Assembly: GCA_001780275.1 (NCBI GenBank) | Contig: MFGB01000016.1 | Span: forward strand, 92,161-156,160 | Direction: 5' to 3' | Source: Candidatus Falkowbacteria bacterium RIFOXYA2_FULL_47_19 | GTDB lineage: Bacteria; Patescibacteriota; Patescibacteriia; Patescibacteriales; UBA12075 | DNA: 64,000 bases | Shown here: positions 1-64,000 of the stretch, piece after piece | Layout: the number at the start of each line of letters is the position of its first letter | How positions within the stretch are numbered: the stretch's first letter is position 1 | Position numbers and translations under genes: made by a program | Notes under the pieces: model-generated | Told to the model about the DNA's origin: nothing | What the model saw: only the letters and a program-made list of their open reading frames with translations | Databases searched by the model: none

Positions 1-988
1 GACGCTCGAGGTCGGAGCGATTATCGCCGGTATTTCCCTGGGCTCTTCGGTCTATCAGACCGAAATTTCCAGCCGGATACGCCCTCTTCGGGATTTTTTT
101 ATCGCTCTTTTCTTTATTATCCTGGGATCGGAGATGAGCGTCGGCAGTATAAAATACGCCGTTGCCCCCGGGCTGATTCTCTCCATTTTCGTGCTGGTCG
201 GCAATCCGATAATCCTTTTTTTCCTTTATCGTATGGCGCGCTTTACCCGCCGCTCCAGTTTTTTAGCCGGCCTGACGGCGGCTCAGGTAAGCGAATTCGG
301 TTTTGTTTTCCTCTTCGTGGCCAACCAGATGGGCTATGTTGACAACAACATCCTGTCTATTTTTACGATCGTGGCGCTGGTTACCATCTTCTTCTCGTCT
401 TACATGATAACCTATAATTACCAGATTTATATGGCCCTGCGTCCTTTCGTCAGGAAGTTTTTTGGCAAAGACGGATATAAGGAAAAGAAGACGACAAAAG
501 AGCGTTTCGACGTTTTCGTTTTCGGTTATCATCGTTTAGGCTGGAAGATCTGCGAAGCGCTTAAAGAAATGGGCGCCAATTTCGCCGTCGTCGATTTTGA
601 TCCGCACGCCCTGGAAAAACTCCAAAACCGGCGGATCCCGCATTTTTTCGGCGATGCCACCGACGTAGAATTCCTCGACGAACTCCCGTTGTCGTCCGCC
701 AAGATGATAATTTCGACCTTGCCCAACACCGAGGTACAGAATATCCTTGTTAAACATGTCCGTTTATGCAATTCGAAGGCGCTGGTCATAGCCAGCTTAT
801 CGCACTCCGCCTTGCTCCAGGAACTTTATAAAGCGGGAGCCGATTATATCATGATGCCGCACCTGGTCGGCGGACAATGGCTCGCGGATATTTTAAAGAA
901 TCGGCCCTGGAATCGGGTCACTTTCGAAAAGCTTTGCCGCGACCAAAAAGAAGAAATGCGTCTGCGGTTTACCCTGGGGCATCATTAG
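1..988 (+). CDS. Cation:proton antiporter (CPA2, KefB-like) C-terminal part with RCK/TrkA-N domain; 5' truncated at the window edge
   Basis: The reading frame is open from nt 2 through the stop at 988. It encodes hydrophobic TM segments followed by a Rossmann-like TrkA-N motif (VFVFGYHRLGWKICEALKEMGANFAVVDFDP...). Confidence 0.7.
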   Translation, partial: TLEVGAIIAGISLGSSVYQTEISSRIRPLRDFFIALFFIILGSEMSVGSIKYAVAPGLILSIFVLVGNPIILFFLYRMARFTRRSSFLAGLTAAQVSEFGFVFLFVANQMGYVDNNILSIFTIVALVTIFFSSYMITYNYQIYMALRPFVRKFFGKDGYKEKKTTKERFDVFVFGYHRLGWKICEALKEMGANFAVVDFDPHALEKLQNRRIPHFFGDATDVEFLDELPLSSAKMIISTLPNTEVQNILVKHVRLCNSKALVIASLSHSALLQELYKAGADYIMMPHLVGGQWLADILKNRPWNRVTFEKLCRDQKEEMRLRFTLGHH

Positions 989-1032
989 GATTTTGTTGTT
1001 TATAGTTTTTTATTTATAGGGTTTTGTCGTAT

Positions 1033-1058
1033 CGCCCCGTTTTGGGGCGGTTTTTATT
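1033..1058 (+). terminator. Rho-independent terminator
   Basis: cgcccc-gtttt-ggggcg stem-loop followed by a tttttattt tract. Confidence 0.5.
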
Positions 1059-1090
1059 TGACAAAGAGCGTTTTAAATATTAAAAATTAT

Positions 1091-1099
1091 TGCTATAAT
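1091..1099 (+). promoter_or_regulatory. Extended -10 promoter element (TGnTATAAT) upstream of the G3P dehydrogenase gene
   Basis: tgcTATAAT at 1091-1099. An AAGGAGG RBS lies 9 nt before the ATG at 1167. Confidence 0.4.
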
Positions 1100-1166
1100 T
1101 TCAGCATAAAAAGTTCTTTACAATGTGATTGGTCCTCGTTTTGAGTAAGGGCAAGGAGGTTTAAAA

Positions 1167-2825
1167 ATGGAACGTTATTTGGATGTTTGTGGAAACAGCG
1201 CAGCCGGTGTCTTTGATGTTTGTATAATCGGCGGTGGAATAAGCGGCTCCGCGATCGCCTACACCCTGTCTTTGCTCGGATACAAAGTGGCTTTGTTCGA
1301 AAAAGGTGATTTCGGCGGCGGCACGACCGCAGCGACCACGAAAATGATCCACGGCGGCGCCCGTTATCTGAAAACCCTGGAATTTCGTTTAGTGCGGGAA
1401 TCGCTTCGGGAGCGCCGTATCCTTTGCGATATCGCTCCTAACTTCGTTTACCCGAAGCCCGTATTTCTCACTACCTCGGATTATCCCAAAAGCAACAAGG
1501 GCTTGATCCGCGCCGGCATGATCTGCTATGATCTTTTGTCGTACGATAAGGGCTGGACCCGGGACAAGAGCAAAAAAATCCCGTGGCATAATTTTCTGCC
1601 GGCGGAAGCGGTCTTAGCGGCGGAACCGGCCATTCGTGATGAAAATCTGACCGGCGCTTTCGTTTACGAAGACTGCTTTAATATTTTTCCGGAACGCCTT
1701 AATCTGGCCTTTCTGAAGTCGGCGCTTAAAAACGGCGCTCGGATCGCAAATTATGCCGAAGTGTTCGATTTTTTGTATTCTTCCGGCCGGCGCGCCGTTT
1801 CCGGCGTTAAGGTTTTCGACCGGATATCACGCCAGTCATTTTTGATCCGGTCGCGTTTGACGATCAACTGCGCCGGACCCTGGGCGGACGCGGTTCTAGG
1901 ACTTATCAGCGGCCAGGAAGAAAAACCGGCTCTTACCCGCTCCGAAGGGGTTCACATTATTACCCGTCCGATCTGCCGAAAGAATATGATCGGATTTTTT
2001 CCCCGGGGCGGCAGGCATTTTTTTATTATTCCTTTTCGGGGACACTCCCTGATCGGTACGACCGACCGGCCGTATTCGGGTCATCCCGATAATTATCGCG
2101 TGAGCGCGGAAGGAATAGACGAGCTATTGAGTCTGGTGAACCGGCATGTAAAAGAGCCGATCGGCTGGCCCGATATTAAATACGCTTACGGCGGCCTTCG
2201 GCCCTTAGCAGGGGAAAACGGGGCGGATACCTATAACGCTTCCCGCAGCCACGAGATTTGCGATGCAGCCCGTGACGGACTCGACGGCCTTATTACGGTG
2301 CTGGGCGGCAAATATACGACCAGCCGGAATCTGGCCGAGCGGGTAGCCGGAGTGGTGGCTAAAAAGCTGGGCGTTTATCCCTGGCGGTCTGCCTCCGACA
2401 AGCTGTATTTAAGCGGCTGCGAGATTACCGACATGGAGCTTTTTATGTCAAAGTTGCACGCCCTTTACGATGGGGATTTTTCCCGGGAAACGGTTGAGTA
2501 CCTGGGACGCAACTACGGCACCGAGGCCAAAGAGGTTTTTAGGCTGACCGAGGATGACCCAAGTTTAAGGGAAGTGTTGAATGTCGACGGTGAGATCATG
2601 GCCGAGGTGGTTTACGCGGTTAAATTCGAAATGGCTCGCACGCTCTCTGATATAATTTTACGCCGGACCGGAATCGGCGCCCTGGGAAAACCTGACCGGA
2701 GAACGCTTGTTAAGGTCGCCTCTACCGCCGCCATAGAACTGGATTGGAAAGCTGATAATATTATTGATGAATTGGATAGAGCTTCCCGAATTTATGAATT
2801 GCCGGCCATAATCAAAAAGGAGTAG
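1167..2825 (+). CDS. FAD-dependent glycerol-3-phosphate dehydrogenase/oxidase (GlpA/GlpD/GlpO family)
   Basis: N-terminal dinucleotide-binding motif DVCIIGGGISGSAIAY...EKGDFGGGTTAATTKMIHGGARYL, typical of GlpD/GlpO. Length 552 aa. Confidence 0.75.
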   Translation: MERYLDVCGNSAAGVFDVCIIGGGISGSAIAYTLSLLGYKVALFEKGDFGGGTTAATTKMIHGGARYLKTLEFRLVRESLRERRILCDIAPNFVYPKPVFLTTSDYPKSNKGLIRAGMICYDLLSYDKGWTRDKSKKIPWHNFLPAEAVLAAEPAIRDENLTGAFVYEDCFNIFPERLNLAFLKSALKNGARIANYAEVFDFLYSSGRRAVSGVKVFDRISRQSFLIRSRLTINCAGPWADAVLGLISGQEEKPALTRSEGVHIITRPICRKNMIGFFPRGGRHFFIIPFRGHSLIGTTDRPYSGHPDNYRVSAEGIDELLSLVNRHVKEPIGWPDIKYAYGGLRPLAGENGADTYNASRSHEICDAARDGLDGLITVLGGKYTTSRNLAERVAGVVAKKLGVYPWRSASDKLYLSGCEITDMELFMSKLHALYDGDFSRETVEYLGRNYGTEAKEVFRLTEDDPSLREVLNVDGEIMAEVVYAVKFEMARTLSDIILRRTGIGALGKPDRRTLVKVASTAAIELDWKADNIIDELDRASRIYELPAIIKKE

Positions 2826-2831
2826 GCGCTT

Positions 2832-3872
2832 ATGGAGCTTTTAACCGATCCCAGTTTTGTTACGGCCTGTCCCTGGGCGCTTGTTCCTGATAGTCTGGCC
2901 GATATGCTAAATTGCCAAAAAATACGCGGGCTTAACCTCGTCGGATCCCTTAATCGGCGGGCCATGAAAATATTCAGCGGCCTTGATCTCAATCTGACCG
3001 TTACCGGCGCCGGAATCTTTAAAGACGAATATAACCATTTCCGGCCGGAACGTCTGGAGAAATTCATTGGAAGAAAATGGCCGATTTACGCCTTTCACGG
3101 CGGCCACGAAAATTTACGCCGCCAATTCAGGCACATGGAAACGCGCCTGGAGGACGATTCGGCCATAACCCGCTCCAAGCTTTTTAATCAGATTTGGGCG
3201 GCCCGCCTGTTATCAGCCGCGCCGGAGCCGGTAATAGTTTTTCACCCCGGCTTCCTTAAACAAAAGGCGAAGATCCCCTCGGCTGTTATGAGGAATATCG
3301 GCTATGCCGTCTCTTTGGCCGAAGACCTCGGGGTAACGATCGCTTTGGAAAATATGCCGCGCGCCAGCAAAGGTTATTATATCGGCTCCGACTTCCGCGA
3401 CCTAAAGACGATTTTGCGCGATATTAAGAGCGCGCATCTCGGCGTTTGTTTTGACTGGGGCCACGCTAATAATTACGCGGGCGATTATGCCCGGGAAAAT
3501 AATCGGGGCGGCGATTACATCAACGCCTTCGGCTACCAGCACGAGATGATCAGCGAACTGAACAAGGATATTGTTTACGCGCATCTGCACTTTAATTTAA
3601 ATCATCGCTTAGCCGATCCGTCCGATAAAGACGATGAGCACCTGTCTTTGGTCGGCTTAACACCGGCTGAAAGCGAAGCCTACAAAAAGACTATCCGCGA
3701 TTTGGTGTCGTTTACGGCCATTGAAAAATTCGGTTACGCCCTCCTGGAAGTTTTTCCGAAAAAAGTTTTTGACCTTTATCCGTTCTGGCCGACCGGAAGC
3801 AACCGGAAAAAACAATATGAAAGCGTAAAGATCCTGCGCCGGATGACGGAAGATCCGAACACTTCAAAATGA
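2832..3872 (+). CDS. Sugar phosphate isomerase/epimerase (xylose isomerase-like TIM barrel) family protein
   Basis: The motifs VTIALENMP and CFDWGHAN fit the xylose-isomerase-like / AP-endonuclease-2 TIM barrel. Confidence 0.5.
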   Translation: MELLTDPSFVTACPWALVPDSLADMLNCQKIRGLNLVGSLNRRAMKIFSGLDLNLTVTGAGIFKDEYNHFRPERLEKFIGRKWPIYAFHGGHENLRRQFRHMETRLEDDSAITRSKLFNQIWAARLLSAAPEPVIVFHPGFLKQKAKIPSAVMRNIGYAVSLAEDLGVTIALENMPRASKGYYIGSDFRDLKTILRDIKSAHLGVCFDWGHANNYAGDYARENNRGGDYINAFGYQHEMISELNKDIVYAHLHFNLNHRLADPSDKDDEHLSLVGLTPAESEAYKKTIRDLVSFTAIEKFGYALLEVFPKKVFDLYPFWPTGSNRKKQYESVKILRRMTEDPNTSK

Positions 3873-3882
3873 TTTTTATAAC

Positions 3883-3912
3883 AACCTGACAACCTTTTGC
3901 CAGGTTTTTTTG
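3883..3912 (+). terminator. Rho-independent terminator
   Basis: aacctg (3883-3888) pairs with caggtt (3901-3906) around a 12-nt loop, followed by a T-run. Confidence 0.5.
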
Positions 3913-3997
3913 TTGTCTCAATAAGTAATATATGCCGAAATCCGCGCAAGCGAAATCCGACCGTTTGAGGCGGAGCGTAAAAAACTCTCTTTTAACC

Positions 3998-4026
3998 TTG
4001 ACAAGTCGGAAAATCCGTGCTATACT
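3998..4026 (+). promoter_or_regulatory. Near-consensus sigma70 promoter: TTGACA, 17-nt spacer, extended -10 (TGcTATACT)
   Basis: TTGACA at 3998-4003, a 17-nt spacer ending in TGC, and TATACT at 4021-4026. No protein-coding gene lies downstream on this strand before 5278. Confidence 0.5.
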
Positions 4027-4032
4027 GGTAAT

Positions 4033-4141
4033 ATAGCCTAAAAAATAAGGCGAAAAACAAAAACAAAAACTATGAGCGACTCCAAAAGCGGGTGCATCGC
4101 GCCCAAAGCAAAACCGCAGGTATTCAATGCGGATTTTTTAA
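4033..4141 (+). ncRNA. Candidate small RNA driven by the orphan promoter
   Basis: An A-rich 5' region is followed by the hairpin GGGUGC-AUC-GCGCCC. A terminator-like hairpin ccgca (4113-4117) / tgcgg (4127-4131) is followed by a U6 tract. The only ORF in this span is a weak 70-aa frame. Confidence 0.25.
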
Positions 4142-4290
4142 TGATCGCGATCGCCTCGGTGACAGTGTATACCTATTTTATGGTATATACGATAATTTTC
4201 TTGTCCTCTTAAAAAGCGAAGGCGAAATAAACGGCTCCGACAGGGATAAAATATCGATTTTGTTCCTTCCGGGGCCGTTTTTCTTTTTAT

Positions 4291-4842
4291 TTATTCTTGC
4301 TTGATCACTTCGGCGTTTATGGTAATGCGGACTTCGTTACCGACGACCATGCCGCCGCGATCAAGCATTTCGTTCCAGCTGACCCCGTAATCATGGCGGT
4401 TGATGACGGTAGTCGCCTTGAAGCCGGCGCGGATGGTCGGTCCTTTATCCGGTTCATCTTTAATTTGGGGGGTCCGCCAAATGCCGGAGCTTATGAGGGT
4501 CAGGATGATTTTGCGCGTTATGCCGCGAATGGTCAGGTGGCCGAATAATTTAAATTCATTGGCGCCGATCCGTTCGATCTCGTTCGCCTGGAAAATAAAC
4601 GAGGGATAATTCTTAACGTCGAAAAAAGCCGCGCTTTTTAGATGTCGATCGCGATCCTTATCCCCGGTCCAGATTTCGGTAGCGTCCATGATAACATCCA
4701 CGATAATTTTTTGGGGGTTGTCGAAATCAAAATCAAGCGTCCCCCGGATATTCGGGAGACGGCCGCAAACATCAGTGATCATCATGTGCCGTACGCAGAA
4801 TTCCGCTCCCGTGTGAGCAGGTTCAAAAATCCATTTTGACAT
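4291..4842 (-). CDS. YceI family protein (polyisoprenoid-binding-like)
   Basis: The 183-aa product shows the YceI-like pattern (HxxxExCVRHMMIT...RDRHLKSAAFFDVKNYP). Confidence 0.65.
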   Translation of the reverse strand: MSKWIFEPAHTGAEFCVRHMMITDVCGRLPNIRGTLDFDFDNPQKIIVDVIMDATEIWTGDKDRDRHLKSAAFFDVKNYPSFIFQANEIERIGANEFKLFGHLTIRGITRKIILTLISSGIWRTPQIKDEPDKGPTIRAGFKATTVINRHDYGVSWNEMLDRGGMVVGNEVRITINAEVIKQE

Positions 4843-5277
4843 AATTTTATCGGCTAGAATTAGGGGTCGGGATCGGTTTCTCGGGATTTAAATTAACTTT
4901 AATATATAAATATATAATAAATTTATTAATATATAATTATAATTTTCGCCTTTTCGTTACTAGAACTTAAAATCAAGAAATAGAAATATTTTTAATATCT
5001 CGTTAACGTTTTCACAATATAATCTCATTATAATTAAAAAGCAGGTGATTTAAAAAAAACCTGTCTGAACCGCCGGTCCGTTTGCGGAATCCCAAGATGA
5101 AGCCGGAATCTCCGGATAAATTCGTCTTTCCGCGGGCCGGTCGGTTTTTTTTATTGCCGAAAAATTCCGTTAGCGTGACTAATTTGCGATTAACTATATT
5201 ATAATCGCCTTATAACAAAAATTATATACCATTATAACCGTAAGGATCAGATCATAAAATTATTTAAAATTAAATTT

Positions 5278-6213
5278 ATGAAACCATTCAAAATGAACGA
5301 CGGTTACGGTACGTCCGTCGCCATCGCCCTCGTAGCTTTTGTCATCGCCGCGGGAGCTTTGTATTTTGCCATAGACGCAAATTCGACGGCCTGGACGAGC
5401 CGGGGCGGGGAAAGCGTCAATTTGGATCAATTGGCTGATCTGGGATCGGCCATAATGACCGAGACCGAACTTGAGAATAAAATTACCGCCGCGGTAGAGA
5501 AGAAAATCATCGAAAGCATGGATGATGAGGAATACGGCCGGACGGCGTCGGTTCCGGAATCCGATAAAACCTTTGTTCCGAAAGGACGGTTCGCGGCGGA
5601 CCCGCCGGCGATAGTGCCGGAGGCCGATAATACGGGGGCTGTATTCGGTTTAGCTCCGACGATTCGGTTAACCGACGCTTCCGGAGAAGGGGTTTTAAGC
5701 AAGGCCTGGCTGGCGGTATATAACGGTATCACGTATCATCGGATCGCCGCCCGGGGCCTGGCCGCGCCCGTCGGTACGGATTATTACGAAGGCTGGCTTG
5801 TACGAAATCCGGATACGCTCGATATGTTCTCTGTCGGTAAAATGAAATATGACCCCGGCGCCGCGGACGCCACCCTGTCGGTCAGGGTCACGGGAGACCA
5901 GGAGGCTTACCGCACGGTTTATGTCACCCTGGAGAAGGATGACGGCGACCCTATGCCGGGCAAAGTCGTACTAAAGGGCACTTTTTGGCCCGAGACCGAT
6001 CTAGCCGTTACCGATAAAATGATCGAAAGCTATAAGGCCAATGAAGCAAATAAAGCCGGATTTTCAACTTCCTCGGTCCCTAAAGCCGATAATTCAACCC
6101 AAAGCCTGCTTGAGGCGATGCTAAAAGGCGGGTCCAATAACGATTCTTCGGCCGCCGGTAATTCCGACCCACTAGCTAGCCTAATGCAATTATTGCAAGG
6201 CAGTAAAAAGTAA
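5278..6213 (+). CDS. Hypothetical membrane-anchored extracytoplasmic protein
   Basis: A single N-terminal TM helix (VAIALVAFVIAAGALYFAI) is followed by a 280-aa soluble region with no recognisable motif. Confidence 0.5.
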   Translation: MKPFKMNDGYGTSVAIALVAFVIAAGALYFAIDANSTAWTSRGGESVNLDQLADLGSAIMTETELENKITAAVEKKIIESMDDEEYGRTASVPESDKTFVPKGRFAADPPAIVPEADNTGAVFGLAPTIRLTDASGEGVLSKAWLAVYNGITYHRIAARGLAAPVGTDYYEGWLVRNPDTLDMFSVGKMKYDPGAADATLSVRVTGDQEAYRTVYVTLEKDDGDPMPGKVVLKGTFWPETDLAVTDKMIESYKANEANKAGFSTSSVPKADNSTQSLLEAMLKGGSNNDSSAAGNSDPLASLMQLLQGSKK

Positions 6214-6283
6214 AAAAGTGCCACGAAAAAGCGGCTCACCCAGGGCCGTTTTTTGTGCGGTTATTTTTTGTGGTATAATATTT

Positions 6284-6325
6284 ATAGGCATTAGGTATTA
6301 GGCATTAGGCATTAGGCATTAGGCA
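6284..6325. repeat. Tandem heptamer array (TTAGGCA) x6
   Basis: ataggca ttaggta ttaggca x4. It ends 11 bp before the ATG at 6337, just downstream of a TGgTATAAT extended -10 at 6271-6279. Confidence 0.85.
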
Positions 6326-6336
6326 TTTTAATTTTT

Positions 6337-7143
6337 ATGTATATACCCGCTTCCCTTGATGGGGTCAACAAAAAAAAGAATGCCGCCGTTTTTTTAAAAA
6401 CCGCGGTTTATCGAATGGGCGGTACGGTCGAGATTTTGGCGGTATTGGCGGTTTGGATATTGATATTTTCCAAGCGAGCGGTTCTCGGCGGTTTGACTCG
6501 CGAAGAAATACTTACCTATATCCTGGTCGGTAACCTGATCGGAGCGGCCACGAACCATTTATTGCGGCGGATAGTCGTTCACGACATAAGCAGAGAAAAT
6601 CTTTCCCTGCTCATGAATTCACCCGCGTCTTATTTGGCGAAAATAATAATCAGGGGTTTCGGTCGAAATATCTTGCCGTTCATACTGTCGGTGGCGTTTC
6701 AGATTTTTTTGCTTTATTTTTTTATCGACGATTTTAAAATTAATTCGGATCCTTACTATCTTTCCGTGATCGCGGTCATGCTGGTCCTGGCTTTTTTGTC
6801 TGAATTATTGATTTTGTATTTTCTTCATTTTTTCGTTTTTTGGTCGGTCGAATCCGCCGAAACTTATAATTTTATATTGAGATTGAAAAGTATCCTGGCG
6901 GGTAGCTATTTTCCGCTGGTGATCTGGCCGGCCATCGTCAATATCAGCCTGGTCCTGCCATTCGCTTATTCTTGCTTCGTGCCGGCGGAGCTTTATTTGA
7001 AAAAAATTGGCCCAGGAATCGGTCTTCGGGGAATTTGCGTGCAAGCTATATGGATCATGATCTTGTATATTATCCTTAAAATAGTCTGGATCAGAAAGAC
7101 CGATCGGCATAACATCAGACCGAAGGAAATTTCGATAGAATAA
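6337..7143 (+). CDS. Polytopic membrane protein, possibly an ABC-2-type transporter permease
   Basis: Six or more predicted TM segments. The TREEILTYILVGNLI motif resembles ABC-2 family permeases. No SD sequence upstream. Confidence 0.4.
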   Translation: MYIPASLDGVNKKKNAAVFLKTAVYRMGGTVEILAVLAVWILIFSKRAVLGGLTREEILTYILVGNLIGAATNHLLRRIVVHDISRENLSLLMNSPASYLAKIIIRGFGRNILPFILSVAFQIFLLYFFIDDFKINSDPYYLSVIAVMLVLAFLSELLILYFLHFFVFWSVESAETYNFILRLKSILAGSYFPLVIWPAIVNISLVLPFAYSCFVPAELYLKKIGPGIGLRGICVQAIWIMILYIILKIVWIRKTDRHNIRPKEISIE

Positions 7144-7260
7144 AACCGGCCGGTGGAGTATTAAAAGCCATCTTGACTATTTGTTCGTTGTATGTTAGTA
7201 TAGCGAATGACTCTTTTTATCAGGATGTAAATTGACAATTGCGCTTCGAGGGAGGTTGAT

Positions 7261-7611
7261 TTGCCGGCAGCCGTCATTCTTGTTTTATTCGCGTTTGTAT
7301 TTTATACAACAGCGGTATTTTCGGAAATGATCAGCAAGGGACTCAGCCGCGCCATAATAGCCATATTCGCCCTAGGCTTTTTATTTGATTTGATTGGTAC
7401 TGTCGCCATGTTTATGTCGCCTGGAATGATTTTCGCTAATATTCATACTTTTTTTGGTAGTTTAGCGCTTTTGATAATGACCGTTCATTTTATCTGGGCT
7501 ATCCAGGCTTTTAAGAAACGGAGTCGGGCAGCCGGTTTATTCAGAAAATATTCCGTTTATGCCTGGACGATATGGTTCTTCGCCCTTTGCACCGGTATCC
7601 CGAAATATTGA
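7261..7611 (+). CDS. Small hypothetical membrane protein (TTG start)
   Basis: A GAGGGAGG RBS lies 5 nt upstream of the TTG start. The 116-aa product has three hydrophobic helices. Confidence 0.4.
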   Translation: MPAAVILVLFAFVFYTTAVFSEMISKGLSRAIIAIFALGFLFDLIGTVAMFMSPGMIFANIHTFFGSLALLIMTVHFIWAIQAFKKRSRAAGLFRKYSVYAWTIWFFALCTGIPKY

Positions 7612-7698
7612 TAAATTGAATTTATTTTTAATATATTTATAATCAAAGCGGAATAATATCGAAGCCAGAGTGCCAACCCTCAACAAAAAGGAGAAAGC

Positions 7699-8049
7699 GT
7701 GAACCAAAAAGTTACCGACTTGGCTGGAATCAGGGATATTCTCGAGACGATGGCCGCTTTGGCCGGAATAAAGATCGATCCCGAGAACATTTTCCAAAGA
7801 GAGCTGCGGATGGAAATTGCCGTAAACAGCAAAGAATCCTGTGAGATCAGGGTTCATTACGATGACGGGGCTTACCTGTCGTTCGTTCGTTTGAACAATT
7901 TAAAACCCGAGAACCGATGGTTTTTCCATTACCGGCCAATCGGCGGCAAAGAGAGGTTCGAGCGGATCGAGCCGGAATGCCTTAAGGAGGCGGAAAAGAT
8001 CTTTGCGAAAATGCACGATGAGATCATAACCAACGCGGTAGCGGCCTAG
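7699..8049 (+). CDS. Hypothetical protein (GTG start)
   Basis: An AAAGGAG RBS lies upstream of the GTG start. The 116-aa product is soluble. Confidence 0.45.
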   Translation: MNQKVTDLAGIRDILETMAALAGIKIDPENIFQRELRMEIAVNSKESCEIRVHYDDGAYLSFVRLNNLKPENRWFFHYRPIGGKERFERIEPECLKEAEKIFAKMHDEIITNAVAA

Positions 8050-8082
8050 CTTTTCATAGCTCTTTTATGCGAATAAAAATAA

Positions 8083-8108
8083 CCCCAGTCAAAAGACTGG
8101 GGTTTTAA
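8083..8108. terminator. Bidirectional rho-independent terminator between convergent genes
   Basis: ccccagtc-aaaa-gactgggg, flanked by an A-run upstream and a T-run downstream. Confidence 0.6.
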
Positions 8109-8132
8109 TATACGGAAATCTTATCGATTTTT

Positions 8133-11100
8133 TCAATGAGTCTTCTCGTGGTCTTTCCGGCAGAGGGCGACGAACATGATCGGAACGATATACAGGGTCA
8201 GGATCGTAGAGGCGACCAGGCCGAAAGACAAAGACAGGGAAAAGCCGCGCCAAAGTTCATTGGACCAAATTAGAGGGAAGACGCCGGCTATGGTGGTCAG
8301 GGAGGTAAGAAAAATCGGTTGCATGCGGGAGATGCCGGCCTCGACGATCGCTTCGGCAAGTTCAAGTCCGTCTTCGATATTCTTGTTTATACGATCAATA
8401 AGGACGATCGCGTCGTTGACGACGATGCCGGCCAAGGACACGATGCCGATAAAGGCCAGGAAAGAGAAGGGTTGGCCGAAAACGAGGAGGCCGAAGACCA
8501 CCCCGACAATAGCCAGGGGCAGGGAAAATAGGATTATGAACGGCTGTTTAAAGGAATTAAACTGCAGGACCAGGATAAAGGCGATAAGGATTACGGCCAA
8601 TCCCAGGGACATGAAAGTTTCCCGGAAAGATTTTTCGATGTCTTCGACCTCACCCCCGACCTTGATCGAAAAATTCGGCGGCAGTTCGATTGACGTTCTT
8701 TTCTTTTCGAAGTCGTCAAGGATCTTCTGGAGATTGGCGCCCTCCTTTATGTCAGCGCTGACGGCCGCGTATTTCGCTCCGTCCCGGTGCTGGATAGAGA
8801 GAAGGGCCGGGTTAAAACTGACGCTGGCGACATCTTTCACGGCGATGTATCCACGCGGAGATGGCAGGAGCACTTTTTCAAGATCGTCGACGCCTTTGAA
8901 TTCGTTTTGGTCGTATTTTACCGTTATATCGACATCATCGCCCTCAAGGTTTATCTCGGTCGCGGCATTGCCGAAAAGGCTGGTCCGCAAGGTGGAGGCG
9001 ACGGTAACCATATCAAGGCCGTAATAATCGGCTTTTTGCCTGTCGATCTCGAAAGTGAATTCACCGGCGGCGTCCTCGATATTATCCTTGACATTGAAAA
9101 TATCCGGATTGCCCGCCAATATTTTTTTGATTTTGCCGGCTGTGTCCGTCAAGCCTTCGAGTGTATCCCCGAAGATCCGCACTTCGATCGGGGCGCCGGT
9201 CGGCGGTCCGGCCGAAAGTTCTTCCACGGTAACCTCACCTCCCTGAATCGCGGTAATTTCACCGCGGATCGAATCGGCGATCTCGTAGCTTTTCCGGTCG
9301 CGCAAATCTTTCTCGACCAGGTTTACGGTTATGCCGCCTAAGTTTTCACCCGCTTTTCCGCCCTCGCCCGGATTAACGGATTGGCTCTGGCCGATGTTAA
9401 CGACGTAATTGTCCATCTCCGGGATGGCATTGACGATTTTTTCTGCTTCCCGGACGACCGGACGCGTCAAAGCTAGGGTGGAACCGGCCGGCAATTTTAC
9501 GCTGACAAGGAAATAATCGAGATCGACCTTAGGGAACATTTCGATTTTCATGAAACCGGCGGCCGGTATGCCGACGGCTATGAGAAAAGCCGCGGCGGCG
9601 ATAGCGAGAGAGAGGCGCCTTTTCGCCTTGCTTATAAGCACGCCCTGAAGAAATGGCCCGTAAAAGCCGTGGATCTTAAAAAACAGACCGTCGAAAAAAC
9701 GGTGCCGTTTTTTATTCCGATGGGATCCGTCCGCCGTTTTGATCTTTATGAAGCGGGCGGCTAAAACCGGCACGACGACCAAGGCTACGAAAAGCGAGGA
9801 AATAAGCGTCACGGTGATCGTTTTGGGCAAGACCGAAATATATTGTCCGAGAATGCCGGAAACCAGGAGCATGGGCAGGAAAGCCGCCACAGTCGTCATG
9901 GTTCCGGAAGTGATAGCCCATTTAAAATTCCAGACCGACAGAAGCGCGGCCTCCGCGACGGTTTTTTTATGGCGGGTAACGTATTCGTTGATGCCCTCGA
10001 TGATGACGATCGAGTTATCGACCATAAGACCCAAAGAAAGAACGAGGGAAAAAAGCACCATCGAATTAAGGGTCAGGCCTTCGAGTTTCAGGAACATGAA
10101 AGCCATAAGAAAGGCCATCGGTACGGATAAAGCCGTGATGACCGCTCCGCGGAAGCTTAAGACCAGCATCAGGATTAAGGTTATAAGTATCATGGTCTGA
10201 ATGCCGTTAGCTCCCAAGGTGTTCAAATCTTCTTTGATGAAGACGGAATTGTCGTTGGTTTTCTGAATCTTGAGATCGGACGGCAGAACGCCCTTGGCGT
10301 AAAGATCATCGATTTCTTCGCGGGTATTGTCGACAATATCAAGGATATTGCCCCCGGTCCGCTTATAGACCAAGAGCGAAACAGTATCTTCGGCCGGCAC
10401 GTCCCGGAAGCCGATTTTCGATTCGGTTTTTTTGTCTTTGAACGCATCTTCGATCCGTCCGAGATCCTTAAGGAAGACCGGGGAGCCGTCTTGAGTGGCG
10501 ACGACTATATCATAAAGATCGGTAACGCTTTTGAAACGCCCCTTTACCCGGACGTCATAGTTGAAATCATCAATGCCTATATTGCCCGCCGGAAGGCTCA
10601 CGTTGGCGCGGCCGACGGCCGCCACCACCTGTCCTAACGATAGTCCGTAGTTCGACAGTTTCGTCTGGTCGACCGCTATCCGGAATTCCCGGGTAAGGCC
10701 GCCGGAGACGACGACTTTCGATACGTCCTTGACGTTCTCCAAAGCCTCTTCAAGGTCGTCGGCGATTTTTTTTAAAGCGACTTCGTCATACTGAGCTCCG
10801 ACCAGGGAATAGGTCACGATCGGCATATCAGTGAAGTTTATCTCCGTTACGATCGGCGTTTCCGCGTCCGTCGGCAGTTCCGCTTCGGCATTGTTGGCCG
10901 CCTCCCTAAGCTTGCGGAAACTTTCATCCAGATCGGCTTCGGCTTCGTATTCCACGAAAACGCTCGATACGCCTTGTCCGGAAGTAGAGCTGTATAATTT
11001 GACGTTTTCCAGGTTCTTTATCTCATCTTCTATTTTTCTGGTCACGAGTTCTTCGATATCGACCGGGTTGGCGCCGGGATAAATCGTCGTCACGACGGCG

Positions 11101-11309
11101 TAGGGGATGCGGATTTCGGGTTCCGCCTCTCTCGGCAAGGTGAACATCGCGAAAACGCCGGCTAAGACCAGGCCCGATATCACCAGATAGGTAATACGGT
11201 AATTGATGATCAGAAAGCCCAAAACCGACCGCTTGGTGTCATTAACGGCCGCGTCCAGCTTTTTTGTTTGCCTCTGTTTATGTTCTTCGTTATTTACTGC
11301 TGATTCCAT
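8133..11309 (-). CDS. Efflux RND transporter permease subunit (AcrB/MexB-like, HAE1 family)
   Basis: The 1058-aa product has the 12-TM architecture with two large periplasmic loops and shows AcrB-type conserved segments. Confidence 0.9.
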   Translation of the reverse strand: MESAVNNEEHKQRQTKKLDAAVNDTKRSVLGFLIINYRITYLVISGLVLAGVFAMFTLPREAEPEIRIPYAVVTTIYPGANPVDIEELVTRKIEDEIKNLENVKLYSSTSGQGVSSVFVEYEAEADLDESFRKLREAANNAEAELPTDAETPIVTEINFTDMPIVTYSLVGAQYDEVALKKIADDLEEALENVKDVSKVVVSGGLTREFRIAVDQTKLSNYGLSLGQVVAAVGRANVSLPAGNIGIDDFNYDVRVKGRFKSVTDLYDIVVATQDGSPVFLKDLGRIEDAFKDKKTESKIGFRDVPAEDTVSLLVYKRTGGNILDIVDNTREEIDDLYAKGVLPSDLKIQKTNDNSVFIKEDLNTLGANGIQTMILITLILMLVLSFRGAVITALSVPMAFLMAFMFLKLEGLTLNSMVLFSLVLSLGLMVDNSIVIIEGINEYVTRHKKTVAEAALLSVWNFKWAITSGTMTTVAAFLPMLLVSGILGQYISVLPKTITVTLISSLFVALVVVPVLAARFIKIKTADGSHRNKKRHRFFDGLFFKIHGFYGPFLQGVLISKAKRRLSLAIAAAAFLIAVGIPAAGFMKIEMFPKVDLDYFLVSVKLPAGSTLALTRPVVREAEKIVNAIPEMDNYVVNIGQSQSVNPGEGGKAGENLGGITVNLVEKDLRDRKSYEIADSIRGEITAIQGGEVTVEELSAGPPTGAPIEVRIFGDTLEGLTDTAGKIKKILAGNPDIFNVKDNIEDAAGEFTFEIDRQKADYYGLDMVTVASTLRTSLFGNAATEINLEGDDVDITVKYDQNEFKGVDDLEKVLLPSPRGYIAVKDVASVSFNPALLSIQHRDGAKYAAVSADIKEGANLQKILDDFEKKRTSIELPPNFSIKVGGEVEDIEKSFRETFMSLGLAVILIAFILVLQFNSFKQPFIILFSLPLAIVGVVFGLLVFGQPFSFLAFIGIVSLAGIVVNDAIVLIDRINKNIEDGLELAEAIVEAGISRMQPIFLTSLTTIAGVFPLIWSNELWRGFSLSLSFGLVASTILTLYIVPIMFVALCRKDHEKTH

Positions 11310-11388
11310 GTTTGAGTTGAATTTTTTAATTAAATGACAATTTCCGATCCGAATAAATCCGGATACCCCGAAAAATAATGCGTAAGAC

Positions 11389-13242
11389 TTAATCTGTTAT
11401 CTTCACTTCGTCGCCGTCAATAAGATTCTTGGCGCCGTCAACGGCCAGCGTATCCCCCCGATTAAGACCGCTTAAAACTTCTATAAACTCTGCTTCGGTT
11501 TTTCCCAGAATAACAGGTGTTTTTACGGCCCGATCATCCTTAATTACGAACACATAGCTTTCCGTTTGGGTTACGGTAACTGTTTTTAACGGTACGTAAA
11601 TCGATTCCGCGCCGGTTTTGACGGGAATAACTATGTCAACAAAGGTTTCCTGGATAAGTTCCCCGTTCTTATTGTCGAACACGATTTCCAGCTTCACTTT
11701 CCGGGTAACGGGGTCGGCGGCCGGGTCGATTGACGAGACGACCGCCTTAAGTTCGTTGCCGATGATCGCTTCCTGGCCGATCGCGATCCGATAGATATCT
11801 TCGGAGGGCAGGCTGGTTTCTATTTTCATCATCTCGGCCTGGCTGATCTGGGCGATCGGTTGTCCGGGATTCATTTCCGCGCCGATATCGACATACTTAG
11901 CGGTAATAACGCCGGAAATAGGAGCTTTTACGGAGAGATCTCCGGCCGCTACCCGAGCGAGATTAAGCTGGCTGCGGGCCCCATCCAGGGCGGTTTGGGC
12001 GGAAAGAACCTGATTTTCGGATAAAAGGCGCGCGTTTTCCTCTCCGACAAGCGAGTTGCTGAAGGCGGTTTTGGCGGAAGTCAGGCGGTTATTGGCGGTA
12101 TTAAGAGCGCTCACTAAAGCGTCCCGTTCCTGCGTATTGATGAGGCTGAGGTTTTCCAGGGCCTGTCTGGTGGCGCCGGCGGCGGTCTGAGCACCGACGA
12201 TATTCGCCCGCAGGCCGGAAAAGCTGTTTTTCTGGGCCGCCAAAGCGCTGTCGGGAAATTCCGCGCTTGTGATCGTATTGTCGAGGACGGCTATGGTGCC
12301 GTCAACAAGCTGTTTCGTCAAAGCCAGAGCGTCCGAAAGCGCGGCCATTGCGGAAGTGATCGTGTCTTCGGCGGGGGACAGATCGTTTAAAGACAGGTAA
12401 GATTTTTTAAGTTTCAAATAGTCTTGTTTTGCCGCGCTTAAGCTGGACATATCTTTGACGCCGAGAATATTCTCGACTCCCGGCAGCTGAAGACTGCCTT
12501 CCGCCTTGATCAGATAATTAACCTGGTCGAGAGCGCTCCAGATAGTGTTTAGGTGGCCGTTAAAGGCGATAACGGCGTTATGTTTAGTGTCTTCATCGCC
12601 CTTCCCTCTTAGCGCGTCATAGTTTAAAAGGTTGTTGTTGGCGGCTTCTGCCGCGATCTCCGCCGCCGCCACCCCCTCTCTGGCCGTATCCACCCCGAGG
12701 CTTGCCTGGCGAAGGCTTTGCTCGGTCATGCTTCGACTTAAGATCAGGCTGCTTTGGAGATTCGCGAAATTATTTTCGGCATTGATCAGGTTCGTTAGGA
12801 CGGTATTGTCGTTAAGCGAAGCCAGGATACCCCCGGCGAATACCCGGTCCCCGACCGCAAAAGTCAGATTTTTTATCGTTCCGCCCGCCAACGCGACCAC
12901 GTCTATTTTTGAATCGGCCTTTACGGTTCCGACGGCTTTGATGGCTGTGCGATTTTCCCTATCCAGGGTCATGGTTTTAATTTCCTTTGCCCGTGGATCA
13001 GTAAGGGGCTCTTCCGGTTCGCTTTGTTTTCCGTATTTTGCGGCCGCCCAGATCCCTCCCAATATCAAAAAAAGCAGTAAAGCGGCCGCAATCGAAAAAC
13101 GGCGCCTGGGCCGGAGTAATTTTTTTATTTTATCTCCGAGTTTAGGGCGGGGGACGATCGTGTCAGCAACCGCCGCAATTGAATTCTTCAAGCTCATAAT
13201 GTTGCTTATAAAAAAGTCAGCTAATTCCGTTTTAACTGACAA
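11389..13242 (-). CDS. Efflux RND transporter periplasmic adaptor subunit (HlyD/membrane-fusion family) with long coiled coil
   Basis: The product has an N-terminal TM helix, a long coiled-coil/alpha-hairpin region and a C-terminal beta-barrel motif. The gene lies immediately upstream of, and co-oriented with, the RND permease. Confidence 0.8.
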   Translation of the reverse strand: MSVKTELADFFISNIMSLKNSIAAVADTIVPRPKLGDKIKKLLRPRRRFSIAAALLLFLILGGIWAAAKYGKQSEPEEPLTDPRAKEIKTMTLDRENRTAIKAVGTVKADSKIDVVALAGGTIKNLTFAVGDRVFAGGILASLNDNTVLTNLINAENNFANLQSSLILSRSMTEQSLRQASLGVDTAREGVAAAEIAAEAANNNLLNYDALRGKGDEDTKHNAVIAFNGHLNTIWSALDQVNYLIKAEGSLQLPGVENILGVKDMSSLSAAKQDYLKLKKSYLSLNDLSPAEDTITSAMAALSDALALTKQLVDGTIAVLDNTITSAEFPDSALAAQKNSFSGLRANIVGAQTAAGATRQALENLSLINTQERDALVSALNTANNRLTSAKTAFSNSLVGEENARLLSENQVLSAQTALDGARSQLNLARVAAGDLSVKAPISGVITAKYVDIGAEMNPGQPIAQISQAEMMKIETSLPSEDIYRIAIGQEAIIGNELKAVVSSIDPAADPVTRKVKLEIVFDNKNGELIQETFVDIVIPVKTGAESIYVPLKTVTVTQTESYVFVIKDDRAVKTPVILGKTEAEFIEVLSGLNRGDTLAVDGAKNLIDGDEVKITD

Positions 13243-13396
13243 AAATTAATGAAAAATTAACTTAAACCGATTAAAGGTATTTTTTGGATACTCATGCTAT
13301 TTAATCATACATATTAGCTAAAGTCAAGTGTATGTTTTTTTTGGAGTTTACTAATCCGCGGAATTATTGTAAAATAATTATATACCCATAAAACCG

Positions 13397-14536
13397 ATGA
13401 TAAATTTTATTTTAAAATTATCCGATAAGATCCTTTTGACGGTCTTCCTGTTCGCAACCGGTTTGATCCTGTCAGTCGTTTTTTTTATAGGCGGATTGCC
13501 GGAGCAGATATTGATATTGGGCGAGCTTATATATATTTTCGTGTTTTTAGTGACCCTTACGATCAGCCGTACCCTGACGAAGCGCCTTCGGAGCCTGACA
13601 TTCGAAGTGGAGGAGATGGCGGCCGGAAACCTTTCCAAAAGGCTGCCGGTAGATAATAAAGACGAGATCGGCCAGCTGACAAGCGCGTTAAACGAGCTTT
13701 TAGTGAGACTCCAGACCGGCGTAGCGCAGGATGTCACTAAACACCGGGAAATCGCGCAAGCCAAAACGGACTTCGTGGCGATCGCCTCGCACCAGCTTCG
13801 CACCCCGCTTTCGATCGTAAAATGGTACGTTGATTATGTCGTTTCCGGCGACGCCGGCGAACTCAACCCCGAGCAAACTAAATATCTGCGGGAAGTTTAT
13901 CGGAGCAACGAACGCCTGATCGACCTGGTTAACGCGCTTTTGGATGTTTCCCGCATTGATCTGGGGACTTTTTCGATCGAACCGGAACCGACCGATCTGA
14001 TCGGCCGGGCGGAGAGCGCGCTTAAGAAATTCCTGCCCGAAATTGAATCGAAAAAGATCAATCTGGAAAAGGAGTATGACAGCCTGCCGGAAATAAATTT
14101 AGATCCGCGATTGACCAAGATCGTTTTCGAGAATATCCTCTCGAATGCCGTCAAATATACGCCGGAGAACGGAACTATCCGCGTAGCGATCAAAAAGACC
14201 GAGCATCAGGCGCTTATAAAGATCTCCGATACGGGCTGCGGCATTCCCCGGTCGGAACAGCCGAAGATCTTCACGAAACTTTTCCGGGCGGAAAACGCGA
14301 AGAAAATGGAGTCGGCCGGCACCGGCCTCGGGCTTTATATCTCCAAGGCGGTCATCGAAAAATCCGGAGGGAAGATATGGTTCCAGTCGCCCAGCCTCGA
14401 GCTCCTGCTCAATAAGCCGAATCCGTCGCGCCCGATCGACCAGGAGAATAAAGGCACTACTTTTTTCATTACCATACCTCTTCGGGGTATGAAAAAGAAG
14501 GTCGGGATCAAGAAATTAATGAGCGTGGAAAGATAA
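13397..14536 (+). CDS. Sensor histidine kinase (TM, HAMP, HisKA and HATPase_c domains)
   Basis: H-box IASHQLRTPL, and the N, G1 and G2 boxes (NAVKYT, DTGCGIP, GTGLGLYISK). Confidence 0.85.
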   Translation: MINFILKLSDKILLTVFLFATGLILSVVFFIGGLPEQILILGELIYIFVFLVTLTISRTLTKRLRSLTFEVEEMAAGNLSKRLPVDNKDEIGQLTSALNELLVRLQTGVAQDVTKHREIAQAKTDFVAIASHQLRTPLSIVKWYVDYVVSGDAGELNPEQTKYLREVYRSNERLIDLVNALLDVSRIDLGTFSIEPEPTDLIGRAESALKKFLPEIESKKINLEKEYDSLPEINLDPRLTKIVFENILSNAVKYTPENGTIRVAIKKTEHQALIKISDTGCGIPRSEQPKIFTKLFRAENAKKMESAGTGLGLYISKAVIEKSGGKIWFQSPSLELLLNKPNPSRPIDQENKGTTFFITIPLRGMKKKVGIKKLMSVER

Positions 14537-14568
14537 CCGATCACTAGAAATTTAAATCATAAAACAAT

Positions 14569-14961
14569 ATGGACAAAAAAAGACACATTCTAATCGTAGA
14601 GGACGAAGCGGCTATGCTGGCGGCTTTGACGGATAAATTCGAAGCCGCCGGATATGAAGTATCCCAGGCTTGCGACGGAGAAGAGGGTTATAAGGCGGCA
14701 ATGGAAAAAAAGCCGGACATAATGCTCCTGGACGTGATCATGCCGAAAATGGATGGCATCTCTCTCTTGAAAAAGATCAGGGGGGACGTGAAGTGGGGAG
14801 GCTCCGTGCCCATTATTATGCTTACAAATTTAAGCGATCCGACCAACGTTTCGGAGGCGGCCAGATACCAGGTGTATGATTTTCTGGTTAAAACCGATTG
14901 GCGCCTGGATGACGTGGTAAAGTTGGCGGATGAAAAAATCATCCTTGACAAAAACGATTAA
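14569..14961 (+). CDS. Single-domain response regulator (CheY-like receiver only)
   Basis: ILIVEDE...DIMLLDVIMPKMDG...K; the 130-aa product has no output domain. Confidence 0.85.
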   Translation: MDKKRHILIVEDEAAMLAALTDKFEAAGYEVSQACDGEEGYKAAMEKKPDIMLLDVIMPKMDGISLLKKIRGDVKWGGSVPIIMLTNLSDPTNVSEAARYQVYDFLVKTDWRLDDVVKLADEKIILDKND

Positions 14962-15266
14962 TCTGCTTATAATGTCCGAGTGGTATTATATTTTTAGAAT
15001 AATGAAATTCATAATTTCTTCATTAAATTAATCTGTAGTAACAGTAAAGGCCTTGCCCCTCTGTTGCCAGAAGCGTAAACTATGATTTTTGATCCTGAAA
15101 AAGCCGGAATAAGCTTTCTTAAGATTTTCGTTATCCAATTCGTGGCGATAGGCATAATCGTCGGGCTTTTGATACTAATATAACCGGTAACCTGATATAA
15201 TAAATGCGGACTGGCCGTAGCTTATAGGGGAGCGGTTCGCATTATTTTTATTTAAAGAACGATTTT

Positions 15267-15806
15267 ATGGATATCAAGAGATTTGTTGTCGGAGAAATCG
15301 CGACTAATTGCTATCTCGTAAGTTCCGCCGGGGAAGCGGCAGTGATCGATCCGGGGGATAACGGCGAATTGATCTTGGAAGAAATAAAAAAAGCGCGCGT
15401 AAAACTCGTTTATGTAATAAATACCCATGGCCACTTCGATCATGTTTTGGCGGACGAGTACCTTAAGAAAGCCACTGGCGCGAAAATTCTTATACATGAA
15501 GCGGAAAAGATCCTTATAGATTTTCCGGCGGACCGATATCTTTCCGACGGCGACGTTATCGTGATCGGGGGTGTTGAATTAAAGGTTCTTCATACTCCCG
15601 GCCATACGCCCGGAGGAATCTGCCTCCTGGGAGACGGTTTTATTTTTACGGGAGATACTCTGTTCCTTAACGGCATCGGACGGACGGATTTTGAATGGAG
15701 CTCAGAGACCGATATGGAAGCGTCTTTAAAGCGCTTGGGGGATATTATAAAACCGGGTATGGCGATTTATCCGGGGCACGGGGATTGTGCGATGTTTAAA
15801 AGATGA
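15267..15806 (+). CDS. MBL-fold metallo-hydrolase (glyoxalase II-like)
   Basis: The metal-binding motif INTHGHFDHV and a downstream HTPGHTPG motif. Confidence 0.8.
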   Translation: MDIKRFVVGEIATNCYLVSSAGEAAVIDPGDNGELILEEIKKARVKLVYVINTHGHFDHVLADEYLKKATGAKILIHEAEKILIDFPADRYLSDGDVIVIGGVELKVLHTPGHTPGGICLLGDGFIFTGDTLFLNGIGRTDFEWSSETDMEASLKRLGDIIKPGMAIYPGHGDCAMFKR

Positions 15807-15846
15807 TCCGTTAGGGCCATAGCCGCTACGGAAGAATAAAATCAAA

Positions 15847-15871
15847 GCAGACTATTATAGTCTGTTTTTTA
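15847..15871 (+). terminator. Rho-independent terminator
   Basis: cagact-attat-agtctg followed by tttttt. Confidence 0.6.
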
Positions 15872-16025
15872 TTATCCAAAACCGTTTTTGGTACTCTAAT
15901 ATTCGGGATTGATCACGCGGACGTAACAAAGCTCCGGCGGATTTGTATTATATTACGGCGCGTATTTTTTGCGAAAGCGCCGATATTAATTATTAAAGCG
16001 CCTGGAGCGCGATTTTTAAAAAACT

Positions 16026-17465
16026 ATGAACAAAATCCTATCCATCTTTAAAAGGAAAGATCTTTTAAAGGTTCTTCTCGTCGGCGTCGGCATTCTGGCC
16101 GGCGGCGGATTTTTTTATGCCGTAAAGGCCGATCAGATCCAATATACCTATTATTCCGATGCGGACGGCGATGGCTATGGAGTTACCTCAACCACCACCT
16201 TGGCCACGGAACCGCCCGCCGGCTATGCCCGTAACGGCGGCGATTGCGCCGATACCGTAGCCGCGATAAATCCCGGCGCGGCCGAAGTCTGCGACAATAT
16301 CGACAACGATTGCGACGGATATGTGGATGAAAATGTCCTAATCACCTATTACCGCGATTTTGACGGCGACGGTTACGGATTAACCTCGAGCACCACCCAG
16401 GCCTGCTCCGTTCCGTCCGGATATGCAACGAATCAAACGGATTGCAACGACAGCAATGCGGATATAAAACCGGGCGCGGCCGAAGCCTGCGACAATATCG
16501 ATAACGACTGCGACGGTTCGATCGACGAGAACTGCGATCTTAATACTTACTACCGGGATGCCGATAACGATACGTACGGCAATCCCGGCCAGGCCACGAC
16601 AAGCTACGGCAGCGCGCCCTCAGGATACGTCAGTAATAATAATGATTGCAATGACACGAAAGCGAATATCCATCCGAACGCGGCCGAAGCCTGCGACAAT
16701 ATCGATAACGACTGCGACGGTTCGATCGACGAGTACTGTGCCAGTATGAAAACATACTACCGCGATGCCGATGGGGATACATACGGCAATCCTTCCGTCT
16801 CCACCACGAGCTTAGAGGCTCCCTCCGGATACGTGAACAACGATCGGGACTGCAACGATACCAAGGGCAGCATCAGGCCGGGCGTGAGAGAGATCTGCGA
16901 CGGCATCGATAATAACTGCGACGGAACGGTGGACGAGAACATGGCATCGCGTACTTATTATTTCGATAACGACGCCGACGGTTTCGGTGGTACCGCCACC
17001 ACCAGCGACTGCCGGCTTCCATTGGGATACGTAACGAACAATAAGGATTGCAACGATTCGAACCGTTTGATATACCCGGGAGCCGTTGAAGTCAAGGATA
17101 ACGTCGATAATGACTGCGACGGAAAAACCGACGAAGATGAAGCGGCGAACGCCTCGGAGATCTGCCCATATTTAGGCGATAACCGCCTCGGTACTTTCGT
17201 GAGCTGCGTGAATCATTACCTTAACAAACTCAAGGCGGAAGGCGAACTCGAGAATCCGGAGAAAGCCAGGATCTTAAAGGGATTGATCCAGAAGATCAAA
17301 GAGGTAATAAAGACGGAGAAAGTTGAAGATAAGGCCGAAAAAAAAGAGATAAAAAAGGAAATTAAGGATAAAAAAGAGGAAATAAGCGGGATAAGGGGAG
17401 GGATCAAGGATTTGAAAGAAAAATTTTCCGGCAGTTTTAAAAAGAAAGGGTCCTGCGGAGAATAG
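16026..17465 (+). CDS. Secreted/membrane-anchored protein with six tandem MopE-like Cys-rich putative metal-binding repeats and a Lys/Glu-rich C-terminus
   Basis: An N-terminal signal/anchor is followed by 6 repeats of YYRDADGDGYG...DCND...I.PGA.E.CDNIDNDCDG.IDE (about 68 aa each). An exact 54-bp DNA repeat occurs at 16476-16529 and 16680-16733. Confidence 0.7.
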   Translation: MNKILSIFKRKDLLKVLLVGVGILAGGGFFYAVKADQIQYTYYSDADGDGYGVTSTTTLATEPPAGYARNGGDCADTVAAINPGAAEVCDNIDNDCDGYVDENVLITYYRDFDGDGYGLTSSTTQACSVPSGYATNQTDCNDSNADIKPGAAEACDNIDNDCDGSIDENCDLNTYYRDADNDTYGNPGQATTSYGSAPSGYVSNNNDCNDTKANIHPNAAEACDNIDNDCDGSIDEYCASMKTYYRDADGDTYGNPSVSTTSLEAPSGYVNNDRDCNDTKGSIRPGVREICDGIDNNCDGTVDENMASRTYYFDNDADGFGGTATTSDCRLPLGYVTNNKDCNDSNRLIYPGAVEVKDNVDNDCDGKTDEDEAANASEICPYLGDNRLGTFVSCVNHYLNKLKAEGELENPEKARILKGLIQKIKEVIKTEKVEDKAEKKEIKKEIKDKKEEISGIRGGIKDLKEKFSGSFKKKGSCGE

Positions 17466-17484
17466 TCAGGCACCAGGGAAATAC

Positions 17485-17524
17485 AAAAGCGGTTTCGGCC
17501 TTCGGGACGGAATCGCTTTTGGCG
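17485..17524 (+). terminator. Terminator-like hairpin
   Basis: aaaagcg ... ccttcggg ... cgctttt nested hairpin followed by a short U tract. Confidence 0.4.
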
Positions 17525-17635
17525 TATTGATTTATCCTTAAAAACGAAGTAATATGGTCAAAAGCCATATACTCAATGCTTATTTAGCTGAATTAAAAAT
17601 AAATCCGAAATTTTCGTAACAAATTAGCGAATTTT

Positions 17636-18136
17636 TTGTATAATAATAAGGACATGGCCGGAGATTTCTTAAACTATTACAACCAGTATAAAGACAAGAT
17701 CTTTAATTATTTTTGGTACCGTCTGGATTTTAATCGGGCGTTATCCGAAGATATGACCCAGGATGTATTCTTTAAAGCCCTGGATAAGTTCGATTCTTTC
17801 GATCCGGAACGCTCCTTCCAGGCCTGGATATTCCGGATAGCGAAAAATCACCTGATAAACCATTATCGCGTAGCGCGGCGGGAAACCGCATTGACCGAGG
17901 CGGAAAGCCGGACGATTGACGCCGTGGAGAAACTTAATATCGATCTTGAACTGGAAGACGTTTTCCGAGCGATCAATGTTCTTCCGGAAAAATTCAGGGA
18001 AGTCCTTAGCCTGCGCTACGCTGATTCGCTCGATAACGGTGAAATAGCGTCGATCCTGGAAATCTCCGAGGGGACCGTCCGGACCCGTATTTGTCGGGCG
18101 CTGGAAATTCTCCGCAAGTCTTTAAAAAACCGTTGA
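17636..18136 (+). CDS. RNA polymerase sigma factor, ECF (sigma-70 group 4) family
   Basis: Region 2 motif (AWIFRIAKNHLINHYR) and a region 4 HTH (LRYADSLDNGEIASILEISEGTVRTRICRA). Confidence 0.85.
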   Translation: MYNNKDMAGDFLNYYNQYKDKIFNYFWYRLDFNRALSEDMTQDVFFKALDKFDSFDPERSFQAWIFRIAKNHLINHYRVARRETALTEAESRTIDAVEKLNIDLELEDVFRAINVLPEKFREVLSLRYADSLDNGEIASILEISEGTVRTRICRALEILRKSLKNR

Positions 18137-18176
18137 TCATTGATCGTTTCCGGAGTTTCCGGTTGACTTTAAATTT

Positions 18177-19259
18177 ATGGATAATTTAGAAAAAAAATTA
18201 AACAATCTCCCTAAGGTGCGCTTAAGACGGCGGGCTGATCTTAAGATAAGATTCCGGCTTTACGCGGCTATTCTTAAAAAAAGATTGGCTCCGGAAAAAA
18301 TGCGTTTTAGCTGGAATTTCCGGGCTTTGGCCGGGTCGGTTTTGTTATTAATATTAATAGTTGTTCCGGGATACGCTTACGCGGGCACGAATGTCGTACC
18401 CGGCGACTTTCTTTATCCGTTAAAAATGAAACTGGAGGAAATCGAGCTTAGTCTGGCCCGAAAAAAGAATAAGGCCGAGATCTACGCTGAGTTGTCGGCT
18501 AAAAGACTGGCTGAAGCGAAAGTCCTCGCGACGACCATAGATAAACCAAAAACGGAAGAAAAAATAAAAATAAACCTGGACAAGGCGCTTTTATTGCGCG
18601 AGCGCGCCATTAGCGGATTTTCGAATTCCGGGTCAACTACCCTCAGAATAAAAGCTCTCAATAGCCAGGAAGAAGCTATGCTAACCGACATAGCGCAAAG
18701 CGCCGGAGTAGGAGCCGAAGATGACCTGATCGACAGTATCGCTCTGGCCTTGGATAAGGTTAAGGGGAGAGATAAAGATAGGGAGGGAGCGGAAAAGCGC
18801 GGACGCTTGGACAAGAGCAATGAACCGGAAAAAGCCGGAACCGAGGTCGAAGGCCGGGAAACTTTTTTCTTAGAAGAAAAAAAAGATCCAGAAGTTTGCG
18901 AGGATTGTGATCGCGATCGTAAAGCCGATGAAAAGAGCCTGATTTCCGATTTTGCGCCCCTAACGACCGGAACCACCACAAAGCGCGATGATAATATTAC
19001 GGATCTCAGGGATAATATTGACCGCCTGACAAAAGACCTTAAAAAGCCGGAATTCGAGCAACAAGACGTGGAAAATCTGATAAATAAAATAAACAATAAA
19101 GTGAAAAGAGCGGAAGAGATCAGGGGAAGCGACCAGGAAGGCGCAAAAAATCTTCTCCGGTCCGCGGAAGCTCTTACTGATAACGCCGAACATTTTATCC
19201 GTAAAAAAGACAAGAACGATGATCGGCGGAAAGAAGAGAGGCGGGAAAAAGAAAAATAA
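18177..19259 (+). CDS. Putative anti-sigma factor / DUF5667-like membrane protein with a highly charged C-terminal region
   Basis: The gene immediately follows the ECF sigma gene. The product has a single TM helix (LAGSVLLLILIVVPGYAYA) and a long Lys/Glu/Asp/Arg-rich tail. Confidence 0.45.
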   Translation: MDNLEKKLNNLPKVRLRRRADLKIRFRLYAAILKKRLAPEKMRFSWNFRALAGSVLLLILIVVPGYAYAGTNVVPGDFLYPLKMKLEEIELSLARKKNKAEIYAELSAKRLAEAKVLATTIDKPKTEEKIKINLDKALLLRERAISGFSNSGSTTLRIKALNSQEEAMLTDIAQSAGVGAEDDLIDSIALALDKVKGRDKDREGAEKRGRLDKSNEPEKAGTEVEGRETFFLEEKKDPEVCEDCDRDRKADEKSLISDFAPLTTGTTTKRDDNITDLRDNIDRLTKDLKKPEFEQQDVENLINKINNKVKRAEEIRGSDQEGAKNLLRSAEALTDNAEHFIRKKDKNDDRRKEERREKEK

Positions 19260-19275
19260 TTTTTTATATATTAAG

Positions 19276-19304
19276 TTGACAAAAAATACCGGCAGGATTA
19301 TCAT
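19276..19304 (+). promoter_or_regulatory. Sigma70-like promoter (TTGACA, 17-nt spacer, TATCAT)
   Basis: TTGACA at 19276-19281 and TATCAT at 19299-19304. It lies upstream of the CBS gene, whose RBS AAAGGAGGGGG is at about 19358. Confidence 0.45.
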
Positions 19305-19375
19305 GGACCTGTCCCTAACCGGTGTTTTTTTATTTTGTGTTCATTCAAAATCGCCTCTTAAAGGAGGGGGCGTGC

Positions 19376-19933
19376 ATGCAAACGTCGATCGTGAAAGATA
19401 TCATGGTTCCTCTTGCCGAGTACGCCGTTATAGGCGAAGACGCGTCTCTTTATGAAGCTATCATCGAATTAAAGCGGGCCCAGGAAAATTTTTCGCGGAA
19501 AAACAGCCTTCATGCCCATCGGGCGATCCTGGTTCGAAATAAAAGCGGCCGCATAATCGGCAAAATAAGCCAGATGGACGCCCTGAAAGCGCTTGAGCCG
19601 AAAGCCCGGAATTTAATAAGCAAAACCGCCCGGCGCATCGGTTTCAGCAAGAACTATCTGGTAAGCACCCACGAACAGTTCCGATTGTGGGATATCCAGA
19701 TTGAGCACATATCCAATCAGGCCAGACACATCCTTGCCAAAGACGCCATGTACGCGTTAACCTCGGGGGAATACATCGATTCCGAAGCCACCTTGGCCGC
19801 GGCCACTCACCAGCTGGCGAGAGGCAATCATCACTCCCTCCTCGTTACGGATAAAAAGAAAAACGTAGTCGGCATCCTCCGTCAGGTTGACGTTTTTACG
19901 GTTGTATTCAGTAATATCGGTCCGATCCAATAA
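19376..19933 (+). CDS. CBS domain pair protein
   Basis: Two CBS-like segments (VKDIMVPLAEYAVIGEDASLYEAI... and ...HHSLLVTDKKKNVVGILRQVDV). The start is chosen at the ATG that follows a strong SD. Confidence 0.7.
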   Translation: MQTSIVKDIMVPLAEYAVIGEDASLYEAIIELKRAQENFSRKNSLHAHRAILVRNKSGRIIGKISQMDALKALEPKARNLISKTARRIGFSKNYLVSTHEQFRLWDIQIEHISNQARHILAKDAMYALTSGEYIDSEATLAAATHQLARGNHHSLLVTDKKKNVVGILRQVDVFTVVFSNIGPIQ

Positions 19934-19941
19934 TAAAAAAT

Positions 19942-19970
19942 CCCCCCGATTGATCCGATCGGGGGTTTTA
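19942..19970 (+). terminator. Rho-independent terminator
   Basis: cccccgat-tgatccg-atcggggg followed by ttttaaat. Confidence 0.65.
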
Positions 19971-20439
19971 AATAGGTTGTATAAATCCAGTCTCAGAATA
20001 TCGTTTAATAAAAAACGTACGCCTTGGGAAGCTTACGTTTTTGTAGACTTATTTAAAGTTATTTTACCTTCGCCATGGTTTTCAGGCATTTAGTGCAAAC
20101 CTTTTTTCTGATTCCGTCGACTTTTTTGCTTTGGAGGTTGATATGCTGGCGCTTGATAGTTTTAATATTGGAATGGGAACGGGCGGCATCCTTCATAGAG
20201 GAGCGTCCGCAGATATCGCATTGTTTTGGCATATTCGAAAAAACAGACGACAGTTAACAGACGATAATTCGTTGCTACGTGTATCTGTGTAATTTTATTT
20301 ATGTTAGAATGTTATCATGTTTTGCCGAAAAAAGCAAGATATGATATATTTAATTAAGCATTAAGGAAAAAATATTAAGATTATCTTGAATATTTTCTTT
20401 GAGTATAAAGCATAAGGTTATTATCATTATTTCAATTAA

Positions 20440-21057
20440 ATGTCTATAGATTTAGCGATTTTCCAGATAATCATATTGGTATTTTCCGCCATAATACACG
20501 AATACATGCATGGCTGGATGGCGGACCGGTTAGGCGATCCGACGGCGCGGGATGCCGGCCGTCTGACCATGAACCCGATAGCTCATATCGATCCTTTTGG
20601 GTCGATTCTTCTGCCGCTGCTTATGATCACCATGAATACCGGTTTCGTATTCGGCTGGGCCAAACCAGTGCCGTTCAATCCTTATAACCTGCGCGACGCC
20701 AAATACGGCCCGGCTAAAGTGGCTATCGCCGGCCCTCTGGGCAATTTGATAACCGCCCTGTTTTTCGGACTTATCTTAAGGTTTTCCCCCCTGCCTAACC
20801 CTACCCTAGGGGCTTTATTGGCTCTGATCGTCTGGATCAACCTGTTGCTTATGGTTTTTAATTTGGTGCCGATACCGCCCATGGACGGTTCGAAGGTAAT
20901 TGCCCCCTTTTTGCCCGTAAGCTGGCAGAACCGTTTCGCGGAAGCGGAGCGTTACGGTATGTTTTTAGTGCTTTTATTCGTAATTTTCGGTTTTTTCCTT
21001 ATAGTTCCGATAATCGATCTTTTATTCAAATTAATAGCGGGTTTCCCGCTGTATTAA
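20440..21057 (+). CDS. Site-2 protease family (M50) zinc metallopeptidase
   Basis: HExxH motif HEYMH in the first TM helix. The product is polytopic and carries a second conserved metal-ligand Asp region (NLVPIPPMDG). Confidence 0.8.
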   Translation: MSIDLAIFQIIILVFSAIIHEYMHGWMADRLGDPTARDAGRLTMNPIAHIDPFGSILLPLLMITMNTGFVFGWAKPVPFNPYNLRDAKYGPAKVAIAGPLGNLITALFFGLILRFSPLPNPTLGALLALIVWINLLLMVFNLVPIPPMDGSKVIAPFLPVSWQNRFAEAERYGMFLVLLFVIFGFFLIVPIIDLLFKLIAGFPLY

Positions 21058-21320
21058 TTTGCGTTTTCGGACAATATGTACAGTAATTAAAACTAAGTTA
21101 ACGATTATTTCGGTTTATTAAAAATTTATTTTATATTAGATAAAAAATAATTTATTTTTGGCCTGGATTTTCTTCTCTTGACTAATTTTTATTAATTTGA
21201 TACATTAGAATAAATCTCATAGACAAAAGAATCCCTGTTTATAGGGGTTGTTTTATTAACAGTTGTCGCCCCGCGGGCGAGCTCCACCACAAAACGGGGT
21301 AAACGCGAATAATAATAAAT

Positions 21321-21740
21321 ATGCCAACAGTAAACCAATTAGTTAAAAAGGGAAGAGTAAAAGTAATCAAGAAGAGCAAATATCCGGCCATGCAAACTAC
21401 GCTGGACACTTTACATAGGAAAAGGACCGAGCTTCGCAAAGGCGCCCCCTTTAAACGCGGCGTTTGCCTTAAGGTAACCACTACCACTCCGAAAAAGCCG
21501 AACTCGGCTTTACGGAAGATCGCTCGCGTCCGCCTTTCGAACGGCATGGAAGTAACCGCCTATATTCCCGGCATCGGTCATAATCTCCAGGAGCATTCGA
21601 TCGTTCTTGTAAAAGCCGGCCGTACAGCCGATCTTCCGGGCGTGCGTTATAAGATCATACGCGGGGTTTACGATACTACCGGCGTTGAAAACCGCAAACA
21701 ATCCCGGAGCATTTACGGCGCCAAAAGAGCTAAAAAATAA
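21321..21740 (+). CDS. rpsL: 30S ribosomal protein S12
   Basis: [11 protein letters not shown]...[37 protein letters not shown]... Confidence 0.92.
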
Positions 21741-21765
21741 TTATATAAATTCGATATAAACCAAT

Positions 21766-22233
21766 ATGAGAGGAAAACCAGCCATTAAGAGAAAAATCGA
21801 GGGGGATAGCCGGTATAACGATACCGATATTTCCAAGTTCATAAATTATATCATGCAAAGAGGCAAGAAAACCGTAGCCCAGAATATCGTTTACGGTGCT
21901 TTTGAAGTAATTAAAGAAAAAACCAAGCAGGATCCCAGACATATATTCAATAAAGCCTTAAAGAAGATTTCTCCGACCCTGGAGGTCCGCGGTCGGCGTA
22001 TCGGCGGCGCCAACTACCAGATTCCTTACCAGGTGCGGGGGGACCGGCGGTTTACTTTAGGCTGCCGCTGGCTTATTGGCGCGGCTAAAGAGAGAAAAGG
22101 GAAGCCGATGTACGTTAAACTGGCCGACGAAATATTAGCCGCCTCCGAAGGAGAGGGTGCCGCTATCAAAAAGAAAGAAACCGTCCACAAGATGGCCGAA
22201 TCGAATCGCGCTTTCGCGCATTTCGCCCGTTAA
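21766..22233 (+). CDS. rpsG: 30S ribosomal protein S7
   Basis: A conserved S7 signature (the KRE/GKK region) and the canonical position after rpsL. Confidence 0.92.
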   Translation: MRGKPAIKRKIEGDSRYNDTDISKFINYIMQRGKKTVAQNIVYGAFEVIKEKTKQDPRHIFNKALKKISPTLEVRGRRIGGANYQIPYQVRGDRRFTLGCRWLIGAAKERKGKPMYVKLADEILAASEGEGAAIKKKETVHKMAESNRAFAHFAR

Positions 22234-22276
22234 TTCATTTTCTTTATATAGGTTGTTTGATATAAATATAAAAACG

Positions 22277-22311
22277 GCGCGCTGCCCCGATCTATGGCAG
22301 CTCGTTTTTTT
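22277..22311 (+). terminator. Terminator/attenuator-like hairpin between rpsG and fusA
   Basis: gcgctgcc ... ggcagctcg stem with one mismatch, followed by a T7 tract. Confidence 0.45.
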
Positions 22312-22405
22312 GGAACTGGCAAGACAAGCGAAAAACGTTCATAAAATAATAGCTTTAAAAATAAATAGCATATTTGAAAGTTTTTAAAGTTCTTAAATTT
22401 AAAAT

Positions 22406-24496
22406 ATGGCACGAGAATATAGTTTAGAAAAAACCAGGAATATCGGCATCATGGCGCATATTGATGCCGGCAAGACCACCTTTACGGAGCGGGTGCTTTT
22501 TTATACCGGCAAGAAGCATAAGATCGGAGAGGTGCACGAAGGGGCCGCCGAAATGGACTGGATGGAACAGGAAAAAGAGCGCGGCATTACCATTACTTCA
22601 GCCGCCACCACCGCTTTTTGGAAGAATCATCGCATCAATATAATAGATACCCCCGGCCACGTTGATTTTACGGTGGAAGTGGAGCGGTCGCTTCGGGTCC
22701 TGGACGGCGCTATTGCCGTTTTCGACGGTTCCGCCGGAGTCGAACCCCAGTCCGAAACGGTCTGGCGGCAGGCCGATAAGTACCATGTGCCCAGGCTTTG
22801 TTTCGTGAATAAAATGGATAAATTAGGGGCCGATTTTTTCATGAGCCTGAACTCTATCCGGGAAAGGCTAAACTCTAAGGCTCTCGCTTTTCAATTGCCG
22901 ATCGGCGCCGAAAATACGATGAAAGGCGTGGTCGATCTTTTGACCCGGAAAGCCTATGAGTTCAAGGGTAATTTCGGAGAGCAGGTCGCTGAGGTGCCGG
23001 TTCCGGACGACATGAAAGATAATATGGAAAAATACCGCAATGAACTAGTCGAACGGGTGGCCGAATGCGACGATAAATTGACGGAAAAATATTTAAGCGG
23101 AGAAGAATTGAGCGTGGAAGAATTAAAGGCGGCGGCCCGCAAGGGAGTGGTTACCGCTGAATTATTCCCGGTATTCGCCGGTACAGCTCTCCAGAATATC
23201 GGCGTGCAGCTGGCTTTGGACGCGGTCATCGATTACTTGCCTTCGCCGATCGACGTGCCGCCGATAATCGGGCATGACACGAAAGACGAGGAAAAGAAGA
23301 TAGAGATAACCGCCAACGACGGCGCTCCTTTTGCCGGCCTGGCGTTCAAGATCGCGACGGATCCTTTCGTGGGAAAATTATGCTTTGTCCGGGTTTATCA
23401 GGGGGTGCTTTCCGCCGGTTCTTACGTATTAAATTCCTCGACCGGCAAAAAAGAACGCATCGGCCGTTTGGTCAGGATGCACGCCAATCATCGGGAAGAG
23501 ATCAAAGAGGTTTACGCCGGGGATATCGCGGCCGTCATCGGGCTTAAGGGTACGACCACCGGACATACTTTATGCGACGAGGACCGCCAGGTTCTTTTGG
23601 AATCCATTAAGTTCCCGGAACCGGTCATTAAGATCGCCGTGGAACCCAAAACCAAGGTTGATCAGGAAAAAATGGGCGTCGCTCTCCAGAAGCTGGCCGA
23701 AGAGGATCCGACTTTCCGGGTTGAAACCGACGAAGAAACCAACCAGACCCTTATTTCGGGTATGGGTGAATTACACCTGGACATTATCGTGGATCGCATG
23801 AAACGGGAATTTAAGGTTGAAGCCAATATCGGCAAGCCGCAGGTGTCTTACCGCGAGACCATCAGGCAGATGGCGGAAACCGAAAGTAAATATATCAAGC
23901 AATCCGGCGGCCGCGGTCAATACGGCCATTGCTGGCTCAGGGTAGAACCGAATACGGAAGAAAAGAAGAACGAGTTCGTGGACGCCATCAAAGGCGGAGT
24001 TATTCCAAGAGAGTTCATTCCGGCCATCCAGAAAGGCGTTGTTGAAGCGGCTGATCAGGGCGTAATGGCCGGCTATCCGATGGTGAACATAAAAACGACC
24101 GTTTTTGACGGTTCTTATCACGAAGTTGATTCGTCCGAAGCGTCTTTCAAGATGGCGGCTATATTGGGTTTTAAGGAAGCTTGCCGCAAGGCCAGTCCGA
24201 CCCTTCTGGAACCGGTCATGAAAGTAGAGGTGGTCACGCCGGAGGAATATATGGGCAACGTTATCGGCGACCTGAATTCGAAACGGGGTCAGATCGGACA
24301 GATGACCAACCGTATTAATGTTAAGGTAATTGACGCGATGGTGCCTTTAGCGGAGATGTTCGGCTATGCTACCGCTTTAAGATCGATGAGCCAGGGACGG
24401 GCCCAGTATACCATGGAGTTCGACCATTACGCGGAAGTGCCGAAAAACGTGGCGGAAACGATCATCGGCGAAAGAGGCGGAAGCCGGAGAGGATAG
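22406..24496 (+). CDS. fusA: Elongation factor G
   Basis: G-domain motifs AHIDAGKTT and DTPGHVDF. The 696-aa length is typical of EF-G. Confidence 0.95.
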
Positions 24497-24510
24497 GGGT
24501 AGAAACGGGC

Positions 24511-24539
24511 TTGACATTAAATTTTTAATGTTATAAAAT
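24511..24539 (+). promoter_or_regulatory. Sigma70-like promoter (TTGACA, 17-nt spacer, TAAAAT) for the inserted gene
   Basis: TTGACA at 24511-24516 and TAAAAT at 24534-24539. Confidence 0.45.
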
Positions 24540-24575
24540 AAAACCAGGCTATTTTAACATCAGAATAGATACTAT

Positions 24576-25082
24576 ATGTCGAATCAATTGCAAAAAGCGA
24601 TAAAATTAGCCAAAAAAACAGGAGATAGGTTAATAATTTTCGATTCCGGCAAGACCGATAACGCCTATGTGGTCATGTCCCTGGACGAGTACGAAAAATT
24701 AATTGTAGGTGGTAGTGAAGTAAGGGGATTGACAGAAGATGAATTACTTGATAAGATAAATCGCGACATCGCTATTTGGAAAAGTGAACAGGATTTTGAC
24801 GATTATAAACCGCGTAACAGCCATGGCCGGGATATAAGGGGGATCGAAGAATATAAAAGGACCTACCAAAAAGACGGATATGCCCCTAAGCCGGATTATT
24901 CGCGCCTGGAAGAGGATCGGAGCCGTAAAATATCATATCCTGAAACCGACAATGAACAGGAAAAATCCGCGGAAGTTTACGGTAAAAAAAGACATTGGAT
25001 GATCCCCCGCGAGCGGAAAGAGGGAGCGGAAGAGATAATCGAAGAAGATCGCCAGTATCTGGAAGATGTCGATAATTTTTAA
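24576..25082 (+). CDS. Hypothetical protein inserted between fusA and tuf; N-terminal region is Phd/YefM-antitoxin-like (inference), C-terminal part is charged and low-complexity
   Basis: The 168-aa product has an N-terminus LIIFDSGKTDNAYVVMSLDEYEKL that resembles the Phd/YefM beta-alpha pattern. The gene has its own promoter. Confidence 0.45.
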   Translation: MSNQLQKAIKLAKKTGDRLIIFDSGKTDNAYVVMSLDEYEKLIVGGSEVRGLTEDELLDKINRDIAIWKSEQDFDDYKPRNSHGRDIRGIEEYKRTYQKDGYAPKPDYSRLEEDRSRKISYPETDNEQEKSAEVYGKKRHWMIPRERKEGAEEIIEEDRQYLEDVDNF

Positions 25083-25206
25083 AACATAAATAAATTTTTA
25101 TAAACTTTAATTTATTACGGCTGGGTAGTAACCCCGCAAAATTTGAGGCGCAGGGATCGCGTTTCGATCCTTCTCAAATTTGACGTGGGGGCCGTAGGCA
25201 AGAAAC

Positions 25207-26397
25207 ATGGCAGCAGAAAAATTCGAAAGATCAAAACCTCATGTCAACATCGGCACCATCGGCCACGTTGACCACGGTAAAACCACCTTAACGGCGGCCA
25301 TTCTCAAGGTAATGGCTTCGAAGGGTTTTAAGGCTTCCACCAAGAACGTCGACCAGATCGATGCCGCTCCGGAAGAAAAAGCCCGCGGTATCACGATTGC
25401 GACCGCTCACGTCGAATATGAATCGGAAAAACGCCATTATGCCCACGTAGATTGTCCCGGACACGCTGATTACGTCAAAAATATGATCACCGGCGCGGCG
25501 CAGATGGATGGAGCTATCTTGGTCGTAGCCGCTACCGACGGCCCGATGCCGCAGACCCGGGAGCATATCCTCCTGGCCCGCCAGGTAGGCGTACCGAATA
25601 TCGTTGTTTTCCTTAATAAGTGCGACATGGTGGAAGACAAGGAATTGATCGATCTCGTAGAGGAAGAGATCCGCGATCTTCTTAAAAAATACGAATTTGA
25701 CGGCGATAACATAAAAATAGTCAGGGGTTCCGCCTTAAAGGCCCTGGAGAATCCGGCAAGCGAAGACGGCGAAGCCGTTTTCAACCTGATCAAAGCGGTT
25801 GATGAAACTTTCCCGGAACCGATTCGCGACATAGAACATCCGTACCTTATGCCGATCGAAGACGTGTTTTCGATCGAAGGGCGCGGCACGGTCGTAACCG
25901 GCAGGATCGAACGCGGTATAGTCAAGATCAATGAAGAGGTGGAGATCATCGGTTTGGGAGAAACCAGGAAAACCGTAGTTACCGGCATCGAGATGTTCAA
26001 TAAGCAATTGGACGAAGGCCGGGCCGGAGATAACGCCGGCATTCTTCTCCGCGGCATAAAGAAAAATGAAGTGGAAAGAGGCCAGGTGCTAGCCAAGCCG
26101 GGTAGCGTTACCCCGCACACCGAATTCGAGGCCCAGGTTTATATACTTTCCAAGGAAGAAGGCGGACGCCACAAGCCGTTTTTCAAGGGCTATAAGCCGC
26201 AGTTCTATATCCGCACCACGGACGTTACCGGAGAAGTGGAATTGCCGGAAGGCACTGAGATGGTCATGCCGGGCGATACGATTAATTTCAAGGTAAAGTT
26301 GATCAGTCCGGTGGCTCTTGAAGAAAAACAGAGATTCGCCATTCGCGAAGGCGGCCGGACCGTAGGCGCCGGAGCCGTTGTTAAGATCATTAAGTAA
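25207..26397 (+). CDS. tuf: Elongation factor Tu
   Basis: [21 protein letters not shown] and NKCD motifs. The product is 396 aa. Confidence 0.97.
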
Positions 26398-26516
26398 AGA
26401 TTAGATACAGGGTCCCTCTTTTTAAGAGGGGGATCCGCACCTAATTTTTAATTATTGGTTATTAGTCAATTAGTTAAACGGACAATAATTGTTAACTTAA
26501 CTAAAACGCACATAAC

Positions 26517-26891
26517 ATGCCAGAAGACAAAGTTAAATCAATAAGCAAAAAGGGAGAATCCGAAGCCGACGGCGGCCATAACGAATCCAAGCAGAAGATC
26601 CGCATCAAAATAAAGGCTTTCGACCACAAGATAATCGATCAGTCGACCAAGACCATTATCGATACCGCCACCAGGAGCGGCGCCCAGGTATTCGGTCCGA
26701 TCCCGCTTCCGACCACGAAGAAGAAATATACGGTAAACCGTTCGACCTTCGTCCATAAGAATGCCCGCGACCAATATGAAATGAGGACGCATAAGCGGCT
26801 TATAGATATAATCGAACCGACCGCCAAGACCATCGAAGATCTGACCAACTTAGGCTTACCGGCCGGAGTGGACGTTGAAATAAAAATGTAA
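26517..26891 (+). CDS. rpsJ: 30S ribosomal protein S10 with about 25-aa N-terminal extension
   Basis: [19 protein letters not shown]...RTHKRLIDI. Confidence 0.9.
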
Positions 26892-27141
26892 GAGTTATCA
26901 TAATTTGTATTTTTATATATTATAGATAATAGTGATCGTTGCGGTAACTCCCGAACACAAACGACCGGGAAAGTGCCGTAATAAGAATTATTATCGACAG
27001 GAGGAAATAAACCAACATAAGAAACACGAACTTAAATTTCGGTAAAACGATTTTTTGTGCTAAATAAATTTAGCAAGTTCGCTGGTTTTGTTGCAAGACC
27101 AGTTTTTGTTTTAAAAAATAGGGAATTTTCAATATATATTT

Positions 27142-27927
27142 ATGAAATTCATCATAGGCAAAAAAATAGATATGACCCAGATTTGGCAAGGAGAAGAGGC
27201 CAAGGCGGTAACGCGCGTAAAAGCCGGTCCATGTCCGGTGGTTCAGGTAAAGCGTCGTGATAAGGACGGATATGAAGCCGTGCAGCTCGGATTTGGCGAA
27301 AGGAAAGAAAAGAATATTAAAAAGCCGCAAAAGAACCATGCGCGGGGATTGGGCAATTTAAGGAATTTGCGGGAATTTAATTTATCGCGCCCCAAGAAAA
27401 ATGACGGTTTGGAATTAGATCTCAAACGGGGGGATATTATCGGAGTTGACACTTTCGCGGCCGGGGATATCGTCCAGGTTACCGGCACTTCCAAGGGAAA
27501 AGGATTTCAGGGCGTCGTCAAAAGGCACGGTTTTCACGGGCACAATACTACTCACGGCACGAAAGATCAGGTGCGCCACTCCGGTTCGATCAGCGCCGGC
27601 GGCGTACAGCATGTTTTTAAAGGTATGAGGATGAGCGGCCGGATGGGCGGCGACCAGGTAACGGTTAAAAATCTGCGGATCATAGAAGTCGATGCGGCCA
27701 ACGGTATATTATCGATCGAGGGAGCCATTCCCGGAGCGAGGAACGGCTTGGTACTGATACAGGGAAACGGAAAGCTGGAAATAAGAAAAAAGGAAGAAGC
27801 TAAAGAAACAAAAAAAGATAACATTGATAATAATACGGATGAAGCCGTCGCGTCGGTAACGGAGGAAAAAGAGTCTCCGGCTGGCGAAAAAGCGGAAGCG
27901 GACGATAAAAAAGAGGATAAAAAGTAA
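27142..27927 (+). CDS. rplC: 50S ribosomal protein L3 with Lys/Glu-rich C-terminal tail
   Basis: The L3 core (GKKIDMTQIW...GTSKGKGFQGVVKRHGF) plus an extension of about 55 aa. Confidence 0.9.
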   Translation: MKFIIGKKIDMTQIWQGEEAKAVTRVKAGPCPVVQVKRRDKDGYEAVQLGFGERKEKNIKKPQKNHARGLGNLRNLREFNLSRPKKNDGLELDLKRGDIIGVDTFAAGDIVQVTGTSKGKGFQGVVKRHGFHGHNTTHGTKDQVRHSGSISAGGVQHVFKGMRMSGRMGGDQVTVKNLRIIEVDAANGILSIEGAIPGARNGLVLIQGNGKLEIRKKEEAKETKKDNIDNNTDEAVASVTEEKESPAGEKAEADDKKEDKK

Positions 27928-27932
27928 CCCAT

Positions 27933-28646
27933 ATGTCAATCGAAGTAAAAATATACAACCAAAAAGCGGAAGAAACCGGAAATCTGACCCTTAAGGACAA
28001 GGTATTCGGGGTCAAGCTGAACGAAACTCTGGTGCATCAGGCGGCGGTAACCCAAGCGGCCAATAACCGGCAGGTTTTAGCCCACACCAAAACGAGGGCG
28101 GAAGTAAGAGGCGGCGGCAAAAAACCCTGGAAACAGAAAGGCACGGGCCGCGCGCGGGCGGGGTCTTCGCGTTCTCCGATCTGGATCGGCGGCGGTGTTA
28201 CTTTCGGTCCGAGAAAAGACAGGAATTTCAAGAGGAATATCAATAAGAAAATGAGCCGGAAAGCCGTATTGATGGTTTTGTCGGACAAGGTAAAAAGCGA
28301 TAATCTTATCATACTGGATGAACTGTCCGTTCCGGAATACAAGACCAGGGTCATGGATGATATGTTCAAGAATCTTGAAAATAAAAGAAAGTTATTGGAA
28401 ATCGTAGCGAGCGAAAAGAACCCGGATAAAAAGAAAGAGAAAAATCCGGTTCGAAAATCGGTTAAACGCAGCCTTTTGGTCGTAAACTGCGGGAAAGACG
28501 AAAAAGCAAAATACTCGATTCGGAACATTAAAGGCATAAAAATTATCAATTTGGAAAATATGAATATCCTTGACCTGCTGACCTTCAGAGATCTCATGAT
28601 GACCAGGGAAGGTATTAAAAAATTAGAAGAAAAATATTCATCGTAG
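27933..28646 (+). CDS. rplD: 50S ribosomal protein L4 with C-terminal extension
   Basis: L4 core KTRAEVRGGGKKPWKQKGTGRAR. Confidence 0.9.
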   Translation: MSIEVKIYNQKAEETGNLTLKDKVFGVKLNETLVHQAAVTQAANNRQVLAHTKTRAEVRGGGKKPWKQKGTGRARAGSSRSPIWIGGGVTFGPRKDRNFKRNINKKMSRKAVLMVLSDKVKSDNLIILDELSVPEYKTRVMDDMFKNLENKRKLLEIVASEKNPDKKKEKNPVRKSVKRSLLVVNCGKDEKAKYSIRNIKGIKIINLENMNILDLLTFRDLMMTREGIKKLEEKYSS

Positions 28647-28675
28647 ATTTCAATGTATTTTTAGACTCAATTCAT

Positions 28676-29191
28676 ATGGCATTGTTCAAATGGAATAAAA
28701 AATATCCCGATAAAAAAGAAGAAAAACCGTCCAAGACAAGCGTCGTGAAACCGGCCGGTTCCGGTAATGGCGTGAAAGCGAAAAAAAGCGCGGAGACCAA
28801 AGAACCGGCTAAGGCCAGCATGAAAGATCTGTACGGCGATAAAGAGGCTGCCGGAGCGGAGGAAAGTAAAACCGGGACCAAGACCGATAAAAAAACAAGA
28901 AAATACGGATCAGCTTACCGGGTGATCATAAGACCTTTGATCACGGAAAAAGCCGCTAATTTGGGAGCGGTCAATAAATACGCTTTCGTGGTAAGCGACC
29001 GGGCGAACAAGATCGAGGTTGAGAAAGCGGTCAATGAACTTTACGGCATCAAACCGACAAGCGTGAACATGCTTAAAGTTCTTGGCAAGAAAACCCGCCG
29101 CGGCCGGGTAACCGGTCGGCGCAAAAACTGGAAAAAGGCGATAGTGACGCTGCCCAAGGGCAAGAGTATCAATATTTATGAAGGAGTATAG
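28676..29191 (+). CDS. rplW: 50S ribosomal protein L23 with about 75-aa Lys-rich N-terminal extension
   Basis: The C-terminal 95 aa match L23 (YRVIIRPLITEKAANL...). The true start may be downstream. Confidence 0.8.
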   Translation: MALFKWNKKYPDKKEEKPSKTSVVKPAGSGNGVKAKKSAETKEPAKASMKDLYGDKEAAGAEESKTGTKTDKKTRKYGSAYRVIIRPLITEKAANLGAVNKYAFVVSDRANKIEVEKAVNELYGIKPTSVNMLKVLGKKTRRGRVTGRRKNWKKAIVTLPKGKSINIYEGV

Positions 29192-29282
29192 TGATTTACG
29201 ATTTGCGGTTGAATATTTCAAATAAGCCAATCCAAAAAAAAGTAGTAATACGCGATTTAATTGACGATTTGCGGTTGATATA

Positions 29283-29317
29283 CAATCGGCAATCGCCAAT
29301 CGGCAATCGCCAATCCA
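29283..29317. repeat. Tandem heptamer array CAATCGG/CAATCGC (14-mer x2.5) immediately upstream of rplB
   Basis: caatcgg caatcgc caatcgg caatcgc caatcca. It ends 3 nt before the rplB ATG at 29321. The spacer also holds 17-bp direct repeats (acgatttgcggttga at 29198 and 29263) and 13-bp direct repeats (gccaatccaaaaa). Confidence 0.85.
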
Positions 29318-29320
29318 AAA

Positions 29321-30163
29321 ATGGGAATAAAAAAAGTAAAACCAATCACCGCGGGAAGGCGCCAGGCCAGGTTCGACGATTTTTCGGATATTACCAGGAC
29401 GAAACCGGAGAAAAAATTGATAATGATAAAAAAGAAGACTGGAGGAAGGAATGCCCAAGGCAAGATTACCGTCAGACACCGGGGGGGCGGAGCCAGACGC
29501 TACATCAGGTTAGTTGATTATAAGAGGGATAAATTCGACATTCCGGCCCGTGTCGCTTCGATAGAATATGACCCCAATCGCGGCGGTCGGATATCGCTAC
29601 TTAACTACGCGGATGGGGAAAAAAGATATATTATCTCTCCGATCGGCCTTACAATCGGAGAAACGGTCATAAGCTCAAAAAATCAGATAGAGATAAAACG
29701 GGGAAACGCTTTGCCGATCATGTATATTCCCGCGGGTATCGCGGTTTATAATATTGAATTGACGCCCGGCCGCGGCGGACAGATAGCCAGAGGCGCCGGC
29801 AACGAAGTTTACGTCATGGGTGTCGAGGGTAAATACGCGCAGATAAAGATGCCTTCCGGCGAAATTCGGCTCATAAAAAAAGAATGTTTATGCACGATCG
29901 GCCAGGTCAGCAACGTCGATAAACGCCACATAAAACTTGGAAGCGCCGGCCGGAATCGTCATCGCGGCATTCGTCCGACGGTCAGGGGCACGGCTATGAA
30001 TCCGGTCGATCATCCGCACGGCGGCGGCGAAGGCAACCAGTCGATCGGCTTGAAACATCCGAAAACGCCTTGGGGCAAACCCGCCTTGGGAGTGAAAACG
30101 CGAAACAAGAACAAGGCTTCCACCAAGCTTATAATCAAAAGAAGGGGAAGAAAGCAAAGATAA
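29321..30163 (+). CDS. rplB: 50S ribosomal protein L2
   Basis: Canonical L2 sequence including the GGGEG region. Confidence 0.95.
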
Positions 30164-30194
30164 GAAGATTTAGCAAATAAAGAAATCAACCAAT

Positions 30195-30482
30195 ATGCCA
30201 AGAAGTTTAAAAAAAGGGCCATACGTAAATGAGCGGTTGCTCAAAAAGATCAAAGATCTTAAACCCGGCGATAAAACCGTTATTAAGGTTTGGGATCGTT
30301 CCTGCACCATCACTCCGGAAATGGTCGGATTTACGATCGGCGTCCATAATGGCAGAAAGCACGAACCGGTTTATGTGGTCGAGAATATGGTCGGCCACAA
30401 ACTGGGCGAGTTCGCTCCGACCCGCAAATTCTTGAGTCATGGCGGTAAAATGGCGAAAACGCAGGCGAAGGGAGCCAAATAG
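30195..30482 (+). CDS. rpsS: 30S ribosomal protein S19
   Basis: [10 protein letters not shown]...[11 protein letters not shown]. Confidence 0.95.
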
Positions 30483-30510
30483 CAATGATATATAAAATAA
30501 GGTAATTCAT

Positions 30511-31101
30511 ATGGAAGTAAAAGCGACAGCAAAACATATTAAAATGTCTCCCCGTAAAATGCGGCTGGTTCTGGGCGTCGTCCGCGGCCTCAAAGTGGAA
30601 GAAGCTTTGACGCAGCTTAAGTTCATAAAAAAGCTGGCGGCGGAACCGGTGATCAAGCTCATCAACTCGGCGGTAGCGAATGCGGAACATAATTTCGAAT
30701 TGGAAAAGAGCAATCTATACATAAAAGAATTAAGAGCAGACCAGGGCCCGACGCTTAAACGCTGGAAACCGAGGGCGCGGGGACGGGCTACTCCGATAAT
30801 GAAGAGAACGAATCACGTGAGCCTTATATTGAGCGAAGTGGTGGAAAGCGGTAAGACCGGATCGAAAAAACAGAAGATCGAAGCTCCCGTTAAACTCGGC
30901 CAGCTGCCGAAAGAAGATAAGGGCGTAAAGATCGAAGATAAGAAGAAAACCAAGGAAAAATCCGCTCCGGCCGAAACCGGCAGCGAAAAGAATAAAAAGA
31001 TCGTAGATGTGCGGGAAGAGGGAAAGGGCGGACACGTTAAGCTTGAAGGAAAAGGACGCGCCGGTTTCATGAAGAAGATGTTCCAGAGAAAAAGCGGCTA
31101 A
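30511..31101 (+). CDS. rplV: 50S ribosomal protein L22 with Lys/Glu-rich C-terminal extension
   Basis: An L22 core of about 110 aa, then a charged tail of about 85 aa. Confidence 0.9.
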   Translation: MEVKATAKHIKMSPRKMRLVLGVVRGLKVEEALTQLKFIKKLAAEPVIKLINSAVANAEHNFELEKSNLYIKELRADQGPTLKRWKPRARGRATPIMKRTNHVSLILSEVVESGKTGSKKQKIEAPVKLGQLPKEDKGVKIEDKKKTKEKSAPAETGSEKNKKIVDVREEGKGGHVKLEGKGRAGFMKKMFQRKSG

Positions 31102-31132
31102 CGTTTATTAAATCAATAAATCAAATAAAAAC

Positions 31133-31843
31133 ATGGGAAAAAAAGTAAACCCCAAAGTATTCAGGATCGGCACTACCAGGACTTGGCACTCCAAATGGTT
31201 CGGCGTGGGAAAAACTTACGCGAAGAACGTTCGTGAGGATGTCTTGGTCAGAAAATTCCTCATTAAAAAATTGCAGGAAGCCGGAGTCGATCGGGTAGAA
31301 ATTGAAAGACATACCAACAAGATCAGCGTCGGTGTTTATACGGCCAAACCGGGCATCATTATCGGCCGGGGAGGGTCGGGCGTCGATGATCTAAAGAAGC
31401 AGATACATGATAAATTTTTAAAGACTTTCAAATTGGGCGATATAAATCTTAATATCCACGAAGTCGATCGGCCGAACCTTTCCGCCCAGATTTCCGTTCA
31501 ATCCATGATCATCGATATAGAGAAGAGGATGCCTTTCAGGCGGGTAATGAAACAGGCTATTAACCGCATCGAACGGGCCGGAGCTTTAGGCGTCAAGGTC
31601 ATTATCGGCGGACGCTTGAACGGAGCCGAGATCGCCCGAACCGAAATGCTCGTTTCCGGAAAAATACCGCTGCACACCCTGCGGGCCGATATTGATTATG
31701 CCCGCGGAGCGGCTCATACCACCTACGGAGCTATCGGGATCAAGACTTGGATATATAAAGGCGATAAATTCGAAAAAGAAGAAGAGAAAATGGGGGAAGT
31801 GGTGGGAAAAGAACCGAGAATCAAGCGCCACCGCTATAATTAA
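31133..31843 (+). CDS. rpsC: 30S ribosomal protein S3
   Basis: GKKVNPKVFRIG... KH domain followed by the S3 C-terminal domain. Confidence 0.95.
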   Translation: MGKKVNPKVFRIGTTRTWHSKWFGVGKTYAKNVREDVLVRKFLIKKLQEAGVDRVEIERHTNKISVGVYTAKPGIIIGRGGSGVDDLKKQIHDKFLKTFKLGDINLNIHEVDRPNLSAQISVQSMIIDIEKRMPFRRVMKQAINRIERAGALGVKVIIGGRLNGAEIARTEMLVSGKIPLHTLRADIDYARGAAHTTYGAIGIKTWIYKGDKFEKEEEKMGEVVGKEPRIKRHRYN

Positions 31844-31887
31844 TCCTTGAGCTTAATCTACAATTATTCAAAAGAACAGATTTCCAT

Positions 31888-32295
31888 ATGTTAATGCCAA
31901 AAAAGACAAAATTTAGGAAGTCCCATAAGAGCAAAAGAGGCGGCAAAGCCAGCCGTCTTATCAAGGTCAGCTTCGGACAGTTCGGTCTTAAAGCCATGGA
32001 GGCGCATTGGCTGTCTTCCAGGCAGATCGAGGCCGCTCGGCGGGTAATGACCAAATACACCAAGCGCGGCGGCAAGATCTGGATCAGGATATTCCCGGAC
32101 CGGTCCGTGACAAAAAAAGGCGGCGAGATCCCGATGGGCAAAGGAAAGGGGCCGGTAGACCACTACATAGCGGCGGTTAAACCCGGCATGGTCCTTTTCG
32201 AAATGGACGGCATAGCTTTGGACCAGGCCAAAGAGGCCATGAATCTAGCGGCCCACAAACTGCCGATAAAATGCAAATTTATCGTAAAACATTAA
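31888..32295 (+). CDS. rplP: 50S ribosomal protein L16
   Basis: MLMPKKTKFRKSHK... Confidence 0.95.
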   Translation: MLMPKKTKFRKSHKSKRGGKASRLIKVSFGQFGLKAMEAHWLSSRQIEAARRVMTKYTKRGGKIWIRIFPDRSVTKKGGEIPMGKGKGPVDHYIAAVKPGMVLFEMDGIALDQAKEAMNLAAHKLPIKCKFIVKH

Positions 32296-32332
32296 TCTAG
32301 TTTTTAAAATTAATCAATTTAACATAAATAAG

Positions 32333-32590
32333 ATGGAGTTGAAAGAATTAAAAAAGAAAACCATATCCGATTTGCATAAAATTCTCGCGGAATCAAGGGA
32401 TAAGCTCCGGGATCTCCGGTTTAAAGACGCGAATAAGCAGCTTAAGAACGTACGCGAGATCAGGTCGGTACGGCGGGTGATCGCCTGGGCCCTTATGCTC
32501 ATAAGCGGCGATAAAAACGGGAAAGAAGGAAAAAAGACCGAGGAAGCCAAGGAAGATAAAACCAAAGAAAAAGAAGCGGATAAGAAGTAA
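32333..32590 (+). CDS. rpmC: 50S ribosomal protein L29 with Lys/Glu-rich tail
   Basis: ELKELKKKTISDLHKILAESRDKLRDLRFK. Confidence 0.85.
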   Translation: MELKELKKKTISDLHKILAESRDKLRDLRFKDANKQLKNVREIRSVRRVIAWALMLISGDKNGKEGKKTEEAKEDKTKEKEADKK

Positions 32591-32611
32591 AAAATAATAG
32601 ATTATAACAAT

Positions 32612-32893
32612 ATGAACGATAAAAAAGCGGAGAAACAAGTTAATAAAGCTATCGTTAAAAAACCTGTAACAAAAAAGAAGTTTAGCGGCGTGGTAGTGAG
32701 CGCGAAGATGAACAAGACGATAGTGGTCAGGATCGATCGGGTAAAAATCCATCCAAAATACAAAAAAAGATATACGGTCAGCAAAAAATACAAGGTTCAT
32801 GACGAAAAAAACCAGTTCAAGGAAGATGCTAAAGTTACTTTCATCGAATGCCGACCCTTATCCAAGGACAAAAGATGGAGAGTGGTTTACTAA
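32612..32893 (+). CDS. rpsQ: 30S ribosomal protein S17
   Basis: KKFSGVVVSAKMNKTIVVRIDR... Confidence 0.9.
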   Translation: MNDKKAEKQVNKAIVKKPVTKKKFSGVVVSAKMNKTIVVRIDRVKIHPKYKKRYTVSKKYKVHDEKNQFKEDAKVTFIECRPLSKDKRWRVVY

Positions 32894-32952
32894 TTGGCCG
32901 GGGAGAGACATAAATCTTAAAAAGATCAAAAATTTTCTTACATCCAATTAAT

Positions 32953-33324
32953 ATGATACAAGTACAGACATACGTAAAAGTAGCCGATAATTCCGGCGCC
33001 CGGATGGTGCAGTGCATCAAGGTTTTGGGCGGTTATAAAAAGCGCTATGCCCGGATCGGGGATATTTTTACCGCTGCCGTAAAAGTAGCGACGCCGCACG
33101 CGCCCATTAAGAAAGGCGACGTAGTACGGGCGGTGCTGGTTCGCACCAGGAAAGAGATCCGGCGGAAAGACGGTTCTTATATCCGGTTTGACGAGAATGC
33201 CTGCGTAGTGATCGATAAGGAAAAGAAAGAACCGAAAGGCACGAGAATCTTCGGGCCGATAGCGCGGGAAGTAAGAAAGGCCGGATTCGTGAAGATCGCT
33301 TCGTTGGCTCCTGAAGTGTTGTAA
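32953..33324 (+). CDS. rplN: 50S ribosomal protein L14
   Basis: [17 protein letters not shown]... Confidence 0.95.
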
Positions 33325-33380
33325 TTTACAATTGTCGATCGCTGATTGACGATTGAAATAAATTGAAGAAAATAAATAAT

Positions 33381-33415
33381 CGTTATGCGTTACGCGTTAT
33401 GCGTTACGCGTTATG
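33381..33415. repeat. Tandem heptamer array CGTTATG/CGTTACG (14-mer x2.5) upstream of rplX
   Basis: cgttatg cgttacg cgttatg cgttacg cgttatg. It ends 15 nt before the rplX ATG at 33431, overlapping the SD region. Confidence 0.85.
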
Positions 33416-33430
33416 AGGAATGATATAAAT

Positions 33431-33775
33431 ATGAAGATTAAGAAAGGTGACAAGGTTAAAATACTCACAGGTAAGGATAAGGGCAAAACCGGTAAGGTCT
33501 TGCAGGTTTTTCCGGCACGCGACCGGGTAAGCGTTGAAGGTTTGAATTTATCGATCAAGCATATGCGTCCGCGCCGGCAGAACGAAAAAGGGCAGCGCAT
33601 TGAATTTCCGGCCCCGCTGAACGCATCCAATCTTATGCTTGTTTGTCCGAAGTGCAACAAACCGGCCAGGGTAGGATTTAAGGTCGTGGAAACCAAAAAA
33701 CCGGAAGGTCAGGAAGCTAAGCCGAGTAAAAAGAAATTCCGTGTTTGCCAGAAATGCAAGCAAATAATAAATTAA
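33431..33775 (+). CDS. rplX: 50S ribosomal protein L24 with a C-terminal Cys4 (CPKC...CQKC) zinc-ribbon-like tail
   Basis: MKIKKGDKVKILTGKDKGKTGKV (KOW domain), with a GAGGA SD 10 nt upstream. The tail reads CPKCNKPARVGF...RVCQKCKQIIN. Confidence 0.85.
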   Translation: MKIKKGDKVKILTGKDKGKTGKVLQVFPARDRVSVEGLNLSIKHMRPRRQNEKGQRIEFPAPLNASNLMLVCPKCNKPARVGFKVVETKKPEGQEAKPSKKKFRVCQKCKQIIN

Positions 33776-33793
33776 ACCATTGTTTATCTACAT

Positions 33794-34336
33794 ATGGAAT
33801 CACAAACAGCCTACAAAAAAACCATCCTGCCGAAATTAAAAGAAAAATTCGGATACAAGAACGACCTGGAAGCGCCTCGGTTAAAGAAAGTCGTGGTTAA
33901 CGTCGGTTTCGGCCGGCACATGAAAGAAAAGGCCTATATCGACGCGGTCGTGAGCGGACTTACGCGCATTACCGGGCAGAAACCGGTATTAGCCAAAGCC
34001 CGGAAATCGATTTCGTCCTTTAAGATCAGGGAGGGCAATGTTATCGGCGCTTACGTAACTTTGCGCGGAGCCAGGATGCATGATTTCGTCAATAAACTTA
34101 TCAATATCACATTCCCCAGAGTCAGGGATTTCCGCGGCATAAACGAAAAGAACGTTGATCGGATGGGAAATATGACGATCGGTTTCCGCGAGCACATCTC
34201 TTTTCCGGAGATAAGCGCGGATGAAGTGGAAAACGTTTTCGGCTTGGAAATAAGCCTTTCCATCGGAGCCAGAAGCCGGGAAGAGGGATTGGAACTTTAT
34301 AAATTACTGGGATTTCCCATTAAAAAAGATAAATAA
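33794..34336 (+). CDS. rplE: 50S ribosomal protein L5
   Basis: Canonical L5. Confidence 0.95.
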
Positions 34337-34337
34337 T

Positions 34338-34523
34338 ATGGCTAGAAAAGCGTTAATTGCCAAAGCGAAAAGAAAACCGAAATTTTCCACACGGACCATA
34401 CGCCGGTGCTGGCGGTGCGGCCGCAATCACGGTTATATGCGTGATTTTAATATGTGCCGGATATGTTTCCGTGAATTAGCCGATAACGGCGATCTGCCAG
34501 GATTGACCAAATCTTCGTGGTAA
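34338..34523 (+). CDS. rpsN: 30S ribosomal protein S14, zinc-binding type Z
   Basis: The 61-aa product carries the CWRCGR...CRIC zinc-binding motif. Confidence 0.9.
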
Positions 34524-34596
34524 CGGAATAAAATAAAAAGCTAATAACCGTAATATAAAGTCGTTATAAAATCACTTGAATAAAATATAAAAATAT

Positions 34597-35010
34597 ATGA
34601 CTGATCCTATTTCTGACATGCTTACAAGAATTAGAAACGCTGCCTTAATCGGTAAACCGGAGGTATTGGTGCCTATGAGCAAAATAAAACACGAGATCGC
34701 CAAACTTCTGAAAAAAGAAGGGCTGATTTTGGATGAAGAAATAGTGAAAACCAAGAGCCGTAAGAACAAAGCTTCGCAATTCGATGAGATCAAGTTAGTT
34801 TTGAAATACAAGAAGAGCGGCCGGTCGGCCATAACAAGCCTAAAGAGAATCAGCAAACCAGGTCTTAAGGTGTACGCCAAGAAGACCGAACTGCCGAGAG
34901 TATTGAATAATCTGGGTATAGCGATAATTTCGACACCGGAGGGCCTTATGACCAATAAAGAGGCCAGAAAAAAAGGTTTGGGCGGAGAGGTTTTGTGCGA
35001 AATATATTAA
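34597..35010 (+). CDS. rpsH: 30S ribosomal protein S8
   Basis: MTDPISDMLTRIRNA... Confidence 0.95.
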   Translation: MTDPISDMLTRIRNAALIGKPEVLVPMSKIKHEIAKLLKKEGLILDEEIVKTKSRKNKASQFDEIKLVLKYKKSGRSAITSLKRISKPGLKVYAKKTELPRVLNNLGIAIISTPEGLMTNKEARKKGLGGEVLCEIY

Positions 35011-35045
35011 TAGGTTATAGGGATTAGGGAATAGGGATTAGGATA
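35011..35045. repeat. Tandem G-rich heptamer array TAGGGAT/TAGGGAA between rpsH and rplF, with a partially complementary C-rich segment downstream (35055-35076)
   Basis: taggtta tagggat tagggaa tagggat taggata. The downstream cctctaatccccaaccccctaa is an imperfect reverse complement, so the two can form a long hairpin. Three G3 tracts sit on 4-nt loops. Confidence 0.8.
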
Positions 35046-35084
35046 CGTTTTAACCTCTAATCCCCAACCCCCTAAGCAACACAT

Positions 35085-35624
35085 ATGTCAAGATTAGGAA
35101 AACTACCAATTAAATTACCGCAGGGTACCGAGGCGAAGATAGAGAATGGTTTTATTTTTGTAAAAAGCGGCAAGGGGGAATTAAAGCAGAAACTCTCCGA
35201 TCTGGCCCAGGTCGAGATCGGCGAAGAAGGGATAAAAGTAAGCGTCAAAAATCCGGAAGTGAAGAAAGAAAGAGCTTTTTGGGGACTTTTCCGCAGTCTT
35301 ATAAATAATATGGTTATCGGTCTTAACGATGGCTTCGAGAAGAAGCTGGAAGTGGTCGGCGTCGGATTCCGCGTGAATGTCAGCGGCAATAAGCTTAATT
35401 TGAGTCTCGGTTTTTCCCATCCGGTAGAATTTATTTTGCCGGAAGGAATCACGGCCACGGTCGAAGCTAATATTATTACCGTTAAGGGCGTGGATAAGCA
35501 GCTTGTTGGCGAAACCGCCGCTAAGATCAGGAAAATAAAGAAACCGGAGCCTTATAAGGGCAAAGGAATAAAATATGTTGATGAAGTGATCAGAAGGAAA
35601 GAAGGAAAAACGGCCGCTAAGTAA
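35085..35624 (+). CDS. rplF: 50S ribosomal protein L6
   Basis: MSRLGKLPIKLP... Confidence 0.95.
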   Translation: MSRLGKLPIKLPQGTEAKIENGFIFVKSGKGELKQKLSDLAQVEIGEEGIKVSVKNPEVKKERAFWGLFRSLINNMVIGLNDGFEKKLEVVGVGFRVNVSGNKLNLSLGFSHPVEFILPEGITATVEANIITVKGVDKQLVGETAAKIRKIKKPEPYKGKGIKYVDEVIRRKEGKTAAK

Positions 35625-35645
35625 AAAAGATCGTTGTAATTTAAA

Positions 35646-35668
35646 ATTTAGTTTAGGATTTAGAATTT
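35646..35668. repeat. Degenerate heptamer array (ATTTAGT TTAGGAT TTAGAAT) abutting the start codon of the TlyA-like gene
   Basis: Three 7-nt units with a TTAG(G) core. The ATG at 35670 follows directly. Confidence 0.55.
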
Positions 35669-35669
35669 A

Positions 35670-36266
35670 ATGGAGAGGGATAGCGAAAAAAATGATTACC
35701 AATATGTTGGTCGCGGGGCTTTAAAGCTGAAACACGCCTTAGAACATTTCCGTGTTGACGTCAGGGATAAAACGGCCGCCGACCTGGGGTGTTCGACCGG
35801 TGGATTTACGGAAGTGCTCCTGGAAAAAGGGGCCCGTAAAGTATACGCGGTCGATACGGCTTACGGGCAGCTGGACTGGAAACTTCGGAAAGATGATCGG
35901 GTGGCAGTAATGGAAAGGACGAACGCGCTTCACGCGGAACTGGAAGAAAAGGTCGATCTGGTGGTCATAGACGCCGGCTGGACCGCGCAAAAATTGATCA
36001 TACCGAAAGCCATGGAGCTCCTTAAGGCGCAAGGAGACATAATTTCCCTTGTTAAGCCGCATTACGAAGCTAAGCGCTACGGTCTGGTTTTTAAGGGAAA
36101 AAAATTAACAGCGGAAGAAAGCAGGCGGATACTCGAATCTGTTTTAGAAGATCTGGAAAAAGCTGGTTTTAAAATCAATCTATATACCACCTCTCCGGTT
36201 ACCGGGGAAAAAGGGAAAAATATCGAATATCTTGTATGGATCAACAAAAAAGAAAAAAAACAATAA
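35670..36266 (+). CDS. TlyA-family rRNA 2'-O-methyltransferase (FtsJ-like fold) lacking the N-terminal S4 domain; embedded in the spc operon
   Basis: GRGALKLKHALEHFRVDVRDKTAADLGCSTGGFTEVLLEKGARKVYAVDTAYGQLDWKLRKDDRV matches the TlyA SAM-binding core. Confidence 0.7.
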   Translation: MERDSEKNDYQYVGRGALKLKHALEHFRVDVRDKTAADLGCSTGGFTEVLLEKGARKVYAVDTAYGQLDWKLRKDDRVAVMERTNALHAELEEKVDLVVIDAGWTAQKLIIPKAMELLKAQGDIISLVKPHYEAKRYGLVFKGKKLTAEESRRILESVLEDLEKAGFKINLYTTSPVTGEKGKNIEYLVWINKKEKKQ

Positions 36267-36604
36267 AAACGAGGAAACACGCTAAGATCAGGGCCAAGAT
36301 CCGCGGGATAGAATCACGCGTCAGGCTAAGCATCTTCCGGTCTAACCGGGGATTTTACGTCCAGGTGATCGATGATCGCGAAGGCAAAACCTTAGTATCC
36401 GCGCATAGCCAGGAAATAAAAGGCGTAGAAGATAAGGATAGAAGCGGCAAGACAGCCGTCGGTTTTGCCGTGGGCAAGCTTATCGCCAAGAAAGCCTTGG
36501 AGAAAAAAATAGAAAAAGTGGTTTTTGACCGGGGCGGAAATAAATATCATGGACGGGTCAAGGCGGTAGCTGACGGCGCGCGCGAGGGCGGATTAAAGTT
36601 TTAA
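36236..36604 (+). CDS. rplR: 50S ribosomal protein L18
   Basis: RAKIRGIESRVRLSIFRSNRGFYVQVIDD... The ORF overlaps the 3' end of the TlyA-like gene by 31 nt. Confidence 0.85.
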   Translation: MDQQKRKKTIKTRKHAKIRAKIRGIESRVRLSIFRSNRGFYVQVIDDREGKTLVSAHSQEIKGVEDKDRSGKTAVGFAVGKLIAKKALEKKIEKVVFDRGGNKYHGRVKAVADGAREGGLKF

Positions 36605-36689
36605 GCGCGATTCCGGGCCAGGTCTCGTTCATATTCGCTCCATAAAACGCGAAACAGGCGAAATGTCTTTAGATATAATTTAATCATAT

Positions 36690-37346
36690 ATGGATAATAA
36701 GAACAGCAATAAAAATCAAATGAACAATCCTAAAAACACGGGAACGGGCGGATCGGTTTACGCGTCCAAAAAAAGACAGGAAAGAGGCAAAAGGATGCCG
36801 GCGGCCGGCAGGGATAAACAGGAAGAATTCGACCAGCGCATAGTCGATATCGCGCGCGTTACCAGGGTTATGGCCGGAGGCAAAAGGATGCGGTTTCGGG
36901 CCTGCGTGGCGATCGGCGATAAAAAAGGAAGGGTAGCGATCGGATTGGCGAAAGGCGCCGACGTTACTTTGGCAGTTACCAAGGCCGTCAATAAAGCGAA
37001 AAAGAATTTCATAGAAGTGCCGATGGTAAGTGAAACCATACCGCATGAACTTCGCTATAAATACGGCGCGGCTAAGATCCTTTTGAAACCGGCCCGGCCG
37101 GGCAAGGGGGTTATCGCCGGCGGCGCCGCCCGGATTATTTTTGAGCTGGCCGGGATCAAGAATATCACGAGCAAGATATTGGGCACGAACAATAAGGTGA
37201 ACATAGTGAAATGCGCGATCAGGGCTTTAGATAGCCTCAAGAAGGTGGAGAAACCAAAGAAGCAGGAGATTAAAAAAGAAGCGGAAAAAAGCGACGGTAA
37301 CAAGGACGCGGAGGTCAAGAAAAAGGAAGAAATGAGCGGGAAATAA
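36690..37346 (+). CDS. rpsE: 30S ribosomal protein S5 with N- and C-terminal extensions
   Basis: S5 dsRBD plus C-terminal domain (RVTRVMAGGKRMRFRACVAIGD...). Confidence 0.9.
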   Translation: MDNKNSNKNQMNNPKNTGTGGSVYASKKRQERGKRMPAAGRDKQEEFDQRIVDIARVTRVMAGGKRMRFRACVAIGDKKGRVAIGLAKGADVTLAVTKAVNKAKKNFIEVPMVSETIPHELRYKYGAAKILLKPARPGKGVIAGGAARIIFELAGIKNITSKILGTNNKVNIVKCAIRALDSLKKVEKPKKQEIKKEAEKSDGNKDAEVKKKEEMSGK

Positions 37347-37375
37347 TCGAAATAAGTATATAATTTTAGAATATT

Positions 37376-37849
37376 ATGACATTAGCATTACATACGATCA
37401 AATCGACGGCCGGTACGACCAAGAAGCGGAAAAGGGTCGGGCGCGGCAACGCTTCCGGACACGGCACTTATTCCACTCGCGGGCTTAAGGGCCAAAAATC
37501 CAGGAAGGGCGTATCGAACCTGAAGCGTTTAGGCATGAAGCAGGTACTTTTGCGGACGCCGAAAAAGCGCGGATTCCGGTCGCTTAAGCCGAAGCTGCAG
37601 GTTGTCAATCTGTCCTTGATAAATGATAATTTTAAGGATAAAGACATCATCGATCCCAAAGTTTTACTGGGTAAAAAGCTCATCGATACCGTAAAAACGG
37701 GCGTAAAAGTCCTGGGGCCGGGAAAGCTTATCTTAAAGGGGCTTACTTTTAAGGATGTAAAAATGAGCGGATCGGTCAAAGAAGAACTGGAAAAGGCTGG
37801 CGGAACATGTGTAGTAAAAAAAGAAAAGAAAGTGTATAATAGGAGATAG
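37376..37849 (+). CDS. rplO: 50S ribosomal protein L15
   Basis: KRVGRGNASGHGTYSTRGLKGQKSR. The gene follows rpsE after a 29-bp gap, leaving no room for rpmD. Confidence 0.9.
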   Translation: MTLALHTIKSTAGTTKKRKRVGRGNASGHGTYSTRGLKGQKSRKGVSNLKRLGMKQVLLRTPKKRGFRSLKPKLQVVNLSLINDNFKDKDIIDPKVLLGKKLIDTVKTGVKVLGPGKLILKGLTFKDVKMSGSVKEELEKAGGTCVVKKEKKVYNRR

Positions 37850-37870
37850 ACTATCTTTAAACACACAAGT

Positions 37871-39145
37871 ATGATATTAGACAAATTGGTACAAATCTGG
37901 AAAGCCAAAGATCTAAGGAAAAACATCCTTTTCGTTTTAAGTATGCTGATCATATTCCGTTTTGCGGCCCATATTCCGGTTCCCGGGGTCGATACCGCGG
38001 CTCTGCGGGATTTTTTCGCGTCAAACCAGATTTTGGGTTTATTGAATGTCTTTTCCGGCGGCGGCATGGAGAATTTTTCGATCGTCATGATGGGTATCGC
38101 GCCCTACATTACCGCTTCCATCATTTTTCAGCTTTTAGCCATGATAATTCCGAAAATGGAGGAGATGCAGAAGGAAGAAGCCGGGCGGCAGAAGATAAAT
38201 ATGTGGACGCGCTGGTTAACAGTTCCTTTGTCCGCCATGCAGGCTTTCGCCATGATCACGCTTCTTAGGCGCTCATCCGCTAATATTTTAGGAGAAGTTT
38301 CCGGTTTTAACCTATTCACCATGATCTTAACTATTACGGCCGGCACTATATTCCTGATGTGGATCGGCGAGCTTATTACGGAAAAGAAGGTCGGCAACGG
38401 CATTTCCCTCCTGATCTTCGCCGGTATCGTCGCAAGTCTTCCTTCCGCGATCCAACAGGCGATCGTTCAGTTCGAAGCGGGCGACCTTTTTGTGTTGATC
38501 GGTTTTCCGGCAATCGCGATCATTACGGTTATCGGCGTGGTCGTGATCACTGAGGCGCAGCGCAATATCCCGGTCCAGTACGCCAAACAGATCCGGGGAA
38601 ACCGCATGTACGGCGGCACCTCGACCCATCTTCCCCTCCGGGTAAATATGGCCGGCGTCATACCGATAATCTTCGCGATTTCCGTGGTCTTATTCCCGCC
38701 TATGGTCGCCCAGTTTTTCGTCCATGCCCGTTCGGCCTGGATCGCGAAATCGGCCGAATGGATTATTACCCTTTTTAATAACCAGCTTTTTTACGGCATA
38801 TCTTATTTTCTTCTGGTTTTTGCTTTCACTTATTTTTATACGGAAGTTATTTTCCATCCGACCCAGATCGCCGAGAATCTCCAGAAGCAGGGAGGGTTTA
38901 TTCCCGGTATCCGACCAGGCCGGCATACTAGTGAATATTTGGCTAACACTACGCATAAAATTATATTCGTGGGCGCTTTATTCTTGGGAGCGATCGCCAT
39001 CCTACCTCTTATTATGCGCTATTTTACCGGCATGCAGTCTTTGGCGATCGGCGGCACGAGTCTTTTGATCGTCGTGGCCGTGGTCATTGAAACCGTCAAA
39101 CAGGTAGAATCGCAGCTGACCATGCGCGAGTACGAAGGGATGTAA
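37871..39145 (+). CDS. secY: Preprotein translocase subunit SecY
   Basis: A 10-TM topology and conserved SecY segments (GIAPYITASIIFQLL, GGFIPGIRPG). Confidence 0.95.
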   Translation: MILDKLVQIWKAKDLRKNILFVLSMLIIFRFAAHIPVPGVDTAALRDFFASNQILGLLNVFSGGGMENFSIVMMGIAPYITASIIFQLLAMIIPKMEEMQKEEAGRQKINMWTRWLTVPLSAMQAFAMITLLRRSSANILGEVSGFNLFTMILTITAGTIFLMWIGELITEKKVGNGISLLIFAGIVASLPSAIQQAIVQFEAGDLFVLIGFPAIAIITVIGVVVITEAQRNIPVQYAKQIRGNRMYGGTSTHLPLRVNMAGVIPIIFAISVVLFPPMVAQFFVHARSAWIAKSAEWIITLFNNQLFYGISYFLLVFAFTYFYTEVIFHPTQIAENLQKQGGFIPGIRPGRHTSEYLANTTHKIIFVGALFLGAIAILPLIMRYFTGMQSLAIGGTSLLIVVAVVIETVKQVESQLTMREYEGM

Positions 39146-39172
39146 TTGTGTTTTTGAATAGTTTATATTAGT

Positions 39173-39199
39173 TCCGGCCCAACGGCCGGTTTTTGTTTT
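39173..39199 (+). terminator. Rho-independent terminator after secY
   Basis: ccggcc-caac-ggccgg followed by tttttgtttt. Confidence 0.6.
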
Positions 39200-39336
39200 A
39201 TAGTAATCATATAAAAAACTTTTTTATAATTTACCGTAGATACTGCCATTAGCGGAAGCCAGCGGAGAGTGTTAGTATTTTTTTAAAAAGTATTGTATAA
39301 TAAATTTACATTAGAATTTATAATTTATAAAAATTT

Positions 39337-40200
39337 ATGAAGAAAAAGATAATTTATCTTTTTATTATTTTATCGTTGCCGATTTTGTTTTCGGCTTGTT
39401 CCCGGGTAACTTCGATCGAGAAGGAGGGCGCTCCGGAGCTAAAGAAGATCAGGATTTCCGGATCAGGATCGGGTTTGAATATATTAAGCTCGGTAATAGA
39501 GCTTTTTAAAGAGGATAACCCGGACATTAAAATCGAGATCTTGCCCGGTACCGGCACGGGCGAAGGGATTATCGGTGTGGACCAGGGAGTCCTGGATATT
39601 TGTTTGGGCGCCAGAGAAATGAACGAAGAAGAAAGGGGGAAATACCCCGACCTGACGGAATCGACGTTCGTTCTAGATGCCATGGTCTTAACTATCCACA
39701 ATTCACAGAGCATAGATAATTTAAGCAAAGAGAATATTGTCGATATTTTTTCCGGACGGATAAATAATTGGAAAGAACTCGGGGGCAATGACGCCGAGAT
39801 AGTAATACTCGATCGGGAGGAAAGCGAATCCAGCAAGCTTTTGTTGAGAAAATACATCCTGGGCGAAGATCTGGAGGTAGATAAGGACGCGGTATTGATC
39901 CACAGCGCGGCATCGATGGACGAAGCGCTTGAATTATCGGTTAACGCCATGGGCCAAACCTCTTTAGGGATGATAAAATACAAAAAATTACCGGTCAAAG
40001 CTTTGTCTATAGACGGAATTTCGCCCAACGAAGAAACGGTAAGGAGCGGCAGCTACGAGATGGTCCGTCGGTACGGCATAATATATGATCAGGTCAAGTT
40101 GACCCCGGAGGCAGAGAAATTGATCGATTATCTTCATAGTCCGGAGGTAAAGAGCGCGTTAAGTTCATTCGGGTTTTTCCCGGAAGATGACGAATTATGA
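39337..40200 (+). CDS. Lipoprotein, periplasmic-binding-protein fold (PstS/phosphate-binding-like substrate-binding domain)
   Basis: A lipobox (LFSAC) and PBP type-2 motifs (ISGSGSGLN ... LPGTGTGEGI). The promoter is TGTATAAT at about 39294. Confidence 0.6.
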   Translation: MKKKIIYLFIILSLPILFSACSRVTSIEKEGAPELKKIRISGSGSGLNILSSVIELFKEDNPDIKIEILPGTGTGEGIIGVDQGVLDICLGAREMNEEERGKYPDLTESTFVLDAMVLTIHNSQSIDNLSKENIVDIFSGRINNWKELGGNDAEIVILDREESESSKLLLRKYILGEDLEVDKDAVLIHSAASMDEALELSVNAMGQTSLGMIKYKKLPVKALSIDGISPNEETVRSGSYEMVRRYGIIYDQVKLTPEAEKLIDYLHSPEVKSALSSFGFFPEDDEL

Positions 40201-41177
40201 AATTCAAGATATTCCACAAGATAATCGTCAGTTTTTTATCGCTGATCCTTTTATTTACCGGGGCGATATCGTACGTGATTTATAACACGAAAACGACATT
40301 TGAAGAGGTTGAAAGAAATACGGAGCTCGTACACGGTATTTACGAGCTGACCATAGTTTTGCATCAGCTATCAAACGTTACTAAGGACTACACTCTCAAC
40401 AGGGAAAAAGGAACGGCCGAAGGATTAAGAAGCATGTGGGTGAATTATTTTTATAAGATGAATTCAGCCTTGGAATATCTTAAGGATAATGGATCATATC
40501 CGGAAGCGGTCGGTTTGATCGAAGAAAATATATTGATCGTCAATAATAACGTCGATATGGTGGTCGATATCAATGCTCTTTTGTCGGTTACTTCGGACGA
40601 GGGCAAAAAGGAAGAGCTTATTAAAGAGCGGGAAAACGCGTTGGGCGAGCTTAATGTCCTGCAGAAAAAGATCTCCGGTATAGTCGAGAATGTCAACGCG
40701 GAGGCGGAAGAGGAATACCACCTGTCCATGCGCAGGAACCAGGATATTATCACGGCCGCTTATTATATATTCATGTTCGTGATCATTCTCTCGTTCATCC
40801 TGGCGGTGCTTATCTCTTATTCGATATCGATCCCGATACATAAGCTCTATAAAGGCACGGAGGCGATCGAAAAGGGGAATTTAGATTTTAAAGTAGGCAC
40901 GGACGCCGGCGACGAGATCGGCCAACTGTCACGTTCTTTCGACAAGATGGTATCGGCCTTCAAGAAATCCCTGCAAAAAATAGAATCGCAGAACAGGACC
41001 CTGGACGAAGAAGTGAAAATAAGGACAAAAGAACTCGATGAAAAGAATAAAGAGCTTGAGCGGACACTGGAAGATTTTTATACTATCCGTTTGGGCATGC
41101 AAAGAGATCTGGAAAAAGGAACCGTCAGCGAGGAAAATAAAAAAATAAGGGAAAGGCTGGATAAGCTCAAAAGGTAA
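40197..41177 (+). CDS. Membrane protein with periplasmic domain, HAMP domain and C-terminal coiled coil; no kinase or MCP output domain
   Basis: Two TM helices flank a periplasmic region of about 150 aa. A HAMP domain (IHKLYKGTEAIEKGNLDFKVGTDAGDEIGQLSRSFDKMV) is followed by about 80 aa of coiled coil. The start overlaps the upstream lipoprotein gene (ATGA). Confidence 0.6.
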   Translation: MKFKIFHKIIVSFLSLILLFTGAISYVIYNTKTTFEEVERNTELVHGIYELTIVLHQLSNVTKDYTLNREKGTAEGLRSMWVNYFYKMNSALEYLKDNGSYPEAVGLIEENILIVNNNVDMVVDINALLSVTSDEGKKEELIKERENALGELNVLQKKISGIVENVNAEAEEEYHLSMRRNQDIITAAYYIFMFVIILSFILAVLISYSISIPIHKLYKGTEAIEKGNLDFKVGTDAGDEIGQLSRSFDKMVSAFKKSLQKIESQNRTLDEEVKIRTKELDEKNKELERTLEDFYTIRLGMQRDLEKGTVSEENKKIRERLDKLKR

Positions 41178-41284
41178 TTTGACGGCACCGATTGACAACG
41201 CAGAAAAACTCAGGTTATACTTAAAATATCCATAAATATCGCTTTTTTAACTTTAATAGAAGCTCGGGCAAAAAGAGGTGAAAA

Positions 41285-41482
41285 ATGGACGAGAAAACCA
41301 GGGAACTTTTCGGGCAATTCGTGGGTAAACACGTTTTTTTTGAAGGTAATGAGTATATTTTACGGGAAGTCGGCGAATTTTGCGGCCTCTCCGGCCAATG
41401 GCTGGCGAATGAACCGAACTGTTATTACGAAAAAGTGAATGTCTGGGTCCATTACAGCCGCTTGGTCCTTTGGGGACTGTAA
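41285..41482 (+). CDS. Small hypothetical protein (65 aa)
   Basis: An AAGAGGTG RBS lies 6 nt upstream, and a TTGACA-17-TTATAC promoter lies at about 41193-41225. No known motif. Confidence 0.3.
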   Translation: MDEKTRELFGQFVGKHVFFEGNEYILREVGEFCGLSGQWLANEPNCYYEKVNVWVHYSRLVLWGL

Positions 41483-41509
41483 AGGTCCCGAATTTTAAAA
41501 ATTCCGTTG

Positions 41510-41538
41510 ATCCTTCCGCAAATCGGAAGGATTTTATT
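41510..41538 (+). terminator. Rho-independent terminator
   Basis: atccttccg-caaat-cggaaggat followed by tttatt. Confidence 0.6.
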
Positions 41539-41639
41539 ATTGAACGCATTTATTTGAAATTCGACAATCATTTATGTTATAATAAAAGCAATCGCGAAAT
41601 AGCCGAAGAAAGGCCTTTTAACGCAAAAAAAGAAAAATC

Positions 41640-43343
41640 GTGGATCCGATCATCAGCCTCAAAAATATAAATTTCGTCTATAATAAGGGTAAGGACAATG
41701 AATTCCAGGCTCTTATTAACGTTAATCTGGAAATTTACCCCGAAGAATTTATAATTATCTTCGGGCCTTCCGGCTGCGGCAAATCTTCCCTTTTAAACGT
41801 TTTGGCCGGACTGGAAACGCCCGATTCCGGCACGATCTCTATTTTGGGCAAAGACATGATGACCTTAAGCAAGAAGGATTTCGCCTGGTATCACCGCAAC
41901 CAGCTAGGCATGATCTATCAGGCTTATAACCTGATCACGAGCCTGACCGTTCTTGAAAATGTCGCCCTGCCCCAGATATTCCTCAATGTCCGTAAGAGAA
42001 AGAGAGAGAAGTGGTCATTATCGCTTCTGGAGCGCTTCGGGATCGTTAAACACGCCCAAAAGATCCCCACTGAATTATCAGGCGGCCAGCAGCAGCGGAT
42101 CGGCATCGCCCGGTCGATCGTCAATAATCCCAAACTTATATTGGCGGACGAGCCCGTCGGCAACCTTGACTCTGTTTCGGCCCAGAACGTTTTCGATATC
42201 CTGGAAGAACTTAATGAAAAAGAAAAAAAGACCATTATTCTGGTTACCCATAATCCTGAAAATCTCGACTACGCCGATCGCATAATCTACATGAAAGACG
42301 GGATCATAACCCGTGAGGTCGTTAACCGCGAAAAACACAAGAAAGAAAAGAAGGTCGGACCCGGAGCTGAGGTTAAAAGCGCCATAAACCAGATGGAGGA
42401 CCTCATGCGCGCTTATCACGGTCTGTCGCCGGAACAGATCAATATCCTGATCATGCCCTATAAGGCCAAGGTCTTCGCGCACCATTTCATAACCACGCGG
42501 AACATGGAGGAAACCAGGGTCTTCGAGGAATCTATCCAGCGTCGGCTCCTGGGCACGATCTCGCAGGAAGAATTATATGACATACTTAACCGCAATTCAA
42601 GCGACGGCGGCGTCGGTTTCGATAAAAGAACGACCGATAAGATACTGCGAAGGGTTAACCGTATTATCCGTATGGCCTACTTCGTCTATCAGAAAGATCG
42701 GCAGAGAAAGGATGTGGGCGGGGAACACGTGAAGATCGACTGGGACGAGAAAACGGAAAAGCTGACAAGCTACCTCCTTATGTCTTGCTATCAGGAATAT
42801 TATAAGCATTTGGAAAAAGAGCAGACGGAGCGTTTAAAGAAGGTGGTGCACGACCGGATCGTGGGGAATATCAACAAGATCCAGTTTTTCGGATATCTTG
42901 ATCAACCGTTTCATGACGGGGGAGTGGGGCTTAACAGGAAAACCGCCAGAGCCATCACCGAAGAGATCGAGCTTATATTGATATTGGGATTCGGCATAGT
43001 CGAGATGATGCACCAACGGCAGTCGTTCATGAACCGCAATGCCGTCGGGCAACCCCCCAAACCGGAACCGTCGGGCAAAGAAGAAATAACGGCATCGGCC
43101 GCGGAAAAAAGCGAAGCGGAACCGGTTAAAGCCCCGGCAGCGGAGATGCCTCCGGGACCGGAGGAGATTATAGACCCCAAAGAGGCGGAAATCATCATTA
43201 ACGATATCGTAAGCCCCATCGGCGATGTCGGCATGAAAGATTTTGCCAACGTTATGAATCAGGCAAGATTGAAGCTTAAGGGTTCTTTGTCGGATGATAA
43301 GCTGGGCGACTTGGTAACTAAAGCGATTTTGTCGAGAAAATAA
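41640..43343 (+). CDS. ABC transporter ATP-binding protein (MacB/LolD/FtsE-like) with about 330-aa C-terminal extension
   Basis: Walker A GPSGCGKSS, signature LSGGQQQR and Walker B LILADEP. The extension holds a duplicated DGGVGF/L-(D/N)-(K/R)-(K/R)-T-(T/A) motif and a tail resembling the GatB/YqeY C-terminal domain. Confidence 0.8.
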   Translation: MDPIISLKNINFVYNKGKDNEFQALINVNLEIYPEEFIIIFGPSGCGKSSLLNVLAGLETPDSGTISILGKDMMTLSKKDFAWYHRNQLGMIYQAYNLITSLTVLENVALPQIFLNVRKRKREKWSLSLLERFGIVKHAQKIPTELSGGQQQRIGIARSIVNNPKLILADEPVGNLDSVSAQNVFDILEELNEKEKKTIILVTHNPENLDYADRIIYMKDGIITREVVNREKHKKEKKVGPGAEVKSAINQMEDLMRAYHGLSPEQINILIMPYKAKVFAHHFITTRNMEETRVFEESIQRRLLGTISQEELYDILNRNSSDGGVGFDKRTTDKILRRVNRIIRMAYFVYQKDRQRKDVGGEHVKIDWDEKTEKLTSYLLMSCYQEYYKHLEKEQTERLKKVVHDRIVGNINKIQFFGYLDQPFHDGGVGLNRKTARAITEEIELILILGFGIVEMMHQRQSFMNRNAVGQPPKPEPSGKEEITASAAEKSEAEPVKAPAAEMPPGPEEIIDPKEAEIIINDIVSPIGDVGMKDFANVMNQARLKLKGSLSDDKLGDLVTKAILSRK

Positions 43344-43368
43344 ATAAGATCATTATTTTGGATAATTT

Positions 43369-44571
43369 ATGTTAATCACGGATATTTTCAGATTAGCGAC
43401 CAGGATGTTCCGGACCAATCGTTCCCGGACGATCCTTACTATCCTGGGTATAAGCGTCGGTATCGGGGCCATTCTTTTTTTGGTTTCTTTAGGTTATGGT
43501 CTTCAGGAGATGATTTTAAGGCAGATCACGACCTCCGAAGCTCTTTTAAGCCTCGACGTTTCTACCGGCGATCTTGAGAACCTGAAGATCAATAAGGATA
43601 CTATCGGTGACATAAGCTCGATTCCGGGTGTGGAAAAGCTAAGCCCTCTGGTGTCGGTCCAGGTGCAGATGGGGGTCGAAGACATATCTTCGGAGTTGAC
43701 CGCTAATTTCGCGGACAGCAATTATTTCCGGCTCGACGGAACGACGCTTAAAAAAGGCTCGTTCTACAAAGACGAGCCCGGAGACGTGAAAAAGGTCATT
43801 ATTTCCTCCTCGGCCCTCCAGCTTTTTAATTTAAGCGAAGACGAGGCTTTTGGAAGATTGATAAGGTTTTCCATATTTTTGCCCGAAAAGGAAGAGGATA
43901 AGATCATCCGCGAATCCGTGGAATTGGGCCAGGACTTCCGGATCGTCGGCATTATCGAAGAAGAGGGATCGAACTACGTTTATCTTCCTTTCGCGATCAG
44001 CGAAAAAATGGAGATATTCGATTATAGCAAGGTTAAGGTCAAGGTCGATAGAAAAGAGAACCTTGATATCGTCAGATCGGCGGTTATCGACAAGGGCTAT
44101 ATCGTAAGCGCCCTCTCGGACGTCATCGAGCAGGCGAATCAGGTTTTCGGCATCGTCCAGATAGTTTTAGCTTCGTTCGGCATCGTCGCTCTTATAGTTT
44201 CCGCTATCGGCATGTTCAACACCATGACGATCGCCCTTCTGGAGCGGACCCAGGAGATCGGCATCATGAAAGCTCTGGGCGCGACCAGCCTCGATATCTG
44301 GAACATGTTCCTGGCCGAATCGATAATCATCGGTTTCTTCGGGGGATTGGGAGGAATTATCATCGGCATGGCCGGAGGCGAGGTTTTTAATTATGGCGTC
44401 AATCTTTTGGCCGGAGCTTTGGGCGGGGAAAAGATCGATATGTTCTTTACTCCTTACTGGTTCGTTTTGCTCATCATCTCTTTTTCGACCATTGTCGGCC
44501 TTCTAACCGGTTTTTATCCGGCCCGCCGCGCCGCCCGCATCAACGCCTTGGAAGCGTTGCGGTATAAATAA
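43369..44571 (+). CDS. ABC transporter permease, FtsX/MacB-like (4 TM with large extracytoplasmic domain)
   Basis: TM1, then an extracellular domain of about 220 aa, then three C-terminal TM helices. The protein ends with the characteristic FtsX-family motif (GFYPARRAARINALEALRY). Confidence 0.8.
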   Translation: MLITDIFRLATRMFRTNRSRTILTILGISVGIGAILFLVSLGYGLQEMILRQITTSEALLSLDVSTGDLENLKINKDTIGDISSIPGVEKLSPLVSVQVQMGVEDISSELTANFADSNYFRLDGTTLKKGSFYKDEPGDVKKVIISSSALQLFNLSEDEAFGRLIRFSIFLPEKEEDKIIRESVELGQDFRIVGIIEEEGSNYVYLPFAISEKMEIFDYSKVKVKVDRKENLDIVRSAVIDKGYIVSALSDVIEQANQVFGIVQIVLASFGIVALIVSAIGMFNTMTIALLERTQEIGIMKALGATSLDIWNMFLAESIIIGFFGGLGGIIIGMAGGEVFNYGVNLLAGALGGEKIDMFFTPYWFVLLIISFSTIVGLLTGFYPARRAARINALEALRYK

Positions 44572-44589
44572 TTTTTTACATTTTGAATT

Positions 44590-45366
44590 ATGCTTAATCC
44601 TAAAATAAAGATCAATAAGCGGGACGCTTTGAAGAAATTGACCAAGATCCCCGGACTACTGACGCGATTCGGCTATGGAAAAATAGGGGAGCTCGCGCAA
44701 ACAGTAAGCGACAACGGTTATTATAAAGAACGCATCAAGGCTTATGAAAAGGAACACGGTTTGGACCGGCAGATGATAAAAAAGATCGAAGAGGGCTTGG
44801 GCGAAACGGAAAAAGACCGGTCCCAGATAAGCCGGGAGTATAAGTGGGTGCGGAATAAGGTTGACGGCTATATTAATCCCACGATCGACCAGAAAATCGT
44901 TGAGTCGATCAAGGAGGGGAAAAGCAGTATCAAACAGATAATCAATCAGGCGAAGCGCGATCAGGCGATATACCATCGCCGCCTTAAGGCGGGACATAAG
45001 GATTACGCCCGGAATCTCCAAAAGGGGCGGTTCGCCATAATGGCGGAACGGAAAGCGAGCGCTCTGGATAAAGCTTTGACGAGCGGCACCGGAGAGATCC
45101 AGCGGCGCAAAGCCTTGGGCTTGTCTTATGGCGGCGGAGATGTTTCCGCTTTGAGCGGTGATCCGGAAAAAACCGCCTCTTTGACGTCGCAGGGAGGTTC
45201 GGCGACGGCGGTCAATACCGAAGCCCACGGAGTCGCGGCGGCTATCGGTTCGAAACAGGAAAAGACGAAGGGGAATCCGGGGGGGTTGCCCAGCTCTTTA
45301 GGCGGCAAACTATCGCCCTTCGCCGGCGGCGGTGTTCCCCCGATCGGTTTTTCGAAGAAATTTTAG
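44590..45366 (+). CDS. Hypothetical soluble protein, Lys-rich N-terminal half and Gly/Ser-rich C-terminal tail
   Basis: The 258-aa product has no TM helix and no recognised motif. It is co-directional with, and 18 bp after, the permease gene. Confidence 0.45.
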   Translation: MLNPKIKINKRDALKKLTKIPGLLTRFGYGKIGELAQTVSDNGYYKERIKAYEKEHGLDRQMIKKIEEGLGETEKDRSQISREYKWVRNKVDGYINPTIDQKIVESIKEGKSSIKQIINQAKRDQAIYHRRLKAGHKDYARNLQKGRFAIMAERKASALDKALTSGTGEIQRRKALGLSYGGGDVSALSGDPEKTASLTSQGGSATAVNTEAHGVAAAIGSKQEKTKGNPGGLPSSLGGKLSPFAGGGVPPIGFSKKF

Positions 45367-45403
45367 CCGGTTAATTTTTTATAGCGGGCATAGATCATAA
45401 TTT

Positions 45404-46279
45404 GTGTTTATGCCGAATATCGATATGATCAGAATAAAAACCAAAGCGGAAATCGAAGTATTAAGAGAGGGGGGCAAGAAGCTGGCCTCCGTTTTAAATA
45501 TGGTGGCGAAAAAAGCCGTGCCGGGAGCGACCACGGGAGAGCTCGAAGATCTGGCCTGCGCTTTGATAGAAAAAGCCGGCGGCCGCCCGGCTTTTAAGGG
45601 TTTATCGATGGGGAACGGCGATATTTTTCCGACCGCTTTATGTACGTCGATCAACGACGAGATCGTGCACGCCCCGGCTAAGCCCGGTCGCGCCCTTAAA
45701 TCCGGCGATATTGTCGGGATCGATATCGGCATGGAATACCCCGTCCGCGCCGGCGTTTCGGCGGGCCAGATCCCTGATGCTTTGGATGGGGGTATGCCGC
45801 GCAATAGGTATTCTCCCCGGGGCGGATATTTTACGGATATGGCCGTAACCGTCATGGTGGGACCGGTCGATAAAAAAGCCAGACTGCTTGTCGAGACGAC
45901 TGAAGCGGCCCTGTTTTTGGGGATAAAAACGGTCAAACCGGGAAGTACTTTAGACGATATCGGCCGGGTCATCCAGGGTTTCGTGGAAAAAAGGGGGTTT
46001 TCCGTGGTGCGGGAATTGGTCGGCCACGGGGTAGGGCACAAGATCCACGAAGATCCGCAGGTGCCGCATTACGCCATAACGGACAATAGCGTCAAAAACG
46101 TGGTTTTAAAACCCGGGATGGTCATAGCGATCGAACCGATGGTCAATACCGGCACATGGAAGATCAGGCTCGGGAAAGACGGCCTTACCTATTTGACGGC
46201 CGATGGCGGGCTTTCCGCTCAGTTCGAGCATACGGTCGCCGTCACTCACGCGGGATACGAAATATTGACCGCGTTATAA
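45404..46279 (+). CDS. map: Methionine aminopeptidase, type I (with an internal insertion)
   Basis: Pita-bread fold motifs (IRIKTKAEIEVLREGGK..., DIVGIDIG, HGVGH, IEPMV). The start may lie at a downstream Met. Confidence 0.85.
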   Translation: MFMPNIDMIRIKTKAEIEVLREGGKKLASVLNMVAKKAVPGATTGELEDLACALIEKAGGRPAFKGLSMGNGDIFPTALCTSINDEIVHAPAKPGRALKSGDIVGIDIGMEYPVRAGVSAGQIPDALDGGMPRNRYSPRGGYFTDMAVTVMVGPVDKKARLLVETTEAALFLGIKTVKPGSTLDDIGRVIQGFVEKRGFSVVRELVGHGVGHKIHEDPQVPHYAITDNSVKNVVLKPGMVIAIEPMVNTGTWKIRLGKDGLTYLTADGGLSAQFEHTVAVTHAGYEILTAL

Positions 46280-46283
46280 CAAA

Positions 46284-46679
46284 ATGAACATGGATAAAAA
46301 GACAACTAGATATTTAGGGATCGATTGGGGAGAAAAACGGATCGGGCTGGCGCTGGGGGATGACGAAACCGGGATTGCGACGCCCTGCGGGGTAGTCGAT
46401 TCGGTTGCCGGTATTTTGGATTTGACGAAAGAAGAGGAAATAGATAAGATCATAATCGGGCTTCCGGTCAAGATGTCGGGCGCGAAGAACGAAACTTCGC
46501 CCGCTTTCGATAAGTTCGTAAAATATTTGCGGGATAATTCCGGCGTTCCGGTCGAATTCATGGACGAGAGGCTAACGAGCAAAGCCGCAGACGCGTTACC
46601 GGGAACTAAAAAGACCAAAGCCGCCCGCGACTCTATCGCGGCCATGCTTATCCTCCAGGCTTATCTGGATAAATCTTAA
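46284..46679 (+). CDS. ruvX: Holliday junction resolvase-like protein RuvX/YqgF
   Basis: YLGIDWGEKRIGLALGDD...IIIGLPVKMSG. Confidence 0.8.
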   Translation: MNMDKKTTRYLGIDWGEKRIGLALGDDETGIATPCGVVDSVAGILDLTKEEEIDKIIIGLPVKMSGAKNETSPAFDKFVKYLRDNSGVPVEFMDERLTSKAADALPGTKKTKAARDSIAAMLILQAYLDKS

Positions 46680-46693
46680 TCCCGTCTATCGCC

Positions 46694-47422
46694 ATGGAAG
46701 AAACTTACGCCACTCGGGCCATAATTTTAAAACGGGAACCGTTCCGGGAACGCGACAGCCGAATCGTCGTACTCTCTCCCGACCGGGGAAAGCTTGAGCT
46801 TATCGTTCGCGGCACCAAGAACTTAAAATCGAAAATGGCCGGCCATATCGAGCCGGTAAGCCTGGTAAATTTCATGGTAGTGCGCGGGCGTATTTGCGAT
46901 TACGCCGGGAACGCGATAAACGAAAAAAGTTACGCGGGGATAAAAAACGACCTGTCCAAGCTCGTTTGGGTCGGAAAATCCTTTAATTTTTTGGAAAAGG
47001 CCATAAAGCCGAACGAGACCGTCGACGCTGACCGTTTCTTCGCGCTTCTGAATGACTATCTGGAAATTGTCGATCGCGGCCTAAAGCCGGAGAATTACGA
47101 AATTTTCCATAATTTTTTTCTGCTTAAATCCATGTCGCTTTTAGGATACGCTCCGGAATTGTATAATTGCTTTCGCTGCCGCGAAAAGATCCTGCCGCAA
47201 GGGAATTATTTTAAGCCCGCTCACGGGGGTATCGGCTGCGGCAATTGCCGGGAAGCGCGCGGCCAGGATGATCCGGCGATTTCCGACAACTGCGTAAAAG
47301 TCTTAAGATCGGTCCTGAAAGACGGATTAAGCCGTTTGGCCAAGTTTAAAATCGACAATGGTCTGGGAAGGGAAACGATCAATATTATCGGTTCGTTTAA
47401 AAACTATCACGCGGATTTTTAA
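46694..47422 (+). CDS. recO: DNA repair protein RecO
   Basis: An N-terminal OB fold (AIILKREPFRERDSRIVVLS) and a C-terminal Cys4 zinc finger (CFRC...CGNC). Confidence 0.8.
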   Translation: MEETYATRAIILKREPFRERDSRIVVLSPDRGKLELIVRGTKNLKSKMAGHIEPVSLVNFMVVRGRICDYAGNAINEKSYAGIKNDLSKLVWVGKSFNFLEKAIKPNETVDADRFFALLNDYLEIVDRGLKPENYEIFHNFFLLKSMSLLGYAPELYNCFRCREKILPQGNYFKPAHGGIGCGNCREARGQDDPAISDNCVKVLRSVLKDGLSRLAKFKIDNGLGRETINIIGSFKNYHADF

Positions 47423-47452
47423 AATTTTTAGCCGCGGAAAACCGGAGGGCTC

Positions 47453-47660
47453 GATGTTAAAAGCAGTGGTGATTTTTTTTATCTTTTTTGGTTTCTTGGT
47501 TTGGTTTTTTTTGAGGGGTCGGTCTTGTCCGGCCTGCAAATCTACCGATATCGATATCGATATTGAAAGATGCTTCGGACTTCCCATGCGCGAGATCCAT
47601 ACCTGCGAAAAATGCGGTTACCAATGGAAAAAGAATATTCGCGGGGAGCGAAATTTTTAA
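47453..47660 (+). CDS. Small membrane protein with C-terminal Cys4 zinc ribbon
   Basis: MLKAVVIFFIFFGFLVWFFL, then CPAC...CEKC. Start chosen at an internal ATG of the 100-aa ORF. Confidence 0.4.
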
Positions 47661-47683
47661 ACGCCGCCTAACGCGAGTAAAGC

Positions 47684-47710
47684 CTCCGGCATTTAAGCCG
47701 GAGTTTTTAT
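47684..47710 (+). terminator. Rho-independent terminator
   Basis: ctccggc-atttaa-gccggag followed by tttttat. Confidence 0.7.
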
Positions 47711-47797
47711 ATATTATCAGTCTTTGATGATTTTATGCTAATATTAAATAATATATATGTATCTGGGACGACGGAAGTATTGATTGTGAAGATTAAT

Positions 47798-47826
47798 TTG
47801 ACATTTATCTTTATTTTGGATAATAT
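47798..47826 (+). promoter_or_regulatory. Sigma70-like promoter (TTGACA, 17-nt spacer, TAATAT) of the aspS leader
   Basis: TTGACA at 47798-47803 and TAATAT at 47821-47826. Confidence 0.45.
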
Positions 47827-47839
47827 TATTTATAACAGC

Positions 47840-48020
47840 CGACAAATTGTATAGCCAGATGATCCCGATCGTGACAGCCGGGTGATGGCAGTAAAATAAA
47901 CATTAAAGAGGTTTCGGGCGAGCGTTCGCTTACCCGGGGCAAACGGGGTGGCACCGCGGATCGTAAAATTCGTCCCTGAATATCAACCATATTTTGGTAT
48001 TTAGAGACGAATTTTTTTAT
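47840..48020 (+). promoter_or_regulatory. T-box riboswitch leader (putative Asp specifier GAC) upstream of aspS
   Basis: The conserved T-box sequence GGGGUGGCACCGCGG at 47945-47959, where the UGGC bulge is complementary to the GCCA acceptor end of tRNA-Asp. A candidate specifier GAC-A lies at 47873-47876. A K-turn-like GAUGA/UGA pairing flanks the specifier region. The terminator is aaattcgtc (47966-47974) pairing with gacgaattt (48007-48015), followed by T7. Confidence 0.72.
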
Positions 48021-48072
48021 TATAATTAAGCCTCGTGTCACGCGTTTCCGCGTTTCATGCGGCCTGAAACAT

Positions 48073-49848
48073 ATGTTGCGTACGCATACCTGCGGGGAGA
48101 TGACTAAAAAAAATAACGGCGAAACTGTTACGCTTTGCGGCTGGGTGCACCGGCGGCGGGACCACGGCGGAGTGATCTTTATCGATCTTAGGGACCGGTA
48201 TGGGCTTACTCAGGTCAAGTTCGATCCGGAAAAAGACAAGAAAGCCCATAGTGAGGCCGAGAGTCTCCGGAGCGAATGGGTGATCGCGGTAAAGGGCAAA
48301 GTCGCCCTGCGGCCCGGCGACATGATCAATCCGAAGATGAAGACCGGAGAGATCGAGATCGAGGCGGGCGAACTATCGATCTTAAACCAATCGAAAACGC
48401 CGCCTTTCGAACTTGACGAGGAGAAGGCCAAAGAGGCCAACGAATCGGTCAGGCTCAAATACCGTTTCGTGGATCTGCGGCGCAATAAGCTTCAGGAGAT
48501 CATGAAAAAAAGAGACGATGTGATCCGCTATATCCGGGAGTACTTCCACAAGAACGACTTTATTGAGGTCCAGACACCGATATTGGCAAATTCATCTCCC
48601 GAAGGCGCGCGGGATTTTCTTGTGCCTTCCCGCCTGCATCCCGGAAAATTTTTCGCCCTGCCTCAGGCCCCGCAGCAGTTCAAGCAGCTTCTGATGGTCG
48701 GCGGCCTTGACCGGTATTTCCAGATCGCGCCCTGCTTCCGGGACGAGGATCCGCGGGCCGACCGGCATCCGGGAGATTTTTACCAGGTTGACATGGAAAT
48801 GAGCTTCGTCGTCCAGGAAGACGTCTGGAACATGTGCGAACCCCTGATGATAGAATTAACCGAAAAATTTTCCCATAAAAATGTTTTGAATAAAAAGTTC
48901 CCGCGCATCCCTTATCGGGAGGCGATGGAAAAATACGGATCCGACAAGCCCGATCTGCGTTTCGGTCTGGAGATCAGGCCGATTACCGACGCGGTCAAAG
49001 ACTGCGGCTTCGGCGTTTTCGCCGATACGGTCAAAGCGGGCGGCGTAGTTCATGCCTTAAAAGTTGACGGCGGCGCCAAATTCACGAGAAAAGAGATTGA
49101 CGATCTGACCGATCTGGCAAAAAGCAAGGGCGCGAAGGGATTGGCTTATATTCAGATCAAGGAAGATAAACTGCAATCGCCGATCATTAAATTCTTGGGC
49201 GAGGATCTGGCGCGGGAGATAATCGCTTCGGTCGGGGCCGCTTCCGGCGATATCGTCTTTTTCGGCGCCGACAAATGGCGCGCTGTCTGCGACGCCTTAG
49301 GCGTAGTCCGGAATAAATGCGGTGAATGGCTTGGACTCAAGGATAATTCTCAGGCGGCCTGGGTCTGGATCGTGGATTGGCAGATGTATGAATATTCGGA
49401 ATTGGAAGAAGGGCGGATAGATTTTTCCCATAATCCGTTTTCCATGCCCCAGGGCGGTTTGGAGGCATTGAATACCAAAGATCCTCTCGATATCTTAGCT
49501 TATCAATACGACTTGGTTTGCAACGGCTACGAGATATCTTCCGGCGCGATCAGGAACCATGATCCCGAGATCATGTACAAGGCTTTTGAGATCGCCGGTT
49601 ACACGAAAGAACAGGTGGACGAAAAATTCGGCGCCATGATCAGCGCCTTTGAATATGGCGCTCCGCCGCACGGCGGCATGGCTCCGGGCCTGGATCGGCT
49701 TCTCATGATCTTTTTTGACCTGGACAATATCCGCGACATCTACGCTTTTCCCAAGGACGGCCAATGCCGCGACCTTATGATGAATTCCCCGGCGGAAGTG
49801 GACGAGAAGCAGTTGAAAGAATTGCATGTCAGAATAGCGAAAACTTAA
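48073..49848 (+). CDS. aspS: Aspartate--tRNA ligase (bacterial type)
   Basis: Full-length colinear similarity to bacterial AspRS (FIDLRDRYG, LPQAPQQFKQLLM, FRDED.RADR, GLDRL). Confidence 0.95.
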   Translation: MLRTHTCGEMTKKNNGETVTLCGWVHRRRDHGGVIFIDLRDRYGLTQVKFDPEKDKKAHSEAESLRSEWVIAVKGKVALRPGDMINPKMKTGEIEIEAGELSILNQSKTPPFELDEEKAKEANESVRLKYRFVDLRRNKLQEIMKKRDDVIRYIREYFHKNDFIEVQTPILANSSPEGARDFLVPSRLHPGKFFALPQAPQQFKQLLMVGGLDRYFQIAPCFRDEDPRADRHPGDFYQVDMEMSFVVQEDVWNMCEPLMIELTEKFSHKNVLNKKFPRIPYREAMEKYGSDKPDLRFGLEIRPITDAVKDCGFGVFADTVKAGGVVHALKVDGGAKFTRKEIDDLTDLAKSKGAKGLAYIQIKEDKLQSPIIKFLGEDLAREIIASVGAASGDIVFFGADKWRAVCDALGVVRNKCGEWLGLKDNSQAAWVWIVDWQMYEYSELEEGRIDFSHNPFSMPQGGLEALNTKDPLDILAYQYDLVCNGYEISSGAIRNHDPEIMYKAFEIAGYTKEQVDEKFGAMISAFEYGAPPHGGMAPGLDRLLMIFFDLDNIRDIYAFPKDGQCRDLMMNSPAEVDEKQLKELHVRIAKT

Positions 49849-49885
49849 AAAATATAATTTTGTATAAGCAACAGGAAATAAAAAT

Positions 49886-49910
49886 GACTACTTTTTGTAG
49901 TCTTTTTTAT
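49886..49910 (+). terminator. Rho-independent terminator after aspS
   Basis: gactac-ttttt-gtagtc followed by ttttttatt. Confidence 0.6.
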
Positions 49911-50211
49911 TAACTAAAAATTTCCATATTGACGGGATGAGCGGGTTTTACCGCAAACTGTTTCGGGGATGTATTAATGTTAAAATTTTATTTACGGCAG
50001 ACGCCGCTGCCGCGGGGGCCTTCTTTTCGTAACCGAAAAGAAGCAAAAGGTTTTGGGGGCCTCAACTCGCTATCACATTGATTTATCTTATTTGGGTCTC
50101 GCCTTGACGCTCGGTTCGGCCCCCAAACCCCACGGAGGTCTCTACATGAAATAATAGCGAAGCCCGCCCTATGAAATTTTTTAACACCTTAATCCCCGTC
50201 GGACAAATAGA

Positions 50212-50244
50212 TGATAAAAGCCCCCGGCGTTTAGCTGGGGGCTT
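50212..50244 (-). terminator. Rho-independent terminator of the minus-strand oxidoreductase operon
   Basis: The plus-strand sequence agccccc-ggcgtttagct-gggggct is preceded by aaaa, which gives a U-tract on the minus strand. Confidence 0.6.
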
Positions 50245-50249
50245 AATTT

Positions 50250-50774
50250 TTAAATAAGGTTTTGCCCTTGTTCGTATTGGCGTTTTGTTTCTTCAGGGGA
50301 TGTTTTTTTGAAATTTTCTTTGATTATTTCCCAAAGACAATCTGATTTAATTTGCGGGACAAGTTTTTGGATCGCTCCCAGTACGACCAGGTTGGAAAAA
50401 GGTTCGGTTACGAGCCCCTTGATTTCGCGTTCCCGGGAGACGCAGGGGAGATTACTCGGGCGCGTTTCATAGGCGACGATCGTTCGCGGCCCCAGTTTGG
50501 AGTATTCCCGTCCGTTTATAACCGGAAAGAGGAGCTCCGCAGGCAAAGGGTCGGAGAGGATCAGGGTGACATCGGCAATTTCCACCAAGGGATAGATCAG
50601 GGGGCGGTCGGAAATGACTATGGAAGCGACAATGTCGCCGCCGCGGGCCTGAGGCGTATAGATCGAATAATCGGCCGGATAAAGGCCCTGTTTGGCGGCT
50701 GCCTTGGCGAGAATATCGCCGATCGTTTTTATGCCCTGGCCGCCGGTGCCGGTGATCAGAATTTGTTTTTTCAT
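50250..50774 (-). CDS. 2-oxoacid:ferredoxin oxidoreductase gamma subunit (PorC/KorC-like)
   Basis: ILITGTGGQGIKTIGDILAKAAAKQG motif. Confidence 0.8.
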   Translation of the reverse strand: MKKQILITGTGGQGIKTIGDILAKAAAKQGLYPADYSIYTPQARGGDIVASIVISDRPLIYPLVEIADVTLILSDPLPAELLFPVINGREYSKLGPRTIVAYETRPSNLPCVSREREIKGLVTEPFSNLVVLGAIQKLVPQIKSDCLWEIIKENFKKTSPEETKRQYEQGQNLI

Positions 50775-51670
50775 ATTGCCCCTCCGACGAGCCGCTCATA
50801 TTCTTCCTTGCTTTTAAAAAGGCCGCAAAGCTGTTTTCCTGCCCTGTCCGTCAGCGGCGTTTTGGTTGCTTTGGACGCGGAAATATAGTTGGCGTTGAGA
50901 TAGGCCTTGAGATCGGTCACGGAATAGATCCGGTTTTTGCGGTTGAAATGCGTGGCGCAGGGCGCGATCAGCTCCACAAACGAGAATCCTTGGTGTGCGA
51001 GTGCTTTCTCGCAGGTTGAGATAACTCTCTGCGGCTGGCGGGTAAGCACGATTTCGCGGGCGGCGAAACGTCCGCTGGCGATGAGCATATCGCTCTCCAC
51101 GGACGCGTTTAGGCCTTCGGCGCCACCTTCAGCCTCGGTCCGGACGCGTCCGCCGGCGGCGAGCACCAGGGATATGAGATCAAGCGGTTTTTCCGCGTGG
51201 CCGGCGGGCGAGGTTGAAGTGACTGCGCCGGTCGGAGTCGTACCGCCGGCCTGGCCGCCGGTCATGCCGTACACGAAATTGTTGACGCAGAAGACCGTGA
51301 TATCAAGGTCGCGCCTGGCTGCGTGGATAAGATGGCTCGTTCCGATCGTGGCCAGGTCTCCGTCTCCGCTTATCACTAAAACGTTCAATTCCGGTTTTGC
51401 CAGTTTAACGCCGGTCGCGAAGGCGATCGGACGGCCGTGGGTCGTGTGCAGGGTGTGGGTTTGCATGTATTGGTCGGGAATCCAGGCGGCGCAGCCGATG
51501 CCGCCGACAGCCACGGTCAAAGAGGGGTCAGCGCCGGTTTTTTCCAGAGCCCGCGCCAGGTAATTAAGAATCGTGCCGTAGCCGCAGCCCGGACAGAAGT
51601 CAGTCTGGCCCGGTCTTATCCAACGCTCGGGCGAGCGCTCATCGTTTTTGTTCATGATCGTCTCTCCCAT
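50771..51670 (-). CDS. 2-oxoacid:ferredoxin oxidoreductase beta subunit (TPP-binding, PorB/KorB-like)
   Basis: N-terminal CPGCGYG and TPP-binding GDGD...N motifs. The start overlaps the gamma subunit gene. Confidence 0.85.
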   Translation of the reverse strand: MGETIMNKNDERSPERWIRPGQTDFCPGCGYGTILNYLARALEKTGADPSLTVAVGGIGCAAWIPDQYMQTHTLHTTHGRPIAFATGVKLAKPELNVLVISGDGDLATIGTSHLIHAARRDLDITVFCVNNFVYGMTGGQAGGTTPTGAVTSTSPAGHAEKPLDLISLVLAAGGRVRTEAEGGAEGLNASVESDMLIASGRFAAREIVLTRQPQRVISTCEKALAHQGFSFVELIAPCATHFNRKNRIYSVTDLKAYLNANYISASKATKTPLTDRAGKQLCGLFKSKEEYERLVGGAI

Positions 51671-53028
51671 TCTTTGTTTAGAAAATAATCGATTATCCGC
51701 CGCGGCTCTATCGCCGTGCCGGTATTCTGCGTAAGCGATAAGGCGGCTGGATAAACCGCGCGCACCAGGTGGATCAATTGGCCCTGGTTCATTTCTATAA
51801 CATGCACTTCCGGGTTGTGAAGCAGGGCTTTTTCCAGTTCAAGGTCGGGGAAGGGGGAGAGGAATTTTATCGGGATCAGGGCGACGCTTTCGCCTTGCCG
51901 GGCCAGGCGCCGGACCGCTTCCTCCGCGGCGCGAACTACCGAACCGCAGGCGATTATCACGTGTTTTGTGTTTTTCTTTATTTTCGGGGCGCGCCAGTGG
52001 ATGTAAGCCCCCGCTTCCTGTATTTTTCTGGCAATACTATCCGTCGTCCATTGTTCCATATCGGGATTGGATGCGGCTCTGGTTCCGCTTTGGTCGTGCG
52101 TAGAGCCGGTAACGTGCAGAAGTTCCCGCCCGCCGAAAGGCGGCAGGGAAGCGGCGCGCCGTCCGTAATTTGACGGCGGTCCGAAATGGCGTTCATTCGG
52201 ATCATAAGCCCGATCATAAACCAGGTTTCTTTCCGGTATATCAACGATTTCTTTCAGGTGGGCGATAATTTCGTCGATCAGGATTATTACCGGCACCCGG
52301 AACATTTCCGATAAGTTAAAGGCCTCTATGGTCAGAGAATAACAATCCGCGATATCGACCGGGGCGAGCACGATCTTGCGGGCATCGCCGTGTCCGGACC
52401 AGATCGCCGGCATAATATCCCCCTGGGCCGGGCGGGTAGCCTGGCCCGTGGAAGGACCGGCGCGCATGACATCGACAATGACGCAGGGCGTTTCGGTCAT
52501 GACGGCGAAGCTGATGTTTTCCTGCATTAGCGACAAGCCCGGACCGGAAGTGGCGGTCATCGCCTTTTTTCCGGCGAGAGCCGCTCCGATCACGGCCGCC
52601 AAAGACGAGATTTCGTCTTCCATCTGGATAAAGCGGCCGTTGGGAATATTATTAAGTCCGAGCATTCCGTACATAATCTCCGAGGCCGGCGTGATCGGAT
52701 AACCGGCATAGAAGCGGCAGCCGGCATCCAGGGCGGGCAAAGCGATCGTTTCGTTGCCGGACAAAAGGTGGCGGCCGGGTTTTTGCGTTTGGACTTTATT
52801 CCAGCCGCCGCTTCCCGGGCCGCTGGCGGCTTCCGGAATGGATTTTTCCGTATTGTTTTCGTCAAGCACGATCGCTCTTTCCGGACAGATAAGCGCGCAG
52901 AGGCCGCAATGCCGGCATTCGGCCGGATTTTGCAGTTCGCCGTTCGGACCGAAAACATCAGTCGGACAGACGCTGGCGCAGTAGCCGCATTTTTTGCATA
53001 GCTCGCGCTTAATCGAGATTCTTTCCAT
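51652..53028 (-). CDS. 2-oxoacid:ferredoxin oxidoreductase fused delta (2x[4Fe-4S] ferredoxin) and alpha subunit
   Basis: The N-terminus has two clusters, CKKCGYCASVCP and CRHCGLCALICP, followed by an alpha-subunit domain of about 390 aa. Confidence 0.85.
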   Translation of the reverse strand: MERISIKRELCKKCGYCASVCPTDVFGPNGELQNPAECRHCGLCALICPERAIVLDENNTEKSIPEAASGPGSGGWNKVQTQKPGRHLLSGNETIALPALDAGCRFYAGYPITPASEIMYGMLGLNNIPNGRFIQMEDEISSLAAVIGAALAGKKAMTATSGPGLSLMQENISFAVMTETPCVIVDVMRAGPSTGQATRPAQGDIMPAIWSGHGDARKIVLAPVDIADCYSLTIEAFNLSEMFRVPVIILIDEIIAHLKEIVDIPERNLVYDRAYDPNERHFGPPSNYGRRAASLPPFGGRELLHVTGSTHDQSGTRAASNPDMEQWTTDSIARKIQEAGAYIHWRAPKIKKNTKHVIIACGSVVRAAEEAVRRLARQGESVALIPIKFLSPFPDLELEKALLHNPEVHVIEMNQGQLIHLVRAVYPAALSLTQNTGTAIEPRRIIDYFLNKEWERRS

Positions 53029-53280
53029 TTCTCTTGTCCTTTCCGATATGTTCTTTCGAAATTTTTAAATTGTCAAAATTCTATTTTTGCTTATATTACC
53101 AGAATATTATTTTTTTGACAAGAACTTTTAGCAAATTTTTCCGTTGCCCTTGTTACTTGAATTAAATATGGATATTTGCTAATATTAAGATAATGCGATC
53201 ATGATAACGCGTCAGCGCCAAAGAGGTGGTAATCGGACGGGATAGCCGGTATAATAAAATTATAAAATAGGTAAAAAAAT

Positions 53281-54672
<1,392 letters not shown>

Positions 54673-54673
54673 C

Positions 54674-54701
54674 GCGTAACGTGGAACGCGTAACTCATAA
54701 C
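54674..54701. repeat. Heptamer array GCGTAAC GTGGAAC GCGTAAC TCATAAC immediately after the asnS stop
   Basis: Four 7-nt units that share the ...AAC ending. Confidence 0.6.
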
Positions 54702-54730
54702 ATTTGTTTTTGCGATTATTAAATTTTTTT

Positions 54731-54756
54731 GTCATTCCCGCGCAAGCGGGAATGAC
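54731..54756. promoter_or_regulatory. Perfect 11-bp stem hairpin with GCAA (GNRA) tetraloop
   Basis: gtcattcccgc-gcaa-gcgggaatgac. T-run upstream, A-rich downstream. Confidence 0.7.
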
Positions 54757-54788
54757 AAATTATAAAAATTATTAATAAAAATAATTAT

Positions 54789-55673
54789 ATGGGAATTTTA
54801 GAAAAATTTTTCGGAACCAATAAAAAAGCGAAAGCGGAGGGATTCGACCGGTCGGAACGGGCCGCGGACGAAGTCTTAAGAGAACCGGCCGAGAAGCCGT
54901 CAGCGCCGGAGTCGGGAGAGGCGGAACCGAAGCCGGAGGAAACTCTGCCGGATATGGAAAAAGAGGAAGAATTGCCGTTTCATATCGATACGGCGGCGGA
55001 TTTTATCCGTCTGCTCGAACTCAGGTTTAAAGAAGCGCAGGAGAGCAAAAACAATGAAAACGAAAAAGATCTGTTTTATCAGATCATTAAGATCAAAAAC
55101 GGCCTTAATACCGCCGGTTTATCCGCAGACGAGGTGCGGGTCCGGGAGATGCAGCCGGGCGTTTTAGGCACGTTCGATCCGGGCAACCGCGAGATAGCGG
55201 GAGCTAAGGCCATGTTCGATGATTTCGGGAGCGACGAACGGCTATTCCGCACCGTGTTCCTCCACGAAGCCACGCATCGCGACCGGATCGCCGACGAGGG
55301 TTTCTGCGAACTCTCGGTCGAGATGAAGATCGACGCCGTACCCGGAATTTATAACACCGAAAAACAGAAAGCGAAAAAAACCTTTAATGATCTTTTGGGT
55401 ATGAGCGACGCGATCGAACTTTATAATATCGACGAGCCGGAAAAGCTGGCCGAGAGCTATATCGCGGCTAAGCTCGAAAAAGAGCTGGGAGTCAGGAAGG
55501 CCCAGGAAATCTTAGCGGATAAGAAAAAATTAGGCAACAGCATCAATAAGCTTAAAACAGAGGTGGGTGATAACCTGGAAAAGGGCGCGCCGCGCTTGTA
55601 CGAGAAACTCAAATCCCGCGGTTTTGATTTTAAAAAGAAGATCACGGCGGCTTTGGATAAGATGGGGAAGTAA
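54789..55673 (+). CDS. Hypothetical protein with an acidic N-terminal region and an HEATH (HExxH-like) motif
   Basis: The 294-aa product contains FLHEATHRD. No other recognised domain. Confidence 0.4.
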   Translation: MGILEKFFGTNKKAKAEGFDRSERAADEVLREPAEKPSAPESGEAEPKPEETLPDMEKEEELPFHIDTAADFIRLLELRFKEAQESKNNENEKDLFYQIIKIKNGLNTAGLSADEVRVREMQPGVLGTFDPGNREIAGAKAMFDDFGSDERLFRTVFLHEATHRDRIADEGFCELSVEMKIDAVPGIYNTEKQKAKKTFNDLLGMSDAIELYNIDEPEKLAESYIAAKLEKELGVRKAQEILADKKKLGNSINKLKTEVGDNLEKGAPRLYEKLKSRGFDFKKKITAALDKMGK

Positions 55674-55674
55674 A

Positions 55675-55730
55675 AAAATGCAAAATGCAAATCTCAAAAT
55701 GCAAAATGACAATGTAAAATTTAAAATGAA
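55675..55730. repeat. Tandem heptamer array AAAATGC (21-mer x about 2.5) upstream of the flavodoxin gene
   Basis: aaaatgc aaaatgc aaatctc aaaatgc aaaatga caatgta aaattta aaatgaa. It runs into the ATG codons at 55726 and 55735. Confidence 0.8.
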
Positions 55731-55734
55731 TATT

Positions 55735-56220
55735 ATGAAAGTATTAGTTATTTATTATTCCCGGACCAAAACGACTAAAAAGGTGGCCGAGGCGCTGGCC
55801 GAAAAATTAGGCGCCGATCTCGAAGAGGTCATCGACAAGAAAGACCGAAGCGGAGCCCTGGGCTGGCTCTCGGCCGGCCGGGACGCGACCCGGCGGTATT
55901 TGACCGATCTTGAGCCGGCGAAAAAAGCGGCCGGCGATTACGACCTCGTTATGATCGGCACGCCGATCTGGTCCTGGAACCTGTCCACCCCGATACGCAC
56001 CTATCTTTCTGAGAACAAAGAGGTTTTAAATAAAATAAAAACCGCTCTTTTCTGCACGATGGGCGGGTCGGGGCACGAACGGGCCGGCCGCGAGATGGGG
56101 GGCATTATCGGCCGGGAACCGGCCGCCACTCTCGGGCTTTTGACGAAAGAGGTGGTACAGGATAAATTCGCGGAAAAGCTGGAAGAATTTATTAATAAAA
56201 TCAATCAGACGATAAAATAA
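55735..56220 (+). CDS. Flavodoxin-like protein
   Basis: MKVLVIYYSRTKTTKKVAE...LVMIGTPIWSWN. The start is chosen downstream of the repeat array; the longer 55567 ORF reads through the repeats and the upstream gene. Confidence 0.7.
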   Translation: MKVLVIYYSRTKTTKKVAEALAEKLGADLEEVIDKKDRSGALGWLSAGRDATRRYLTDLEPAKKAAGDYDLVMIGTPIWSWNLSTPIRTYLSENKEVLNKIKTALFCTMGGSGHERAGREMGGIIGREPAATLGLLTKEVVQDKFAEKLEEFINKINQTIK

Positions 56221-56231
56221 TTTTTAAAAAA

Positions 56232-57332
56232 ATGGAAAATTTAAACAAAATAAAAAGCGCCGATTTTGTGGTAAAGCCTGAAAAAATCGTTTCCCGGAAC
56301 GCCACCCAGATAGTGGCCGCAGAAATGATAGATGATATTTCGGTTTTTTCCGACGAAGATAGGGTAGTAGTAGAAAAGAAATTAGTAGAGGACGAGCCCC
56401 TGGATGCTAAAGAACAAAAAAAATTTGATCAAGCTCGGAGCGCTTGGTGGTACAATAAATACGGTTTTTCATATACAATGAAAGAGGCGCGCCAAGAAAC
56501 TTTGATTAGAAAATATGAATCTGACAAAAAAACAAAAGAAGAAAAAATTTCTTTGCAGCAAGATTTATTTTTAGCTTTTAAAGATGGCGACAGTGAACAA
56601 ATAGCAAAACTTAAAGAAAGATATGAAGGCGAATTCCCGGATCAATGCGAGGGCATAGCCGCTTTATTCGGATTAGCGGATTATTTAAAAATTCAGGAGA
56701 AATTATATTCTCAGGACACGATAGAAAGAGAACGGAGAGGGGATATGATCAAAGGATTAACTGAATACCAGTTTCTTTTAGCGCATTTTATCAGTTTAAA
56801 TGGGCAAAATAAAGAATTTTTGCGGATTTTTTGGGAGGTAATGGAAAAATCTGCCGACGCCTGCGGCGAATTAAAACAATTTAATGTTATGCGCCAAGGG
56901 GTATTAAGCCAAGTGGCGACTTTTAAAATTTTTGAAGCTATAGGCGCGAATCCGAAATTGTCGCATCCGCGCGAAGACGCTTTTGAAGCCATAGACATGT
57001 GGAGCGACGATAAAAATGCTATTCAGATCAAAAGCAATAAACGTATCACTGAACCCATGATCGTTGAAGCTGATAGCGTGGTTTTTCCAGGCATAGAAAC
57101 AGAAAATGAGAGGCGAAAGAATTATTTTAATTCTAAATATTTTATCGACACGCAGAGATTTAAGGGTAAATTAAAACAGTACGGATTGCTTTTGGGCAAG
57201 GAATTAAAGGGTTATTTATTGGTCGTACCGACCGCGCAATTCGACTTCATTACCGGCGAGCCGAGCGAAAAGATCGTTGAATTCGTCCGGGAGCATATTA
57301 ACCGGAAGAAAGAAGCGGAAAACAATAATTAA
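56232..57332 (+). CDS. Hypothetical protein (366 aa)
   Basis: No recognised motif. A weak PD-(D/E)xK-like pattern (AIDMW ... AIQIK) lies in the C-terminal third. Confidence 0.45.
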   Translation: MENLNKIKSADFVVKPEKIVSRNATQIVAAEMIDDISVFSDEDRVVVEKKLVEDEPLDAKEQKKFDQARSAWWYNKYGFSYTMKEARQETLIRKYESDKKTKEEKISLQQDLFLAFKDGDSEQIAKLKERYEGEFPDQCEGIAALFGLADYLKIQEKLYSQDTIERERRGDMIKGLTEYQFLLAHFISLNGQNKEFLRIFWEVMEKSADACGELKQFNVMRQGVLSQVATFKIFEAIGANPKLSHPREDAFEAIDMWSDDKNAIQIKSNKRITEPMIVEADSVVFPGIETENERRKNYFNSKYFIDTQRFKGKLKQYGLLLGKELKGYLLVVPTAQFDFITGEPSEKIVEFVREHINRKKEAENNN

Positions 57333-57343
57333 TTTTATACTTT

Positions 57344-57940
57344 ATGCTCATAGCCATCGACGTCGACGAGGTGCTGGCGGATTTCTCGAGCGCCCTGGTC
57401 GAATACCATAACAATAAATATCATCGCGGTCTTTTAGGCTATCGGCCGGAGATGAAGCACTGGTGGCAGGCCTGGGGAAAAACCAAGGAAGGGGCGATCG
57501 GCCGGGTGTACGAATTCATAAATTCCCGGGAGGTCCTTAAGATCGACCCGATCCCGGGAGCGGTCGAGGGCGTAAGGGCCCTTAAGGAATCGGGGCATGA
57601 CCTCGTCGTGATCACCGGCCGGCCGATCGAGGCCATGGACGAAACCTGGGCCTGGCTCAACGTCCATTTTCCGGACATGTTCCGGCGGGCCTATTCCACC
57701 GACTTCCATCTCGTTAACCGGGGAAAAGAGAACAAAGGCGATATCTGCGCCCGCAGAGGCGTCGACCTTCTGATCGACGACTTTTACGAATATTGCCTGG
57801 AAGCGGCCGGACGCGGCGTTCCCGCCCTGCTTTTTACCACCCCCTGGAATAAAAAACTTGATCTGCCGTCCGGCATAACCCGGGTAAACGACTGGGCGGA
57901 AATAATCGATTATGTCAGAAGTAACGGGAAAGCGCTTTAA
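57344..57940 (+). CDS. HAD-superfamily 5'(3')-deoxyribonucleotidase (NT5C-like)
   Basis: DxD motif IAIDVDEVLADF and the later HAD motifs (VVITGRP, LLIDDF). Confidence 0.7.
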   Translation: MLIAIDVDEVLADFSSALVEYHNNKYHRGLLGYRPEMKHWWQAWGKTKEGAIGRVYEFINSREVLKIDPIPGAVEGVRALKESGHDLVVITGRPIEAMDETWAWLNVHFPDMFRRAYSTDFHLVNRGKENKGDICARRGVDLLIDDFYEYCLEAAGRGVPALLFTTPWNKKLDLPSGITRVNDWAEIIDYVRSNGKAL

Positions 57941-58003
57941 TTAATCTTTTTGTAATAATAAGTTAATATAATAAGAAATTAACCTTAATCATAATAAAAA
58001 TCT

Positions 58004-58942
58004 ATGACTAACGCAAATACGACCGACAACGCCGCCAAATTCGCTTTTTTCTACATGCTTTCCCTGGTGGCGCTGGTATTCATGGCCCTGTCCACGGGCA
58101 TGATCATTTTCCAGGTGATCAACAAGAACATCATGGACACCCTTCACGAAGGCAGCGGACAATTCTCTTCCGAGGCGCTTAAATTCGCCATTTCCGCCCT
58201 GATCATATCCGCACCGGTCTTTTTCGCCGCCAGCCGCAGCATCTATCGGAGCCTTTTTTCCGGCGCGCTTAACCGCGAATCGGGTATCAGGAAGTGGCTC
58301 ACTTATTTCATCCTTTTCATAGCTTCCGTCGTGATGATCGGCTGGCTCATATTCACGATCAATAATTTCCTTAACGGCGAACTGACGCTTAAATTCCTTC
58401 TTAAAGCCGTAACCGCCATCGGCATCGCGGTAAGCGTTTTCACTTTTTATTATTACGATATCCGGCGCCCGGAGGTGATCGATAAGAAAGACCGGGTAAT
58501 AAGCGTTTATTTTTACGGAACCCTGGCCATAATAATCGCCGCTTTCGTGTCCGCGCTCTTCGTGGTCGAATCGCCGACCATAACCCGCAACCGGAAGCTC
58601 GACAACGCGATCCTCGATTCGTTCAACCAGATCGATCAGGCAATAAGCGAATATTATCGCGAAAACAGCCGCCTGCCGGAAGATCTCAATGTCCTGCGCG
58701 AGGAATATCCCTACATAACCGATGAAGATATCAGAGACAAGGAGACCGGCGCCTTTGAGTTTAATATTAAAGGCGACCGGGCTTACGAATTGTGCGCGGT
58801 TTTCCGCACGTCCAATACCGACGAAAGCGGTTCTTACGAATGGTATAAGGAGCGCTGGCCCCATGAAGCCGGAGAGCAATGCCTGAAGCAGAAGGTTCTG
58901 TACCTTGAAGAGGAAAAAGCCATACCCTTGCCGATAAGATAG
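58004..58942 (+). CDS. Hypothetical polytopic membrane protein
   Basis: Five or six TM helices. It is co-directional with its neighbours. The overlapping minus-strand ORF has no features. Confidence 0.5.
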   Translation: MTNANTTDNAAKFAFFYMLSLVALVFMALSTGMIIFQVINKNIMDTLHEGSGQFSSEALKFAISALIISAPVFFAASRSIYRSLFSGALNRESGIRKWLTYFILFIASVVMIGWLIFTINNFLNGELTLKFLLKAVTAIGIAVSVFTFYYYDIRRPEVIDKKDRVISVYFYGTLAIIIAAFVSALFVVESPTITRNRKLDNAILDSFNQIDQAISEYYRENSRLPEDLNVLREEYPYITDEDIRDKETGAFEFNIKGDRAYELCAVFRTSNTDESGSYEWYKERWPHEAGEQCLKQKVLYLEEEKAIPLPIR

Positions 58943-58993
58943 TCGAATAATATAAATATCAATAAGCCGTTCATTGACAAAGGAGCATTACCC

Positions 58994-59599
58994 ATGAAAG
59001 CGTTATTGGCAATACTGGCCGGTTTATTGTTGGTTTTGGCGATTAGCACTCTGCCCGCATCGGCTAAGGAGCCGGGCGATACTCTCGTAAGATCGATCGA
59101 GCGGACCTTATCCATATTAAGAGCGGATGACGCTCCCCCCGTTAAAAAAGCCAGGATCCGGGAAGTCATCAACGGTCTTTTTGATTTTGACCTGATGGCC
59201 CAAAAAGTAACCGGTCATCACTGGAATGATTTCAGTCCGGAGGAAAAAAAGGAATTTACCGCCGTGTTCGCGGATCTGGTGGGCGATATTTATCTTGATA
59301 AACTTAAGTATTATCGAAACGAGAAGATCGAATTCATCGGGCAATATCTTAGAAGCGAACGTGATGGCCGTTCTTTTTATCTTGTCTCTACGATGATCAC
59401 CAAGATAGAGCAGCAATTCCGCGTGAATTACGGAATGTACGTTTTTGCCGGACAAGGACGCGTTTATGACGTCGAGATAGAAGGAGTCAGCCTGGTGCGG
59501 AGCTTCCGCACCCAGTACGCCAACCTGCTCGAGAAAATGACGCCGGCAAAATTCATAGATAATATCAGGGCCCGGCTTAAAGAGAGGCGAGGACAATGA
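58994..59599 (+). CDS. MlaC/Ttg2D family (ABC-transport auxiliary, lipid-binding) periplasmic protein
   Basis: A signal peptide followed by the MlaC-like pattern (VINGLFDFDLMAQKVTGHHWNDFSPEEKKEFTAVFADLV). Confidence 0.65.
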   Translation: MKALLAILAGLLLVLAISTLPASAKEPGDTLVRSIERTLSILRADDAPPVKKARIREVINGLFDFDLMAQKVTGHHWNDFSPEEKKEFTAVFADLVGDIYLDKLKYYRNEKIEFIGQYLRSERDGRSFYLVSTMITKIEQQFRVNYGMYVFAGQGRVYDVEIEGVSLVRSFRTQYANLLEKMTPAKFIDNIRARLKERRGQ

Positions 59600-60372
59600 A
59601 AAAGCCCTTAATCCCCGCATTGGACGGACACAGGACAAAAGCCGATATTATCAAGGCGGCTGTCGACATCGGCCATTCGCCCTTATCCGGCATTATCCAT
59701 TACTGGAAGATAAATGACGCGGCCCATCTTGAGCGTTCCACGGGGCAAGCGGTTATAAAGGCTTTGCGCCGGGCGATCGGCAAAGACCGGAGCTGCGGCA
59801 TATTTCTGGATCTGAAATTGACCGAAACGAACGGCAGTCTGGGCAATATAGCGCGCCATTATGCCGATTCCCGTCCGGACATATTGACCGTTACCGGAAA
59901 GGTTTCGACGCGCGGATTCATCGAGCTCCGCCGGATATTGCCGAAGACCAAAATCGCTCTGGTAAGCGTTTTAAGCGATATTACGGAAGAAGAGTGCCGT
60001 TTCCGCTGGTGTAAATCCGTCCAAGACCTGATGATCTCGGAAATAGAGGGGATCCAGGATTATTATCGTCGGCTTAAAAGCTATACCGATCCGGCCACGG
60101 CCTTCGACATGGTGGTTTGCTCTCCGGACGAGGTCGGCAGTTTAAGCCGGCGTTTTTCGTGGCTCGAATTCGTGGTTCCCGGCATCCGCGACGCCTGGAT
60201 GGTCAATGGCCAGCAGGCCAGATTCTCCGGCATCGTCCGGACGCTCGATAACGGCGCCGATTACGTCGTTATAGGCGCGCAGATCGCGCGGGGCAATCCG
60301 GAAAAAGGCATAACAGCCGAAGAGAGCCGGAATCTTACTCTGAGCGAACTTGAGAGGAGGGGGAAGGCATGA
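59596..60372 (+). CDS. pyrF: Orotidine 5'-phosphate decarboxylase-like protein
   Basis: PALDGH..., IFLDLKLTETNG, VVCSPDEVG and VPGIR...ADYVVIGAQI are colinear with PyrF. Confidence 0.7.
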   Translation: MKKPLIPALDGHRTKADIIKAAVDIGHSPLSGIIHYWKINDAAHLERSTGQAVIKALRRAIGKDRSCGIFLDLKLTETNGSLGNIARHYADSRPDILTVTGKVSTRGFIELRRILPKTKIALVSVLSDITEEECRFRWCKSVQDLMISEIEGIQDYYRRLKSYTDPATAFDMVVCSPDEVGSLSRRFSWLEFVVPGIRDAWMVNGQQARFSGIVRTLDNGADYVVIGAQIARGNPEKGITAEESRNLTLSELERRGKA

Positions 60373-60942
60373 ATTTAAGGGATGAGCTTGCGGATATGCT
60401 TCGCCTGAAATCCTGCCGCTACAGCGATAGACCGGAATTTAAGCTGGCTTCCGGTAAGATGAGCCGTTATTACATAGACTGCCGGCAAACGACTTATAGC
60501 GCCCGGGGGAATGTATCTGGTCGGCCACGTGATTTTCCCGCTCGTAAGGGATATCGGCATAACCGCTATCGGCGGGCTTACGCAAGGAGCGGATCCGATC
60601 GCCGCCGCCATCGCTTATACTTCCGTGCTTTACGGCGAACGGATCGATTCTTTTTCGGTCCGGAAAGAAAAGAAAGGCCACGGGGTTGGCGGCTGGATAG
60701 TCGGCGGCGTAGCGCCCGGCGCCCGGATCGCGATCGTCGAAGACGTGATCACAACCGGCGATTCGACGCTTTTAGCTATAGAACGGGCGCGGGAAGAAGG
60801 ACTTGATCCGGTCAAGGTCGTTATCCTGGCCGACCGCCGGGAAAACTGCGCCTTGGACCGGATCAGGCGGCAGGTTCCGGACGTATCGGCCATATTTACC
60901 CGGGATCAATTGTTCGCGATCTCAGGAAATTATGGACTTTAA
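60369..60942 (+). pseudogene. pyrE: Orotate phosphoribosyltransferase interrupted by a +1 frameshift in a CCCGGGGG homopolymer (about 60502-60509)
   Basis: The N-terminal PyrE segment (FKLASGKMSRYYIDCRQ) is in frame 3. The C-terminal PRTase segment (IAIVEDVITTGDS, from 60490) is in frame 1. Confidence 0.6.
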
Positions 60943-60953
60943 AGGAGAAAATA

Positions 60954-61442
60954 ATGGAAGAAATCGCGCGGATCGTCCAGAAATATTTCAACACCTGTTC
61001 CGTGTGCCTGACAAAAGGGCTTGAAAGCTTCGAAGTGAAACTCGATCCGGCCGGCCGGATCGTGTGCGCGAACGAATGTTCGTGCCAGAAAAGACAGAGG
61101 GAACGGAACTTCGCGTTCCTGCATTTCGCCCGGCATAATTTCAGTCCGGAAAATATCGTCGATTTCGGCCCGGGCTTCATAATCCTAAAAAAATCCGGGG
61201 CCGCGGACGATATTCCCGCCCTGATCGACTCGCTCATAACGTATTTTTTCCGGAATTTCTGCGCCGTCCGGAGTCTGGAACCGTCCAAAGAGAGTCTCGA
61301 ACTTTTTGACGCCACCTCTGACTGCCGGCTTTTATCGGTAAGCCTCGGAAGAGAGCGGGTAAAGGGAGTTTTATCCGCCTTGCTGCCCGCAGCCAAACCG
61401 AAAAAAACCGTAAAACCGAAAGCGGCCGCGGCCGCACCCTGA
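60954..61442 (+). CDS. Hypothetical Cys-rich protein
   Basis: AAGGAGA RBS. CSVC...CANECSC cluster. No known domain. Confidence 0.45.
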   Translation: MEEIARIVQKYFNTCSVCLTKGLESFEVKLDPAGRIVCANECSCQKRQRERNFAFLHFARHNFSPENIVDFGPGFIILKKSGAADDIPALIDSLITYFFRNFCAVRSLEPSKESLELFDATSDCRLLSVSLGRERVKGVLSALLPAAKPKKTVKPKAAAAAP

Positions 61443-61476
61443 AAAAGCCTGAATTCGGGCTAAAATAATTTAAATA

Positions 61477-61503
61477 GTTAGCTAAGATAAGCTAACTTTT
61501 TTA
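61477..61503 (+). terminator. Rho-independent terminator
   Basis: gttagct-aagata-agctaac followed by ttttttatt. Confidence 0.65.
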
Positions 61504-61636
61504 TTGTCTAGGAATTTCTATTTTTAGTTAATTTCGTGATCATTCGTTATTTTCGTGTTTTCGGCTTAAAAAAGCTAAACACGAAAGCAACGAAAAAATA
61601 CGAAATAAACAAAAAAAGCCGAAGGTTTATTTTATT

Positions 61637-61665
61637 TTGCTTTTCGCGGCGTTTTAAGGTATAAT
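61637..61665 (+). promoter_or_regulatory. Sigma70-like promoter (TTGCTT, 17-nt spacer, TATAAT) upstream of scpA
   Basis: TTGCTT at 61637-61642 and TATAAT at 61660-61665. Confidence 0.4.
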
Positions 61666-61707
61666 ATTAACAGGTTAACCGCCGTTCTCTGACGGCTATT
61701 TAGTTTA

Positions 61708-62421
61708 ATGATAGAATTCAAACTGGAAAAATTCGAAGGGCCGCTTTCCCTGCTTTTGAAATTAATAGAGCAGGAAGAGATGGATATTACCCAGGTCAGC
61801 CTGGCTAACGTCGCCGACCAATACGTAGAGTATATCAAAAGATCACCGGAGATCGATGCGGAAGAAGTGGCCGATTTTTTAGTGGTGGCCGCGAAGCTCC
61901 TGCTTATAAAATCAAAAGCGCTCCTGCCCTATCTTTATCCGGAAGAGGCGGAGGAGATCGACGACCTCGAGAAGCAGCTGCGGATGTACAAGGAGTTCGT
62001 CGAAGCCGCCCGCAAGATCAACCTGATGATCGGCAAGAAGAAATTCATGTTCACCCGCGTTTTTAACCGCCGGGCCATGCTCGCCGACGCGAATCTTTTC
62101 TCCCCTCCGGCGAAGATCGGAAGCGATGATATGAGGATGATCTTCCGGGACCTTTTGGCCCGCCTGCGCCCTCCGGAAGCGCTTGAAGAAAGGACGATCA
62201 TAAGCAAGGTTTCGATCGAGGATAAGATTCTCCATATCCAGCAGATGCTCGTTACCAGGATTAAGATGAGTTTCAATAAGGTACTCGCGCGCGCCAAAGA
62301 CAAAACCGAAATAATAGTGAGTTTCCTGGCCATGCTCGAACTTATGCGCCAGCGGGAAGTGGTATTGGAGCAGGAAGAATTATTCAGCGAGATTTTTATT
62401 GAAAAAATAGTTAAAGAATAA
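61708..62421 (+). CDS. scpA: Segregation and condensation protein A
   Basis: FEGPLSLLLKLIEQEEMDITQVSLANVADQY. Confidence 0.85.
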   Translation: MIEFKLEKFEGPLSLLLKLIEQEEMDITQVSLANVADQYVEYIKRSPEIDAEEVADFLVVAAKLLLIKSKALLPYLYPEEAEEIDDLEKQLRMYKEFVEAARKINLMIGKKKFMFTRVFNRRAMLADANLFSPPAKIGSDDMRMIFRDLLARLRPPEALEERTIISKVSIEDKILHIQQMLVTRIKMSFNKVLARAKDKTEIIVSFLAMLELMRQREVVLEQEELFSEIFIEKIVKE

Positions 62422-62538
62422 TAATTACAAATACACCAATCAAAACACAAATTCACAAATGCCGCACTAACATGTCCGTTGAATATTTGTGATTTAATTC
62501 GTGAATTCGTGATCTTATTGTGAATTCGTAATCCATTT

Positions 62539-63483
62539 ATGGGCGGAATAAAGAGTAAAATTGAATCCTTATTGTTCATCTCGGCTAAACCGATGACGAT
62601 AAGCCAGCTGTCCGGCCTGCTTAAGAAGAACGCGAAAGAGGTCGGCACGGCCGGGGACGAGCTCGTGGAGGATTATAAGCAGAGCGGGGGCGGTATTCAG
62701 ATAATCAAAAACGGATCAAAGTATCAGATGGTCAGCTCTCCCGAAAACGCCCACCTGGTCCAGGAGTTCATAAAGGACGAAACGACGGGTGAACTTTCGC
62801 GCCCGAGTCTCGAGGCTTTGACGATCATTGCTTACCGTGGGCCGATCACCAAGATAGAACTTGACCGGATCAGGGGCGTCAATTGCGCCCTTATCATAAG
62901 GAATCTTCTTCTGCGCGGCCTGATCGAGGGCCGGGCGGACAAGATCAAGAAGGAAACCTATTACCGAGTTACATTGGATTTTATCCGGTTTCTGGGCATT
63001 AACGATATCAAGGAGCTTCCTGATTACGAAAAGCTCAATCAGGACGATACGATCGACCGGGTTTTGGCCGGCAGCGAAGGAGGACAGGCCGGACCGGCGG
63101 CCGGTATCGGATCATCCGATGGCGATAATGAAGAAGGGATCCCGGTAGGCAGAAACGGCGAAGGCGAAGATCTATCCGAAGATGACGCGGATGAGGAAAC
63201 GGAAGATACTGGCGAAGAGGAAGAAAGCGCCGATGATTACACGGAAAACACGGACGCGGAAGAATACGGATCCGATGAAAGCGAAGCGGGCGAAGAGGAT
63301 GATGATTATGAAGAAACGGTGGAGGAAGACGGATCAGAAGAGGGGGCGGATCTTGTTTCGGGAGATGAAGAGGAAGAAAGCGCCGATCCATACGCGGAAG
63401 AATACGGATCCGATGATGACGAATCGGGCGAAGAGGATCCGGAGGGCGACGGCAAAGAAGAAAACGAAAAACCGGAAAATTAA
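62539..63483 (+). CDS. scpB: Segregation and condensation protein B with about 130-aa poly-acidic C-terminal tail
   Basis: Two winged-helix ScpB domains (IESLLFISAKPMTISQL..., LTIIAYRGPITKIELDRIRG), then a D/E-rich tail with an internally duplicated segment. Confidence 0.85.
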   Translation: MGGIKSKIESLLFISAKPMTISQLSGLLKKNAKEVGTAGDELVEDYKQSGGGIQIIKNGSKYQMVSSPENAHLVQEFIKDETTGELSRPSLEALTIIAYRGPITKIELDRIRGVNCALIIRNLLLRGLIEGRADKIKKETYYRVTLDFIRFLGINDIKELPDYEKLNQDDTIDRVLAGSEGGQAGPAAGIGSSDGDNEEGIPVGRNGEGEDLSEDDADEETEDTGEEEESADDYTENTDAEEYGSDESEAGEEDDDYEETVEEDGSEEGADLVSGDEEEESADPYAEEYGSDDDESGEEDPEGDGKEENEKPEN

Positions 63484-63536
63484 ACGGACTGTTTTACGAA
63501 TTTTATCAATATTATACTAAATACCAGATACTAAAT

Positions 63537-64000
63537 ATGAAGTTCCCCATGCTTTCTATTTCAGTGCTTCTTGTTTTTACTTTGTTCATCTGCACTTTAT
63601 TCATTAACGACAAGGATACCGCTTCGAAGATCGTTTTGGACGGCGATTTTTTCGATACGGGGCGGGTTTTGGGCGTGAGCGAAGCCCTGCCTATCCCGGG
63701 GGCGGAGGGCCTTTACCTCGGGCTTTATGACCGGGCCGGAATAGACCCTCTCGACAAAAAAAAGCCCGCACCGCAAAGAACCGGCGCCGAAGCTGATTTT
63801 ATATTGCCGGCCGGCCGGGGAGCGGTTTTGGATTCCTTAAGCGGAGCGGTCCTTTACGGACAGGCGGCCGAGGAAAAAGCGCCGATCGCGAGCCTTACCA
63901 AGCTGGCCACCGCCCTGGTCTTTCTCGAGTATAACCGCGGCTGGGAAGAGATCTATGAACTTAAGCCGGAGGACCGGACCCTGGGCGGCATGATCTATCT
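63537..64000 (+). CDS. D-alanyl-D-alanine carboxypeptidase (serine-type, PBP5/6-like), 3' truncated at the window edge
   Basis: A signal peptide and the SxxK active-site motif APIASLTKLATALVFLE. The frame is open to the window end. Confidence 0.7.
   Translation, partial: MKFPMLSISVLLVFTLFICTLFINDKDTASKIVLDGDFFDTGRVLGVSEALPIPGAEGLYLGLYDRAGIDPLDKKKPAPQRTGAEADFILPAGRGAVLDSLSGAVLYGQAAEEKAPIASLTKLATALVFLEYNRGWEEIYELKPEDRTLGGMIY

Follow-up and report, generated by a model that had tools for sequence, protein, structure and literature searches.

A heptamer-repeat hairpin between rpsH and rplF of Candidatus Falkowbacteria, a very probable member of a class of period-7 array palindromes in Patescibacteria spacers

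Results

A repeat array and its inverted copy fill the rpsH-rplF spacer

The DNA analysed here is a single stretch of 64 kb (the window), which the encoded L6 protein places in Candidatus Falkowbacteria (Patescibacteria/CPR). Within its spc operon, rpsH and rplF are separated by a 74-nt spacer that, on direct reading of the sequence, is filled by a repeat array and an inverted copy of that array. The features of the locus are as follows.

34597-35010, + strand: rpsH (ribosomal protein S8), the upstream cistron, with its stop codon TAA at 35008-35010 (open reading frame; Pfam Ribosomal_S8, E 1.7e-45)
35014-35042, + strand: 5' arm of the predicted hairpin, which includes the G-rich heptamer array (sequence and TRF; base-paired in the MFE structure; unchanged in L007, a relative described below)
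35043-35053, + strand: A/T-rich apical region of 11 nt, ATACGTTTTAA (sequence; part of it contributes to a weak, G·U-containing apical helix in the MFE fold)
35054-35077, + strand: 3' arm of the predicted hairpin, a C-rich, degenerate inverted copy composed of CCTCTAA, TCCCCAA, CCCCCTAA and GC (inverted repeats; paired in the sense and antisense folds)
35078-35084, + strand: unpaired 7-nt tail AACACAT before the rplF start codon (sequence and MFE fold)
35085-35624, + strand: rplF (ribosomal protein L6), the downstream cistron, with its ATG at 35085 (open reading frame; Pfam Ribosomal_L6, E 3.9e-30)

The heptamer array TAGGGATTAGGGAATAGGGATTAGG occupies 35018-35042, begins 7 nt 3' of the rpsH stop codon, and reads as TAGGGAT, TAGGGAA, TAGGGAT and a final TAGG. 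Counted from its G tracts, it consists of the 7-nt units GGGATTA, GGGAATA and GGGATTA, each a G3 tract followed by a 4-nt spacer. These three G3 tracts (35020-22, 35027-29 and 35034-36) are parted by A/T spacers of 4 nt, and GG dinucleotides lie at 35014-15 and 35041-42. TRF described the array as period 7 with 3.6 copies and 88% matches. The C-rich inverted copy CCTCTAATCCCCAACCCCCTAA (35054-35075) holds runs of CC, CCCC and CCCCC and ends 9 nt upstream of the rplF ATG. Three pairs of inverted repeats join the two arms: 35027-41 with 35057-71 (15 nt, 80%), 35024-36 with 35063-75 (13 nt, 77%), and 35020-27 with 35057-64 (8 nt, 100%). A first-pass annotation of this DNA had recognised the array together with its complementary partner and had located both between rpsH and rplF; all of this was confirmed by sequence, TRF, inverted-repeat search and Pfam. 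It had placed the array at 35018-35044; the start is correct, and the end was set 2 nt beyond the true end at 35042.

The tail that precedes the rplF start codon has no Shine-Dalgarno motif, and the same applies to most genes in the 64-kb window. We considered whether AGGGA or AGGA in the array could serve as such a motif and rejected this, since 43-65 nt separate these sequences from the downstream ATG and a motif of this kind is missing from most genes of the window. A match of GATTAGGA between the last unit of the array and codons 3-5 of rplF was also set aside: an 8-mer match in 131 nt is about what chance provides, and relatives that lack the array share these codons. No terminator-like or promoter-like site was found in a scan of 35011-35084; the same scan placed a canonical terminator, with a GC stem and a U tract, after secY at 39174-39189. 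Because the element lies inside a long operon with neither a promoter nor a terminator nearby, it is probably co-transcribed with its neighbours.

The array exceeds chance, and the hairpin taken singly is marginal

Folding of the sense RNA predicted an interrupted hairpin at 35014-35077 with 23 pairs and an MFE of -20.6 kcal/mol. Its base is separated from the rpsH UAA by 3 nt and from the rplF AUG by 7 nt, and about 64 of the 74 spacer nucleotides are thereby enclosed. The z-score of this fold was -1.35 against dinucleotide shuffles and -3.4 against mononucleotide shuffles, and fell to -0.36 when the element was folded in a context of 191 nt. The antisense strand gave a more regular hairpin of 21 pairs at -26.5 kcal/mol (z -2.3 and -4.8 against dinucleotide and mononucleotide shuffles, respectively). 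The imperfect hairpin of about 20 bp that the first-pass annotation had suggested was thus borne out, with 21-23 bp predicted by folding and the pairing kept in both relatives that carry the element. Taken singly, however, the hairpin is marginal and only weakly beyond chance, as the sense fold is not significant against dinucleotide shuffles. Given this marginal thermodynamic support, the reality of the pairing was judged on comparative evidence.

The tandem array, in contrast, exceeds chance. At 3.5 copies or more, the window contained four period-7 arrays, as opposed to none in 40 dinucleotide-preserving shuffles, and no array of that size at periods 5, 6 or 8-10. Searches of Rfam at gathering thresholds returned no matches over the whole window. 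When the E-value limit was relaxed to 10 for 34950-35150, only sub-threshold matches to miRNA precursors appeared, all on the minus strand, as expected of a generic hairpin.

Two relatives keep the pairing and most lack the element

One relative, L007, has DNA 92-95% identical to that of the window, with 15.7% divergence at 4-fold sites, and carries the element as well, with a 74-nt spacer that has changed at four places. Two of these differences turn TA into CG at 35044-35045 in the loop, one inserts a single nucleotide after 35077, on the outer edge of the 3' arm, and the last is a change of C35080 to T in the tail. None of the 57 nt of the arms was therefore changed, compared with 4 of the 17 nt of loop and tail (Fisher p ~0.002 by our own calculation). 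The coding DNA that flanks the element differs between the two genomes at 6-7 sites per 100 nt, indicating that conservation of the element is not due to a recent recombination tract. The significance of the unchanged arms depends on the baseline, since the window and L007 are conserved in all their alignable spacers (4.8%, from 45 differences in 934 nt), and against this rate the 0 of 57 arm changes has p ~0.06. Across these spacers, the frequency of differences was not significantly different between paired and unpaired positions (21/508 vs 24/426, p 0.29).

A second and more distant relative, L002 (73% identity in L6), has a homologous element at the orthologous position, which could be aligned through ATTAGGAT...TTTTAACC(C)TCTAAT. 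Its arm units are ATTAGTG and ATTAGTA, paired with TAATTAAC and TAATCAAC; the units have changed in concert. Out of its 20 predicted pairs, three have changed on both sides and yet remain paired (G-C to U-A or A-U), and four are broken. The L002 element has no G tract at all and keeps the hairpin. In the covariation check that the first-pass annotation had put forward for this spacer, pairing was kept in L007, through identical arms, and in L002, with three compensatory changes.

Conservation of the element is limited to these two relatives, and it is absent from most others. The same S8-L6 gene order without the element was found in L081 (78% identity in L6), L001 (74%), and L083 and L084 (both 71%), with spacers of 17-30 nt, and most other relatives with this gene order likewise have no element and spacers of 3-30 nt. 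Several unrelated lineages (L034, L019, L025, L100, L105, L091 and L120) have repeat palindromes of their own in the S8-L6 spacer. These data do not support the proposal, made from the sequence of the window alone, of a dedicated element for translational control or processing within the spc operon: L081, L001, L083, L084 and most others do without it, and it matches no Rfam family. Absence from close relatives with identical gene order is also what the first-pass annotation itself had named as evidence against its proposal.

Additional copies of the locus could be compared within the population, as 24 contigs from several samples carry the protein. The spacer was identical in all eight loci that were retrieved, and seven of these were also identical across S8-L6. 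The eight appear to represent one clonal population and are uninformative on copy-number polymorphism. A search of the window and of 160 loci detected no second copy of the core of the element.

Other heptamer arrays of the window turn over quickly

TRF analysis of the window revealed at least six period-7 arrays, including the rpsH-rplF element, with different units. The first-pass annotation had missed this group of repeats. The five other arrays are listed below.

6285-6327, + strand: TAGGCAT, 6.1 copies, one base away from TAGGGAT, with 9 nt between its end and the start codon (ATG) of an ABC-2 transporter gene (TRF)
29265-29315, + strand: element of the rplW-rplB spacer, consisting of CGATTTGCGGTTGA (29265-29278) followed by an inverted array of CAATCGG/CAATCGC, 4.7 copies (29283-29315) (TRF and folding)
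33381-33415, + strand: CGTTATG/CGTTACG, about 5 units, just 5' of rplX (TRF; sense spacer fold z -6.95)
35638-35669, + strand: AATTTAG, 4.9 copies, filling the spacer between rplF and an FtsJ-like methyltransferase gene (TRF; spacer unrelated in L007)
55675-55728, + strand: AAAATGC, 7.9 copies, starting 1 nt after a stop codon and ending 6 nt before the ATG at 55735 (TRF)

All five are located in spacers or 5' leaders, with 0-9 nt between their last base and a start codon. None contains G tracts; in the 64 kb there is a single array of the TAGGGAT type, plus the one of TAGGCAT. Several of these sister arrays have perfect super-periods of 14 nt according to TRF. The inverted array at 29283-29315 ends 5 nt before the ATG of rplB, between genes that Pfam identifies as encoding L23 and L2. 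In L007, the whole rplW-rplB element is replaced by an unrelated spacer of 47 nt, and the spacers holding the rplW-rplB and rplF-ftsJ arrays could not be aligned between the two genomes. Arrays of this class thus turn over quickly between close relatives, and the class is fast-evolving and dispensable, although its rpsH-rplF member has persisted.

Period-7 arrays with inverted partners recur in spacers of the clade

Period 7 is strongly over-represented in the spacers of the clade and is the most frequent tandem-repeat period there. In 616 kb of loci from Falkowbacteria, Buchananbacteria and Patescibacteria we counted 85 period-7 arrays, compared with 27, 32 and 22 at periods 6, 8 and 9, and the remaining 828 kb of fetched sequence held 17 of period 7. 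When metagenome loci were added (161 sequences in total), 160 of about 326 intergenic arrays had this period. Where called genes flanked an intergenic array on either side, the two genes were co-oriented in 71 of 78 cases; the arrays typically began 0-12 nt past the stop codon or finished 0-12 nt short of the next start codon.

Inverted partners are common in this group. Among arrays with a GC content of at least 0.25, we searched for matches of at least 11 of 14 positions within 120 nt, and found a reverse-complement partner for 29 of 44 arrays, whereas the reverse-only and complement-only controls gave three each. Folding of 23 such spacers revealed a recurring design of array, A/T-rich loop and inverted array. 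Long co-oriented spacers had a median fold z of -3.7 when they held arrays and of -2.4 when they did not. Some arms are shared between spacers. In L034 and L021 (Buchananbacteria), six elements from different spacers can be aligned over arms, loop and ends, and by this alignment they appear to form a dispersed family. Similarly, arms of the type CGATTTN/NAAATCG recur in at least four spacers of L002, and a related CGATTTG/CAATCGC element lies 5' of rplB in the window.

We then considered whether the class carries the mark of a selected RNA structure. Structured RNAs normally have far more G·U than A·C. In a strand-neutral count of the pairing in 134 spacer palindromes, however, 143 G·U and 164 A·C were found on the sense strand. 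With the two about equally frequent, the class has no RNA-specific signature, and its complementarity may arise and persist at the level of the DNA; it may thus be a DNA-level property, with an RNA fold that has no role. In 18 of the 23 array spacers it was the antisense strand that had the lower raw MFE, and the z-scores were alike on both strands. Given these z-scores and the count of 143 G·U against 164 A·C, we took the lower antisense MFE as an effect of composition and rejected an RNA of the antisense strand as an explanation. Two other general rules were tried and rejected. Arrays might act as a three-frame stop trap, as TAG every 7 nt would allow, and arrays with stops in all frames numbered 48 on the sense and 55 on the antisense strand, with no excess in sense. 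The order of a G-rich arm followed by a C-rich one is not general either: near stop codons, 20 arrays run from G to C and 30 from C to G.

Full-text literature searches that named Patescibacteria or CPR returned no description of heptamer arrays of this kind in the phylum.

Discussion

Taken together, these results make it highly likely that the rpsH-rplF element belongs to a class of heptamer-repeat palindromes found in intercistronic spacers of Falkowbacteria, Buchananbacteria and related Patescibacteria. The joint statement that it is a member of this class and also a tolerated, self-folding insert, not a dedicated regulator, is the one that we favour, with moderate confidence. Such arrays would arise and change by replication slippage, and the perfect 14-nt super-periods of the sister arrays fit local duplication. 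An inverted partner may arise, or stay matched, through intrastrand template switching, through selection, or through both. While slippage explains tandem growth, it does not by itself explain the dominance of period 7 or the origin of the inverted arm.

Co-transcribed within the long ribosomal-protein operon, the element would fold in the mRNA into an imperfect hairpin of 21-23 bp. This hairpin would loop out about 64 of the 74 nt, leaving a distance between stop and start that is similar to that of relatives with spacers of 15-30 nt, and leaving the nucleotides next to the AUG unpaired. From this anatomy only, we infer that keeping the stop and start codons close could be what the folding achieves. 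The insert would then be tolerated while its arms are constrained, as self-folding alone would spare the initiation of rplF or its coupling to rpsH. A modest effect on mRNA stability, on processing or on the strength of coupling is possible as a secondary consequence. The element is neither a conserved autoregulatory site for ribosomal proteins nor a G-quadruplex device.

Several alternatives have to be weighed against a tolerated insert. The first is that the element is a selected cis-acting mRNA hairpin, acting as a site for RNase III or other processing, as a protective stem for the upstream segment, or as a device for translational coupling between rpsH and rplF. The arms that stayed unchanged in L007 while loop and tail changed, and the three compensatory pairs in L002, are what such selection would leave, and the position of the hairpin, with its base 3 nt past the stop and 7 nt short of the start, would suit a role of this type. 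In addition, local structure should matter for initiation in a genome where Shine-Dalgarno motifs are mostly absent, and long co-oriented spacers of the clade are generally structured, with or without arrays. We nevertheless consider this reading rather unlikely, because most relatives with the same gene order lack the element, including L081 and L001 at 74-78% L6 identity, and because genomes that are 94% identical already differ by gain or loss of neighbouring members of the class. The class has no excess of G·U over A·C, its folding is equally significant on both strands, and there is no match to an Rfam family.

A broader proposal along these lines would make the period-7 palindromes of these CPR an undescribed functional system of which the rpsH-rplF element, given its conserved arms and compensatory changes, would be a selected member. 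They could be mRNA hairpins that set coupling or processing where Shine-Dalgarno motifs are scarce, or a REP-like family spread by an enzyme whose footprint sets the 7-nt period. We regard this proposal as unlikely.

That the element is a dispersed palindrome at the DNA level, similar to REP or MITE sequences, recognised or copied by some enzyme and with an incidental RNA fold, is in our view improbable. Sharing of arms, loop and ends among six elements in different spacers of L034 and L021 suggests dispersal, as do the reuse of arms by L002 in at least four spacers and the related rplB element of the window, which has an unrelated spacer as its counterpart in L007; the types of mismatch are also strand-symmetric. 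On the other hand, the rpsH-rplF core has no second copy in the window or in the 160 loci, and neither a transposase nor a RAYT-like gene (REP-associated tyrosine transposase) was seen in the window and the fetched loci. The L002 copy is orthologous and has diverged units, which fits vertical descent with repeat turnover in situ, and the perfect super-periods of 14 nt point to local duplication.

An intrinsic terminator or attenuator, or a site where S8 or L6 binds for autoregulation, would fit a hairpin that sits in a ribosomal-protein operon, the more so as S8 is the repressor of the spc operon in E. coli; however, AACACAUAUG and no U tract follows the stem, the E. coli site for S8 lies at the start of rplE and not downstream of rpsH, no Rfam leader family matches, and absence of the element from most relatives largely refutes this explanation, which we consider very improbable.

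Equally remote is a switch in which the G-rich arm forms a G-quadruplex and the C-rich arm an i-motif, in competition with the hairpin, to control expression, an alternative already raised in the first-pass annotation. With three G3 tracts and two GG the array fits a two-tetrad pattern, and similar GGGAATC repeats form G-quadruplexes in vitro (PMC4692102), but prediction did not bear this alternative out: the canonical patterns of four G3 tracts and of four C3 tracts both fail, and the G4Hunter score is borderline at 1.24. The repeats of Xanthomonas and Nostoc prefer four units, whereas the array described here has 3.6 units and three G3 tracts. With its partner only 11 nt away, the G-rich arm should favour the duplex (-20.6 kcal/mol), which should out-compete a two-tetrad quadruplex, and RNA i-motifs are unstable (discussed in PMC4692102). 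Furthermore, the L002 homologue has lost all G tracts (G4Hunter 0.32) and kept the hairpin, and the remaining heptamer arrays of the window have none either.

Taken singly the element matters little: most relatives do without this repeat-derived spacer hairpin. Period-7 arrays, on the other hand, make up about half of the intergenic tandem repeats examined here from this little-studied phylum with small and compact genomes. Usually paired into hairpins that are flush with stop and start codons, and subject to fast turnover, they form a natural data set for the question of why heptanucleotides are favoured in bacteria, and the same data set bears on the purpose of inverted heptamer arrays, which were first noted in Xanthomonas. 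For annotators, the locus is a reason for caution, as hairpins in CPR ribosomal operons need comparative checks before they are called regulatory leaders or G-quadruplex switches.

Comparison with known repeat systems

REP and BIME sequences of Enterobacteria and Pseudomonas are imperfect palindromes in transcribed intercistronic or 3' regions, variably present, which can act as mRNA hairpins. The rpsH-rplF element resembles them as an imperfect palindrome in a probably transcribed intercistronic region whose presence varies among relatives. REPs differ from it in having arms that are not internally periodic. They are also present as near-identical copies in the hundreds and linked to RAYT transposases, and neither feature was seen for the element in the window and the loci analysed.

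Among the long simple repeats of bacteria, heptanucleotides are the most abundant class according to Mrazek, Guo and Shah (2007), as summarised in PMC4679880 and PMC4692102, and polymerase slippage has been proposed as their origin. Like these heptanucleotide long simple sequence repeats (LSSRs), our element is a head-to-tail 7-nt array beyond chance, and as far as these summaries go both settings have a dominant period-7 tandem class that is intergenic, sporadic, variable and attributed to slippage. Unlike the present data, that survey predates CPR genomes, and an array with an inverted array flush with stop and start codons does not feature in its summaries.

Marine Beggiatoaceae, cyanobacteria and Bacteroidetes have TAACTGA heptamer arrays 5' of start codons (MacGregor 2015; PMC4679880), and putative translational roles have been proposed for these. 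As in the window, these arrays lie a few nucleotides 5' of starts, including those in ribosomal-protein operons, and Shine-Dalgarno motifs are mostly absent downstream. In contrast to the many units and common inverted partners seen here, the genomes with TAACTGA use a single unit, almost always as direct repeats, with one inverted case.

The nearest counterparts are the heptamer repeats described by Rehm et al (2015; PMC4692102), GGGAATC in Xanthomonas and GGGGA(C/T)T in Nostoc, which lie between co-oriented ORFs and are G-rich on the sense strand after stop codons or on the antisense strand before ORFs. Xanthomonas genomes have 70-75 convergent inverted pairs each; the repeats form G-quadruplexes in vitro, and a function was not found for them (PMC4692102). 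The rpsH-rplF array shares with them a 7-nt unit made of a G3 tract and a 4-nt A/T-rich spacer (GGGAATA/GGGATTA here, GGGAATC there), the location between co-oriented ORFs, where the G-rich sense-strand array follows the stop codon, and an inverted partner array able to form a stem-loop with it. At the level of the class, variation in length and sequence between close relatives is common to both. It differs in having three G3 tracts, as theirs prefer four and form G-quadruplexes in vitro, and in being the only array of its exact unit in 64 kb, compared with about 180 per genome there. Moreover, the host belongs to the Patescibacteria, the units of the clade differ by spacer and by genome, and their G-richness is incidental. 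The element very probably belongs with the heptamer palindromes of Xanthomonas and Nostoc, and the clade-wide pattern is the more interesting lead.

Divergence and replacement of operon spacers

The alignable intergenic spacers between positions 25016 and 36700 differed from those of L007, a relative's locus with about 93–94% DNA identity, at 45 of 934 positions (4.8%). Divergence was higher at 4-fold degenerate sites (15.7%) and in coding DNA overall (approximately 6.5%), and because of this the operon spacers of this lineage are unusually constrained unless they are replaced outright.

In the rplW–rplB spacer of the window we found a 129-nt CGATTTG/CAATCGC heptamer palindrome (29192–29320). 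In L007, whose DNA is 94% identical to the window, the spacer is 47 nt long (4183–4228) and unrelated to it, and a similar CGATTTC/AATCGNC element occupies the same site (3763–3860) in L002, a far more distant relative than L007. Directly downstream of secY and its terminator, the window carries about 2 kb (39200–41175) versus about 70 nt in L007 (93% identical). The segment that is replaced in L007 carries two genes:

39337–40200, PBP_like_2 solute-binding protein gene
40197–41177, HAMP-domain protein gene

Other structured spacers and repeats

Four spacers without tandem heptamer (period-7) arrays, at 25083–25206, 26398–26516, 54673–54788, and 62422–62538, were also strongly structured, with folding z-scores between −3.4 and −5.2 relative to mononucleotide-shuffled sequences. 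The last of these, whose antisense strand folds much better than the sense strand, contains a 19-nt repeat, ATTCGTGATCTAATTCGTGA, at 62485–62533. A tandem repeat within coding DNA was seen at 16440–16834 (204-nt unit, 1.9 copies, 79% matches), inside an ORF (16026–17465) whose protein carries five Cu-binding_MopE "putative metal-binding motif" repeats.

Two Buchananbacteria genomes (loci L034 and L021) contain between them one dispersed family of six spacer elements, laid out as (GTAGTGA)n, the loop AAATTTAAAAATAATTCTA, (CTACNCA)n, and then CTAATAAT. Both arms and the loop could be aligned among all six:

L034: 6640–6742, 8497–8580, and 2740–2815
L021: 6314–6403, 10925–11020, and 11610–11679

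Start codons and the rplF start

Inspection of all start codons in the window showed that a Shine–Dalgarno motif is missing at most genes, GGAGG-like motifs being present upstream of only a minority. Upstream regions are A/T-rich, and in many cases CAT or AAT directly precedes the ATG. Around the rplF AUG, the 191-nt fold pairs UUAGG (35094–35098) with CCUAA (35071–35075). The sequence GATTAGGA occurs both in the last unit of the heptamer array in the rpsH–rplF spacer (35036–35043) and in rplF codons 3–5 (35092–35099). We do not consider this match meaningful, since roughly this much is expected by chance for an 8-mer within 131 nt, and array-free relatives share these rplF codons.

An FtsJ-like gene within the ribosomal-protein operon

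The ribosomal-protein operon is interrupted between rplF and rplR by one inserted gene:

35670–36266, gene for an FtsJ-like methyltransferase (Pfam domain FtsJ at E 2.4e-32)

Its 3′ end overlaps the rplR ORF (36236–36604) by 31 nt, and the rplF/FtsJ-like/rplR arrangement in population contigs is identical to that in the window.

Follow-up and report, generated by a model that had tools for sequence, protein, structure and literature searches.

A likely transcription-attenuating T-box with an ultrashort stem I and no stem II upstream of aspS in a Patescibacteria genome

The leader of aspS in the window, by which we mean the whole 64,000-nt stretch of DNA analysed, is likely a transcription-attenuating T-box that couples expression of aspS to the charging of tRNA-Asp; binding of the tRNA and sensing of its charge are inferred. 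The identification as a T-box rests on the discriminator domain, the K-turn and the specifier. The core claim of the initial annotation, an Asp-specifier T-box with competing terminator and antiterminator in front of aspS, is thus the one we support. The elements of the leader and the gene behind it are as follows.

47798-47826, plus strand: sigma-70-type promoter, with the -35 box TTGACA at 47798-47803, a 17-nt spacer and the -10 box TAATAT at 47821-47826
47834-47846, plus strand: 5' segment AACAGCCGACAAA, 13 nt, with which the transcript probably opens; its role is unexplained
47854-47889, plus strand: ultrashort stem I, -10.9 kcal/mol when the segment is folded alone
47854-47857 with 47886-47889, plus strand: C-stem, GCCA/UGGC
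47858-47863 opposite 47883-47885, plus strand: K-turn, GAUGAU opposite UGA, in the same layout as gaUGAa / gGA of the Rfam model
47864-47867 with 47879-47882, plus strand: stem I helix, CCCG/CGGG, 4 bp
47868-47878, plus strand: stem I terminal loop AUCGUGACAGC, 11 nt, with the specifier GAC at 47873-47875 followed by A47876
47890-47910, plus strand: linker, 21 nt, A-rich and single-stranded, its last 5 nt being the purine string AAGAG (47906-47910)
47911-47940, plus strand: stem III, 8 + 4 bp, -16.9 kcal/mol, followed by AAA at 47941-47943
47944-47978, plus strand: antiterminator, fold of -9.7 kcal/mol, aligned near-perfectly to the Rfam model at high posterior probability
47944-47948 with 47974-47978, plus strand: helix A1, 5 bp
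47949-47955, plus strand: T-box bulge UGGCACC, in which UGGC (47949-47952) has the tRNA 3' end GCCA as its predicted partner
47956-47961 with 47968-47973, plus strand: helix A2, 6 bp, including the base pair G47956.U47973
47965-48015 with U7 at 48012-48018, plus strand: intrinsic terminator, a hairpin of 10 + 11 pairs with one-nucleotide bulges, -21.6 kcal/mol
48073-49848, plus strand: aspS, aspartate--tRNA ligase of 591 aa, bacterial type, matched over its full length by NF001750 (831.6 bits, cut-off 443)

The promoter is the top promoter-like site of the region (10 of 12 matches), and its -35 TTGAC, 17-nt spacing and -10 TAATAT are also kept in two related loci, L001 and L016. From its position we infer that transcription would start at A47834, about 7 nt past the -10 box. 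The AspRS encoded downstream shows 100% identity to its counterpart in Ca. Falkowbacteria bacterium RIFOXYB2_FULL_47_14, and the genomes nearest to the window are those of Falkowbacteria, Moranbacteria and other Patescibacteria.

The T-box core, GGGGTGGCACCGCGG, is found at 47945-47959, which is 114-128 nt upstream of the aspS ATG (48073), and it is identical across the window, L001 and L016. It supplies the feature expected by RF00230 of a T-box sequence with a 7-nt UGGNACC bulge between A1 and A2 (GGGGUGGCACCGCGG, 47945-47959). The flanks of stem III likewise meet the expectation of 5'-RRRxG on one side and AA-3' on the other (AAGAG at 47906-47910 and AAA at 47941-47943), and stem III itself aligns to that of the model at high posterior probability. 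The published hallmarks of the discriminator, namely RRRxG-stem III-AA, the 7-nt bulge and a G.U steric sensor at the base of A2 (PMC7583486), are all matched here.

The 5' arm of the terminator (47965-47986) includes the entire 3' strand of the antiterminator, with 47965-47978 as the shared stretch, and hence the two structures are mutually exclusive. A competing terminator on the antiterminator 3' strand, as RF00230 would have it, is thereby present (-21.6 versus -9.7 kcal/mol, with U7), and in the folding model the terminator is predicted to be the default structure of the leader. From the end of the U7 tract to the aspS ATG there are 54 nt. It should be noted that the minimum-free-energy fold of the full-length leader pairs the 5' strand of stem I with the A2 region; we treat this pairing as an in-silico alternative only.

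Several claims made from sequence alone can be judged at this point. The TTGACA-17-TAATAT promoter was present at the place given, aspS was confirmed as the downstream gene, and a core placed about 110 nt before the ATG was close enough. The competition between terminator and antiterminator held, as our fold check confirmed, and the outcome that would have spoken against the claim, a core segment unable to form the antiterminator bulge, was not observed since the bulge folds between A1 and A2. The described 9-bp terminator helix with U7 (47966-48019) held in part; the U7 is there and the hairpin is longer. The proposed pairing of UGGC with a GCCA 3' end of tRNA-Asp carrying G as discriminator base remains an unconfirmed inference. 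A G at position 73 is typical of bacterial tRNA-Asp, and UGGC would fit it. No tRNA genes were found in the 64-kb window, and no tRNA-Asp gene was found in the window together with 60 fetched loci.

RF00230 matches 47735-47980 with 35.6 bits against a gathering threshold of 93, so this feature of the family is not met. It is nevertheless the best Rfam match in the whole 64-kb window (E = 2.9e-4 over all 4227 families), and on the leader alone the E-value is 2e-6. At the gathering threshold Rfam gave no match in the window and none in the 14 related loci scanned, and the element is visible in E-value mode only. In the alignment the purine string, stem III, the T-box sequence, A1 and A2 fit almost perfectly at high posterior probability, while the portion of the model for stems I and II is made to align with A/T-rich DNA ahead of the promoter. 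The 14 relatives score 37.5-73.7 bits and none of them reaches 93. For those that contain a stem II the scores are 38.7-73.7 bits, and the alignment sets the K-turn right and replaces 74 interior stem I positions by 4 nt. We attribute the sub-threshold score to missing modules (a short stem I, no stem II) and not to a poor match. The initial annotation had named a covariance-model score below threshold as grounds for refutation; formally this has occurred, and the missing modules explain it. All 15 scanned leaders, the window's and those of the 14 relatives, lie below the threshold, hence annotation at that threshold under-counts T-boxes in CPR genomes.

The 5' domain is reduced to a hairpin. 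The RF00230 feature of a K-turn at the base of stem I is met, with C-stems that are conserved and covarying in the relatives, and so is the specifier feature of a codon fitting the regulated gene followed by a purine (GAC-A at 47873-47876 before aspS). Stem I ends 4 bp above the K-turn and lacks the specifier internal loop, the S-turn and the distal double T-loop platform; the RF00230 feature of a long stem I with such a platform (AG bulge and distal loop) is not met. Here the earlier reading fared unevenly. The kink-turn-like pairing of GAUGA with UGA held, GAUGA(U) at 47858-47863 and UGA at 47883-47885 flanking the 4-bp helix, and the position of the GAC-A candidate (47873-47876) held as well, but the GAC had been expected in an internal loop of stem I and this check failed, as it sits in the terminal loop of an ultrashort stem I.

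A scan for K-turn-flanked hairpins with (A/G)AC-A at the 3' end of the loop returned three in the window (both strands), against 0.20 +/- 0.57 expected per window from dinucleotide shuffles. One of these falls exactly in the slot of about 60 nt between the predicted start and stem III, for which the chance is around 1e-3 to 1e-4. Further, a covariance model (R1) was built from stem I of seven stem II-containing relatives only and applied to held-out leaders and the window. It placed stem I correctly in five held-out leaders, L084 and L006 (E of about 1e-3) and L041, L038 and L016 (E of 0.26-1.3), the hit to L016 being weak (12.1 bits, E = 1.3). The stem I of the window, with its 4 bp, its U.U pair and a loop of 11 nt, was missed by R1 both under default filters and with filters off, and we count this membership test as failed. 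Stem I in the window is therefore assigned from its fold, from the layout of the K-turn, by comparison with L016 and by the motif-frequency control, and not from R1.

Stems II and IIA/B are absent from the window leader, where just 21 unpaired nucleotides lead from stem I to stem III. This linker stands where the missing stems would be, and its length is 21 nt exactly in the window, L001 and L016 although the sequences diverge. Neither an S-turn motif (AGUA/GAA) nor an F-box motif (CCGUUA) was found in 47890-47910. A permuted S-turn, formed from the 5' segment together with the linker, was ruled out, as AGUA occurs in the linker of the window only and not in that of L001 or L016. The distance from codon to T-box is 69-74 nt in the leaders without stem II versus 86-122 nt in the relatives containing it.

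To place the leader among its relatives we sampled Patescibacteria aspS loci at species level, about 55 of which extended far enough upstream. A T-box core precedes aspS in 14 of these, and in three of six further sampled AspRS neighbours, all three with stem II, which together with the window gives 18 distinct leaders. In the 643 kb of DNA fetched, every genuine T-box core is located upstream of aspS. T-boxes had been regarded as rare in streamlined lineages; this needs revision, as about a quarter of the sampled Patescibacteria species have an aspS T-box. The element is patchy, since the leader is wholly absent from L002-L004, which with 75-76% AspRS identity are the closest relatives after L001.

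All 18 leaders show the K-turn signature of 5' (U)GA and 3' GA (occasionally AA or UA), and all have a helix of 4-6 bp closed by a small terminal loop with (A/G)AC-A at its end. The four inner pairs of stem I are 100% paired, partly by construction as the script required 4 bp. In the stem I helix 30 cells are changed on both sides, compared with 8.0 +/- 3.0 in shuffled data, where 0 of 500 reach 30; the covariation score is 1.12 versus 0.31, and the signal breaks down once the partners are shifted against each other. In the loop, 7 leaders carry the triplet GAC and 11 carry AAC, with no other triplet seen and A as the next base. As these are solely the codons of the two tRNAs that AspRS can charge, we consider the triplet validated as the specifier. 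An intrinsic terminator overlapping the 3' strand of the antiterminator is present in all 18 (-13.7 to -29.9 kcal/mol, U4-U8), hence we conclude that the clade acts on transcription. The 15 relatives with a stem II have it in S-turn form in every case, and most also have the F-box pseudoknot. Conservation, covariation and the match between specifier and gene are in this way shown. We infer a group of Patescibacteria aspS leaders which have an ultrashort stem I, are transcriptional and are Asp/Asn-specific, tRNA binding and charge sensing being inferred for the group too. In the searchable literature we found no paper joining T-boxes with Patescibacteria or CPR.

One could object that there is no riboswitch at all; the likeness to the T-box core would be accidental, and the region would consist merely of a promoter, a terminator and some unrelated hairpin. 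The sub-threshold Rfam score and the lack of a match to R1 speak for this view. Against it stand the whole-window E = 2.9e-4 over all families, the occurrence of the same element with covariation before aspS in 17 other distinct Patescibacteria leaders, and the location of the T-box cores of the 643 kb exclusively upstream of aspS. We regard this explanation as all but excluded.

Taking the T-box reading, the following sequence of events may be proposed. Transcription would begin about 7 nt past the -10 box, at the inferred start A47834. The nascent RNA would fold the very short stem I, whose terminal loop on the K-turn hairpin would show GAC-A to the GUC anticodon, and the 21-nt linker would run on to stem III and the T-box bulge. 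The GCCA 3' end of an uncharged tRNA would pair with UGGC at 47949-47952 and stabilise the weak antiterminator (-9.7 kcal/mol), giving read-through into aspS. With a charged tRNA, or none, the stronger terminator (-21.6 kcal/mol, U7) would form from the same strand and transcription would stop at around 48018.

The leader shares with class I (transcriptional) T-boxes of RF00230, for instance the aaRS leaders of Firmicutes, the K-turn, a specifier followed by a purine, stem III with flanking purines, a AGGGUGGNACCGCG-type sequence in a 7-nt A1/A2 bulge and a competing intrinsic terminator. It differs in that class I members have a long stem I with an elbow platform and a specifier internal loop, whereas the window's stem I has 4 bp and stems II and IIA/B are missing. 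According to PMC7583486 (section 6.2), transcriptional T-boxes cannot do without the distal double T-loop elbow platform. Such T-boxes are reported to need the distal IDTM platform, and with a truncated stem I and no stem II the binding of tRNA was barely detectable (PMC7583486, PMC11297988). As the distal stem I and stem II are both absent here and both are held necessary in these publications, poor tRNA binding would be expected by current understanding. How affinity could suffice without them is a matter of inference; the missing affinity might come from the invariant 5' segment, from the A-rich linker or from a protein cofactor.

An ultrashort-stem-I class with the specifier in the terminal loop has been described as translational and confined to ileS/tRNA-Ile (bioRxiv 10.1101/2023.02.28.530422). 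These ileS T-boxes of Actinobacteria (Mycobacterium, Nocardia) have in common with the window leader a short stem I on a K-turn, the terminal-loop specifier and the lack of an elbow platform. The 15 CPR relatives with stem II also share with that class the S-turn stem II, and most of them the F-box pseudoknot. On the other hand, the ileS class acts on translation by Shine-Dalgarno sequestration and depends strictly on stem II, whereas the window leader belongs to aspS, carries GAC, has a terminator and lacks stem II. The short stem I with terminal-loop specifier is thus the feature of that class that is met, while the stem II S-turn with IIA/B pseudoknot, the translational control and ileS/tRNA-Ile are not.

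The glyQS glycine T-boxes also have no stem II or IIA/B, pass from the K-turn through a single-stranded linker to stem III and are transcriptional. They differ by a long stem I with elbow platform and a GGC specifier, where the window has a truncated stem I and GAC; of the glyQS-type combination (no stem II, long stem I, GGC specifier) just the absence of stem II matches, and the combination as such is not met. Absence of stem II is reported for glycine T-boxes alone, which retain the long stem I (PMC7583486, PMC11297988), and strong GGC/GCC pairing has been given as the explanation (PMC7583486).

A T-box is known to regulate one of the three aspS genes of Clostridium acetobutylicum (PMC2494555). 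That T-box is understood to have an Asn specifier and to control the tRNA-dependent Asn pathway. The AAC specifier of 11 of our 18 leaders would then have a precedent. The Clostridium T-box is of the canonical long-stem-I Firmicutes type, whereas the window leader carries GAC and its genome has a separate asnS.

In the collections searched there are just three distinct leaders without stem II, those of the window, L001 (89% AspRS identity) and L016 (70%). L082 and L083 are copies of the window leader and L081 is a copy of that of L016; the leader has been independently assembled in several datasets (L082, L083, L001, L016/L081). A metagenome scan with the 5' segment plus T-box core as pattern returned only the window copy L082 and the L016 copy L081, and protein searches started with the AspRS of each lineage lacking stem II gave nothing between 76% and 89-100% identity. 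Covariation for this sub-type accordingly rests on two lineages. Compared with the window, L016 has other sequences in stem I, in stem III and in the upper terminator, yet compensatory changes have kept them paired; its stem III is a comparable helix made up of A/U pairs only. The window, L001 and L016 do not differ in the promoter hexamers, in GUGACA, in AAAGAGG, in the T-box core or in the lower terminator. Between the window and L001 the identity is 92.4% in the leader, compared with 70.2% at aspS third codon positions, 71.6% in upstream DNA and 60% in the spacer between terminator and ATG. As the leader exceeds both the third positions and the flanks, it is clearly under purifying selection.

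These comparisons bear on the possibility that the leader is a relic, descended from a stem II-containing T-box and no longer binding tRNA productively, which would act as a constitutive attenuator or have its read-through set by a factor other than charging. In its favour, both affinity modules deemed necessary in the literature (distal stem I and stem II) are gone, L002-L004 do without the leader so that its loss is tolerated, and leaders without stem II are rare (3 distinct sequences). Against it, no lineage differs in GAC-A, in the UGGC bulge, in the G.U sensor pair or in the purine string, all of them intact, and this invariance persists though the third codon positions of aspS are saturated (38% identity). 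Pairing in stems I and III is maintained through compensatory change, the leader is better conserved than the flanking non-coding DNA, and decay would not spare precisely the residues that contact tRNA. We hold the relic explanation to be unlikely.

The functional T-box remains our preferred reading, and within it the 5' segment calls for comment. AACAGCCGACAAA is identical at 13 of 13 positions in the window, L001 and L016, in which the sequences of stems I and III are replaced, and none of the 15 relatives with a stem II contains it. In both lineages it starts exactly 7 nt past the -10 box, for which reason it probably forms the 5' end of the RNA; the spacing to stem I is variable (7, 6 and 0 nt). 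When AACAGCCGACAAA was run against the rest of the leader in RNAduplex, no pairing was better than in shuffled sequences, 57-76% of the shuffles being as good. The sole duplex common to the three leaders joins AGCCGA with GUGGCA of the T-box bulge (-5.8 kcal/mol), and the segment holds a second GAC-A. A pairing with AAUUCGUCCCUG, suggested by a partial-transcript fold, was rejected as weak and not conserved in L001.

It is conceivable that this segment works as a module in place of stem II and the distal stem I, which would refine the T-box reading and is not an alternative to it. Such a module might dock on the codon-anticodon duplex, touch the tRNA elsewhere, or mimic the tRNA 3' end by a transient pairing of GCCG with UGGC in the bulge. 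In support of the idea, the segment is carried without variation by the three leaders in which stem II is missing and by none of the other 15, and it is conserved to the same degree as the T-box core; the shared duplex with the bulge and the second GAC-A also speak for it. Against it, the predicted pairings are no better than shuffled controls, and invariance precludes showing covariation. Further, the spacing is fixed at 7 nt to the -10 box and variable to stem I, which fits a promoter-proximal or initial-transcribed role, or a protein site on the DNA, equally well.

The Patescibacteria aspS leaders depart from two rules, that transcriptional T-boxes need a long stem I with its elbow platform and that a short stem I belongs to the translational ileS T-boxes of Actinobacteria. 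The window leader departs from a third, that a short stem I is useless without stem II. We speculate that it could be a minimal T-box of about 185 nt which works co-transcriptionally by anticodon and NCCA contacts only, with AACAGCCGACAAA or a CPR-specific cofactor adding affinity or speed, and that Patescibacteria may hold an overlooked clade of transcriptional ultrashort-stem-I Asp/Asn T-boxes that have shed modules step by step (IIA/B, stem III or all of the stem II domain). If functional, the leader would be the smallest natural T-box architecture to date and would allow a direct test of which contacts are needed to recognise a tRNA within the time that transcription allows. It would also be useful as a compact scaffold in structural studies and in the engineering of tRNA-responsive switches, and would be evidence that RNA-based amino-acid sensing has been retained in ultra-small, reduced genomes.

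Upstream of asnS (53281-54672) we found no T-box core, no plus-strand terminator and no Rfam match at E <= 1, in agreement with the initial annotation, which had noted no such leader before asnS at 53281. The sequence GGTGGTAATCGG in that region (53225-53236) fits 8 of 12 core positions and was rejected, having neither helices, terminator nor Rfam match. Around the aspS leader itself, an ORF on the minus strand (47826-48041, 71 aa) is considered spurious because it is not conserved in L016. The small ORF upstream of the leader has its own terminator at 47684-47703, hence the aspS leader is a separate transcription unit.

Among the 18 T-box leaders found before aspS in Patescibacteria (the window's and 17 others, fetched as L-numbered loci), 11 have AAC (Asn) replacing GAC at the specifier position of the stem I loop; these are L005, L006, L009, L012, L020, L021, L025, L034, L038, L084 and L087. 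The AAC triplet suggests that the AspRS enzymes behind these leaders might be non-discriminating, and that the switches may sense tRNA-Asn. The window itself carries a GAC specifier along with a separate asnS gene.

The relatives L012, L028, L084 and L006 display a stepwise loss of modules, listed here in each locus's own coordinates:

L012, ~2860-2905: stem III hairpin absent between F-box and T-box
L028, ~2850-2897: stem III hairpin absent between F-box and T-box
L084, ~930-965: no IIA/B pseudoknot
L006, ~840-890: GNRA-tetraloop hairpin (GAAUCUG-GCGA-CAGAUUC) in place of the IIA/B pseudoknot

Stem III has been described in the literature as indispensable in T-boxes. The L016 leader, which shares the stem II-less type of the window, has an 8-bp insertion (GGAAAUUA / UAAUUUCC) in antiterminator helix A2 (2728-2765), which is missing from the window leader.

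Falkowbacteria-like genomes, both those with a T-box and those without, keep the order recO, small ORF, aspS, as seen in the window (46694-47660 with 48073-49848) and in L084-L087 and L089; the small ORF is about 100 aa with no family match. Compared with the window, the aspS coding sequence of L083 (482-2257) was 95.6% identical, whereas the 373 nt upstream (109-481; leader and flanks) were 100% identical. This contrast suggests that selection is not the only cause and points to a recent recombination event or to an assembly that is a mosaic.

Searching with a K-turn hairpin carrying (A/G)AC-A as definition gave three sites in the window, above the shuffle expectation of 0.2. One is the stem I of the aspS leader; the other two were:

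43662-43697, plus strand: K-turn hairpin with (A/G)AC-A, inside ORF 43369-44571
10882-10911, minus strand: K-turn hairpin, same motif definition

Despite the total being above expectation, both are probably chance occurrences. Neither tRNA genes nor Rfam families at gathering threshold were found in the 64-kb window (1-64000). Upstream of asnS, GGTGGTAATCGG (53225-53236) agrees with the T-box core at 8 of 12 positions. Antiterminator helices and a terminator are lacking there, Rfam gives no match at E <= 1, and the likeness is most likely due to chance.

In several leaders short tandem direct repeats separate the T-box terminator from the aspS start codon:

window, 48041-48056: CGCGTTTC, two copies
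L001, ~2955-2990: CATGTTT, four to five copies
L085, ~1155-1190: GCGTTGCGCGATAT, two copies

Similar tandem repeats occupy this interval in L005 and L009.
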